A stretch of 64,000 bases of DNA from Convolutriloba macropyga (taxonomy: Eukaryota). The notes beneath the pieces are model-generated. The model worked only from the letters and a program-made list of their open reading frames with translations. It was not told the DNA's origin and searched no databases. Every line of letters begins with the position of its first letter. The first letter of the stretch is position 1. The translations under genes and the position numbers were made by a program. Where the stretch lies: NCBI RefSeq assembly GCF_964194025.1, contig NC_134475.1:24676001-24740000 (forward strand). Reading direction: 5' to 3'. Below, piece by piece: positions 1 to 64,000 of the stretch.

Positions 1-1
1 T

Positions 2-1210
2 CGACATATGTAATTGACAAGGCACACTGGAGCTTTTCGGACCCAAGAATTGATTTACCTGTGGGTTTGTTGAAAAATCAGGTACAAAGATGGAGTTCGT
101 TGGTTCCATAACGGGTGTTGGTGGCCGGGGAGGTTGCATAGGTGGTTTGGGTGGTGGGAGTGCGACATTTTGTACGTCGACTGGTACTTGGTTCGCTTGG
201 TTCACCTTATCACTGCTTGAGGGACTATGTGCCCTTTGATCACTGGGTGGTTGCTGCAGTTGAGCCTGGAGGTATTCCCGATACAACGCTTCTTGCTGAG
301 CAACAGAAATTGCAACTCCTGGCCGTGTGTACTGAGAAAGCATTTCAAGGTGATTCAAGTTACTGGCAACATTATTTGTGTTTTCTGGAGGATTACTATG
401 GGCAGTATCTTGAACAGGGGGGTCAGCGGTTGCTGAACCAGGACGAGAAAAATTTAACTCACTTGTAGCAGTCAATGAATTACCTGCTGGAACAGAATTT
501 ACCCAATCCTGAACAAGTCTCTGACTTCTATCTGATCCCCTATCTTTAAGCAAATTCAGTTCACTTGAGTGGTGACTAAACAATGATTGGTTATCCATTA
601 ATTCAGCCTCATCTAATTTAGCTGCGGCAACACGCTGGCGGTGATCTTCCTCCAATTCTTGAAGTGCCATATGCTCCATTTGTATCTCAAGCTCCTTTTT
701 TCTCATTGCAATTTCGTGTTTTTGTTTAGCGAGGCGCATGGCAGCTTGTTCTTGTTTCTCGGCCTCTTCGCGTTTTAGTTTTGCCATTAGAAAGTCATGC
801 TTGCGCTGGCTAGACATTGACGATGCTGTTCGACGTGAACTTCTCTTCGACTGCCCTTGAGGGTTAACGCCCTCATATACGGTGTCTCGGTGAGTAACTG
901 AGTCAATATAGCTTCTAGCCGCAAGCAAGAAATTATCATTGTTCTTAGTTACATCATCCAACCATTGCTCAAGGACAAGGTAAATTGATTCTGGGTTCTC
1001 GGCTTTACTGGCCAAGTCAAATAGTTCTTCATTTTTCTCCACCAGTTTACTGAAGACATCCTTCAACTTAGAAACCAAGCGTTCAACTTTAACCCTCCTG
1101 TCTTGACGATCTATGGCATCTGTGATGTCCTTGTGGATGTTATATAACTCAGATTCTAAATTAGATCTTGCGTTAAAGAGCTTTTTCAATTTATCCTGTT
1201 GTTCGGCCAT
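2..1210 (-). CDS. gag: Gag N-terminal region of a BEL/Pao-like LTR retrotransposon (open frame runs off the window start)
   Basis: Manual translation from ATG at 1210 gives MAEQQDKLKKLFNARSNLESEL...SKRSSRRTASSMSSQRKHDFLMAKLKREEAEKQEQAAM...EIAMRKKELEIQMEHMALQELEE...PPPKPPMQPPRPPTP, ~403 codons with no stop (absent from the ORF track because there is no stop). Ser/Arg patch, coiled coil and Pro-rich order resembles BEL/Pao Gag; pol lies outside the window. Confidence 0.7.
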   Translation of the reverse strand, partial: MAEQQDKLKKLFNARSNLESELYNIHKDITDAIDRQDRRVKVERLVSKLKDVFSKLVEKNEELFDLASKAENPESIYLVLEQWLDDVTKNNDNFLLAARSYIDSVTHRDTVYEGVNPQGQSKRSSRRTASSMSSQRKHDFLMAKLKREEAEKQEQAAMRLAKQKHEIAMRKKELEIQMEHMALQELEEDHRQRVAAAKLDEAELMDNQSLFSHHSSELNLLKDRGSDRSQRLVQDWVNSVPAGNSLTATSELNFSRPGSATADPPVQDTAHSNPPENTNNVASNLNHLEMLSQYTRPGVAISVAQQEALYREYLQAQLQQPPSDQRAHSPSSSDKVNQANQVPVDVQNVALPPPKPPMQPPRPPTPVMEPTNSIFVPDFSTNPQVNQFLGPKSSSVPCQLHMS

Positions 1211-1770
1211 GATATTGAAATGGCTAGTTTATCAAGGTAGAGTAACCTTCAACCAACCACGTGGAATGCGGGTTATACCGAACCCAAATGACGACGATAT
1301 GATAATCAAGACGTCGAAGAGCAGAAAAGAAGTTACCGAGTAATGAATTACTCGGCGAAAATGAGTAAGAAATTATAGGGTGCGTCTAACGTGCTTGAAA
1401 GCAACGTGAGACTAAACAGGAACACAGGCAACCGGGGAAAGAGGACTGGGTGGACGAAGCACGACGAAACGGGAAACGAAGCGGACGGGGCGGGAAGGAC
1501 GGACGAACGGCGCGCAACGCAACAGGGAACGGAGCGGAACTGGCGAAAACGCGTGTAGTAAATGGGCGACGCGACGGACGGGACGGAACCGCTGAACGAG
1601 CGACGCACGAAGAAACGGGAAACGAGACAGACAGAACGGAGGCGTTGAGCGAGTAGCACGCAACGAAACGGAAAGGCGGGTCGGAACGGGCGGGAGACGA
1701 TTACGCAGCGAGCGGGGAGGTCGGGAACCACTATGCTAGCAGACCGCAGCAACAAACTCAACCAAACAAA

Positions 1771-2296
1771 CTAGCCGTAACTCCAGAACAAACTTAAGTC
1801 ACAACCTAGGAAGGAGGAGAGATGCTACTGTAAGAGGCAAACTAGCACAAGTCATTATGGGGCTTAATATATACAAATAACGAACTAATTTACGGCAAAG
1901 CTGTAGTATACTAAATGGATGAAAAGAGCAAGAAATTTACTAGCCGTAACTCTAGAATAAACCTAAGTCACACCCTAGCAGTATTCAAACCTAAACAACC
2001 GATCAGCATACCAACAATATTAAACAAACTACAGCAAAAGTTAAGTAATATGCAGCGCTTTTGTAGTCTATGAAAGCTGGAAAAGTGAAGAAACTATCTA
2101 GCCGTAACTCCAGAATAAACTTAAGTCACATCCTAGAAGGCAATACCCTAAACCAACCAACATTCATACAGTTACACGCAAACATACAGCAGCAAAAATC
2201 AATATACTACAACAGGGAGGCTAGTAAATTAGTAAAGTTGAAAAGTCGAAGAACAATCCAGCCGTAACTCGAGAATAAACTTAAGTCACACCCTAG
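1771..2296 (-). repeat. Four 39-bp conserved repeats separated by 119-130-bp divergent spacers, in the putative retroelement 5' leader
   Basis: C[T/C]AGCCGTAACTC[C/T/G]AGAA[C/T]AAAC[T/C]TAAGTCACA[A/C/T]CCTAG at 1771-1809, 1940-1978, 2098-2136 and 2258-2296. Confidence 0.9.
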
Positions 2297-3249
2297 AAAG
2301 CTGTTAGACCTGAACAACAAACCAGCATACTAGCATACTCAACATACTACAGCGAACAACATACTTCATCACATATGACATACTATATCGAAATCCGGAA
2401 AAGTAAACGGAGGAAAAGAAAACAAAGTCTTGGGAGAGCGACGTTATCGAAAAAAAAAACGGAAAACGGAGAATTGTAAAGTTAAAGAACGAAAAGAACG
2501 CGGACGAAAAACGGTATATAAACGAGCGACGAGAAAAATAATGGGAATTCAATAATTTTTTGTAGGCCGGAGGTTGTGAAAATTTTCACAACTTTTTCTG
2601 TGTAATAAGTTTCACTAAATTAACGAACCTTCTTGCTGGAATTTTTTTTTTTTTGACAAATTTGTCAAAATTTGATGCATTTGTCCAATTTTTTTTCAAA
2701 TTTTGGTCAATTTTTTGCAAATTCTTGATTACGGAACGGTAATCCAGTAAAATGGACGGTTTTAAGCTTGAAAATACGGTTTATCAAAATTCGGTATTGA
2801 TTTTCTAAAGTTTTCAGATTTGCATCAAAATTGACCAAAATTTTTTCAAAATTGAACAATTTAGCATAATGTTTTCTCGATTTTCTCTATATCAGAGGTA
2901 ATTTTTGATATACAAACCGAGTATATCAATTTTTTCGAATTTTTGGTAATTCGACCAAAAATTTTCAAAATCGCTGTTTTTTCGTCTCAAAAATTATTTG
3001 TGGGGGGTTAATGGTGACCTTTTACGGATGATTTCATTGATTATACAACCCCTTAAAAACATTTTTGAAAGATATCAGGGGATGGGTTCCTTGCCGTCTA
3101 AACTCCCATAAGTAAATTAAGGCACGAATTGATTCCAAAATTTAATTTTCTGTCTTACAGTTGTTACTCCTATAGGGTTACCCAGAATTCTTGCTGATAT
3201 TGAGTTCTGATCTGCTCCAATTTCAACACTTCCTCTAGAGGATTCCAGT

Positions 3250-3640
3250 TGAAGCATAGTTGTTTTTTTTTCGTAGCAACAACTCCACAACATCGCAGTT
3301 CCAAGGATTTCTGCTAAACTCACGATTCATCTTCCCCAATCTGATCGTTCTCTTGTTTTCCCCAGCTTATAATCGAGCCAGTCTCTGTCGTGGAGGATAA
3401 CGCAGGCAGTGTGAATTTAATGCGGCTCGCAAAATCTGACATTGTTCTGTGTCTCTCCTCTCACATCGTGACATGCGGCAGTTACTAATTGAGGAGTAAG
3501 ATCTGGGATGAAGGACGTCTACTATGCCGGGAAACAACGAATCATTAATCAGAACGAAACATTATTCCAGTTTATCACAACGATTACGCTAATAATATGT
3601 GTGGGGCGCCACTTATAAAGGTGTAAAACAACACTCTTTT
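3250..3640 (-). mobile_element. Possible 5' LTR of the BEL/Pao-like element
   Basis: GC-richer block upstream of the gag leader with TATAA-like motifs on the minus strand and a following TGG (possible PBS near 3247). No second LTR in the window and boundaries are uncertain. Confidence 0.3.
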
Positions 3641-4380
3641 GGATGTTCAATTCAAAAACGTATGAAGCAACGTATAAACTCATAAAACAACGTATTATAG
3701 TCAGTCTATAGCTCATCGATGATAGCAACGTATTAAGATTGTAACGTACATAGCAACAAGTGGTTTTTTAGACGGCAATTTTTGATGCTCATTTGGCCGG
3801 TATTTTGTCTAATAACGCATTAGTTCAATGCCAGTCACCATTTTGTGCCAATGAATCCAAAAACCCGAAAATTATTGAGCCGAATCACGTCTTATTTGAT
3901 AGGTCTTATGATTAGATTTACTTGAAATTATGTTAATTGCACTTTTTCCGAGCTTTGTACGTAAATTGGAACGTATTTTATTCAATTCGATTGCTTATTT
4001 AAATACTGGATTCTGATTGGCTAATAATCTCTCGCTTTAAATCTATTTAGTTACTAACAGTGACCGTTTTTCATCGGTCTCCCAATTGAGGTGCACAGCA
4101 ACAAAAAAGACGTTTATGAACAATTTATAATCAGCTGATTATAAATTGTAAATTGTTCATAATTGTTTTTTTCTACATTTAAATATTTTGAAACTGCCTC
4201 GAATAACTATACGGCAATACACTCAATCTTGAGCACCAAAATGGCAATTTATATATGTACTGACTTTTGGGTACATGTAGCAGACTTGATTTCTCAACAG
4301 ATAAATAGTATTTGCGAAAATACAGTAAACTTAATGGAAAGTAACCCATCCCATATACAACTTATTCTAATCAAGCATTC

Positions 4381-7331
4381 CTACTTTTTAGGGATCCACT
4401 TTCCCCTGCCATTGTTGTATAGGTAAGGGGTCACGTGATCTCTGATTGCGGCATCTACAATGCTCATGTTGAACTTGACCAATGACTCCTCCATCTTCTC
4501 TGCCAGAAGACCTCGTCCTGAAACCATTATTGAAATTGGTCAACTGCAAATAGTTATCTACAGTCGACTTCGAATGGTTATACTGCGAGATCTTGCAAGA
4601 TTAACATTTAAATAGCAAATATACAAATTATTGCCGGAGAAAGTTTGAGCTTGATAATCATGGGACGCGAAGAGCATTATTTTTTTTCTAATGGCAGGTA
4701 TTTACCTTCTTTGACAAATGAACACGCCTCTGTTTGCTTCCAAATTGAGAAAACATAAGTGTAACCGGCAAACCCACTTAGGCTCTGATCCAGATCACAG
4801 CCTTTCAAAAGAAAAGAATAGCGCCCAGATCCAAGAATTCCAAAAAGTTTAGTTAGGTGTTTCGCCTTCTTCTTAACAGTATAATTCTGGTAATATGCTC
4901 TTGGCTGTTAACAAGTGTCGATGGTAATACGCTTAAACTAAAATATGATAACTAAAAGAAAAGAATAGCGCTATTCAAAAGAAAAGAATAGCGCCCAGAT
5001 CCAAGAATTCCAAAAAGTTTAGTTAGGTGTTTCGTCTTCTTCTTAACAGTATAATTCTGGTAATATGCTCTTGGCTGTTAACAAGTGTCGATAGTAATAC
5101 GCTTAAACTAAAATATGATAACTAAAAATAACTAGTCAGTAGGCATCAAGTGACAAACTACATTAAAATAAAGTAAATAAAAGTAAACTAACTGAATGAA
5201 ACTCAAGCACCCGCAAGCTTGTAACAAGAAATGAGCAATTAGGTTAACCTCAAATCTGCTGCCTAAACATAGCATTTGCCGCTACCACTTAAGCCCATCT
5301 AAAACAGCTGGAAATATCCCTCAGCCAATAACCGACTGATGAACTAATGTCAAGCAACAACAATAACTCCGAGCTTTTTGTTCGATCAATCAGGCAACCT
5401 TTGCCAAAAACTATAACGAACTAACACAAGTTACAGAGCTTGTAAGTCTACATGTACAAAGTTCAGCGTCGGCGCTCCGCTCATACAAAATTGACTGAGA
5501 ATGATTTATATCAGCTAAGAGGTTTTTGCTCAGACGCTACAATCGATAACAGCAACTATTCTGAGCTTGGCACTTTATCGCACAGGCAAACTATCCAAAT
5601 TTTTGTAACTCTAATAAATATTACAAGAGCATCTCGCTTTTCAGTGCCGGTAAACTATGCCAAAAAATCAGTTAATAACTTGCTCACCGTTAGAATTTTC
5701 TGAGCTGCGTTTATAGTGTAAGGTAATTTTATACAGAGCCAAGCAAAAAAATTTTTTGCTAAAGCAAAACAACCGTCGTTAGGGCACAAGGATTTTAGCT
5801 CTCTCTTTTCCTTATTCTTCTTGGTTTGTTGGTTAAGTTCCAAGAAGACAAATGCCATAATACCGTGGCGTGTTGAATACCAATACTCATTTAGTAAATG
5901 TCAAGTTAGCCAAATCTCTTTCTCCAAAATAATGTTTAACCGAACTAAATTCAATTCTTGGGGTTTTGTTTACATAGGACCGTTTCAGCTGCGGATCATA
6001 TCCGGCGATAACCAGGCATTGGCCCAGAGTCTACATACACATTAGGATAGGCGGTGTTCATGAATGCTCAAAATGACCGATTTCGGAAACAACACTAAAA
6101 CTATACCCCCCATAAGTATTAATAGATATCCAACCGGTAAAGCGGGTACTACAAATACCAGTACATAAAGAGATAAAAATTCGCTTAGGGTGATTGTGGT
6201 TACACATTAGTATCGCGATTTTGGCTTCGCAAACTTGGGGGCGTATACAATTTTTCGGTCCCGACCTGTAAAAATTATAAGATTTGCGCAAAATATGGTG
6301 ATATTGCGAAACTCCATTTTCTTCCCTTTAGAATGGATGTTAGCGAGTATCAACAGCTACTATGTTATGAGAAGCTATTGGCAAATTGTAGTAAACTAAT
6401 ATTCAGTGATGACAATCTTAATGATTCTAGACTTTATGTCAACAATTCATATGAAAACAGTTTCACCAACTTGGAATTAGTGCATGCTGAATCGATCAAT
6501 CTTTAGTAGAGCATCCTGGATTTCAGCGAGATAGATCGGGTTAAAACAGTTTTAACTAAAGTTTTTCGCTCTCTGTTTCTTTTTGCATGCATCAGGGAGC
6601 CTAGTAGGCCTGACTGCTTGTCTTCCTGTCTATGTTATCATTTTCTACTAATGGTTGTCACATGCTCCTAGCTAATATGATGTATCAAATTAGATCTCTT
6701 AATTTTCAGTCAGCCTCAAAAAATATTGAGCGAACAAAATATTGAGTGAACAAATTGTGGGTACCCCCAGACTGAAATTTGGTAACTGACTAGGAAAAGA
6801 GATCAATGTTTTGTACTGCCCAGACAGATAGAACCCAACTAAACTGTGGAATCTATCGGATCAAGCATATCAATAGTTCTGGCCAGGTGGAAAGCGCGAC
6901 AAAAATTTATTCCAGAAAATCAAATTGGGTGGCACCGGGCCCGTGTTTGAAAACCAGGTCAGTCTGGCTTTTATCTGTTTTGGGCCAGACACTTCATCCT
7001 GCATAGCTTTTTGCATGTTCCTGGATACGTTATCAGTTTTTTGTGTTCGGGGTTCGGCCAACGTCATTGCAGACAGTAAATTAATGCAAAATTTGAACAT
7101 ATTGACAATAAACTTTTAAAGATAGTAGGTGCTCGCTAGCTGGCCACCAAAGTGATGTCAATTCATTTATTGTCAATTGTTTAACTCACCTCCGAGATCG
7201 AAGAGGGAATAAATCTGTGACCTTGACTGCTGTCCATCATCTGCACTGTGTTCCACGCCCTCCTCGTTGCTAAGTGACGAAAAATGTCGATTAAGATCGT
7301 CCACCAACTCTTGGTCCAATGGCTCCACCAT
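4381..7331 (-). CDS. Two-exon orphan small protein, 92 aa: join(7331..7190, 4517..4381)
   Basis: Exon 1 MVEPLDQELVDDLNRHFSSLSNEEGVEHSADDGQQSRSQIYSLFDLG-G with donor G|GTGAGT (phase 1); acceptor TTTCAG|GA continues in frame RGLLAEKMEESLVKFNMSIVDAAIRDHVTPYLYNNGRGKWIPKK-TAG. Both exons are GC-richer islands. An upstream coding exon cannot be excluded. Confidence 0.7.
4804..5127 (+). repeat. Tandem duplication (~154 bp x2, period 170) with a 16-bp junction insert
   Basis: TTCAAAAGAAAAGAATAGCGCCCAGATCC... at 4804 and 4974, near identical. Confidence 0.9.
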
Positions 7332-7340
7332 CTTCTTTAA

Positions 7341-7364
7341 AGGTCAAAAGGTCATCAGAGGTCA
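7341..7364 (+). promoter_or_regulatory. Three perfect AGGTCA nuclear-receptor half-sites (DR2 + DR4)
   Basis: AGGTCA-aa-AGGTCA-tcag-AGGTCA, 10-33 bp upstream of the ATG of the orphan gene. Function untested. Confidence 0.4.
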
Positions 7365-8905
7365 AGAGTTCTTGGAATAAGGCGAGCTTCAATGTTATTT
7401 TCTCAAAATGTTAATAGCTCCAAAGTGTTTTACTAGAAAAGATCTTAATTCTAAAGTAATAAAAACTGCAATTATAAAGACATTGTTATCAAGTTTCTGA
7501 CAGTGACATTTTCATGAGGTAATGGCCATTTATAAAAAATAAGTGTGTTATTATGCTCAAATGTTTAACAATCAAATATCTTTTTTCTCTGGTTAACTTC
7601 GAAAAGTTGAACGAGTTAAAGCGATTCCAAAATCCATTAGTGCAGTTGGTACAAAACATGAACATTTTAGCATACACCTACAAATTAATTGCTGAAAAGA
7701 AACTGAAGATTGATTTGTTTTTCGCTTTCGGAGTCTTTTGTATTATAAAGACGTCAAGAGACCATTCAACGTCAAGCGTCAATTCTTACACGTGTTTCAT
7801 GCCGCTTAAACTACTGGAGGCTTTTTGAAGTATGTTCATACCATTTTATTTACATTTTTATGTTTTTTTTTCAAAAACTTTGTTATATATAAATTTATAT
7901 ACTTTTTAGAACATCTGAGTTATATAAGCCGTCGAGCATGCATGTTTTACAATTCTCACTGCAGATCTTGAACAAAAATGGCCAGCATACTTTTTGCCGA
8001 GGTGTACATTTTGAGTAAAACTGTTATAACCAGTTTAGTTATGATTTTATTACACCATCTCTAGATACAGTTGATAGTGATTGATATAGCAGCACAGGTA
8101 GTATTGTGTATATTTTGTGCACGTGCCTACAAATAGCCTCTAATTTATTGAATCTTCCATCCAGAAAACAAGCATACATAAATACACTACATACAAGAGC
8201 GTATTCATATTGTGTAATAAAGCATTATTTGAACCATCATTCCCATCCTATCAATAACAACAAACAAACAAATAACACTCATTTATCTTCTAAGCGAACA
8301 AAGCTACTCCCACGTTTTATTTATTTTTCCTTGGATATATTTCTTGGGAATACGCCAGCCTACTTTGAAGTTCCCAGGTTAGATAGAAGTACTTCTTCTT
8401 CGAGGAAACTTAAAAAACGATAAAAATTTCCATGGACTAATTTGAAGTAGCACCGCGCAATACGTGAATGTTTGTGTTCTTTTTTTCATCGTAACATAGT
8501 TTGCTACACCGACATTCAATTGTTTATCGAGTGTTTGTTTACAAAGCATGAAATGTTTTGTTTATTTTCACTGTTTTCCATGGAAAAAAGCAGGTGTTTG
8601 TGAGACAAATTAATGAGAAGTAGAACGTGTAATCAATCAATGTTAATAATATATGCTATCTATTATCTATTGGTCGTCACTTGAAGATTAATTGTTAGAA
8701 TTTTCTTGGTTCCCAGTTACCAAGCTTGTAACCTTCCTGTTAAAAATTTAAGTAATTAATAAATTCTCTTAAGCCCTAGAATAATCAGGTAACAATTTTG
8801 GTTCTTTTCCGTTTGTGACCCCCCCCCCCCCCCCAACTTAATGGTTATAGATAATTTTTACAAACCCCAGGAACAATTTATATTTTACTATATCATTATT
8901 TGCTG

Positions 8906-9046
8906 GGGTCCTTCCCGTTATAGCCCAACCCTGTAAAATTATAGCCCCCTATTATGATATAATTATCATGATTGGGGGGGGGGGGTGGGGGGGGGGGGCT
9001 ATAGGCTATCTGACCACGAAGAAGGGGGCTATAATGGGAAAGACCC
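8906..9046. mobile_element. 141-bp MITE with 8-bp target-site duplication
   Basis: TIRs GGGTCCTTCCCGTTATAGCCC / GGGCTATAATGGGAAAGACCC; ATTTGCTG duplicated at 8898-8905 and 9047-9054; internal poly-G tract. Confidence 0.8.
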
Positions 9047-9339
9047 ATTTGCTGTAGGGGCGCAAAAAAACTGTAGACTGCATAAAGTAATAACGTACTG
9101 GGTTGGGGTGGGGGCGTTTAGAATATACTTTTTTCTACCACTGGAGCCATTAGAATTAGTTTTCTGGTCTGCAGTCTGTTGCTGCAACGACATTGTTTCA
9201 ATGTTTCAGTTTCACTGCAGTCATAGTTACCTTTTTACGGCCAACTAGTGCTAACCAATCTAGTTATCACTAGTTATTAACTGGTATTGGTATCTAATCA
9301 GCTGCTAGAGAGGATAGAGTGTAAAGAGAGGAAGCAGAC

Positions 9340-9443
9340 ATGACTAGTACCCTTGATCTCCTGTCCACAAATCCCAAACATGTCCTCACAGTCAACGACA
9401 GATCCCACTTCGCTGATCTCAAAGAAGGCACTATGGTCCCAGG
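9340..9443 (+). CDS. FAM166-like gene exon 1
   Basis: ATG...MTSTLDLLSTNPKHVLTVNDRSHFADLKEGTMVPG, donor GG|GTAAGT. Confidence 0.8.
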
Positions 9444-12400
9444 GTAAGTCTCAAACACGAACTCGTCAGTTAACGAACTCGGGTCCTTCCTATTATATAT
9501 TCCCGCTCAGAGGGTATAGAGCAATTTTTATCGTTCATGCCCTTGTTGTATTAATAAACTCGCTTAATATTGTACATCTCAAAAACCGATCCAGCAAAAA
9601 AATGGGATAAAATTGTGATCCGGAAAATAAATCACCAGAGGTTATGGTAAAATACAATTCTGGCAAACCGCTTCTGATCCGGACATCTGTTCAAATAAGC
9701 TTATGTAAAGAAATCAGAAATTAGAAATTTTTATGAGATTAAAGAAAGAAAACCGAACTTTAGTTTGTTCTAAGTTGGAAAAAAAATAAAAATGATTTTA
9801 AAATTATTTCTAGCATATTATTTGACTTTCTACAACTCAACCGATGTGGTTTTGCCGTAAACAAAATCCAACAATCATTTTTTGGCTACAAAACGGTTTC
9901 AGGACAATATACCCAATACCAAAATATCCAAATTATCCAATGTGCCAAAACGCCAAATGCCAAAATACCAATAGCAAAATACCCAATGCCAAACTACACT
10001 ATTCGTAATTTAGTACAATCCCACATTGAAGTTACAAGTCTAAAGTTAAATACAATTTAACTAATTAGACGCATATTTTTGGGACGCAAAATTATCACAA
10101 AAATTATGGGACGCAAAATTATCACAAAAATTAAATTGTCCGATATATATTGAGGCGTCATTCTAGTCGATAATTTTGACCAAATTTAGCCGCAAACATA
10201 AGGAAAAATAATTGGGTTAAGTCCCAGCAGAACCAATTAACTTTAATCTTTGATGAACATGAGTTCCAAAAGAAGTTAAAAACAAAGACTACTACGCATT
10301 GGGAATGCTTTAAATGGAACTTCTATCAATGTAAATTTACGGCCATAAAATGCCAATTGACAGCAGTCTGTCACCAATCAAGTTTGATGCTGCAACGCAG
10401 CTGTCTTTACCAAACAGAGCGGCCATCAATTAGACGCTGAACCACTAAAAACATCTGAAAAAGTGCGAGAGCCACGAATTATAAATAGGCATTTGAAGGT
10501 GCCCGCAAAGTTTATAAATTTCTGCTTTTATGGCACCGGAAAAACTAACAAAGAGAGTGGTTCATTTTAACAATCGTTGCACCTGGTTAGACACATTAAA
10601 AGTCATTTGCAAGTAATTAGTTTTTGTTTGAAATGGGTTGAAATCGATAAACAACCAAATAAATCCTTCTTGGTTATATTTTATCACACCTGTATAGAAG
10701 ATGATTTGATTATATTCCGGCTAACACGTTTAGAGTTGCGTTTAGTCTCTTTTTAATTTTGTAGAAAATGGGCTATGACAAGCTGATTATTGTTCCGACC
10801 CCTCTTGAGAGGGGGAGAAACTATATACTCAAATGGGTTTTTTCTTTTTTTGTTCAATCAATTTTGGCCGATCGATATATTCATCGTAGAGAGTTGAGAC
10901 TGGTATCATTAGAAAGCTTGTCCAGCGTAGAATATGGAATTAAAAAGATTTTTTTTTGATTTTTGGTCTTTGTCAGGGAGATATCGAAGTTTAAACTTCC
11001 GAGAAATTAGAGTGAATTCCGTTGATTTCATTCATCTTTTTTCGGAATTTTTGACTAAAATTTCGCCAATTTTGATAAAATTTAAGAAAATTTTTCACGA
11101 AAATGTTGTTGATTTTACGTTTAAAGACAAAATATATTGTCGGCTATTTTCATTGAATTTTTTTATCACAAATTTCGGCTAAATATTTCACAGAATTTAG
11201 ACTTTTTCATCAAAAACAGCACGAAATAAGTTTCTTTAGTCCACTCTGATTAAATTTGCAGGAAGTGCACACCCAAACACCACTAACACAATCTTTGTAG
11301 ACTAAAAAAGGGGCTAAATACACCTCAATTTTCGTTGAGAGTGCTCTGTATATAAAACTTTGCCGTTTTTTGCTAACTTTATTCGTTGATTATCAAAAAC
11401 GCAGCATTTATTTTTGATTTTTTAATTAACAAAGTATCTATATCAAAGACATTCCAAAAATTAAATATTCTTAATGAACAACCAGCATTAGCAGGACTAG
11501 TTCTGTACCAATCTTGGACCGTTACATTCCAAAAATAATTCGGATTGTCGTCTGTCGGTTTTTTATAAAAAAAATTTTGATCTTTTTTATATGAATTAAA
11601 TATCAGATCATTTCAAATCAAAACTCACTAGCGATAGGTCCTATTGGCTTCCTAATTAGCTCAAATTTAATTTATCCAGTTGATTGCTTAAAAACTTATG
11701 GTCGTTTTGACTTTTAAAATATTTGATTTTTAAATAAAAAATCGCCTATTGAACTTTGCCTCCATTTTTCTCTTAATTTGTTCCACTTGTAGCTTAGTGT
11801 CAGCAATCAAAAAGTGTAACTTTTTTCTGTCGAATTCAAATTCAGTCTTTATTGCGGTTTGACGCCTTAAGTTATGGTGTTCTGGCTTTGATACTATTAG
11901 ATTTCACATTTTTTTTAATTTTTAGGCATTTGCCCATTTTTCATGTTTTCTAGTTTTATCAATTTATAACGTTATTGTCAATTTATATATCACATTTTCG
12001 CTTTCACAATAACGCACAATTGATAATATTTAAATCCTTAACGATATAGATTGTGGTTCTATAGCGCTTCGAAAGTACTTTCTCGAAGAATTTAATTGAA
12101 ATTTTAATTTTGTCTTTAACTGTCGGTTTTACTTTGTGTTTTTAGTCGTATTTAATTTCCTGTACAATGACCTGGTTTGACTGGCTTTTTTTGAAAGAGT
12201 AGATGAGCCGATGTTCTGATATTGGAAGATAGATCATGGATTTCATGACTTTGAAAACAATTGTTTTCCAAAATGAAAAAAAAAACGTTTCAACTTCGCA
12301 ATTTTGTTCCTTTTATTGTCTGTTTGTTACCTGGTCTGGTTAATTGAAGGTTAAAAATGACATTATGTTTGTCAAGGAAAGGTGTCAAAATCTATTGTTT

Positions 12401-15400
12401 TTAGAGAATTCGTTCCGATTTTACTGGCTTCGACACTGGTTTTTTCAGAAAAAAAAGTCAATTAATTTTTGATTTTTGTCATATTTGACGTTTTTTTGTA
12501 GACGTAAGACTTGTTCTGGATAATTGCAGGTCTCGAGGGCTTCCTTTGGAAGAATAAACGAACGTATTCAATTTGTTCATTTTGAAGTTAATGGCTTTCA
12601 TATCTTTGGAAATAAATTTTTTTTCGATAAAAACAAGTATTACATAATTTTGCTTTTTTCTTTTTGCCTAATTGATACCTAGTTTAACTAAAAAGAGGTC
12701 AGATAATACATTTCAAAGAAAGGTGTCAAAAGGGATTGGTATCACAAAATCTAATGTTTTACGAGAATTCGTTATGACTTTACTGGCTTCCACGCGGGTT
12801 TTTCACAAAAAGAAGTAAATGAATTTTTGATTTGTCATATTTGACGTTCTTTTTGTAGACGTAAGACATATTCTGGATAATTGTAGGTGTAAAGGGCTTT
12901 CTTTGGAAGAATGGACGAACCTATTCAAATTTTTTATTTTGTAATTAATGACTTTTACGTCTTTGGAAATAATTAAGTATTACATTATTTTGCATTTTTT
13001 TCTTTTTTGTCTAATTGTTGCTTATTTTCAGTAATGAGCGGCCACACAATACATTATCGGTGCTCGACGATGGTGTAATCAAACATATTTTTGGGCCAAA
13101 GTATGGCTTTACGGCTTCCAAAGCATTTTCTGGCAAGTTTTAATTGACTTTTAGTTTGTTGTCTATTTGTTGTTCTTTTTGTAACTGCATTAAAAATTGA
13201 ATACCAAGAGTTCTTCATTCTCTTCTATAGAAGCATTGGTAATTGTAAACCTTTGGGTGGTTTTAGTTGATTCCTAATGGTTTTATTACTTTGAAATTAA
13301 CTGTTTTTTTTTTTTTTTAAAAAAAGTTCAGCGAATTTTCTAACTTTAAAGTTTCTGTTCTCTTTTTGTCTAATTGTTACCAAGCTTTATTATGAACTGG
13401 TGAATAACCTTTTTTTTTTCTGGTGAATTACAAATTATTTTGTTTATTTTCAGTTTCATCTGACGCTATTTTGACTTTGTTTTTAAGTTTTTTTTTAAAA
13501 CGGACAAAAATTTTTTGACGTAATTAATGTTTGTTGTTGTTGTTTGATTTTGCCGTTCGTCTTCGCTCACTTTCTTAATATCGACATATCTCATCAATCT
13601 AATGCATCATTTTTTGCTCCACTGAGTTATTTGCTTTGGAGGCTATGTGTTTTTCCATCTGTGTTTTTCCATCTGTTCCTCATTTCCATCTGTGTTTTTC
13701 CATCTGTTCCTCATTTGCTAGACAATTATGCAAAAATTGTGGATGAACGGGGTCGAAACCTTATGTGCGATCGCACAATACCGAGCCGCCTTGTTATTTT
13801 TATTTAAAAAAATTGAAACACAGTCTGACCAAAACAATACGTTTTGTCTTGGTTTAACCCAACTGAACATTGACAATTAACGCAGACTCCCAAAAAAACT
13901 TATTCAAATCTTTCATTCAGATTTTACATAAAATTTATTTGAAAAAACCAAAAGTTGAAGAAATGCTGTGCACAAATTGAACATATCTCCACCGACAACT
14001 TCAAAAAACAAAAACAAAAGATCTTCCAACAATTCTTTTTGATGCATTTTTTTGATGAGTCAAGTACCATTAAGGTTGTCCAAAAGTTTCAAAGACAGGT
14101 TGTAGTTATTCGATACTTAAATTTTACAAACGGGAAGATTGAGGACGAGATAGTTTGAATTCAAAAAAACAGATGAATCAATTGCCAAAAACTTAATGGG
14201 AAAGTAAGCATATGAACAGAAAACTGAATTGAATTTTTGTGTTCAATAATTTCGCTTTTTATAATCTACGATTTAAAGTCTATATAGAACTTTTTGGCTG
14301 GCCAACGGTTGTACCCTAAGTTTGTTTCTTTATTAAAGAAACATTAATAGCTTCAATAATTAAGACATTTTGCGTGAACTCTTCGATTGGTTTTTGTTCT
14401 GAATCGCGTTTGTTTGTTGACAGATACCGTGGCTACATTCCCAAATACAAATTCCACGAAGGATACACCTATGGAAAAGGAACGCACGAAATGTACAAGG
14501 TTAGCTAGAGAAGCGTTTTTTTTTAATTCAAAGATTAAAATTGTATCTATTTAAAAGGAACAGTGCAGTGGAAATAAATTTTAGCAAGTGTCAAAATCAC
14601 ATCAGCTTAGTCAGATGAACTTAATGAATTCATCACGTCCGTAAAAAAATTATTCAGTCTAAATAGAGATTGGATCAGCCATTACAATCAATATATATTT
14701 AAAAATTTATAGCAATTCCCATTTACGAATTATCATTTATCATTTACAGATAATCATATTCTGGGGTGAATAGAAGGAGAATAATTCCATGTTTTGTTCA
14801 GATCCGACTAAATGACTTAGCAGACAAGGGTTTGAAACACACTGGGTCTATTCTGCCTCCTGTTGGGGCCACGACCGGAGGCATCACCCGACTGCAGAGG
14901 AGTGTGACACTACCCCCAGCTGATGGAGTGAACAAACTGACAGAAGAAATGAAGCCAGGGTACACAGGTGAACATTTAAGACTCAATACCGTGCGCTGTC
15001 AATGAGAGAATATGGGTGTTAATAGATCTCAAAGATCTCATTGTCAAGGATTTTGTAGTCGAGATCTTAAAAGATCTTTAAGTCTAATTCCTTGACAAAA
15101 ACTAGCAGAATGTCTTCTTCTCTTCAGGTTACGTTCCTAGACGTCCCTTCATCTTCGGAGGCACTTACAGAGCAGAGTGCGAGGACTGTGTGGAGGAGTT
15201 CCTCACCACTAAGAAGGAGAAGATATCAGACTTAGAGAGACTGGAGGCAGTGGTGAAGTCATACCCCAAGTTGCACCCCATCACCAAGCCAGAACTAGTC
15301 GTGAAGAAGTTGAACCACTTAAAGGACTACAAGGAAGGCGCACCCGCCATTGCAGGTACTCATGTTGTTCCACTCGGCCAGCTGAAGAGGTAGCGTTTTT

Positions 15401-18400
15401 CTGGTTGGTTTTTATAATTAAAAAACTGTTACTCGATATTCCGGCTACGAAACGACGCAGTCGCATAAAACGTTCATGCCAAAAAAGTAAAAACTAGCTT
15501 CTGAATATTTGGAAAGACATCAGCAATTGATGATGGTTTCGAGGTTCAAAACGAAATTGAGAAGGAGAAATCTGATTTCTTACAAAAGCTTGAACGAAGC
15601 GATAAGTTTGTGTTAATTGGACATCATTGGAATTGGTTACACGAGCTCTGTTTAAACGTAGGTCTGTTTTTTGTGGATGAAAATCCACGCTGAAATTGCT
15701 TTGTATATTTAAAGATAGTAATTTTTAATTTCAGAGGATAAGAGGACAGGAACAGAAGCGCCCATTCCGGGGTACACTGGTTATGTGCCACGGACACAGG
15801 TCACAGACACTGGATTGGGAGGGAGGTATCACGTGACGAGTGAGAAGGGGTTCAAGGACTTCTTCAAAAACTCCATGAGTCATGCCGCCACACTCGGAGT
15901 GCCCATTGACAGGTGAGTAGGACTCACAAGAAGAGCTAGTGAGACTTACAGCTCAGGCTTGATTTACATCTTAATTTTCTAAGTTGCTTGCTGCAAAGTA
16001 TCTATTTACAACAGGTAACATGTAACTTTGCAAGCTCTAACATTTTGAGATCTTTCCTTTTTTGGAGGAAACGTAAAATAAAACAGCGTAATTTTAGGTT
16101 AAATACTTTTGTGTTATAATTATCAAATCACAATTCACCAAACGTTATCGGTTAAAAATGAAATATGATGATCAAACTGAGGCTGTTCTTAAATGCTTTT
16201 AGATATAAATGTAATATTTAAAAAAACAATATGTCTGTGGGAGGGTACTTTTTGACAAATATGTCAAATTGATTGAAAAGAAAGGAACCATTGAAAACGT
16301 GTTTACAATTACGATAAGAATTCAAAGCTCCAATAAGTGAGGACAACCTACTCCACTTCTCAGCGCTTTTTGTATCAGAGAATTTTTTACTCCATTTTTC
16401 TCTATTTTTCTTTTTTTTTCGTACTGTTGTTTTGTTCTTAGGTTCTGCTTATTATTCAGAGGATTGGCCAAACTATTTAACTTTTCAGATAATCCTTAAT
16501 ACCATGAATCTATTTGAGGTTATGATTAGATAATTTTTGAGATAAAAATGTTTAGCTGGCAAGACAATAACTTTTAGGAGAAGATCACGAAAACTATCGA
16601 GCTTCATGGGTAAATAGCAATTTCGTTCCCATGCTAACTTGATTTAATAGCTGTATATTTCTAGCAGCTAAAGTCTCAAGAAAAATCTGCTGAACTACAG
16701 ATGTGAACGCGCAATTGTTTTGAAAGCAACATTTCCATCTTTCAAAAATAATTTCTGTTGTTTCTCACAACATTTAATCAACGGTTAGTTGATTTTCGAC
16801 AATAATTTTGCATCAGTTTGAATACCATGGTAACGGCAGCTTGAATCGAGTTTTATAAGTTCGCCTTCCAAAAAAACCTTGATTTTCTTCAGGCATCTGA
16901 CTGATATTTGAAACTGAGCAATTCCATTTACGCTGCAATTAGAGGCAGCGTATTTTTGATCAGATAGTTATCTGTTCCTTCCTGAACTCTTCCGAAATTT
17001 CTAAAATATTTTTTGCTTTCTCAAACCAGCAGATCAAACTCTTAACTAGTTTCGTATGATCTGCAAGCTGAACAAAAAGAAAATGGCCTATACTATATCC
17101 GGAGAAGTCATTAACAAGATAAAATGAAAGATAAGTCAAAATAAAATTTAAACAAATGTTCTTTCCAAACAACAATCGAATGTAATTTAAACTGCTTATA
17201 TTCCAGTTAAAGCAGAAAACTGATCTACCACTAAAAATTAGTTGATCGGAAGGTTAGAAATTGTTTTAGTTTCAATGAAAACCTTCATACTTTTAGTGTA
17301 ATTAAGGAAAAACCTCCAAATTGACAAAGTTGACCAAATTGATCTGTTTCTTCCTAAAAACTGTTTTAAATAAATTTATTTGAATTCCAACTTTTATGAG
17401 CTCTCGAATGAAACTTTATTAATTTGATTTTAAAGAATGAATGCTCGGAAATTTTGGGTTGATAACATTGTGTTTTTTAAATTTTATTGCAGATTTTTTC
17501 AATAGAAAACGTTTTTAAACAAAATTGTTAATTTCTAATTATTTGTAAAACCGAGCATTTTTGAAATTTTTAAAATTATTTTTAACCGAAACTTTTTGAT
17601 TCTTTATGTTGTTTACGAAACAATGTTACAAAATTATGTACGTTCGCTTTAATTTTATCGCCTCTAATATTGAAGTTCAAGAAACAAATGCAACAATTTG
17701 TGCTTAAATGTGTAGAAAATTTGGTATAAATTACACTAAACACGTATTTGGGGAATGAATTCTGGTTAAATTTACGTTAAATTGTTTGAAAATGCTATAT
17801 TTTGGGCAGAAACTCAGTAAAAACTAGACATATGTTACTCTAAATATGATTTGGGGGGATGAATTTTGGTTAAAATTCGGCTATTTAGTGTGAAAATACT
17901 AAAATTCGACTGTGAAATTGGTGAAAATCGGCTAAAGGGTAGAATAATTAGGTGTTGGGGTGGCGAAATTTGGATAATTTTTGGTTATTTGGGATGTAGA
18001 TGCTAAAATTTAACCATAAATTTGGTAAAAATTGGGTCAAAAATAGACTAAACAGGTTTTGGGGGGATGAATTCTGTATAAATTTCGATTATATAGAGTG
18101 AAAATACTAAAAATCAACCATAAGTTTGGTGAAAATTGGGTTAAAAACAATTAAATGTGTTTTGGGTGGATAAAATCTGGTTGAATTTCGTTTATTTAAA
18201 GTGTAAATACTAAAATTTAACCATAAATTTAATGAAAATTGGGTGAAAATTAGGCTAAGTAGGTTTTGGGGGGATGATTTTTGGTTATATTTTGACTATA
18301 AAGTGTTAAAATACTTCAATTATCATATAAAAAAACCAAAAATCGGACATAGATTACCCCCACCCGGGTCGGAACAATTTTACAAGAGCAAAAAATCAGT

Positions 18401-21093
18401 TGCCTGTTACTATTTTAATGTAAATTTACTGTATTTCGGCCGTAAATTTGATATAAATTACTCTATTTGTTTGTCTATTAGTGTGCTTTCACTTCTGTGG
18501 TAGTGGTTATTTTTCTAGTTTAATACGATCGGATTGAAAAACAAAAATTCAGGCGTGATTCTTTCCTCTGGGCGCACCAGTTATCAAATTTGGCTGGGCT
18601 GCTACATATCTCACAATACGGGATCTCTTTATGTACGCCAATCAAACTTGACAAAAGATATAACAAATCGAAGGCAAAGATATATGCCTAAGACCTGTCT
18701 GTGCTATAAGTCACAATTTAAAATAGTTGGGGGGCTGAAAGTGTTAAATTTATAAAAGAGTAAATATAAAATTACAGCTTACTAATTACCAGTTGCGTTG
18801 TGGTGGAATCGAGATGAGCAGCAAGGCGATCGTTCAGTTGAGTAGTTCTTCAGTTTTGACAAGAAAAGAAATTTATGAAATTGAATCTAGGAATATTTGT
18901 TTAAGTTTTTAAACAATGTTGTTCGAATATTTTTTTGGTCAAAGTTTTAAGTGGTTTTTCGAAAAAAAATGAAAGCAGTTGTTTGCTACTGACTTCTGGA
19001 AGTTGGTTCTGTCTCTCTAATTTTGTTTCGTCCTACTTCGCTGAGAGAAACAATAAATCCCCCTCAGCTCCGTTTGAGCCGATAGGGAGCGAATCACAAA
19101 CTCACGTTCATAGTGAGGTGCTTCTTAATTTTCCTATTGGCCGAGAAGGCAAGAGAAATAACTCTTTTTTATCTTACGGAAAATTATTGAAACTCCAAAA
19201 AATAATAAAAACCTAAAAAGATGAGAGCATCAATTATTGATCACGTAGGCGCCTGTTTTCTGCGTTTCCCCTCTTCTAAAACCGCAACAATTATGGTTTT
19301 CTTGGGGGCTTTTTATGAGACTCTATTGTCTTTTCCCCTGAAGCAATCTGCTTCATCTTTATTGAACTTGGGGAAAAGGATCTGCATTGCAACTGTCAAA
19401 AGCAGAAGTAATTTAAATCAAACGAAAGTGTGGTTATACAGGCCGCCTAGGTTCAACAAAGTACGTTTTCTATCCTGGATATAAGCGAGGAGATCCAGGC
19501 CTAAAGTTGTGTTATTTAAATAAGTCGAACTGAGTTATTTAAATACTTGTGTACTGGTAGTCTTAACAAGCGTTAGTTTGTTTAGCGCGCGGCGAAAGAA
19601 TGGTTAATTAGCGCCTTAATACGTTCGCTCTAATGCGGGATTAATTATCCGTTCATTTGTAACGGCTCTCGTAATACTACAGTGCTCTTTACAACAAATG
19701 TGTGATTTCTCACTACCAATAGAGATGCATATTTAGATATCAGCACGCCGCTCGTTTTGCCATTTTTAATAGCGAATTAACAAAAACAGAAAAGAAAAAG
19801 GCTGCAGTAATTCTTATATGAATAATCTGATCTTTAACAATGAGAATTGTTTTCGAATTTTCAATTCATTTATTATTTTTGGTTATTAAAAAGGCAACAA
19901 GCAAATTTTATCATATGCTGCCGAAAATTAAAAAGAAAACGAAACTGTATTTAGGGTTCTTGGTTGTATGAAGACGGATTTTCTGTTCGATTTTCACCTT
20001 CCCTAACTTAGGACAAAGAAAGTGGAACCTTTACTAACAAAATGTTAAATAACCTTCAAACGCACATACAGGTTGTTGACGATCAAATTTAAAGAACACG
20101 AAACAATAATTGGAGAAAAATATCAAGGGATTTCTTGCTATAGTTTCAAAAGCAAAGAGTGCATCAATGATTCTAACCACAATCGATTTTTAAATTCATA
20201 CCGAATATCGTAGCAGGAGCACGACAATGTGTGACCAGACGATTTAACTTTAGCATTTAAGACTAACCAAAAAGTTTTCAATAATTTTTGGCAGTGCTTT
20301 GCAGTTGAACGGCTGGAGCATTGTGCAAACGCATGTTACAGATTCTCCTTGTTAAAATTCCAGCTTGATATATATAATTATTTTTCAACAAACGTTGTCT
20401 TTTATGATGTAGGAAGACTTTGTTGCCAAGTGGGGAGGAGGCCATTTTCAGGATGGGTTCCTGTGATGACATGGATAGGCGTCTCTACCACCAGACGGGC
20501 ATGCTCCCGAAATATACTGGATACCTACCACGTAAGACACACATAACAACACAAACACTTACCATGTCTGTACAAAAACTACCCTCTCATTAAGAAAGGA
20601 AATTTTTTTCTGAGATTTCTCATTGATACTCGGAAACCGAAAAATAATTTTATTTCTATTTGAAATTTTCTTAAATCAATTAATCAACGAATTATCTTTT
20701 ATTTAACTTTTCCCAATGTCCTATGTTTCAAGGCCTTAAATTTCTTTTCATGTAAGCATTTCTGAAAAATGCGCAGTAATAAGAAATATAACCCAAAGTA
20801 CAATGATTGACTTGGTAATTAACTCATTGAAATTTTAATAGTAAACTGAAAATGCAAGAATGTTTTGTCTTGAATTAGGTGTAAATGTTGTAATGATTAT
20901 ACAAAACTTTTCCTTCTTCTCTCCTTTCGTGAATCGTGAATTCTGTTTTTTTTCAGATGAGCCTTACGCCTTTGGAAAGACTTACGGCAATATGAGCAGA
21001 AGTCTATCTGTGTGTGGACACGAGTTCCCAACCTATGGAATACACAAGGCCAACGAGAGACGACTACTTGCCTCGAAAAGCGCTCGGCAGTGA
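9340..21093 (+). CDS. FAM166/CIMIP2/C10orf82(SPMIP5)-like ciliary microtubule inner protein, 335 aa, 7 exons: join(9340..9443,14424..14499,14802..14967,15128..15355,15735..15912,20413..20531,20957..21093)
   Basis: All introns are GT-AG with consistent phases (2,0,1,1,2,1); 1008 nt in total. Four repeats MVPGYRGYIP, MKPGYTGYVP, PIPGYTGYVP and MLPKYTGYLP, each followed by a G-x-[TR]-Y motif, typical of FAM166-family PYG-repeat proteins. Confidence 0.88.
10787..13795 (+). mobile_element. Non-autonomous Helentron-type element (HINE/DINE-1-like), family 1, copy 1, in intron 1 of the FAM166-like gene
   Basis: 5' TTGTTCCGACCC plus hairpin CCCCTCT-TG-AGAGGGG; 3' subterminal inverted repeat GGGTCGAAAC, palindrome TGTGCGATCGCACA, end CCTTGTT; no TSD; internal ~350-bp duplication; homologous to the other copies. 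Confidence 0.75.
14424..14499 (+). CDS. FAM166-like gene exon 2
   Basis: TTGACAG|A YRGYIPKYKFHEGYTYGKGTHEMYK |GTTAGC. Confidence 0.85.
14802..14967 (+). CDS. FAM166-like gene exon 3
   Basis: TTGTTCAG| IRLNDLADKG...EEMKPGYT G|GTGAAC. Confidence 0.85.
15128..15355 (+). CDS. FAM166-like gene exon 4
   Basis: CTTCAG|GT YVPRRPFIFGGTYRAECEDC...GAPAIA G|GTACTC. Confidence 0.88.
15735..15912 (+). CDS. FAM166-like gene exon 5
   Basis: TTTCAG|AG DKRTGTEAPIPGYTGYVPRTQ...LGVPID AG|GTGAGT. Confidence 0.88.
17745..18377 (-). repeat. ~104-bp degenerate tandem array (6 units) abutting a HINE-type 5' end (GGGTCGGAACAA, 18366-18377)
   Basis: GGGGGATGAATT[C/T]TGG-like cores at ~17750, 17853, 17957, 18061, 18164 and 18268. 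Confidence 0.65.
20413..20531 (+). CDS. FAM166-like gene exon 6
   Basis: TGTAG|G KTLLPSGEEAIFRMGSCDDMDRRLYHQTGMLPKYTGYLP C|GTAAGA. Confidence 0.85.
20957..21093 (+). CDS. FAM166-like gene exon 7 (terminal)
   Basis: TTTTCAG|AT EPYAFGKTYGNMSRSLSVC...SKSARQ-TGA; AATAAA near 21244. Confidence 0.88.
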
Positions 21094-21116
21094 TATTACG
21101 TAACACCACCGCCTCA

Positions 21117-23480
21117 CACACCAATAGCAGCTCATGGCTGTTACGTAACATAATGATGTCATTTGTTCATATCTGCGCGATTCTTCCCCTGAAGTCCATC
21201 ATACTTTAGTCACTCGCTGAACTTTTTGGCGATAGAATGAAGTAATAAAAAAATTAGTATTTTGTTTATAAACTAAGACTCTATAAATGATGTTTATTCT
21301 AAACTACGATTACATCCGAAACTAAGCTGATATCATTTTAATTCAGATTTCAGATAAAAATTATTTATTTTTAATAGCCGCGCCCTCAATTCCAGGCGGC
21401 TATTATAGCGCTCCTAAATTTTTTACAGTTCAAAGAATTTGAATTGTATTGGGCGCTGTGTTTTTACGACTCGAAGAAGAGTATTGGAGAAGTCCTTTTT
21501 TACGACTCGAAGAGGAGTATCGGAGAAGTCTTTTTTACGACTCGAAGAGGAGTATTGGAGAAGTCCTTTTTTAATCAATTTTATTGGAGTGAATTTTGAA
21601 GCGGGAAATGAAACACGTGAAAAAATTTTGGAGTGATTTTGTTGCTGAACAAAACGAAGAGAGGAGTGAAAAGAGAGTGGTTTTTTGTTCATATCGCTGT
21701 TTTCTAGAGAGCGAGATATTGAGGTGTGAAAAAAATTCAAAAAGCGTGCGAAATTTTTTGTTCACGTGCGGCATTTTCTCATTTTTTTGTTTGGTTAAGA
21801 GGTTTCGTTATGATTTGGTTTTAATTTTAGGCTGGGTTTGCTGGTGGTTTGAAGGTTTCTGAAAATTTATGTGAATTTTATGCTAATTGGGATGGTTTTC
21901 ATGTATTTTGCTGATTTTTGGGCTAATTTTTACGATTTTTTTAGTATTGTTTTGTTTTACTGCCTCAAATGAGTATTGAAGATACCCTTATTACTTGCGC
22001 ATTTTTTTTAACATGTGGTTTCAGTTTTGTGGATATGAAGCTTTTTTTTGTTGAGCAATGACGAAAAATGTTGAAAAATGGAATTAATTTTCCTAATTTT
22101 TTTGCAGTTTTTCGGTTTTTTTTGTTCTTTTGACAAGTTTCTTAACCTATTATGACTTGCCTATTGTTTTGCGAATATCTGGGTACCATATTGGGCTGAA
22201 AAAAATTTTTGTTTAGATCTATGTGCTTTTATAATATTAAAAAAAAATATTAAATTTTTTCCAGTTTTTTTAGTCAAAGTTGATTGAAAGAGCTTATTTT
22301 TTCAAGATTTGGCTTCAAGTATTTTTTAAAAATAATTCACAGACCAATAGCATCCCATGGCTGTTACGTAACATAATGATGTTCCATCATACTTTAGTCA
22401 CTCGCTGAACTTTTTGGCGATAGAATGAAGTAATAAAAAAAGTAATTTTTTTATAAACCAAGACTCTATAAATGATGTTTATTGTAAACTACGATTACAT
22501 CCGAAACTAAGCTGATATCATTTTAATTCAGATTTCAGATAAAAAATTATTTATTTTTAATAGCCGCGCCCTCAATTCCAGGCGGCTATTATAGCGCTCC
22601 TAAATTTTTTACGATTCAAAGAATTTGAATAGTATTGGGGCGTTGTGTTTTTACGACTCGAAGAACAGTATTGGAGAAGTCCTTTTTTACGACTCGAAGA
22701 GGAGTATTGGAGAAGTCCTTTTGTTAATCATTTTTATTGGAGTGAATTTTGAAACGGGAAATGAAACACGTGAAAAACTTTTGAAGTGATTTTGTTGCTG
22801 AACAAACCGAAGAGCGGAGCGAAAAAAGAATGGTTTTTTGTTCATATCGCTGTTTTCTAGAGAGCCAGATATTGAGGTGTGAAAACGATTATAAATGCGT
22901 GCGAAAATTTTTGTTCAAGTGCGGCATTTTCTCATTTTTTTGGTAAGGAGGTTTCGTTATGATTTGGTTTTAATTTTAGGCTGGGTTTGCTGGTGGTTTG
23001 AAGGTTTCTGAAAATTTATGTGAATTTTATGCTAATTGGGATGGTTTTCATGTATTTTGCTGATTTTTGGGCTAATTTTTACGATTTTTTTAGTATTGTT
23101 TTGTTTTACTGCCTCAAATGAGTATTGAGGAAACCCCTATTACTTGTGCATTTTTTAGTTAACATGTGGTTTCAGTTTAGTGGATATGAAGCATTTTTTT
23201 GTTGAGCAATGACGAAAAATGTTGAAAAATGGAACTAATTTTCATAACTTTTTGCAGTTTTTCGGTTTTTTCTGTTCTTTTGACAATTTTCTTAACCTAT
23301 TATGACTTGCCTTTTGTTTTGCGAGCATCTGGGTACCATATTGGGCTGAAAAAAATTTTTGTTTAGATCTATGTGCTTTTATAATATTAAAAAATATATT
23401 AAATTTTTTCCAGTTTTTAGGCAAAGTTGTTTGTAAGAGCTTATTTTTTCATGATTTGATTTCAAGTTTTTTTTAAAAAT
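21117..23480 (+). repeat. ~1.2-kb direct tandem duplication beginning in the 3' UTR of the FAM166-like gene; contains a 36-bp minisatellite
   Basis: CCAATAGCA..CATGGCTGTTACGTAACATAATGATG at 21121 and 22343, collinear thereafter. TTTTACGACTCGAAGAGGAGTATTGGAGAAGTCC x3 in copy 1 and x2 in copy 2. Confidence 0.9.
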
Positions 23481-25364
23481 CTCATAAATGGTTTTAGTAG
23501 TTGATGTGTGGTATTGATGAAGTAATTAAGGCAGAGATAGTTTTTTGGGGTATCATTTTATGACAGAATTTGATCAGATTTTTTATCATATTTCAATAGA
23601 TTTGATTTTTTTTTACTTTTTGTTTTATGGTTTTATTTCAAGATAATCGTAAATAATTGGAGGCGTTTGTTTGACGAGTAGGAGGTTTTGTATGATGAGT
23701 AGGATGGCATATAAGTGGATTTCGATTCGTTTCCGGAATTCTTCCGGCTATGTTTTTTTTAAGATGTGTTCACACATTTTTCAATGACTTTGATATTTCA
23801 AAACGGGATAAACAGGTAAAGCCCAGCGGGCATTAAGTTCCATTAAAGGCCCAAAGTGAGCTTCATTAGTCCTTCATGTGCTTAGTCTGATGCAACTGCT
23901 GGCATGGCCTTAATTAAAGGTTAAAAAGCCATTTTGACGATTTTTTGGACTAAAAATGTTGCAATTTTTCATGTTTTTTTGTAAATTTTTTTGTTTTAGT
24001 CCTATGTTGAAGTTTTTGAAAAATGATGAAGGCCTTTTGCAAGACAAAATAACTTGTTATGACCGTTTTATGAGCTAAATGTTTTGGTACTACGAAAACA
24101 AACATGCAAAATTATACTAATTTTTGCAATTTTTTTCAAGTTTTGTCATTTTTTGAGTTTTTCCAGCTTCAGGGGCCATGAAATATCCTTTGTGGTTTGA
24201 AAATGGAGCAATGCATGGTTTTTAGTAATAATGGATTGGTTTTCAACATTTTAATGACTCGAATTTTTGCTTTTTTTAAATAACATTGGCAATTTTTTTT
24301 TAGGTTTCCTTAAATTTTAGTCAATTGTTGATATTTATCCGTTCTCAAGTGCCAGAAAAGCTATTCCGTGGTCTGGTAAAAATTAACATTAACAACTTTA
24401 ATTTGCAATTTTGTTCAAAAAAGTTGTCTTATATTCAGTTTTTCTTGCCTCAGTAGCCAGCTAACCTCATCCAGGGTTTGATAATAAGTTATTAGATAGC
24501 TGATATTTTTTCTAAAAGTTATTGCCTATCGATCTTTGAGCCAATGCATTTTTTATTGCTTGAAATTGGGTTAACGGACAGCCTCTAGAGACACAGAAAT
24601 GATTCTGAAGATATTAATCTCTTAATTTTCAGCAATATTTTTTTAAGTTTTTTAATTGATTTCATTTTTTTTTTATTTTTCGGTCAATTTTGAGTCAATC
24701 AATCTTCATGGGCCAATGAATTTTTTCAGATCGTGCAGATATAATACTGGACCGATTTCAAAAACAAAAAGTGGTCTTGAACATATTTTTGAAACATGTA
24801 TTTTCAAAGGGATGAAATTTTTCTGAGGGAAAAAAGCTTCAAGATTATTAGTAGTCAGTATTTTTTGTTTAGTTTGTTTGATTGTTGTAGTTTCTCATTT
24901 TTTGATGTTTTGGCTGGCTTTGTTCAATTGATCTGCTGGCCAGATAGAGTTCTTTTAAGTTTTTCATTCAATTCTTTGAATTGTAATTCAGGACTTGTCC
25001 TGCTATGTTTTTTTTACTTCGTGTAACAGATCGTCGTTTCGTCTTACCCTGACTACTTAGAATTGACTTTTTCAATGACTTACCTCACTCAAAAAAGTGA
25101 CTTTTGAACTCACTTATGGAACTATAAATTTTATGAACATTTACTTGTTAAAGATCAATAGTGTGCATCTAAGTATTGCCAAACTTATATGCTCTAATTC
25201 TTGATTATTAGAGTCTCGAGTTTTTGATTTCGAATATTAATTTTGGGATGTTCTCCGTTTTGGGATGTTCTCCACAGAGCACGTGTCATTACGTAGTAAG
25301 CCATTATGTAAAAAATATTGCACGTGCATCTGGGGGTGAAAATTTTATGCCCCCACTAATCTGA

Positions 25365-25421
25365 GGGGGCACAAACGGAAAAGATCCTAATTTTCAGAAG
25401 CCCTATTAGGGCTTCCTCCTT
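25365..25421 (+). mobile_element. 3' terminus of a second HINE-like family
   Basis: GGGGGCACAAA (reverse complement of TTTGTGCCCCC at 28611), then perfect hairpin GAAGCCCTA-T-TAGGGCTTC and CTCCTT end. Confidence 0.45.
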
Positions 25422-26536
25422 ATAGAGCTTATGTGTCTCATAAAAATGACAGTCCGAAGCCAACTCAAAATGTCTAGTGTTCTATTAAAGGACTGGTGGT
25501 CGAGATGTCTGTTTTATTGCTATAGTTGTTTCAATTCATGTAACACCACAAGCGTCTATCGCGGCTATTTTCCGGCATTCTGCCGGCTATGTTCAAGAGA
25601 TTCGATAAAACTTTGAATAATTGCATTTGACTATTTACTTAATTGCATGAAAGAGAGCTTCCTATTTTTCCCGTGGAAAAGTTTGCAAAATTTTTCACCA
25701 TCATATTTACTTTCTTTCTGGAAAAGTGTTTTTACATTAGGGCCCAAATTTGAAATAAATACTTCAGCCGGCCAAACTGATTTCTCTTAACTTCTGTTGA
25801 TGATCTGAAATTCAAAATGAACGGGCACCAAAGTTTTTAGGAAAAACCAGGCTTGTAATTGAGATTAACAATTATTTTCGATCAAGACGACCGTTTTGGA
25901 ACAGCAATTACATAATTACCAATTTTTTTTAAAAAAAAAACAAAACAGTTTAAATTACTCTGATAGGAAATACTAGAAGATTTTGAGGGAAAAGATTTAC
26001 ATTCTGCGGGAAAGATAGCAAGTATTCGAACGTCAAATTGTCCATAAGGCAACAAAGTCGGCTGTTCCTCCTTGGATAAAACGGGTTTGCGACCTCGCTC
26101 AACACAGTTAAATTTGGAGGTCCGTTCAACTTTAAAACATTTTGAAAGTATTCAACAAAAGCCTTTCTTGCATATTCGACAAAAATTTGTCAACTTCCTC
26201 TCATGATATTCAGCAATTTAGCTCTAAATCGCGTTCTTAAGGAACTTTGTTAACGTGCCCCGTCTGCATTGAAGAGAACTTTTTGCAAAGAACTTTCATA
26301 ATATAAATGAGAATTTATGCAGAAGTAAACTACAACAGATCTTTGTCTAAATTGATTGATTTAAGTGTTTCTTGCAATCAGGTGTAAGATTTAGTTATAA
26401 CTTCTAGCGAGCCCTAATTAATGAAATGTAAAGAAACTCATTTACCAACTTATCGTTGGTCTAACGAAACTTCAAAATTAGTTTTTCTCTGGACCAATCC
26501 CAGCTACGACCAAACCTTAGCGTAAGCAGTGTAACG

Positions 26537-26644
26537 CAGTCGATGTCAGTTTTTTTAAAAAATAAACACGACATTAATGCAAAGAGGTAATTGCCTCTTT
26601 GCATTGATGCCGTGCTTTTTATTTTGAAAAACAGACATCGACTG
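26537..26644. repeat. ~108-bp fold-back inverted repeat, followed by a perfect 22-bp palindrome at 26686-26707
   Basis: CAGTCGATGTC...ATGCAAAGAGG-TAATTG-CCTCTTTGCAT...GACATCGACTG; GTTAAGGTAAATTTACCTTAAC. Confidence 0.85.
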
Positions 26645-27748
26645 TACCCTGCTACTTTGCCTTAACAACGGCTTACCTTGACTCCGTTAAGGTAAATTTA
26701 CCTTAACTTTATTTAGTGTGAAGAGGAAAAGGAGCTATAGCATCATTTACAGCTCTTCACGGTTTTCAAACTACATATGCTTGCAAGCGATGAAAACATG
26801 GAGAATGCTGACTGTTAGACTGTGTTTTGATTTGTTTTCTTCTTACCCGATAATAGTGAGGGATTGCAGTAGTTTTTTTTAATATGTGATTTTATTTGCA
26901 CTGTTGCTATCGGTTGAAAGTGGGGAGAACATCCGCCTGTTTTTATTGTAAATCTATATGCTTTGTAACTTACCGATTATTTATAAGTTTCATAATTTTA
27001 AATTTTGATTCCAAAAAATTAAATCGCGGTTATCACTACGGCAGTCAATCGCATCTTTTAGTAAACAATTTGGTCCCGCCTCATTATTTCCAACATGAAG
27101 AAAATAGACAACAACCAAGCATAATTCTAGAAGTATTATGAGTCTGCTCTACAGCTGAACATCAAGACAATTATGGCAAATCATATTTTTATAACAAACT
27201 CATTTACAACAGATGACAAACACGATCTATAACAAACATAAATATACAATCGACTCTTGGGAATTTCTATAGTGAAAATAAATAAACTGCGTCAAATTGG
27301 TACTTTTTTTTATCATGAGTCATTCCTCTACAGGACTGAGAAACTTGACAGGTCAATGGATAACACACGGTTCTAAGAGTGTGTTGTATAGTTAAAATTT
27401 TGAAACCACTTCTTATTACTCCCTTATTACCAGTCATTCTAGCTAACCACTGAGAAAGCGGAATATTTCAAGCATAAATTCAGGTCTTTAAATTGATTTG
27501 ATAAGATTCAATTCGCGCAGTTTAATTTCGAAGTTTCTGTGCATTTCTAGTTTTACGCATTTAGTTTTGCGTATTTCGAAGTTTTAGCGCATTTCTAGAA
27601 TTCGTCATCTTGGGCGACGAAGAAAGTGAAACATCAAAGCTTTCATAAAGACTTAACAAAACACAAACAAGGAAATGACCTAACATGGAAACGTTCTCTA
27701 AGTTGGATGCGTATTCAAATTACCAATCGCAAATCTCAATTCGGATCT

Positions 27749-28179
27749 TTAGAATTCTTCAACTCGTAACCGCAAGTTGTATTTGCAAACCTGCATTTTT
27801 ACATCTTCGAGCAAGGCGTTGGAGGCACAGACACAAACAAGTGCCCGATTGCCAAATTTCTCGTACTCTTCTAGCGTTTTGCCGACATTCATGCGACCTC
27901 TCTTGACCTTCAGAAAGTTGTCAGAGGTCAAGTTATCGCATTCCGTTCTAAACCATCTGCCCATTTTATTTTCAGTGACATTTATAGTCTGCTCAAGTGG
28001 CTGCTTGCCTGTGTAATGTATAATATGGCGACACTTTCGGTAATTTTTGAGTTTCGAAATCAGTTTTAAGTACAACTTGATCATGCAAGCCTCTCTTGCA
28101 GAGTACATCAAGGTCACTCGGGTAAGCTTGGAGTCCTGGTTTTGCTTGTTATCCAGACCTGATCTTGCCTCGTGATCGT
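27749..28179 (-). CDS. Ferric reductase-like gene exon 3 (NADPH-binding C-terminal part)
   Basis: Part of ORF 27749-28267; VTLMYSAR, GRMN, VCVCAS and terminal EEF match the FRD/NOX NAD-binding tail. Confidence 0.8.
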
Positions 28180-31100
28180 CTAAAACAGAACAGTCTTTCA
28201 GGTCCCCTTTTTTTACCTTTAAGAAACCCAAAGTGAGCCTCCAAAATGGTACGAGGTTCTCAAGCACAATAGCTCCAGAATCTGTGGTAAATCAATTCGA
28301 GACAAAGTTGCCCCGTAGTTAATATAAAACATTAACTCTATATGTGGTTCAAAAGTTAGGTAAAACGCCTGTAAATAGATCATCCTTCCAGCGAAATGTT
28401 GCAAACAGGAGCGCGGGTAAAAGCAAATAAATCTGGAAGTTTCTCAAATTTGAATTTAACCCATAGTCAATTATACATTGGTGAATTCAACCTCTTCGGA
28501 CTGTTCCTGTATTGCATATTTCTTGCTGTATAAGAAGAGAATTAGAGGTTTGTGGTTTGGGGCATAACAATAAACTAAAATTAAAAATCAAAGCAGGGAT
28601 CTCTTCTCCATTTGTGCCCCCGTGCGTTACGCACCGCGTCACTAAATTATATATCCCGTGGCATTAAATCAACATGAACAAAATATTGTATACGCTTTTT
28701 GGGGGGGGGGGGCTGTGTCATTATAATGAATCCATTAAGTTGCGGGAGGCAAACGGAAAAGATCCGAAGTGAGAAGGAGAGACAAGAACGAGACCGAGCA
28801 AAACCGCCTCAAACAAAGATGTAAAAAGATTAGGACTAAAATTTGAATACCGGCCAAATGAAAAAAAAAGATTGAAGATAATGTTTTGATAAGAAAAGGA
28901 ACGTGATGTAAAATCAGACGAAAAATTTCAATGCGGATGTAAAATGTGAATCCCCTTTGACGGCAAGTAAAATACAAATAGAAAATCTTTTACTAGAAAA
29001 ATAGAATTTTGGGTTTAGCTTAGGTGTCGGAAATGGGAAAAGATTTAGAGTTCGGCGAACGCAAAGGAAGCCGAAGTAAAAGTAAGCCGGCAGAAAAGAA
29101 GCCAAAAGTTATGTAATCTATCAGAAATAATACATTGTTAGCCGTTACAATCAATACTGCGCGTGGTATTATAGTGCATAATGTATTCCAATGTACCAAA
29201 CAAAAAAAAATACGTCAATTTTTAGACATCTTGTGGGTACGGGCCTCAGCGGACCGCTGTCCATGGACATTCCTCTCATCCGCTGTGGGATGTAAGGTTA
29301 TCCAGGCGAAGCCGCAACGCGCGCGAAGCGCACCCACCGGCCCGCCAGGTGAAACTTAAAATACCAGTATCCCAAAATTGTTCGGCTTCCTTGACCTCAT
29401 TTTCAAAATTCGGCTTGCTTGCCTATCGGCTTGCTTGACCACCAGCGTAGAGTTTAGCTTAAAACTTAACCACAGCAATCAGCCCCGATTGCTCTTGAAG
29501 ATTCAACATTGAAAACTTGAAGAAACTTGCAGATTCTGCCCCAAATTATCCTATAAAACGCAAAATTTATTAGTGAAACAACGTTAAAGTACAGAAATGT
29601 ATTAAGGACTACTCTCCAAAAAATTTTATTGGCAAAAAAAACTAACATGGGATGGAGGAAAAGAATTATGATACTAAAAAGCTGCCTATAGCAAAATTTG
29701 TGCACCTATGTGTCACTTATGCTCAGAAGGCTCAATTTGCGCTAAAGCAATATTAAAGACGTAAAACTATGTATTTTTAAACGAATTTTCATTTCGTATT
29801 CTCCGCTTACACAGAAACATATTAAAGCTGCCTCAATTTTGTACTGTGTGCCACGTTGCAATTCTAGAAGTTTGATTCCCATGGACCAATTTTAAAATCA
29901 GCTCAGCTTAAAAACAAGATCTAGTAGACAACATGTATACTAACGATAAGCAGCATGCACCAAAAATTGTCAGGCTCGAAGCGTTTCCAGCGAAAGAATT
30001 TTGCAAACTCCACTAAAAATGCACAGATTCATTAGATACTCATATAGTATGCTCAAATTCTTCCGTAAATTTGAAAATTACACAAAAAAGTCTACATTTG
30101 AAAACTTTTTGTTTAACATAGCAAAACTCTGTGCATAAATCATAGACTGTCGTCAATTTTATAGTGCAAATATCAAAGGTAGTCATCAAATTCTTCATGA
30201 AAAGGAGAGGAGGTCTGGAAATGGTCAGCAGAAAAGTCCACATCTGAATCTAATTTAAAATATTCTCCATTAGTATGGTGATTTTCGAAGCATATTTTAC
30301 AAAGACTTAAATTTCAATGGAAAAATTTGTTCAGAATAGAATTGGAAATTTGACTTTGATTTTGCTGAGAACTTGCCCAATAACTGAACACAAAGTTTTG
30401 TTCGGTTTGATGTCTGTCAAGTTAAATACAAATTTTCATGTTTACGTTGTTCTATGTGCAATAATGTACGTCAGATCAGGAGGGCAACCAAACAAACATT
30501 TAACAGTTTTATAAATAGACTCCTATCTCATTACCAAACTGCCTTCAATATATTTTTCCCAACGCTCCTCAAATTGCGTTTCAGCTGTTATGTACAATTA
30601 GGGGATCATTGGTTTTTTAAACAAAAAGGAAAAAACGGCGTGCAAAAATCAATTCAATCAAATTTCCTCAAAAGTAAAAGATTAAAACGAAAGCTTGACA
30701 GCGGACAAAACAGCAATGTACCTAGAAGATGCAAAAGAAAGTTGACAATTTCAAACGAATTTTTTTCAGCTGCTAATGTCACAATTGGTAAAATTTGTAA
30801 TTTATGAGTAATTTTTTTGTCGTGTTCTCCGCTTCAACAGAAATATAGAAATATAGGTAAGCTGCCTTAATATTTTAATGTTTGCCAAGTTGCATTTCTA
30901 AAAGCTCAAAACTCAGGGACCAATTTCAAAAGCAGTTCCACCTAAAAACAAGATCTAATAGACATCAGACATACAAAGTGTAAGCAGCATGCGCTGAAAA
31001 AATTCCAGCTCGGAGCTTTTGCGGCACAAGAATTCTGCAAACTCTTCTAAAAACTTCACAGAGTCATTAAATTTTCAAAAAGTATGATAAAGGTCCTTGC

Positions 31101-34100
31101 TTTATTTCGAAAAATTACAAGAGAAACTGTACATTTAAAAACTTATTGATTAACATTGCAAAACTTTGTTCATCAAAATAAGATTGTAATCAATTTCTCA
31201 GTGCATTCATTTAAGGTTGTCATTAATTTGTTCACGAGAAGGAGAGGTATCTTCAAATGTTCAGAAACTAGTCCACATCTGAATCAAATTGAATTAAGGT
31301 TCAATTAGAATGGTCTTTTTTTAAGCATAAACTATCAAGACTGACGTTTCATTGGAAAAATTTGGTCAAAATAGAATTGGAAATTAGACTCACATTTCTT
31401 TGGGAAGTTGTCCAAAAACTGAAATCAAACTGGTGTTTTTTGATGTTTGTGGAGATAATTAAAAGTTTTTGTGTTTACGTTGCTTCTATTTGCCATAATG
31501 TACGTCAGAGAGTGTACGCTCTTCAAATAGTGTTTCAGCTGTGTTGTACGGTTAGGGGGATTATTGGGTTTTTAAATAAAAAAGAAAAATTGGGCGTAGA
31601 AAATTAACTAAACCAAACCTCCTAGAAAAAGAATATTAAACTATTAATTTGACTGCAGACAAATTATTATAATGTACACCGAAGACGCTTCTTAAGGTTA
31701 ACAATCTCGAATGAGATGAAGGTTTCTCCGCTGTTAACTTCATATTTCGTAAAAACTTTGCAGTTTAAACGTGTTGTCAGTGTCCCATTCTCCGCGTACA
31801 CAGAAACAAAGTTAAGAGCTAAGCTATATTACTTTTTTTACTGTTTGCCACATTGCATTTCCAGAGGTTCAGTTCCCATTACCAATATTAAAAATTTTGG
31901 TGGGGCGTTTTGCGCCGCCCAAGTCATATATGCAACCAACATGTACGAATATTGCACACGCTCTTTTGGGGGGCGGCTGTGTCATTAAAAAGAACAAATC
32001 AAGCTGCAGGAGGAAATGGAGAAGACCCAAAGTGAGCAGCAAAGACATGAGCGAATCCAAACAAAACCGCCTCAAACAAAGATGTAAAAGGATTTTGACC
32101 AAAATTTGAATGCCGACGAAATGACAAAAAAAAAGAGTGAAGATAATATTCTGTTAAGAAAGTAAACGTGATGTAAAATCAGACAAATAGTTTCAATGCG
32201 GGTGTAAAATGTGAATCCTCTGACGGCAAATAAACCACAGATAGAAAATCGTCTACTAGAATAAAATAATTTTGGGTCTTGCTCAAATGTTGGAAAGGGG
32301 AAAAGATGTAGAGTTCAGCTTAAAATTTAACCATAGCAATCAGCCCCGATTGCTCTTGAATATTCAACAGTGAAAACTTGAAGAAAATTGCCGATTCTAC
32401 AACAAAAGTATCCTATAAAAAAGAAAATTTGTTAGTGAAATGTCCTTAAAGTATAGAATTGAATTAGGGACTATTTTCCTAAAAACTGTTATTGGCAAAG
32501 ATTAACATGGGATGGAGGAAAAGAACTATAATACTAAAAAACTACTTATAGCAAAATTTGTGCTCTTATGCGTTACTTATGCTCGGAGGACTCAATTTGC
32601 CCTAAAGCGATATTAAAAGCATAAAAATTATGTAATTTCAAACGAGTTATCATAGTTGTACTCTCCGCTTAAACAGAAACATATTTAAGCTGCCTTAACT
32701 TTTTTCTGTTTGCCACGTTGCATTTCTAGAAGTTTGATTCTCATGGACCGTTTTTTAAAGCATTTCAGCTTAAAAACAAGATCTAGTAGACAACAAGCAT
32801 ACAAACGATAAGCAGCATGCACCAAAAAGTGTCAGGTTCAAAGCTTTTCCAGCAAAAGAAATTTGCAAACTTCTCGAAAAAATTCACGGATGCCTCAAAG
32901 TTTCACAAAGTATCATAAACTTTCTTGCTTAATCTTGAAAACAGCCAGAGAAACTGTATAACTGTATTTTACAAAACTTTTTAATTAGCATTGCAAAACC
33001 TGATCATCAATCATAGGTTGTTGACAAATTCTCATGCATATATCTTAGCTTGTCATCAATTTCTTAACCAGAAGGACAGACAGGTATGTGTTCAAATGTT
33101 CAGCAAAAAGTCCACGTCTGAATCAATTTCAAAATCTTTTCTATCATATTTTTCATTTTTGAAGCATTAAATATGAAGACGACATTTCTTTGAACAATTT
33201 GATCAAAATAGAATAGTAAATATTATAAATAAGATCCTATCTCATTATCAAACTCCCTGCAAAGTATTGTTCCAAACGCTCCTCAAATCGTGTATCAGCC
33301 GGGATGTTTAAATAGCTGTTCATCGTTTTTTAAATAAAAAGGAAAGAAGAAGGAAAGAAAGATTAGCTGAATCAAACTTCTCAAAAAATATTAAAACGTT
33401 AAATTGGCTGCGAAAAAAATAATATAGTGTACCCAGAAGATGCAAATGAAGATTGAAAATTTCAAATGGAGGAAGGATTGTTTCTCAGCTGCTAACTTCA
33501 AAATTGGTAAAACTTTGTAGTTTAAAGGTGCTTTCCTGGTCGTATTCTCCGCTTTCACAGAAACATAGTTAAACTCTTTTTTGCCACGTTGCATTTCTAG
33601 AAGTTCAATTCTCAAGGACCACTTTTAATAACAGTTCAGCCTAAAAACACAATCTAGTAGACAGCAGGCATAAAAAAATAAGCAGCATGTGCCAAAAAGT
33701 GTCCAGCTCAAAACCTTTCCTTCGCAAGAATTCGACAAACTCCTCTACAAAATACACGGACTCATTAGACGTTCAAAAAGTATAAAGAAGGTTCTTGCTT
33801 AACATGTAAAATTGTAAGAGAAACTGTTTATTAAAAAAACTTATTGTTTAACATTGCAAAACCTGCCCTTCAATCATAGATTGTTGTCAATTTCTCATGT
33901 ATATATCAGAAGTTGTCATCAATTTCTTCACAAGAAGGTGAGGTACATCTTTAAATGTTCAGCAAATAGTACACATGTGAATCAAATTGGAAATAGTTCC
34001 AATTAGAATGGTCATTTTGAAGCATAGAATACGAAAACTGACTTTCTTTGGAAAAAATTTGGTCAGAATAGAATCTGCAATTGAACTCAGATGTTCTTGG

Positions 34101-37100
34101 GAGCTTTTCCAAAAACTGAAATCAGAATGTGGTTCTATTTGATGTTTGTGGAAATAATTAAAAATTTTTCTAGTTAAGTTACTTTTGCCATAATGTACAT
34201 CAGATAGTGTACGCTCCTCAAATAGTGTTTCAGCTGGGCTGTACGTTTAGTGGGATAGTTCAGTTTTGGAATAAAAAAGAAAACTAGGGCGTGAGAAATA
34301 ACTGAATCAAACTTCCTACAAAAAGATTCAATTGTCAATTTGACTGCGGACAAAGTATTATAAGGTACATAGAAGACGCATATTAGGGTGGACAATCTCA
34401 ATTGAAATGAGAAAGAGGTTTCTCCGCTGTTATCTTCACAATTCGTAAAACTTTGTAGTTCAAACGTTTTCTCAATGTCGTATTCTCCGCTTGCATAGAA
34501 ACATAATTCAGCTGCCTATTTTTTTACTGTTTGCCACGATGCATTTGTAGAGGTTCAGTTCCCATGACCGATCAGCTCACCTTTAAAAAGAAATCTAGTA
34601 GACAGCATGAATAAACGATAAGCAGCATCCACCAAAAAAGTGTCACGTTCAATGCTTTTCCAGCTGAAGAACTTTGCAAGCTCCTCAAAAATTGACACGT
34701 TTTCATTAGATGTTCAAATTTTATGTCAAATGTTCTAACATAATTTTGAAACTTACAAAAGAAACTCCACTTTCGTAAATTTATTGTTTAACATAACAAC
34801 CATCTGTGCATAAATTTTCTTTGGCTTCAGTTTTTCAGTGCGTAAATCAAAAGTTATCAGCAATTTCTTCACGAAAAGAGGGAGTTCTTGAAATGGTCAG
34901 CAAATATTCCACATCTGAACGCATTTAAAAATAATTGTTTTTAAAATTATCAATTTTGAAGCATAGATTAGGAAGGCTGACCTTTCTTCGGAAAAATATG
35001 GTCAAAATAGAATTGGAAATTTGACTCAGATATCCCTAAGATCTTGTCTCAGAACTGAACTCGAAATGTTGTTCTACTTGATGTTTGTGGAGTTAATTAA
35101 AGAATATTCATGTTTACGTCGGTTCTATGTGCCATAATGTGTGTCAGATAAGGAGGGCAACGAAACAAACAGGAGAAAATTTTTTAAATAGACTCCTATC
35201 TCATTGCCAACCTCGCTTCAGTTTCTTGTTCCAAACGCTCTTCAAATTGGGTCCCAAACTGAGTGCACGATTAAAGGGGTCATCTTTTTTTCAAAAACAG
35301 TGGAAGGGGTGTAAAAATTAACAATCAAACTTCTTTACAAAGCTTTAATTTGACTGCGGACAAAATAATATAATATACCTAGAAGATGCATAATGAGGGG
35401 GGAAGTTTTAAGGGGTTTGGGTTTGTCATACATCATAAATTAATTCAGTGCAGTAAATTTATCATACGATGTACTTAATTTATTTAGTGTACTAATTCCT
35501 GAGGGGCATGTGTATAAGTCATTGTTATTTCACATGCTAGTCTGTTGTTCCCATCTCCCATAGCGGGAAATTATTGTTCACGTTTGTTATGACTTCTGGA
35601 ATACCAGTTGCCTTAATCTTCATTCTCTTAGTTTTGCACTTCGCGTACAGTTGCTCAATTTAACTTATTCTTCATTAACTGTCTTTACAAATCGAGTAAA
35701 GTAAACGAATAATCCTTACGCGATTCGCTAAGCGGATTCATTTAGAAATTGTGTAAAGCGCTCTCGCCGCGCAAGTAGGACATAGAACATAAACGAAACT
35801 CGCCACTCAAGAACAAGTACGCAATCTCACTTGCGTACGACATGGCGCAGTCAGCAGCTCAGAAGCGAACCCCACTTGGCATTGAGCCATTTTGGGATAA
35901 ACCTAGTGTAGACCCGCCGCTGAAATGGGAAAAGTGGCAGATGCAGGCCAAGTTAGCTCTTCTTGCGAAGGAAAATATTACAATAGACACTTTGTTGGAA
36001 CCAAAACCCGAAACATTGCAACTACCATTTGAACCGATCTATGAGGTTACGATAACAGGATCATCGGCACAATCGGAGAGGGAAAGACTGGCGAGGAACG
36101 CTCAAACAAAAATGAACTGGGAAAATCGGTGTCAGAGACAACTGGAGATAGGAAAAATGTGCGGAGACAAACCATGCGCACAGGCCGATCGAAAGACTGT
36201 GTCAATGCTATACCTCAGTTTGGGCACTGGAGGACGTCGAATTGTTTGTAGCCAAAACCCACACCTCAAGATGGACAGTCTCTCAACAGCAGAATCATGG
36301 AAACAGCATTTATTCGTCAGCGCAATATAACATTTGATAGATATGTACTTCTCACCACAAAACAGACAAGAGGAGAGTCCATCGAACATTTCTTCGGAAA
36401 ATTGAAAGAACTTTCTGAAAATTGTGAGCTCGGAAGTCAAGAAGACACCCTCATCAGAGATTTACTTATTGCAAATATGTTAGATCCAGAAATTCAACGG
36501 GAATTGTTGCGAGAAACTTTAGAACCAGCCCAAGCATTACGTTTGGCCATAAATATGGAATTAGGTCAAAGAAACCAACTACAAATTACAAACTCGCAAT
36601 CTGCTCCGCAAGTTAATGCAATAATTCCTCAACGATCTTTTTGACCACCGAATCAACGGCCGACTACATCTAGCTTTCCTCGATCACCAAACCAACTCTG
36701 CAGGAACTGTGGCTTAACTTGGTCAGCTAATCATAAAGTCAAGTATATTGCGAGAGGCAAGACTTGCAATAATTGTGTCCCCCAAAACCATTTTTCGCGA
36801 GTGTGCAGGAAACCGAAGTCATCATCAAATAAATCTACCCGCTCTAATGTTAACTCCGTTGAAGAAACTACAACTGACCAAACAGTAAACGCTATACAAA
36901 ATATGAATTATAACCCGCAATGCAAATCGGACTACGATAGCTCAGATGACAATATGGTCGCTAGCATCGCAAGTAACGCAATACAGATCGAACCAAAGAA
37001 CACCATCTTACAAATTGGTAATACCCACGTTGAACTTCTCATTTATTCAGGCAGTGTATGAAGTATTTTGCCCAAGTCTCTCGCTTCGGAAATTGTGGAA

Positions 37101-40100
37101 AATTTTCCCCTTGCTCGTTGACTGATGACAGCGCCTCCCCAGGAACTCAAAAAATTTTCAAACGAACCCATAAACGTGACGGGTATGATACAGGCACCAA
37201 TTGCGAGCAATGGATGGCGACTTGAAGAAGCTGAATTTGTAGTAGTCCGTGATGGGCTAAAACCACTAGTGGGTAGAGATCTATTTGACGCTCTCGGAAT
37301 CTCAGTAACTCAAATCCCAAAACATGAAGGTAGTATGGTCAACACTATCACATCTCAATGTCCATTTAAAACACGTATCGCACAACAATTTCCTCAACTT
37401 ATTACACGTATTGGTCGCTCAAAAATACATATTGTCAAATCTAAATTCCATCGAAATTTTCAGCCAAAACATCAAAAGGGTAGAAGAGTAACCATTAATT
37501 TACAAGAACGAGTAAATAATGAAATTAAAAAACTTCTTGTAGAGGGACATATAGAAAAACTGAATAACTGTTCTGACCAATATTTTATTTCACCTATTGT
37601 AATCACAGTCAAACGAGATCAAACCATAAAGTTAGCACTAGATTCTAAAACTCTTAACAAAGCAATACAAAAAGAACAAATATCAGATGCCAAATATTGA
37701 AACACTTATGGATTCGATATCACAAATAATAACAAACTACAATACAGAACCAGCGGAACAAATATATTTCTCTACTATAGATCTTAAATATGCATACAGC
37801 CAACTAAACTTACACCCTGAAACTGCTAATCATTGTAATTTTAATATTATAAGTGGTGACATGACAGGCACATATCGATTCAAGACGGGATTTTACGGTC
37901 TTACAGACATGCCTGCCGAATTTCAGAAGGCAATGGATTACACCCTGATTGGACTTAAAAATACATTTTGTTTCTTAGACGACATCTTAATTGTTAGCAA
38001 AGGTTCAGAAGATGATCACTTCCAACTTGTATTAGATTGTCTTAAAAAATTGGATGCAGATAACCTTCGAATTAACCTTCCGAAATGCCACTTCGCGAAA
38101 TAACAAATTTCCTGGTTAGGATATAATATAACTCAATCTGGGATATCGCCACTCGAATCAAAAACATCCTCTATTATGTCATTACAACCACCTAATACAC
38201 TTAAAAAATTACGCTCATTTCTCGGCTCAGTCCACTATATTAGTAAATTTATTCCCAATTTAGCTCAACTTTGCCATCCTTTAAGACCTCTACTTCGTAA
38301 GTCCACTAAATACATTTGGACTGACACTCATACACTACAAATTAATGCCATTAAAACTCGCATAGCAAATCATACAGAAAACATTCACTATAACCCCCAA
38401 CTTGAAACACGAATCAAATGTGATGCTTCTCGGTCCGGATTGGGAGCAGCACTAGAACAACTAACAGTTGATGGTTGGAAGCCGATCTCTTTTGCATCAA
38501 GATTTTTAAACAGTAGTGAAGAACGTTATAGTATTAACGAATTAGAACTTCTTGGGGTAGTATGGTCCATAGAATATTTTAAAAATTATTTGTATGGTAA
38601 AGAATTCACTGTTATCACTGATCACCGCGCATTACTTTCCATTTTAAAAGAACATCGATCAAATAAAAGTTACAACAGTAGGTTATCACGATGGTTTGAT
38701 CGTCTTTTGCCTTATCAATTCTCAATAGAGCATCTACCTGGCGCGAAAATGGGACTAGTTGATTACATATCTCGAAATCCATATCAACCAGCAAAGTGTT
38801 TCCAAATATGACGAGGAATTTTTAGTTGCGACGTTATCGAGCATACATTCTGATGCTCAATTACTTCAACGAAAACACAATCTCTCAGCTAATTCACTTC
38901 AAAAATTATATATTGATATTGATGGTGAAAATAAAAATTCCACCACCAATACAGAACAAGTTTTAACCATAAATTACGTAACACCAAATCCTCAAACTGA
39001 AATTCATGATTTACTCGCCCCGCGAAACCATAGTTCAAAATTCTGTTCAAAACAAACTTCCAATTTAGACATAAATTCCGCCCAGCGTGTACGTTTAACA
39101 AATGAAAGTTCGAATCTCGCGGCGCGAAAATACAACTCTAATGTAACCTCCCTTAAATTCAATCATCCGTATAGTACACACGCCCCGCACGTACATTTAA
39201 CTAAAAATACTAAATCATTCGCTGATCAAAAACATAACTAATTTCTCCATTCCACTAATAGTATTAATTGTACTAGTGCACATGATCAGCGAGTACATTC
39301 AATTCAAAATGATTGCGTATTCGCGCATACATATCCTACTTCAAAAGTTTACACTTCTAATTCAAATAATACCACCTCCGATCTCGCATCGCGAGTACGC
39401 TTTTCCTTTAACAATTTAACACCCGCCCGGCATAATACTTTATTATTTACTCATAAGACTAGAATGCATTCCTCAGATGACTCTTTTGCAAAGCAAGTTA
39501 CTAATTACCCAATTCACTCTAAATTTGCGTCACATAGTCTACCATTTACAACTAATCCTGTACAAATTGAGTCTCAAATGCTAGTAAACACAAGAAAAGC
39601 GTCACTCGCTTAACAAAATACTTCCAAATTTACTCCATTAAGTCATTCTCACTTGTCAATCAAAAATCAGCCTCAAATTCCTACCTTTTTTAGTAAGCCA
39701 CACTCAAATACTTTAAATAACTCACGTGCTCAATTAACAAACAACAAACAAGTGCTTTTTGCCCAAACTCAACCTGAAATTCAGTTGTGTTCCTCTTTGT
39801 CAATTAACTTAATTGAAAAAATTCAACTCTCATCAACAATGAGTCAACAAGTTTCATCTCTCAAGGGAAAATCAATCTCCTCCCGAACAACCAGAGCTTC
39901 GCCTCGCGTGTCATTCACAGACAATGCAACCACAAGTACGCCACGCAGATCCTCCTCGCATTCAAATTTAAGCACCCCACTAACGGATAGTCTCCAAGTA
40001 AGGTCTTTTGAGAAAGTGGTGGGAAAAGTATTTAGCAAAGGTCTAATTGCATCACTCACAAGCAAGGACGCAGTTCTGAAAGAGGTTCGGGACTGTATAA

Positions 40101-43100
40101 TTCGGGGAGATGAAGAAAGACTAAAGGCCCTCAACCCGTATCTTCATAGCTATTGGCGGGACCTTCATGTGACTGGCGGGTGTGCTTGTATGGACGAGAA
40201 GGTGGCCATTCCGAATGCACTCAAAGATGCCCTCATTGACGATTTACATGCGAGTCACCCAGGAAGCTGGGGGATGGTATGTATGGCTCAGCACTGCTGC
40301 TGGCCATAAATGAATCGTGATTTGCTTGTCTAAGCAATAGAGTGCAAATCTTGCACTGTTATCGGTAAAAATTTAAAATCTGTCATTCCCGCAAAACAAT
40401 TTAAATCAACTACACCATGTATAGTTCCAAACCAAGAAATACAAATAGATTTTGCAGGGCCCATTAATAACGAAAAAGAACATGAAATATACATTTTAAC
40501 ATGCATTGATAGATTTTCAAAATACCCTTCTGCACAATTGGTTGATAATGCAAATTCCCCCAATGTCATAAAATTCTTAGATAATTATATACAAATTCAT
40601 GGAGTTCTTTGTTCCTTAAGAATAGACCAAGCTCGTTGTCTTATAGGTAACCAAAAAAAAAATTTTTGTACAAAAAATAATATCAGACTAATACCAGCTC
40701 CGGCAAACTATCATCGTGCAATAGGTTTAGTTGAACGACTTATTGGTACTATTAAACAACGCTTGGCATGTATGAAAGACGCAAATAAAGAAGTAAATTC
40801 GTTCACCATTAAAGCAGCATTAAAATCAATTATATACCAGCTTCGCATATGTAAACATAGAACAACTAAGGTTTCGCCATTCGAATCTCACTTTGGGCGT
40901 AAAGCCAATACACCACTTAGTAATATAAGTACTCAACCAAAATCATCTGACTTAAGTTATGAAAAAATTCTGAATCATTATTTAGATGAAGAAACTGTAA
41001 CCCCTAATGAATTGCTGCCGGAGGAACACTGGGGAAACAGCCGGAGTGACGACGAAATTGAACGCAACATGTGTAAGGCGACAAAGGATGCCACCACTCG
41101 CGAACGGCTAGCAACTGATAATGAATCCCGTTTCCTTCGCACCACGCAAGCGCATCGTCCACCTCCATTGAAAGAACACGCCGTACAGTTAAACATTGCC
41201 CGAAAGAAACATCTTCATAAAAGATCCAAGAAGAATCTGGACGGTTTGTATGAGGTGTTGGCCTCAGGATCGGTAGTACAAAAGACCGATCAATACACTT
41301 CGGTCATTCGCGAGCCGGGAAAGATGGAAGTGACAGTGCGCAATAGTGATATTGCAAAATTTGGTACTCGGGAAGAACAAAAAACCAAATTAACCGAATA
41401 CATAAACCGTCGAGGACCCCGCACGCACGAGAAAACAACTGAGGCTAAGATACTTAGCCACATCAAAGAGTGTACCCGCATACAAAAAGGAGACCGAAAA
41501 ATGAAGCATCGAAAACGAGAAACTGGTAGCGGTGTATCCTCAAACAAATCCAACATTGCTCGCGCAATGCGAGTACGCTTGCCTAAAGTTCCGGACAATT
41601 TCGCTCCCCAAGTAATACCCGAAATTCCAGAGGCTGCTCCCGAACAGCAAATTATAAATGGAGAAGTATTAATTGCACCCCCTCCTACAAATGCTCAACA
41701 AGAAGCACTCTTATCATCTCCTTCAGTTCCAACAACAACATTACCCCATACTCTGACAAGAACAACAAAACGGACTAGAAAAAGTCCTAAATATTATGGA
41801 TATGATAAAGAAGATTCATCTGGTGACTCCACTAATTCGTGTCCTCCGAACTTTGCTCCACCTCGTAGGAAGCGACGCGTCGGCGACATCGAATCGATAC
41901 AACCTTCGGTTGTACAAACAATTGTTGATACAGCTACGCGGGTTGAACCTATCGCAAACGACTTTCCCTCGCCTATCATAGGACAGGTGTCACCGACGGA
42001 CCCCCGTATACAGCACTTCAAATGAGCTAATCATTGATGAAGAAGACATGTGAAAACTCTGATTAATTAAAACTTGATACATTATTAATTATGACTAGCT
42101 ATGATAACCAGTAAATATATTGTTGATACTATTTAACCAGTGAATAAGTATTATTATTATTCATATTGTTATTAAAATTTTACTTTATGTAATTTTAATT
42201 TTCTTTGAAGCGGGAGAAATGTCATACATCATAAAACAATTCAGTGCAGTAAATTTATCATACGATGTACTTCATTTATTTAGTGTACTTATTCCTGAGG
42301 GGCATGTGTATAAGTCATTGTTACTTCACATGCTAGTCTGTTGTTCCCATCTCCCATATCGGGAAATTATTGTTCACGTTTGTTATGACTTCTGGAATAC
42401 CAGTTGCCTTAATCTTCATTCTCTTAGTTTTGCACTTCGCGTACAGTTGCTCAATTTAACTTATTCTTCATTAACTGTCTTTACAAATCGAGTAAAGTAA
42501 ACGAATAATCCTTACGCGATTCGCTAAGCGGATTCATTTAGAAATTGTGTAAAGCGCACTCGCCGCGCAAGTAGGACATAGAACATAAACGCAACTCGCA
42601 ACTCAAGAACAAGTACGCAATCTCACTTGCGTACGATAGGGTTTACCCTCACCGGTTACCATCAAATTTTTTTCTTGCAATGTAGTTGTTTTTATAAGTA
42701 ATGTTCTTAAGATGAACTCGAAGTCATCACTTGGCAAAAACTGATGGAATAAACAAATCTGAGTAACCTAACACCGGTATAAAAATCATTACTGACTGGT
42801 ATAGAGAGCATATTGAAAAACTATAATAGAAATTTAACGAGGAATTGGCATAAAACATCTTTAAAAATAAGTCCAGGAACGTCTTGAAAGTCAGATTAAT
42901 TCGAATGACGGGTGGAACGGTGGAACACAGTTATTTTAGATGAAAAAGGAGTATTTAGAAATCTGATAGTTTTTCTATTTATCTTATCCAAAAAATTAAG
43001 CAAAATTAACATGAGGATGTGCAGAAACTTAATGAAATTAAATAAAAACAGAAATTCAACAATTTTTTATGGAAAATAACTCGCGTTCAAAGGAAGCACT

Positions 43101-46100
43101 TATGTACGAGAACTACCTAATTTCACGTTTAAATTTTTTTTTTCAGAACTTTGATCGAAAACATAGGAAATTAAAGCTTTTTTCCCAACAATTTTCAAAA
43201 TTACTTGCCAATTTTTAATCTTCCTTAAAAAACCAAGATATTGAGCAAACTTAATTAATACAAATTAGTTTTAACGTTGATTTGTTGTCATTGCTCAGAT
43301 TTTATTTTTTTCAAGCTTTACGTTTTGTGGATATAATTTTCAAAAAATTCCAATGAACATTAGACAAATTATAGGAAATGGAGCTAGAAAAATCGACAAC
43401 GCCTTAAAAAACGTCCACACGGCCAAAAAGTCACAAAAATGTAAGTAGCGGCGACCAGAAATTACTTTTCTCCACAAAGCATCAGCAAGTTTCAAAACTG
43501 GATGCTGTGAAAATGGTCAGCTGTGGTGTAAAGATGTAGTAAATTTATTTGGCTCTTTTTCTTAAATGTTTCGCATTTTAAATTCCTTAAGAAATCAATT
43601 CCTTTAAAAACTTGTTTCTAAAAGTTTCTACCAGAAATGCCTACTAAAAATTAATCCTTTTAATTCAATCCTTGCAAAATTTATAGACAAATTCATTTCA
43701 TGTTCTCACTGATTAGGTTAACTGTCACATCTTAGGTTAGCTAGGATTGATGCTATTTAGTTGAAACGATTGCGGCAACTTACGTACACTTTGAGATTCA
43801 AAAAATGTGATTGTAATGGAGTAATTATCGCCGCTTCCACTGTATCTGGTCGTTTCTCCCGTTTTTTCTCCAAGAAATTTATGCATTATAGTTAGACAAG
43901 CACTGGCTGCGTGCGTAAATTTTCCTCAACGCAATGGGAGAACAGATTCGCTCTTAGGCAGAAAAGGTTTTCATCTGGAAGCTTATTCTGCGTCAGAGCT
44001 TTTTTTCAAAGCATACGGAAGAATTTTGGATTTCTGTTCAAACTATAAAAAGCTTACTAATCAATCCAAGAGCACTCAAAAAGTACCCAAATCCAGATCC
44101 TCCTGCAATTAAAACCAGCTGATCATAACTGTCAATGTTGTTCACTATAGCGTAGAAGGAACTCCTGTACGGTCCATAAGAGCGAATGTCAAAGTCGACA
44201 AAATCCTCCACGTCATCATCATCATCAACATCTTCGTTATCGTCTTCCAAGAGGGTATCCAACACTCGGGGTTCAAAGTTGCTGTTTAGTGCCAGTTCAC
44301 CTTCTGCAGCATACGTATCGCTAAATTTCTCAATTATTCGCTCGTTTGATTTCACTTCAGATTTATTTGATACACTCAAATGGAACTCGTTTTTGGTGGT
44401 CATCAGTTTTTCTGCTTTCCTGAAATGCGGTCAGTTTTTTTAAAACTGACCACTTGGTGGTCAGTTTTAAAAAAATACTCAAAGCTACATGGATGCAGTA
44501 TATCCAACTTATTATCAAGCAAGTTCCATGGAGTGCTGGCTAATCGACCTATTACAAGGGTAATTTGTTGCCGAGAAAATTAATGTATTGAAACATTTTT
44601 TTTCATACAGATTGAAACCAAATCCAGCGTAAGTTTTTGCCAATTGGCAATCAATGCGAACAATTAATCAGGTCTTCCACTTTTAAGAACAACGCGGCTC
44701 GGTAATGTGCGATCGCACATAAGGTTCCGACCCCGCTCATCCACAATTTTGACATAATTGTCTACCAAATGAGGAGAAGGTAGAAAAACCCAAAACAAAA
44801 TTTGGCGTATGAACGAAAAGATAGCCTCTAAAACAAATAACTCAGTGGAGTAAACAATGATGCATTAGATTGATGAGTTACGCCGATATTAGGAAAGCGA
44901 GCGAAGACGAACGGCAAAATCAAAGAACAACAACAAACATGAATTACATCAAAAAATTTATGTCAGTTTTAAAAACCAAAACTTAATAACAAAATCAAAA
45001 CAACGTCAGATAAAACTGAAAATGAACAAAATAACTTGGAATTCACCAGAAAAAAAATGGTTTTTCACCAGTTCATAATAAAGCTTGGTAACAATTAGAC
45101 AAAAGAGAACAGGAACTTGAAAGTTAAATAATTCGCTGAAAACAGTTAATTTCAAAGTAATGAAAACCGTTATGAATCAACTAAAATATCCCAAAGGTTT
45201 ACAATTACCAATGCTTCTATAGAAGCGAATTAAGAACGCTTGGTATTCAATTTTTTGTGCAACTACAAAAAGAACAACAAATAGACAACAAACTAAAAAT
45301 CAATTAAAACTTGCCAGAAAACGCTTTGGAAGCCAAAAGCCATACTTTGGCCCCCAAAATATGTTTGACTGCACCTTCTGCGAACATTGATACTGTATTA
45401 TCTGGCCCCTCATTAATGAAAATAAGCAACAATTAAACAAAAAAGAAAAAATGCAAAATTATGTAAAACTTGTTTTCTTTGGAAAAAAGTTTAATTCCAA
45501 ATACATGAAAGCCATTAATTGCAAAATGAAAAAGTTGAATAGGTTCATCCATTCACCCAAAGGAACTCCTTGAGACCTGCAAATATCCAGAATATGTCTT
45601 ACGTCTACAAAAAGAACGTCAAATAGGACAAAAATCAAAATTTCATCTACTTTTTTTTGTGAAAAATCCGTGTGGAAGCCAGGAAAGTCATAACGAATTC
45701 TCTTAAAACACTAGATTTTGTAATACCAATCCCTTTTGACACCTTCCTTTGAAATTTATTATTTGACCTCTTATTAAAGAAACTTTGTAACAATTAGACC
45801 AAAAAGAAAAGGCAAGATTATGTAAAATTTGTTTTTATCGAAAAATTATTTCCAAAGACATGAAATCCATTAATTACAAAATGAAAAATTTAAATAGGTT
45901 GTTTTATTCTTCCAAAAGAAAGCCCTCGAGACCAGCAATTAACAAGAAAATGTCTTACATCTATAAAAAGAACGTCAAATATGTCAAAAATCAAAGATCA
46001 ATTTACTTTTTTGTGAACAACCAGTGTCGAAGCCAGTAAATTCATAACGAATTCTTTAAAAACATTAGAATTTGTGACACCGATCCCTTTTGACACCTTC

Positions 46101-49060
46101 ATTTCACAAAACAATGTCATCTCAAACCTTTAATTAACGAGACCAGGTAACAAACAGACAATAAAAGGACCAAAATTGCGAAGTTTAAATTTTTTTTTAT
46201 TTTGGAAAACAATTGTTTTCAAAGTCATGAAAGCCATTATCTATCTTCTAATATCAGAACGTCGGCTCATCTACTCTTCCAGGAAAAGCAAATCAAATCG
46301 GGTCATTGTACAGGAAAATAAATACGACTAAAAAGACAAAGTAAAACCGACACCTGAAGACAAAATTAAAAAATTCAATTAATTTCTTCGAGGAAGTATT
46401 GTCGAAGCGGTAAAGAACCACAATCTATATCTTTAAGGACTTAAATATTATCAATAGTACGTTATTTTAAACACGAAAAATGTGACATATGAACTGACAA
46501 TAGCGTGATAATTTGACAAAATTAGAAAACATGAAAAATGGGCAAAAACCTAAAAATTAAAAAAAGTTTGTGAAATCTAGTAGTATCAAAGCCAGAATAC
46601 CACAATTTAAGAAGTAAAACCGCAGGAGAGACTAAATTTGAATTCAGCAGAAAGAAGGAGCACTCTTTGACTGCTGACACTAAGCTACAAGTTGACCAAA
46701 GTAAGAGAAAAACGGAGGCAAAGTTCAATAAGCCATTTTTTTTTAAAAATTCAAATATTTTAAAAAACAAAACGACCTTAAACGACCACAAGCAATCAAC
46801 TAGATTAATTAATTTCAAGCTAAATAGGAAGCCAAAAGGACCTATCACTAGTGAACTTCGATTTGAAATGTTATGTTATCTAATTAATATAAAAAATTAA
46901 ATCGAATTTTTTTTTTTAATAAAAAACCGACTTATGACAATCCGAATTATTTTTGGATTGTAACGATCCAAAATTGGTACAGAACTAGTCCTGCTAGTGT
47001 TGATTTTCCGTTAAGAATATTTAATTTTTGGAATGTCATTGATATAGATATTTTGTTTGTTGAAAAATCAAAAGTAAATGCTGCATTTTTGATAATCAAC
47101 GAATAAATGCTGCGTTTTTGATAATCAACGAATAATATTAATAGCAAAAAACGGCAAATACTTAATTACAGAGCACTCTCAACGGAAGTTGAAGTAGAAT
47201 TAGCCCCCTTTTCAGTATACGAAGATTCTTTTAGTGGTGTTTGGGTGTGCACTTCCAGCAAATTTTATCAGAGTGGACTAAAGAAACTTATTTCGTGCTG
47301 TTTTTGATGAAAAAGTCTTAAAATTTGTGAAATTTTTAGCCGGAATTTGACAAAAAAAAATTCAATGAAAATGGCCGACAATGTATTTTGTCTTTAAACG
47401 TAAAATCAACAACATTTTCATGAAAAAATTCATTAAATTTAATCAAAATTGGCGAAATTTTAGTCAAAAATTCCGAAAAATGTGAATGAAATCAACGGAA
47501 TTCACCCTATTTTCTCGAAAGCTTAAACCTCGATATCTCCCTCTCAAAAACAAAATTTAAAAAAAAATCTTTTTAATTCCATATTCTACGCTGGACAAGC
47601 TTTCTAAAGATACCAGTCTCAACTCTCTACGATGAATATATCGATCGGCCAAAATTGACTGAACAAAAAAAACCCAGTTGAGTATATAGTTCCTCCCCCC
47701 TTCAAGAGGGGTCGGAACAATAAAAACGAACATCAAAATACAAACTATTCCTATATTCTTAATTCCTAAATGATACTATGTGATTTGATTCATATGGAGT
47801 GACATTTAAGTGTTGACCTTTGATTTTATTGTCATGAAATAGAAATATACATGCTTGAATGAAACACAAGTTTCAGTCAGCAAAAAAGCGATGAAGAAAA
47901 ATTTAAATTCCATCATTTCTCTGAAAACGTGAAAAATACCATCTTTACCTGTTCATCAACCACATGCTCCAAGATTGTTTATTTTTCGGGTTTGCCGTGA
48001 TGACAAATCCGATGTTCCACACGTGCCTAGTGGCCGGATCCCAATTCTGAAAAGAAGTATAGGGATGCGCCCTCTGGACAATAGGTGTACAAGGGGCTCT
48101 AATTCGATATCGGTGTAGTAGCCAGTAATTATCCCCACAACCCTGACCCTCATAGGGTAAATTCGGTAAATAACCGTAGATAACAAAACTCCCCTCCGAT
48201 ATTTTGTCAATTTTCTTGACTGTGAATTTTTGAACGCGGTAGAAAAATGTGGCCAAAATACGATCAATAATGTAAAGAAATATGAATGGTAAGTTAAAAC
48301 GCCAGCAAAGTGGGTGTGAGTTCTTCCGAACCATATCAATCATAAACGCGAATCCTGCAAACGCATGAATTCCCATTGCCAAAGAATAGCTTTTATAAAG
48401 CATCCAGTCCGCACGACTCAAAGGCATCAAAATACAGAAACAAATAATAGCCAGAACGAGGCGGAATAGTTCGTCAACTGAGAACACGACTTGACCATCT
48501 TGTATGTAGTCTTTAAAGGTCCTAACGAACGGATCCCACCATTCACGGAAGTCGGTTCCGTCAAGTAGTAAATTCAACGGAGTCCCGTCTAGAATGGTCG
48601 GCAGAATCAGTAATGCGCAATGCAGTACCACCACAACTCCGTTCAGCCAGATTCCCGCAAACTTGTGAATCGCCCAATTCGAATGCCGGACGTCCATGTC
48701 AATCCATCTCGGAGCCGCTTCCTCAAGCATGTTTGGAAAAACCCACATTACAGTGACGAAAGCAATGTTTAAAGATACAATTAGAGTGCGAGCTGTAACT
48801 ATCCAAAACCATTCTGTAATCCAGCCTCCGATTCTGTCCGGAGAATATTCTGGGTACTTGTTTCTGGACCCTCGATGCAACATTATATCACCCTCCGTAA
48901 GACTTATCCAGAGTCTATCACCCACAGCCAGAGTAAAAGACATTATGGAAACAGTCCAAAACAGTCCATAATATGAGATTCTTCGTGGAATTATTCTGGA
49001 CCATCGAAAGTAACGAAATTTAAATCTGTCAGACTCTGTATGAATCTGGCTACAACCCAT
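27749..49060 (-). CDS. Ferric reductase / NADPH oxidase superfamily flavocytochrome b, 634 aa, 3 exons: join(49060..47949, 44419..44058, 28179..27749)
   Basis: Multi-TM heme domain (WAIHKFAGIWLNGVVVVLH; MGIHAF), FAD motif HPYTS, SYGPY, NAD(P)H motif LIAGGSGFG, then VTLMYSAR, HYTG, GRMN, VCVCASNAL and C-terminal EEF. Splice sites AG|GTAAAG, TTTCAG|G, A|GTAAGC and TGTTTTAG|AC are phase-consistent (1905 nt). Confidence 0.85.
28611..35392 (+). repeat. Nested ~0.9-1.0-kb tandem array (six units, arranged as two ~3.3-kb higher-order blocks), probably the interior of a HINE-like element
   Basis: TCTCCGC...ACAGAAAC-like cores at ~29800, 30826, 31789, 32662, 33546 and 34484. 28670-29050 and 29455-29800 align with 31940-32660. 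Starts with TTTGTGCCCCC plus hairpin GTGCGT-T-ACGCAC. Confidence 0.8.
29053..29447. mobile_element. 395-bp MITE-like insertion with TAGAGTT target duplication
   Basis: Absent from the paralogous block at ~32310; TAGAGTT at 29046-29052 and 29448-29454; subterminal AAGCCGA / TCGGCTT inverted motifs. Confidence 0.75.
35424..35842 (+). repeat. 5' LTR
   Basis: TGTCATACATC...CGTACGACA; about 10 mismatches to the 3' LTR by manual count. Confidence 0.95.
35842..42025 (+). pseudogene. gag-pol: Gypsy gag-pol polyprotein, broken by stops and frameshifts
   Basis: Gag with two Cys/His knuckles (CRNC...H; CNNC...HFSRVC); protease LIYSGS (catalytic D appears replaced); RT IDLKYAYSQ, YGLTDMPAEFQ, FLDD; RNase H CDAS, ELELLGVVW, TDHRAL; integrase HHCC, IDFAGP, RIDQA, GLVER. 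Confidence 0.93.
42220..42638 (+). repeat. 3' LTR
   Basis: TGTCATACATC...CGTACGATA, preceded by a polypurine tract. Confidence 0.95.
44058..44419 (-). CDS. Ferric reductase-like gene exon 2 (acidic loop, GPY and GGSG motifs)
   Basis: Matches ORF 44038-44403 extended to the acceptor; SYGPY, LVLIAGGSGFG. Confidence 0.85.
44688..47723 (-). mobile_element. HINE family 1, copy 2; fills most of intron 1 of the ferric reductase-like gene
   Basis: Reverse-complement homolog of 10787-13795 with the same ends (ATGTGCGATCGCACAT, GTTCCGACCC ... GGGTCGGAACAA). Confidence 0.78.
47949..49060 (-). CDS. Ferric reductase-like gene exon 1 (TM heme domain and start of FAD domain)
   Basis: ATG MGCSQ at 49060 (the track start at 49120 is TTG); 1112 nt; ends WLMN-R at a GT donor. 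Confidence 0.88.
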
Positions 49061-49304
49061 GATTATGAATGATACACTTATTTGACATTGATTGAAAGTG
49101 CCTTTCGTTCCACACTTCAACTCGACTATTTCGAGACAAAGAAAATCAAATAACCGTGCCGATAAGTAATTTTATCATGCTGTTGAACTTACATCAAGAT
49201 GGTGCTTGAGAGACAACACACAGTTTGCATGATTTCAACGAAAACGAAGAACTCTGAAGTTATGTTTAGTTTGCGTAAAGAAATAATGAGCGCAGTCGAT
49301 TTTA

Positions 49305-49518
49305 TAGTCTGTCCCATAAAGTTGAAATAAGCGAACGTTCGAAAACGTCAAAAACAGGCAATTGAGCATCAAATTGGCCATTTGAATGTCAACGTTTTTT
49401 CGATTAAGCTTATATTCATCAACTTTTTTCTACATGTTTTAAATTTGAACTTTGACCTTTGAACTCTAACCTGTGGCTTTTGAGACGTTCGCTTATTTCA
49501 ACTTTATGGGACGCGCTA
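49305..49518. mobile_element. 214-bp TA-flanked MITE (Tc1/mariner-type) upstream of the ferric reductase-like gene
   Basis: 34-bp TIRs TAGTCTGTCCCATAAAGTTGAAATAAGCGAACGT / ACGTTCGCTTATTTCAACTTTATGGGACGCGCTA, with TA on both sides. Confidence 0.8.
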
Positions 49519-49936
49519 TAGTTTTGATTGAAAAAAGTCGTTTCAGTCGCGCTATTAATTGATTTCAACTGAGAGCTTTGCGTAATTTTACGTGTGATAA
49601 AAACTTTACGTTGGAGACTGAAAAAGCAGGGATAATCTATTCAGATGAGAGCACAACTATAATGGAATGCGTCAAAATCCAAAAAAATAATATTTTTTAC
49701 GGTTTGCTATTAGAACAAATGAGTTTTTCAAATTCACCTGAACATCTTTACCTGACAGAATCGTGCTGTTCTGAAAACTTTGCTTTCATTGGGGCTCATC
49801 CTCTAAAAAAACACTAAAAAAGTTCGTAAATCTGAAAATTAAAAAAAAATAGACTTTGACCTTGAGAGCTTGTCCAGATTCCTTCAAATTTATTTCAACT
49901 GAAATTTGCTGATGCATAGTTTCACAGTCTGGTGAA

Positions 49937-52712
49937 TTACTGTTCCCACCCCTCTTGAGGGGGGAGGAACTATATACTCAATTGGAGTATTTTTGTTCAG
50001 TCAATTTTCGCCGATCGATATATTCATCGTAGAGAGTTGAGACTGGTATCATTAGAAAGCTTTTCCACCGTAGAACATGGAATTAAAAAGATTTTTTTGA
50101 TTTTCGGTTTTTACAGGGAGTTATCGAGGTTTAAACTTTTAGGAAAAAAATTGAGTCAATTCCGTTGATTTTATCAACATTCTCCGGAATCTTTGACTAA
50201 AATTTCGCCTATTTTGCTGAAATTTGTTGAAATTTTTAAGAATAGTTTTGTTGATTTTATTTTTGAAGACAAAAAAGTTTTTTTGATTATTTTCAATTAA
50301 TTTTTTTTCCACAAAAGTTTGGGCTAAATATTTCAAAATACATCCTTTTTCATCAAAAGTAGCACGAAATAACCTTCTTTAGTCCAATTTGATTAAATTT
50401 GTCTGAAGCACACCCCCAAGCAACACTAATACAATCTTTGTAGACTCATCTTTGTATTCCTACTTCATCCTCTGTTGAGAGTGCTCTGTAGTTGAAAGTT
50501 TGCCGTTTTTCTTTAATTTACTCGTTGATTATCAAAAACGCAGAATTTATTATTGAGTTTTTAAACAACAAATTATCTATATCTATAACATTCGAAAAAT
50601 TAAGTTTTTCAAGAGGGCGAAAAACGTTAGTAGGGCTAGTTTTGGACCAATCTTGGATGGTTACAATCCAAAAAGAATTCGTATTGAAATCAGCCGGTCT
50701 TTAAAAAAATGATCTTTTTATATTAATTAAAGAACATAACATATCAAATCAAAGCTTAGTAGCGATAGGTCTAATTGACTCCCCAAGCAGTTCCAAGCTA
50801 TAGCATTTAGTTTTTTACTTGAAAGCTTATGGTCGTTTTGACTTTTAAAAGTAATTGATTTTTAAATAAATATTGGCTCAATGAATTTTTCCTCTATTTT
50901 TCTTAATTTGGTCAACTTGTAGCTTAGTGTCATCAACACTGCTTCTTCTTTCTACTGATTTAAAATTTAATCTCTATGGCACTTTTAAGCCATAAGTTTT
51001 GTTTTTCTGGCTCTGATAGCATTAGATTTCAGATTTTTTTTATTTTTAGATATTTTCCAGTTTTTCACGTTTTCCAGTTTTGTCGCCTTATCCTATTATT
51101 GACACTTCTCATATCACATTATTGGCGTTCAAAAATAAGACACAAGTGAACATATTAAAATTCTGAAAGAATTAGATTATCTTTTTACCGGCTTCGACAC
51201 TCCTTTCTCGAAGAATATAATCAGCTTTTTTAAAATTTGTCTTTGATTGACGTTCTTGCTTTATCTTTTTAGTCGTATGAAATTTCCAGAATAACGAAAG
51301 ATCTCATTGACTTTTCATGGAAGAATATATGAAAGGATTTTTTGATATTAATAGATAGCTGATAGCTTTCATGACATTGAAAACATTTGTTTTCCAAATT
51401 AAAAAAAAACTTTTTTAATTCGCAATTGTCTTTTTTGTGTTTTTGCTACCTAGTCTCGTTAATTGCAGATCGAATATGAAATTATGGGGTCAAAAAAGTT
51501 GTCAAAAGTTATTGGTGTCTGAAAATCTAATATAATTAAAGAATTCGTTGTGACCTTTGTGGCTTCGACTTCGGTTTTTCACAATAAATTGATTTGTCAT
51601 CTCTGACGTTTTTTGTTGACGCAAGACATATTCTGGATACATGCAGTTCTCAAGGCTTCAATTAGACGAATAAACCAACCTGTTCAAATATTTCAAGTTG
51701 TCAAAAGTTATTGGTGTCTGAAAATCTAATATAATTAAAGAATTCGTTGTGACCTTTGTGGCTTCGACTTCGGTTTTTCACAATAAATTGATTTGTCATC
51801 TCTGACGTTTTTTGTTGACGCAAGACATATTCTGGATACATGCAGTTCTCAAGGCTTCAATTAGACGAATAAACCAACCTGTTCAAATATTTCATTTTGT
51901 AATTAACGGCTTTCAGGACTTTGGAAAAAATTTTGTTTCCAAAAAAAATCAAAAGTATTACTTAATTTTGCCCTTTTTTTCTTTTTTTTGTCTACTTGTT
52001 ACCTAGTCTCAGTAATGAAAAGATGAAAGGCCACATACTACATTATTGACGTTTGAAGAGTGCGCAATCGAACGTATTTTGAGAGCCAAAAAATGGCTTT
52101 ACGTCTTCGAACAGCGTTTTCTGGCAAGTTTTAATTGAATTTTTCTCTGTTGTCTTTTTGTTGGTCTTTTTAGCCGCACAAAAAAATTGAACCCGCACAG
52201 GTCTTAATGCCCTTCAAAAGAAGCACTGGTAATCGTAATTATTTGGGATATTTTACTTGATTTCTAATGGTTTTCATTTTTTTGAAGTTAATTGTTTTAA
52301 AGAAACAAGCGAATTTTTTAACTTTACTGTTTTTGTTCTTTTTTGTCCAGTTGTTCAGGTTTTTTCTTTAAAACGGACATAAAGTTTTTGATGTAATTAA
52401 TTTTTGTTATTGTTGTTTGATTTTGCTGTTCGCCTTAGATCGCTTTCTTATTATTGGCATATCATTGGCTCCTAAATATAGTGCATCATTTTTTACTCCC
52501 CTGAGTTATTTGCTTTGTGAGCTATTTTTTCGTTCATACACTATTTGTTAAAAAATATTTGGGTTTTTTTGCTTTTTTTGGTTTTCTGGGATACCCAAAA
52601 AAATGTTTGCGTTTTTCAATATGTTCCTCAATTGGTAGACAATTATGCCAAAATTGTGGATGAGCGGGGTCGGAACGTTATGTGCGATCGCACATTACCG
52701 AGCCTCCTTGTT
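49937..52712 (+). mobile_element. HINE family 1, copy 3 (more diverged; internal 199-bp exact duplication at 51496-51893)
   Basis: Same termini: TGTTCCCACCCCTCTTGAGGGG ... GGGTCGGAAC, ATGTGCGATCGCACAT, CCTTGTT. Confidence 0.75.
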
Positions 52713-53112
52713 TCATAAGAACCAAATTATCAAGAAGGTTTGCTTGGGCCTGCAAGCGGCAGTGCAAGCTCCCATCTTCGTAATTCACAGCATAGACAGC
52801 GTCATACCACTGCATTCGTTAGCCTATTGCAGAAGAATATGAATTTGTTTAATCTTTTTTAAGTTGAAGAAAAACAACTGACTTCATGACTGCACATGTT
52901 TCGAAAAAATAAAATGATGTTAATTCTCTCAAGTATCGAAATTCCATTACTGCAATATAACAACAGTCCCAGAAACGTTTCTACATTGTCTTAGATGGTT
53001 TTAACTGCACGTTTTCGTTTTATCCTATCGTTGCATTTAACATTCGACAGACACCATGAACGGGAACACATCTCACCACAATTGCATAAAAGAATGTCTG
53101 ATTAATGAAACA

Positions 53113-56100
53113 AACAAGGATGCTCGTTAATGTGCAATCGCACATTTTGTTCCGACCCGAGCTCATCTACATTTTTGACACAATTGTCAACCTAATGATG
53201 AGATAATTAAAAATAGATGTTTCAGTTTAAAAAATCGTTACAAAGCCGAACTACTAATTGAATTGGATAATACCATGCCTCAATACAGCGCTCACAAGGT
53301 CTGCCATTAGAAAGACTGCGAGAAAAAAACAAACAGCAAAATAAGCCAAAACATAAATTTTTCAGCGAATGTGCTAGAAGAAGAGGAAACGAAACACAAA
53401 TATTGACCACTCACAAAACTTTCATGAAAACCCATATTGTTCAACAAACAAAACATCAGTTACGACAAAATATCAATGGAAAAATAGTTTTTGAAATACA
53501 AGGAATTGGATGGAACCTCTCAAAGATGAGAATAAATTACAAGTTTACGAAAAGAACAAAAACTGAAAAGTATAAAAAAATCTTTGACAAAGAAAAAATC
53601 TTAAACTTTAATACTTTGGCTATAAATAGAGTGCATTGAGCACCCTCATTCATTCAATCCTCATTTAGAAGCTCTTGAGACCACTCACCATTTTGCGACT
53701 ACATGAAGAATTTAAAACAAAAAGGCAAAAACAGCAAATTCAAAAATAAATTGAGCGAGAAAAGTGTCGAAGCCAATAAATAAAGAAATTTTTGATAAAA
53801 TTTTCTCTAATCTTATATAATTTTTAAAGAGCAATGGAGTTCTTCTTTTTTAACAATAATACTTCAGAAAGTCAACAAGTGTGAACAAATATAATTAAAC
53901 TACGAAATTTTTTAGGAAACACGTTATAACAACGCCGTTAAATTCAATAGTTTTCAAAGGACGACAAAAAGTACGCCTCAAAGTTATGCCTAAATGAGAA
54001 GGCAGGGATGATTGTCAACCATAAGTTATCAACAGCACATCACAATAAGTACTATGATTATGAAAACAACGACAAATACATGAAAAAACCAAAAAAATCA
54101 GTAGAAAGTTTCGAGAAGAAAGTATCGAAGCAGTTTAAACCATAAGCGTTTCTCTGAAAACTCTATTTTTGAACCATTGAACGCCTTCTATAAGCCAACT
54201 GGAACTATTAATATTAGGATAATGAGATAAGATTATTCTAAAGGAACCAAAATTACGAAAAAAAATATCCAAAATTTTTTTTTTAAATATTAAGATCTCG
54301 TGGCACCGAAGTCATAAAACCAATAGTTTGCAGATAAACCCACTTAACAGAATAATTGTGGTTACAGTGAAAAGGAAGAGGGTCCTGTTATTACTGAGAC
54401 TGGCTCACAGCTCATGAAAATAAGTTTAGTGTCCAAAAAAACTCGCGACTAAATCATAACAGCGACTAAACTCAATAGCTCTCAACAGAAGTCAATAAAT
54501 AAGAAGAATTATGCCTCCAAAAGGAGATGAAAATGTTAATCATCATAAAGTTATCAAAAAACATCTCAATACGTCTTATGATTATGAAAACAACAACAAA
54601 GAGAGGTAAAAACCAAAAATTTTATTAGAAAAGTTCAAGATGGTGTCGAAGCCATTTAAATCATAAACTTTTCTCTGAAAACTTTATATATGATCCAATG
54701 AAGACTTTTTCTATTTCTCTAAGCCACTGAGAACTATTAAAATTAGGATAATGTGATAAAGTTTCAAAGGGAAACAAAATTTCAAAAAATCCAAAAATTA
54801 AAAAAAATTATATGAAAGCTCGTGGCATCAAAGTCATAAAACAAAAAATTAGATTAACAAACGGCTAGCCAGATTCTTATTAGTTGCAGTAAAAAAAGGA
54901 GAATGACTTACAGTTCACGAAAACGAGTTTAAGACTGGCTAATGTCCGAAAAACCTCTAAAAATTTATTTTTAAAGTTTTAACAGCCATTAAATTCAAGA
55001 TCTTTCAACGGAAGTCAAAAAATACAATACGTGATGCCTTGATGGGAAAAACAAGATGTTTTTCATCAATAAGTCATTAATAAGACATCACAATAAGTCC
55101 TATGATTATCAAAACAACGACAAATACACGCAAAAACAAAAAAATCAGTAGAAAAATGCGCGAAGAAAGAGTCGAAGCCATTTAAACCATAAGCGCTACT
55201 CTGAAATCTTTTTATAAAATTATGAAAACTGGTGGCATGGAAGTCATGAAACCAATAGTTAGAAGATTAGACCGCTCTTCAAATAATTTTGGTTGCAGTA
55301 AAAGAGGGGTCCTGTTTTTAATGAGAGTGATTTCATGTTCATCAAAATAAGTTTAATATCGGTTAACGTTCAAAAAGATTTCCAAAAAAGTATTTTTTAA
55401 AGTCTTGACAGCCATTAGCTGTCCTCTCAAAGCTCTATATAGGTTTACCTCATGCACATTGGAAAGCTGATTGCACTTTATTGAGAAATTTTATGCCATA
55501 GGACTCACAAAATTTAGTAAAAACTCAAAATGAAACTCAAAATTTCATTAAGTATTTCGAAAACTCATGAGTCGAAGAGAGAAAAGAACATGAGGGATTC
55601 CTTGAAAACAAATTTTTTGTTCATTGAGTGTCATTAGGCTGTAAACAAGGTTAGTCATTAATGGAACCTTGATATGATTTTAACTAGTATCTAAGTGACT
55701 AAAAAACTAAAATAAATAAAAAAGTTTCCTAAAAAAACAGCTCTCAAAATGAATTCGAGTTTTTTTATATTAAACTTCCTCACTAGACCAGAGCCAGCGC
55801 TTTTATCGATCTATTGGCAACACAAATTTTTTTCATTTTTTAGCGTGAAGTGTAATTTTGAAATAACATTTTTATAGAAATGCCTTAATTTGAACAAAAA
55901 TTGATAAAAGTGAACAAAATCATGTAATTTTCACTTGTTCACACAACACTTTAAGACTCGACAACTTCTCGAAAAATACAAAATTCAAAAAAAATGAAAT
56001 TTGAAATCTACGCTGGACGAGCTTTTTAATGATACCTCTCATATTTCTCTACGATGAAATTGTCAAAATTTCGGCCAAAATTGTCTGGACAAAAAAACAT

Positions 56101-56173
56101 TTGAGTATATTGTCTGAACAAAAAAAATATTTGAGTATATAGTTCCTCGCCTCACAAAGGGGTCGGAACAAAT
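53113..56173 (-). mobile_element. HINE family 1 related subfamily, copy 4, with ~524-bp internal tandem units
   Basis: Ends ATGTGCAATCGCACAT plus GTTCCGACCC (53130-53158) and GGGTCGGAACAA (56160-56171); ATGATTAT[G/C]AAAACAAC at 54054, 54578 and 55102. Confidence 0.68.
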
Positions 56174-58780
56174 AGAAACAGCACTTCATCAAGCGGAGTG
56201 CATTATCATTTTAACAAACTGAAACAATTAAAGACCCAAAGACTAATAATGAAACCAATAATCAGTCATCACAATAAAAAACCAAAGAGAACAGGAAAAA
56301 ATGAGAGTTTCAATTGATTACTTAACAGAGGTTCACTCCAAACAAATATAACAAAATTAGCTCCGAAGTTTTTTGAAACTCAAGAAAAATTAGATTGAAC
56401 AAGAACTTATTTCATATTCCCCAAAATACTTGATGATTTTCAAAAGCAAAATTTTTTTATCAAGAAAACAAAATTGGCAATACACCTATGAAAAGTTTTG
56501 ACAAAAAATTTGAGTTTCAAATAAAATTATCAAGAACCAACCAAAAATTTATTAACCAATGAAAAAAATCAAAACAAAATTTAATGACATTAAATTGAAT
56601 GTGGTCTTCTTTTTCCAAAATTATTTCCCAAATTATTTTGCTAGACCACTAAACAACAAAAATTTAGGAACGTTTCACCAAAAGTCGAGTTACTACTGAC
56701 TAAGAGAAGAAACGTATATACAAATTCCAGACCTTTCCATATAAACAGTTTGAATTTAAACAAGAAAAAATCTCTAAAGCACGCATAGACCAAGATAGCT
56801 AAATCTTACGATACGCTTAAAGAGGCGAATAATTTTATTAAAATACTTTTGATAAAATTGTTTTTAAAATCACTTACAATAATTGCAAAATATCACAACA
56901 ATCATTACAAATCATTTCAAAATCTATAACAGTTACAAAAGAACTACAACTGAGGCTAAATGAAAAACTGAAAATAACTTTTTTTTAATCAGTTAACCGC
57001 AACAAACGTAGAACTACATAGTTGTGTATTTTGTTGTTAATAAATTCGACTTCATTTCTTTTTCAAATCCCGACTTATTGAGATCAAAAGAGTCAACTGA
57101 TTACATTAATTATGAATGCAAAAGTAGGATTCTTTCATTATTGATTAACAGTACGAAAAAATTATGGTTGACGGTAAACATACATCTTTTTTTCCGAATT
57201 CTTTGCCGCCAACGCTAATATTTCAAATAAGAGTTAACTCATCTATTAATAAAACTGACAATTACAATTAAACCTCAGACAAATATTAGTCAAGAGGACA
57301 AGAGGGAAAAACACTTTCAAACAAAACATTTTTCAATTGAACATAGCGCCGTAAGTTCTCCGGGGTCAAATTGGCATCATTCATTCCAATTCAAAACAGT
57401 GGGCAGATCTTTTTTAGCAATAAACCTGAAAACATCATTCAAACATTCAGAAGCAAAAACAAAAAGTAACAAAAAAGGAAATCCATCTTCCAAGAAACGT
57501 CAGAAAAATGCAAGATTGAGTTTCATGATAAGTGCCAACGAAGTGGAGACAATTATGGGTTCTGTGATAGTTCCATTGATTTATTTGGACATTTACGGAC
57601 ATTAATTGGCACAAGAGTCTAACAATCAATTGGTAAAGGCAACATTATTATAATATTAAAGCAGAAATGTATCTTAGTATGAAAATACGAGCATAATAGA
57701 TTTAAAAAATCTTTGCAAAATTCAGTCTTTAATTGCTACTTAGGATGCAGCCATTTCAAAGTTTCAAATTTATAAACATTACTAAACTAAGGAAGACAGG
57801 CAACCTAGTATCAAAACATTATTTTCTTATCAAAAGGGCAAATTAAACTGCATTGGAAGACAAATTGGAAATCATGTTCTTTTTTAAATTATTGAAAATG
57901 TTGAAGCAATTTTTTTTTGAAAAAAAATCTACTCTGAACTAGTCTAACACCAAATGTACGTTTTTCTGCAATGCAACCATTGTTCAATTTAAGTTTTCTG
58001 CAGAAGCCTCTCACGCCAAGGTTAAATTCAATAAAGATATTGTTTCTGCTCATTCCAAAATACAGTATCAAAATAAACACTTTTCAATCATACAATAAAA
58101 CGAGCGCCTCTTGGGCAAGTTTTTTAAAAGGTATTTCGATAAATTATCACATCAATTGTTGTTTATAAGACAAAGTCATTTTTTGAGTAATTTAAAGAAT
58201 AAGGGGTGACAAATATGGAGTCACTTGAAGCTCAAGGCAGTCAAATTTACCCACTTAGTTTGATTATGAGAAATGAAACAAACGAATGTGGAAAAGAATT
58301 ATTTAATGACTACAAGCCTTTTTCACCACAAAAAAACTTTATCACTTGTATGAAAAGCCAATGCCATATCAATTTGAACTCCATAATTTTTAATTTTCTG
58401 GCAAATTTTGAGATGAATATAAAAGAATACTGTTGACGTTATCGAAATTCTTGACTGTGAAGCCGAATTAGATATAAACGTTTCTATTATTTTTATTGTA
58501 TATATTTTTTCGTTAATTAAAGTCTTTGAATGGGCCAAGATATTTGAAAATGACGAATGTTTCACAATTTTAGGTAGCATGGATGATGGCTCTAAGTTTC
58601 AGTAAGTGCCAGAAGGTTGAGAGAGGACAACCTAAAAAACTTGAGCATAAGATAAGCTCGGCCTAGATTGACAAGAATTTCTACTTGTTCAATGTATACT
58701 TGGCTAGAGAAAGGAAGCCTTGAGGAGCGAGCAAAAAAATGAGAATGGGTAATAAGAGATGCCAAAGTTCAAGAGCTCAA

Positions 58781-58852
58781 GATTAAATGGTGTAATGTTG
58801 GCACATAAGGCTTGCAATTGAGAGATGCTGGTTCAAATTCAGTACTGGTCCA
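58781..58852 (+). other. Degenerate tRNA-derived sequence (SINE head or tRNA pseudogene)
   Basis: A-box-like TGGTGTAATG, loop CTTGCAA, B-box GGTTCAAATTC; stems poorly paired. Confidence 0.4.
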
Positions 58853-58924
58853 TTTTCATAGTAGATTTCCCTATCATTTACCTATCAGTGAGATAGTGCA
58901 AGGTGAGTAAGTTAATGTTTTATA

Positions 58925-59900
58925 CACTATGGTACCAAAAAGCTACGCACATCGTTTTCTATTTTAAACAATGATTTGTGCTTGGTGCTAAAAAGGTGTG
59001 CTAAGGCGTGAAAAAAAGTTTGAAGTTTTTGAGTTTTTAAAAGTTGTTACGCAACAAGTTATCGGGTTTTCATGGACAAAAATACAAAAACAAATCAATT
59101 TGAAACCAAGATAGAGTGCGCAGCATGCACACTCAGGTTATCTGAAAAAAGTTTTGCGGCAAAAAAAATCGAGCGGCACACCCAAAATTGCCAAAAATAC
59201 AAAAAAAGAGTTTAGGATGTTTTATGAGATCCCAAAACCCCTCTGGAGTGTATCAGTGTTACTCATAACATTTTCTCTTGCTACGATACATTTTCCAGCG
59301 GTACAGATACACGAATTCAAATTTTTCAAGAAATTCTGCAAAATAGTTAGTTTGAAAAAATCTAGCGCTTTCGTTCAAAATGGTTTATCAATGTGCTCAA
59401 GCAGCTGTTCTCTTCCTGTAAAAATATTATTTTTACTGATGAAACGAGGGTGCGCATCTCAAGCGATGGAATTGTTTGAGTTCTTTGAAGAAATTGAAAA
59501 AAAACAAAAAAATCAGAGTTCCGACAAACTATCGCTTATTTTGGGGAACAATACGATTAGACGGATGAAAAATGCTTGTTAAGTGTTCACACAAGGTAAA
59601 CGGTACCTGTTATTTACAAGTTCTGAAAAATACGGAGAAAAATGCATTTTTAGGACATTATTTTCAACAAGATAATGCTCCTGTGCATAAATCGAAGATA
59701 ATCGACAACAAATGGTCCAGATCTAAATGCAATAGAAACTTTATGGCCAATTTCGAGGCAGCGATGACGAGAACAGAGTTTTTAGGAAAATTTAGAAAAA
59801 TTGTTAAATGTGGAACCAAATTGACCCAGATGTCCTTAGAAAACTGCATGAAAATTATACAAACCGTCTGATAGACGTTGAAATGCTATAGGTAGATATA
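58925..59900 (+). pseudogene. Tc1/mariner transposon remnant (degraded DD34E transposase)
   Basis: TA|CACTATGGTACCAAAA left end; FQQDNAPVHKSK and, frameshifted, PDLNAIETLW; many indels. Confidence 0.75.
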
Positions 59901-60935
59901 AAGTCCTTAACAATCGATTCAGGTTTTCGAAACCTTTTCAATATTACTAATCTTGAACGATTTGCAAATTTACTTGGTTAAGTTACATGGTTATTCTTGA
60001 TAATTGAATAAGTTTATGGAATTGCTCAGGAGCAGTTCAGCTCTCGAAAGTATTCAATTGATTAAGACACCAGACAAGTGTTGCAGCAATGGATCCGCAT
60101 AATCAGGTCTCCAATTGGAGCCAACGAAACCACACAATCGGGTTTTCAATTTATGCGTGGCACTGTGGCTACCCTCTGATTGAATGTCATTACACCTTTT
60201 CAATAGTGCCACTTCCGTTTCTCTGAGTAAAGATTTCGATTGGCCCAAATCGGATCAACAAAATACCCAGCTGGCATAAAATTACCTGCTATAATTTCAT
60301 AGAGGACAATAGAGAACAATAATTTAAGCCCTTCCAATATTACTATGTAAAACTAAAGATAGTGTGTCGGCACAAAGCATCGCCCCCAGGTTCAATTCAA
60401 CTGCAAAATATTATCGCAACATGCAGCTCCTTCCATTGGATATATATCTACTAGACTGTTTACGAAATTTATTTTTTATCACTATATCTCAAAGTGGCAC
60501 AGGAAATTACTTCAACACCAACTGCCCGGCGCGGCGACCAAAACAACGGATGTTGATGTAGAAGATAAGTAGCCAATTACCAACCACTACAAAGTTTTTA
60601 TACAATTCAGTCCATTCTATTCCAATTGGCGATGAATAAACAATATAGATCTTAAATTGAAGCAAAGCAACATTGCAGCTTAGTAGAATATTGAAATTTT
60701 GTTCTATTTAGTCTGCAAATTTTGAATCAACATAACTTCTAGTACATTTTAAATGTCATTGCAGTTGTCTGTCGCAAATTCTAAAATAGAGCTCAAAGTT
60801 TGTTTGAGTAGATAAAGTCATCACAGCATTGAACGCCCTTCTTATAAAGTTTGCTATTTTGAATTTCGATCTTTCTGTGACTTAAACAAAACTCAAGTGG
60901 GATAAAATTAAGCGAGATTTGATTGTCTTCTCAAA

Positions 60936-61719
60936 ATGTTGGCTCTGCTGATTATTGCAGCCAGTATTTGTGGGTGCTTTTGTACACCGCAAACTATCGG
61001 TGAAATATGGCCGAAGCCGCAGCAACAAACAAAAACAGACCAGGTGTTGTCAATTTCAACTTCATTTCAAATGATTTACGAGGGAAGTTATTGCGAAATA
61101 ATAGAGAAATCTATCCAGCGACACTACCCCTATATCATGGGTCTAAACCAGTACTCAGCTTCGCGAAAAGACGATTCCAACACTGTTAAAAGTTTACAAA
61201 TCGTCCTTGGATCGGGCTGTTCCGACGATTATCCCAGTTCCAAAATGGACGAATCCTATTACCTGTACGTAAACGCTGGAACCAGCACACTCAAAAGCCC
61301 CGAAGTCTGGGGTGCGTTGCGAGGCATCGAATCGTTCTCACAGCTTCTGTACACCGACTCAAATACCCTAACACGGGTCATGAACAAAACCTCCATCAGT
61401 GACTTCCCAAGATTCAGTTTCAGGGGTTTTCTAGTGGACACTTCGAGGCATTATTTGAGTTTGGATACAATCAAAATGCACATTGATGCAATGGAAATGA
61501 GCAAGTTTAATGTGTTCCACTGGCATATTGTGGATGATCAGAGCTTCCCTTTCCAAAGTCAAGTTTACCCGGATCTGTCGTTTAAAGGGTCTTACAATCC
61601 GTACACGCACATATACACGTATTCAGATGTGATTGAGGTTCTAGAGTACAGTCGATTGAGGGGAATTCGGGTGGTACCAGAGTTCGATACACCAGGACAC
61701 ACATTGTCGTGGGGTGCAG
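60936..61719 (+). CDS. Beta-hexosaminidase (GH20, HEXA/HEXB-like), first coding exon; gene continues beyond the window
   Basis: Signal peptide, [64 protein letters not shown]; donor GCAG|GTTAGT (phase 1). Confidence 0.93.
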
Positions 61720-62736
61720 GTTAGTCTGATATTTCTGAAGTGAATCAAAAAACGACTATTTTAACTATTAATATTGTTTTCAGAAAAATAGCGAACTATT
61801 TTTGGATCACAAAAAACAAGCATTTGCATTTGTTCTAATTATTAAGTTATTGTTTCTGATCCGATAGAACACACAAAAGGCATTGCTTTGCAACTGAACT
61901 TTATGTACTTTTCGTAAGATGTAATCTTAACAAATCTGAGTCAAAGCATCCGATTGTTCTCACTTTATCATTGATCGCAAACTGTTCATTACAAAAACCT
62001 GAATGTGTTCAACATACACTGATTTCAATACAAAATTTCAGAAACTTATATATGTGAAAGTAATACACTGATAGAATTGATTTTTTTATGAACAAGTCCT
62101 GACACGCATTAATTACGCTTCTTTCGAAAGTGAAAGATTTTTGAAATTTTTTTGCAATTGCTAAAGTTTGGAAAAAAAGCAGCAGCAGCAAAAAACTAAA
62201 GCACCATATTGAACGACTGGAGTAATAATGGTATTGAAGTGCTCAATTGAAAAGCTCAGTTTGTAGATATACATGTCTATATCCTATTGCTTCAACAGTT
62301 TTATCATCAGCAAACAGAAAAATTCTCCGTGGATCACCTATACAAAAAAATAGCAGCTGCCATAAGATCGATCTTTAATTTGCATTTCTGTCACTCCGAT
62401 GAAACTCAATTTACATGTACTATTTGTTATCTGTTTAAAGTACCATTTGAACCATTCCACGCATTTACTTCTTATCTCATATGGTTCTAATCTGAATAAA
62501 AGAGTATAGTAGATCAAAAACCTCTTCAGATCTAAAAGTGTTGCGTTATTCAATTTACTATCTAGTCTCATCTTTGCCGTCAGTTCAACCAATGCATCAA
62601 TAGTCCTTTGCTTAGGTCTGAAACTAATTGTTTTTCATAAACCAGATGTTGATTTTCGACAAAACTATATAACGTGTAGTAAATTGCACGTTCAAACTTT
62701 TTTCTCCAGACAGTAATTAATGATATAATACAATAT

Positions 62737-64000
62737 TTATTGTTCCGACCCACTTTAGTGGGGGAGGAACTATATACTCAAATGGATTTTTTTTCAGACA
62801 ACTTTGGCCGATCGATATAATCATCGTAGAGAGTTGTCAATGGTATCATTAAAAAGCCCGTCCTGCGTAGAATATGGAATTTAAAAGATTTTTTCAATTT
62901 TCTTTTTTCATAGGGAATTATCGAGGTTTAAAGTTTAGTGAATATTAGACGTATTTTGGCCATTTTTATTCACTTTTTCGGTATTTTTGACCAAATTTTC
63001 CTCAATTTTGCTACCAATTGTTCAAATTGTGAACTGTTCAAATTGTGTAGTGTTAAATAATTTTATATCTAAAGATAGAGGAGGGTTGATGAATTGTTCG
63101 GTCCGAGTTTGTTGGCTAGAATTTATGCTCAATTTTTCACAATTCTTCATTTTTGCAATTTGCAATTCTACAATTTGCTCTCTCAGCCCACTTGCTTAAA
63201 ATTTGCCGGAAGTAAATACCTTAATTTGCGTATTTTTCTTTTTAGGCTGACAATCAAGCCAGTTGTACACCCACTGGCTTTGAGAATCTTTTGGAGTTAA
63301 AATTTTCAAACTCATTAAATCTACAAAATGCATTTTTTTTGACAAACTGAAAGATTTTGTTAAAAAAATTTTCCATTTTGCAACAATTTTATTGAATAAG
63401 TATTTTTTTAGGCGGGCAGCAATATCTGGGCTCATCTTGATCTCGCCTTGGATCCCTACAATAAAAAATTGTTTAGATTTTAATGGGGCGCGAGTTTTTT
63501 TTTTTCAAAATATTTCCGCTATGTAAAAGATTTTTATGTATACATTCACTTTACTTACAACAATTTCAAATCAGGGCTCAATTACCGACAGATACTATTT
63601 ACAAAAAGCGAGGCCTATATTATATTATGGTTTTAGAGTTAAGCGTGTGGTTTTGATTTCTATGGCTCTGACCATTATTTTCGTAAAAAAATTATGTACT
63701 TCTTGAATTTTGCTTCCTTGTGTTATCTTTTTTGTCCAATCTTTAAACCCAATAATTTATTGTACCCAGTCAAAGAACCAGCTGTTTTTGAGGAGGCATA
63801 ATTGAACCTTGATACTTCTTTCAGTTGTTGTCTAATGTACATTATGACTTTGAAAACATTTGTTTCAAAAAAGATTCGGTTAATTTTTGAATTTTGCAAC
63901 TACTTTATCTTATTTCTCTTAACTTCGGGCGCATTAAAAACAAGCAGAAACCGATTTTCTGTGGGTTACAAATTGATCTACGTAACGGTTTTATGTTCAA
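62737..64000 (+). mobile_element. HINE family 1 related copy 5 (5' part), in the hexosaminidase intron
   Basis: TTATTGTTCCGACCCACTTTAGTGGGGGAGGAACTATATACTCAA followed by the shared GGCCGATCGATAT...CGTAGAGAGTTG block. Confidence 0.72.

Follow-up and report, generated by a model that had tools for sequence, protein, structure and literature searches.

A transcribed three-exon acoel gene for a probable ferric-reductase/NADPH-oxidase superfamily flavocytochrome of an apparently undescribed subfamily

Three open reading frames on the minus strand of the window, as we call the whole 64-kb stretch of DNA analyzed here, join in phase into a coding sequence of 1905 nt, that is, 634 amino acids plus a TAA stop codon. 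Exon 1 (47949..49060; codons 1-370 plus 2 nt), delimited by its open reading frame and splice donor and covered by contigs of run X3, encodes a short N-terminus, six predicted transmembrane helices and the initial strands of the FAD-binding subdomain with its HPYT motif (codons at 48067-48056); the helices were read from an AF2 model of exon 1, made with 10 sequences and of low confidence (pLDDT 57). Intron 1 (44420..47948; 3529 nt, GT..AG) is filled with very high-copy repeats, whose k-mer depth reaches 1.9 million in DNA-like runs. Exon 2 (44058..44419; codons 372-491 plus split codons) begins with a poorly conserved, acidic insertion, with 23 aspartates or glutamates in 75 residues, and ends in a conserved half that carries GPY and then GGSGFG (44103-44086). 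Intron 2 (28180..44057; 15,878 nt, GT..AG) harbors an LTR retrotransposon on the plus strand (35424..42519), antisense to the gene, which was found by repeat search and Pfam; its 300-nt LTRs are 98% identical, and its reverse transcriptase and RNase H open reading frames (Pfam RVT_1, RT_RNaseH and RT_RNaseH_2) are spread over several frames. Exon 3 (27749..28179; codons 493-634 plus TAA) encodes the NADPH-binding subdomain, in which CAS replaces CGP, and the protein ends in RLRVEEF.

Both junctions are found in assembled contigs of X3. One contig skips 44419-47948, exactly intron 1 (joint between 44418 and 47948, reported as 'skips 3529, CT..AC (cut +1)'), and in another, 44058 is followed by 30 letters that match the beginning of exon 3 (28150-28179) exactly and occur nowhere else in the window. 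No run is recorded as RNA, and we call X3 RNA-like by its behavior, namely its exon-only coverage, its exact skipping of introns and its small size; the DNA-like runs X1, X2 and X4 contain no exon-exon joints. A processed copy as the source of the joined contigs was rejected, since each exon has one genome locus at 100% identity and the DNA-like runs lack the joints. Upstream of the first in-frame ATG, at 49060, X3 contig 23 spans 48872-49300 and extends farther, giving a 5' UTR of at least 240 nt (49061..49300, minus strand) that is colinear with the genome and holds an in-frame TAA at 49174, 38 codons before the ATG; because of this stop in the transcript contig, a longer N-terminus is excluded. 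The locus is thus an intact, transcribed three-exon gene. The initial annotation, made from the letters of the window, had proposed that three open reading frames splice into one 634-amino-acid protein and that reads should join 44058 to 28179, and the coordinates, phase, GT-AG borders and X3 junctions bear out both points.

The C-terminal part of the protein is matched directly by Pfam, with NAD_binding_6 (PF08030) covering 27788-28147 in exon 3 (E 2.1e-7; 31.6 bits against a cut-off of 22.2) and recovered again in a genome scan at 31.4 bits. A Pfam search of the three exon products at E up to 0.1 returned neither Ferric_reduct (PF01794) nor FAD_binding_8 (PF08022); PF01794 does give sub-threshold matches in two distant relatives (23.6 and 18.8 bits against a cut-off of 28). 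A match to Gins51_C in exon 2 (15 bits) was dismissed as noise. The heme and FAD parts are recognizable only through a profile of the family and a relative's fold. With this profile, A2, human NOX5 aligns from helix 2 through its C-terminal end (E 5.6e-22), and further matches are the dehydrogenase domain of CsNOX5 (2e-14), NOX2 (7e-12) and DUOX1 (4e-11); a profile of exon 1 by itself had no match in the PDB at E <= 10. The nearest intron-less relative, P0011, is 36.6% identical to the 634-amino-acid protein over 465 aligned residues, and its AF2 model (pLDDT 77.7, pTM 0.77) superposes on SpNOX from helix 1 onward (Z 21.6, rmsd 3.0 A, 378 residues) and on activated NOX2 (Z 21.2, rmsd 3.6 A, 449 residues), with NOX5, NOX2 and DUOX1 as its top Foldseek matches. 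HPYT, conserved in the family as HP[FY]T, lies in a region that aligns to NOX5 in the profile and to NOX dehydrogenase domains in the P0011 model. Identity to solved NOX structures is 13-17%. Together, these data suggest that the protein is probably a membrane flavocytochrome of the ferric-reductase-domain/NADPH-oxidase superfamily, a judgment that covers our best explanation as a whole.

The residues at the presumed heme sites are strongly conserved in the 125 rows of the family alignment. Helix 3 carries H132 (48667-48665) and H147 (48622-48620), a pair spanning 48620..48667 that aligns to the helix 3 histidines of NOX5; each is conserved in 124/125 rows, and together they presumably ligate the inner and outer heme. 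Their x14 spacing is found in all acoel and cnidarian rows (57/57), and 45/65 of the other rows have x13. In helix 5, the end of which was placed by the secondary structure of the P0011 model, the motif is H232-x12-R245-x3-H249 (48314..48367), with H249 at the turn into helix 6 and with H232, R245 and H249 conserved in 125/125, 124/125 and 119/125 rows. R245 aligns to the second helix 5 histidine of human NOX5, the canonical outer-heme position, so that three of the four canonical heme histidines are present (H132, H147 and H232), the fourth position being arginine, with a conserved histidine four residues on. The equivalent of NOX2 His119 is absent, position 151 being leucine, isoleucine or valine in nearly all family rows. 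In hand alignments, R91 matches NOX2 R54 in helix 2, and D196-E197-x-x-R200 (D-[DE]-x-x-R) in helix 4 lies about where NOX has (T/S)G; R91, D196, E197, R200 and HP[FY]T are also kept across the 125 relatives. The C-terminus R[LI/Y]RVE[EQ][FI] is common to the paralogs and the ortholog read, with a final phenylalanine in the 634-amino-acid protein and one ortholog and a final isoleucine in three paralogs. Judged by these alignments, the odd motifs mark a large family in which they are conserved, and they reflect neither decay nor the peculiarities of a single gene.

The genome holds five dispersed, intron-bearing paralogs, with a common exon layout where it is readable; for the paralog on contig C12, the 20 kb downstream yielded neither exon 2 nor exon 3. 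Orthologs at 63-78% identity occur in other related acoel assemblies, at least two in number. Against ortholog L001, dN is 0.26 and dS is saturated, and the conserved half of exon 2 gives a dN/dS of ~0.21 against L001 and 0.055 between the paralogs on C7 and C9. Across paralog pairs, dN/dS is 0.05-0.20, and the paralogs are under purifying selection. An exhaustive search put the family at no fewer than 196 clusters. Among named relatives, cnidarian proteins come closest (Scleractinia and Hydrozoa, thus both Anthozoa and Hydrozoa), followed by protists, and the wider family is mostly protist, with diplonemids, a foraminifer and many marine contigs as well as stramenopile and cryptophyte sequences; because of these relatives, the family is taken to be older than animals. 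In a maximum-likelihood tree built from members of the family, the acoels form a clade (support 100/99) inside a subfamily that includes the cnidarians (100/99). This deep subfamily of acoels, cnidarians and marine protists is apparently undescribed: we found no description of it in the literature, and searches on the locus names of the cnidarian relatives gave nothing.

Compared to the cores of NOX and DUOX enzymes (human NOX5, 8u7y/6sz5; NOX2, 8wej; DUOX1, 7d3e; SpNOX, 8qq7), the protein shares a predicted layout in which six heme-domain helices precede an FNR-like FAD/NADPH dehydrogenase domain; the helix 3 histidine pair, the first helix 5 histidine and, by hand alignment, the helix 2 arginine; HP[FY]T, GP[FY], a G-x-G nucleotide loop and a hydrophobic C-terminal residue; and, for the relative's model, a full-length superposition at a Z of about 21. 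It differs in that the second helix 5 histidine is arginine, with histidine at +4, the helix 3 spacing is x14 instead of x13, the His119 histidine is missing, and D-[DE]-x-x-R stands, by hand alignment, about where NOX has (T/S)G. Further differences are the nucleotide loop GGSGFG, which lacks proline, CAS for CGP, an acidic insertion of ~70 residues in the FAD subdomain, the lack of EF-hands or a peroxidase domain (Pfam finds neither, and only ~30 residues precede helix 1) and the failure of PF01794 and PF08022 to match. Canonical ROS-producing NOX proteins (NOX1-5, DUOX, RBOH and NOXA-C) are recognized by a non-ligand histidine (NOX2 His119) located four positions past the outer one of helix 3 and by (T/S)G in helix 4 (PMC3591440, PMC9421330), and the His119 signature separates oxidases from metal reductases, FRE and FRO proteins being without it (PMC3591440). 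With FRE/FRO the protein has in common the predicted order of domains and the absence of this signature (PMC3591440), and clusters named 'Ferric reduction oxidase 8' are among its language-model look-alikes, which we take as a lead only; however, FRE/FRO proteins keep all four canonical histidines (PMC3591440) and this family does not. By profile scores and identities, the protein appears not to be a canonical animal NOX or DUOX. These comparisons agree with the initial annotation in placing it outside NOX1-5/DUOX, in its TM-heme, FAD and NADPH architecture (supported by NAD_binding_6, the family profile and the relative's fold), in its lack of EF-hands and peroxidase domain, and in its list of motifs (H-x14-H, H-x16-H with arginine, HPYTS, GGSGFG, CAS and an MGC start), all of which are present; of the three Pfam profiles it had named, NAD_binding_6 was found, and Ferric_reduct and FAD_binding_8 were not.

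In the mechanism suggested by homology to NOX enzymes of solved structure, NADPH and FAD would be bound by the C-terminal domain in the cytosol, and electrons would cross via heme carried by histidines of helices 3 and 5 and reach an acceptor beyond the membrane; that these cofactors bind, which way electrons flow and what accepts them are what we infer from this analogy. The outer site would be rebuilt, with a near-invariant arginine (R245) in place of the canonical outer helix 5 histidine and a near-invariant histidine (H249) one turn later. Because of this putative rebuilding, the absence of the NOX2 His119 equivalent and the D-[DE]-x-x-R motif in helix 4, we expect the acceptor chemistry to be ferric-reductase-like or in some other way unlike that of NOX, and not that of a dedicated superoxide generator. 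With the canonical fourth ligand missing, the protein need not bind two hemes.

This last point bears on whether the protein might be a maintained pseudo-enzyme or a single-heme variant, in which losing the canonical outer histidine of helix 5 does away with the outer heme and with transmembrane electron transfer. In favor, arginine occupies the canonical ligand position, and two other groups of the superfamily, STEAP and YedZ, function with a single heme (PMC3591440). However, the known single-heme families lose the cytoplasm-side histidines and keep the surface-side pair (PMC3591440), and here H147, the nearby H249 and the FAD and NADPH motifs are nearly invariant across a very old and wide family, a pattern of conservation that points to a shifted ligand more than to the loss of a heme; we therefore regard this reading as very unlikely. 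Still harder to sustain is that the protein is a fast-evolving member of a canonical animal clade (NOX1-4, NOX5 or DUOX). Its best sequence match among solved structures is human NOX5, and some coral members of the family give a weak, sub-threshold EF-hand signal at the N-terminus, but the missing Ferric_reduct and FAD_binding_8 matches, the missing His119 equivalent, the low identity to NOX structures and relatives in diplonemids, a foraminifer, stramenopiles and cryptophytes, which would make the family older than animals, render it extremely improbable.

Another question is how the gene reached the acoels. Horizontal transfer from an alga or other protist into the acoel lineage, followed by the gain of two introns and by duplication, would fit the restriction of the subfamily, among named animals, to Cnidaria and acoels, the finding of only 8 clusters at E <= 1e-30 among 1.84 billion representatives, the mostly protist membership of the wider family and the intron-poor or intron-less structure of its genes. 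It would also fit the free maximum-likelihood tree, where acoels lie nearer to P0016 and to Bicosoecida and Hemiselmis transcriptome proteins than to cnidarians (86/89 and 85/89), but these supports are below the starred level and the branches are long (2.0 for P0014 and 1.6 for P0017). P0016 and P0017 are contigs known by sample code, without a taxon, and the Bicosoecida and Hemiselmis sequences derive from culture transcriptomes; MMETSP transcriptomes are known to be cross-contaminated. Moreover, monophyly of the animal sequences is not rejected by an AU test (p 0.256; p 0.065 without P0016), and the cnidarian clade covers both Anthozoa and Hydrozoa. Since the dispersed paralogs share intron positions and the orthologs have saturated dS, any transfer would be ancient, and we consider transfer into acoels unlikely. 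The acquisition from an alga suggested in the initial annotation is therefore unsupported as stated, given that the nearest named relatives are cnidarian, that the genome has five dispersed, intron-bearing paralogs and related assemblies have orthologs, and that the AU test leaves a single animal clade standing; the same annotation had held that orthologs in many animal phyla would refute transfer, and what we find is two animal groups with the family, which does not refute it. A bolder proposal, that this is a new NOX/ferric-reductase class with an outer site made of the invariant arginine and the loop histidine in place of the surface-side pair of histidines found throughout the superfamily, with an acceptor other than O2 or Fe3+, and moved by gene transfer between marine protists and early-branching animals (cnidarians and acoels), seems to us quite unlikely.

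Our preferred reading, a superfamily flavocytochrome with a putatively rebuilt outer site, is not evidence for a new kind of system, as both its architecture and its likely chemistry are those of a known superfamily. Its relevance lies elsewhere. The surface-side heme histidines have been described as the one feature conserved through the whole FRD superfamily (PMC3591440), and surveys of NOX in animals and in eukaryotes choose candidates by Pfam PF01794 or by the four canonical histidines (PMC9524095, PMC9421330). The present family fails both filters, and three NOX surveys would have missed the clade, even though the family is old and widespread, is under purifying selection, is expressed here and has five copies in an acoel. 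It may thus serve as a natural test of how far the outer heme site can be rebuilt, and corals, hydroids and acoels would gain a family of redox enzymes not counted so far; some of these animals harbor symbiotic algae, a setting in which redox exchange is important.

Two minor observations concern the N-terminus and the canonical genes. The MG(C) start is not conserved, being found in only some paralogs, and its continuation G-C-S-Q-I-H does not seem to fit the PROSITE N-myristoylation pattern; the idea of N-terminal dual acylation via MGC was dropped on these two grounds. The 'Unknown/unclassified' clade of cnidarian and green-algal proteins (PMC9421330) is likewise unclassified, EF-hand-less and NOX-like and includes cnidarians, but its proteins have GGIGITP, CGP and the canonical histidines, and identity with it was rejected in favor of a separate family. 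The genome does hold counterparts of that clade: two tandem canonical genes on contig C1, with Ferric_reduct, FAD_binding_8 and NAD_binding_6 all above cut-offs, resemble the cnidarian NOX-like 'Unknown' proteins (PMC9421330).

The protein of 634 amino acids encoded on the minus strand of the window is a genuine and conserved member of an enzyme kind already known, of which it is a variant, and its gene model is sound. Minus-strand open reading frames lie at 47945-49120, 44038-44403 and 27749-28267, and the reading of their flanks together with assembly of the coding sequence placed exon 1 at 49060..47949, exon 2 at 44419..44058 and exon 3 at 28179..27749. The initial annotation had three such fragments splicing in phase into one protein, and they do: the coding sequence of 1905 nt translates into 634 aa, ends in TAA, has GT..AG ends at both introns and keeps its split codons (R371 and N492) intact, starting from the ATG at 49060, the first in frame downstream of a TAA at 49174. 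Four public sequencing runs were compared with window 43800-49300 for exon joints. None is annotated as RNA; run X3 was classed as a transcriptome by its behaviour, its contigs covering the exons and barely the introns. A 1078-nt contig of this run carries the joint 47948/44418, skipping 3529 nt with CT..AC on the plus strand, that is, GT..AG on the gene strand. The joint between 44058 and 28179, on which the gene model had been staked, was also found: an 872-nt X3 contig runs to 44058, and its next 30 letters match exactly window 28150-28179, the start of exon 3, a string occurring once in the window, so the model stands. A further X3 contig is colinear with the genome from 48872 to past 49300, and therefore the transcript takes in no coding exon further upstream. 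A processed DNA copy as the source of the joined contigs can be ruled out, because each of the three exons matches the genome at 100% in one place only and the joints were not found in the DNA-like runs X1, X2 and X4.

The transmembrane heme, FAD and NADPH architecture originally proposed is right, but it is established through the family, by profile matches and the fold of a relative, and not from the window protein alone. The Pfam check suggested for it held in part: exon 3 matches NAD_binding_6 (31.6 bits against a cut-off of 22.2), whereas no domain was found in exons 1 and 2. With exon 1 as query, a word-indexed search returned only nine unannotated ORFs (54-72% identity); across 1.84 billion cluster representatives, a profile search run exhaustively returned 196 relatives at E ≤ 1e-3, eight of them reaching E ≤ 1e-30 and many being full length (550-800 aa) with HPFT. 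Used as a profile against PDB sequences, the 77-row family alignment A2 matched human NOX5 from helix 2 to the C-terminus (E 5.6e-22), the CsNOX5 dehydrogenase domain (E 2e-14), NOX2 (E 7e-12) and DUOX1 (E 4e-11). The nearest intron-less relative, P0011 (669 aa), shares 36.6% identity with the window protein across 465 residues. Its predicted model (pLDDT 77.7, pTM 0.77) ranked NOX5, NOX2, DUOX1 and SpNOX first in Foldseek and superposed by VIA-align on SpNOX (Z 21.6, rmsd 3.0 Å, 378/399 residues) and activated NOX2 (Z 21.2, rmsd 3.6 Å, 449 residues), taking in both membrane and dehydrogenase parts. In P0011, a relative of the cnidarian type, the NADPH domain is followed by a long C-terminal helix (residues 622-668), in which a hydrophobic stretch could cross the membrane as a seventh helix; the window protein has no such helix and stops at RVEEF.

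The atypical motifs first noted in the window protein are present but not specific to this gene; aligned to the exon-1 profile, 125 non-redundant relatives mark them as family signatures. H132, H147 and R245 are each conserved in 124 of the 125 rows, H232 in all 125, R91 in 121, H249 in 119 and D242 in 118, and almost no variation occurs at D196, E197 (D or E) or R200. Helix 5 reads H-x12-R-x3-H family-wide, and in the HMM alignment its arginine aligns with the second helix 5 heme ligand of NOX5; in the P0011 model this arginine ends helix 5, and the conserved histidine lies in a four-residue turn into helix 6. All 57 acoel and cnidarian rows have the helix 3 histidines at x14; of the 65 other rows, 45 have them at x13. 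The fourth position after H147 is aliphatic; its NOX counterpart, His119, is part of the oxygen site and separates oxidases from ferric reductases (PMC3591440; PMC9421330). The dehydrogenase motifs all have counterparts in the window protein, namely HPYT, GPY, GGSGFG, a YSAR strand, GR, VCVCAS and the C-terminal RVEEF, and the 5' half of exon 2 encodes an acidic insertion of ~70 residues absent from P0011.

The window protein is predicted to be, most likely, a transmembrane electron carrier that depends on NAD(P)H and FAD. The inner heme would sit between H132 and H232 and the outer heme between H147 and the loop histidine H249, and the acceptor site, of a non-NOX kind, would take its form from R245, D242 and the D196-E197-R200 cluster. 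Less probably, the protein is a variant with a single heme or one without catalytic activity. For the electron carrier, we lean toward a reductase of metal or another extracytosolic acceptor over a dedicated superoxide source, because the His119 signature is missing, the one feature behind this preference.

There are five paralogs in the 1.18-Gb genome, one each on contigs C8 (the window), C12, C15, C7 and C9. Exons 2 and 3 were found for those on C15, C7 and C9, ordered as in the window gene; on C15 the match to exon 3 is split into two stretches separated by ~3 kb (20613640-804 and 20616716-886), and the gap may be an extra intron. The C12 paralog (L029, L030; G000:C12:52309005-52310045) retains exon 1 intact, with 87% identity to that of C15; its exons 2 and 3 were not detected within 20 kb downstream, and it may be truncated or have very long introns. 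One ENA assembly comes from this very species (P0005 matches C15 at 100% identity and P0008 matches C9 at 98%), and two assemblies of different species hold orthologs at 63-78% identity. The ortholog L001 likewise has three exons and a C-terminal RVEEF. Between the window gene and L001, dN is 0.26 in exon 1 and 0.44 in exon 3, with dS saturated in both; dN/dS is 0.067 (exon 1) and 0.20 (exon 3) for C7 versus C9, and 0.052 for exon 1 of C15 versus C12.

P0011 has named relatives in Oculina, Montipora, Acropora, Stylophora, Desmophyllum, Hydractinia and Clytia, all of them uncharacterised proteins; the remoter named ones are one Bicosoecida and one Hemiselmis transcriptome protein, three diplonemids and one foraminifer. 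In a maximum-likelihood tree (53 rows, 340 columns, LG+C20+F+G4), the acoel (100/99) and cnidarian (95/100) clades form, with five other sequences, one subfamily (100/99) apart from the large protist clades. Within it the acoels adjoin a short contig without taxon and the Bicosoecida and Hemiselmis proteins; the branches here are long and the supports 85-89. Imposing a single clade of all animal rows plus the two taxon-less rows lowers the log-likelihood by 2.8 units (AU p 0.256), and by 9.7 units (AU p 0.065) once the taxon-less contig P0016 is left out. Given these weak supports on long branches and the AU results, the data fit either history: the gene may be an old animal one lost in most lineages, or may stem from an ancient transfer involving protists. 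Under either the event is old, since it precedes both the duplications that gave rise to the acoel paralogs and the introns that these share. The horizontal transfer entertained in the initial annotation is unproven, and the data do not point to a recent origin from an alga. Five scleractinian members (P0193, P0194, P0203, P0207, P0187) have an N-terminus ~200 residues longer, each with one EF-hand signal below threshold (17-21 bits against a cut-off of 30), which hints at calcium control in the coral forms, without counterpart in the acoel and hydrozoan ones.

Our literature search found no paper naming members of the family, which may still be described elsewhere. Earlier surveys selected for PF01794 and four canonical histidines (PMC9524095) or for four ligating histidines together with an identity of 20% or more to a canonical NOX (PMC9421330), or stressed surface-side histidine conservation across the superfamily (PMC3591440), and all three would have filtered this family out. 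Two tandem canonical ferric-reductase/NOX-like genes lie ~26 kb apart on contig C1 (L031, 1788000-1797999; L032, 1814000-1823999) and match Ferric_reduct, FAD_binding_8 and NAD_binding_6 above cut-offs. By-eye comparison shows them to be closely similar to the "Unknown" cnidarian/green-algal NOX-like clade (PMC9421330 supplement); if true, this likeness extends that clade to an acoel. Because its look-alikes here are these canonical genes, the "Unknown" clade is, by sequence likeness, a different family from that of the window protein.

Both introns are rich in repeats. Intron 1 is nearly all very high-copy repeat (44536-47847), with a summed k-mer depth in the DNA-like runs of ~1.5-1.9 million at 47480-47663 versus ~50 over exons. 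About 7 kb of the 15.9-kb intron 2 is an LTR retrotransposon (35424-42519, plus strand, antisense to the gene) with 300-nt LTRs 98% identical to each other and recognisable RT and RNase H ORFs, its coding region being broken over several frames. The remainder (28700-35300) holds several dispersed repeat families (110-270 nt, 63-85% identity) whose spacings recur near 1035 and 2700 nt; these spacings and identities suggest degraded tandem or nested repeats.
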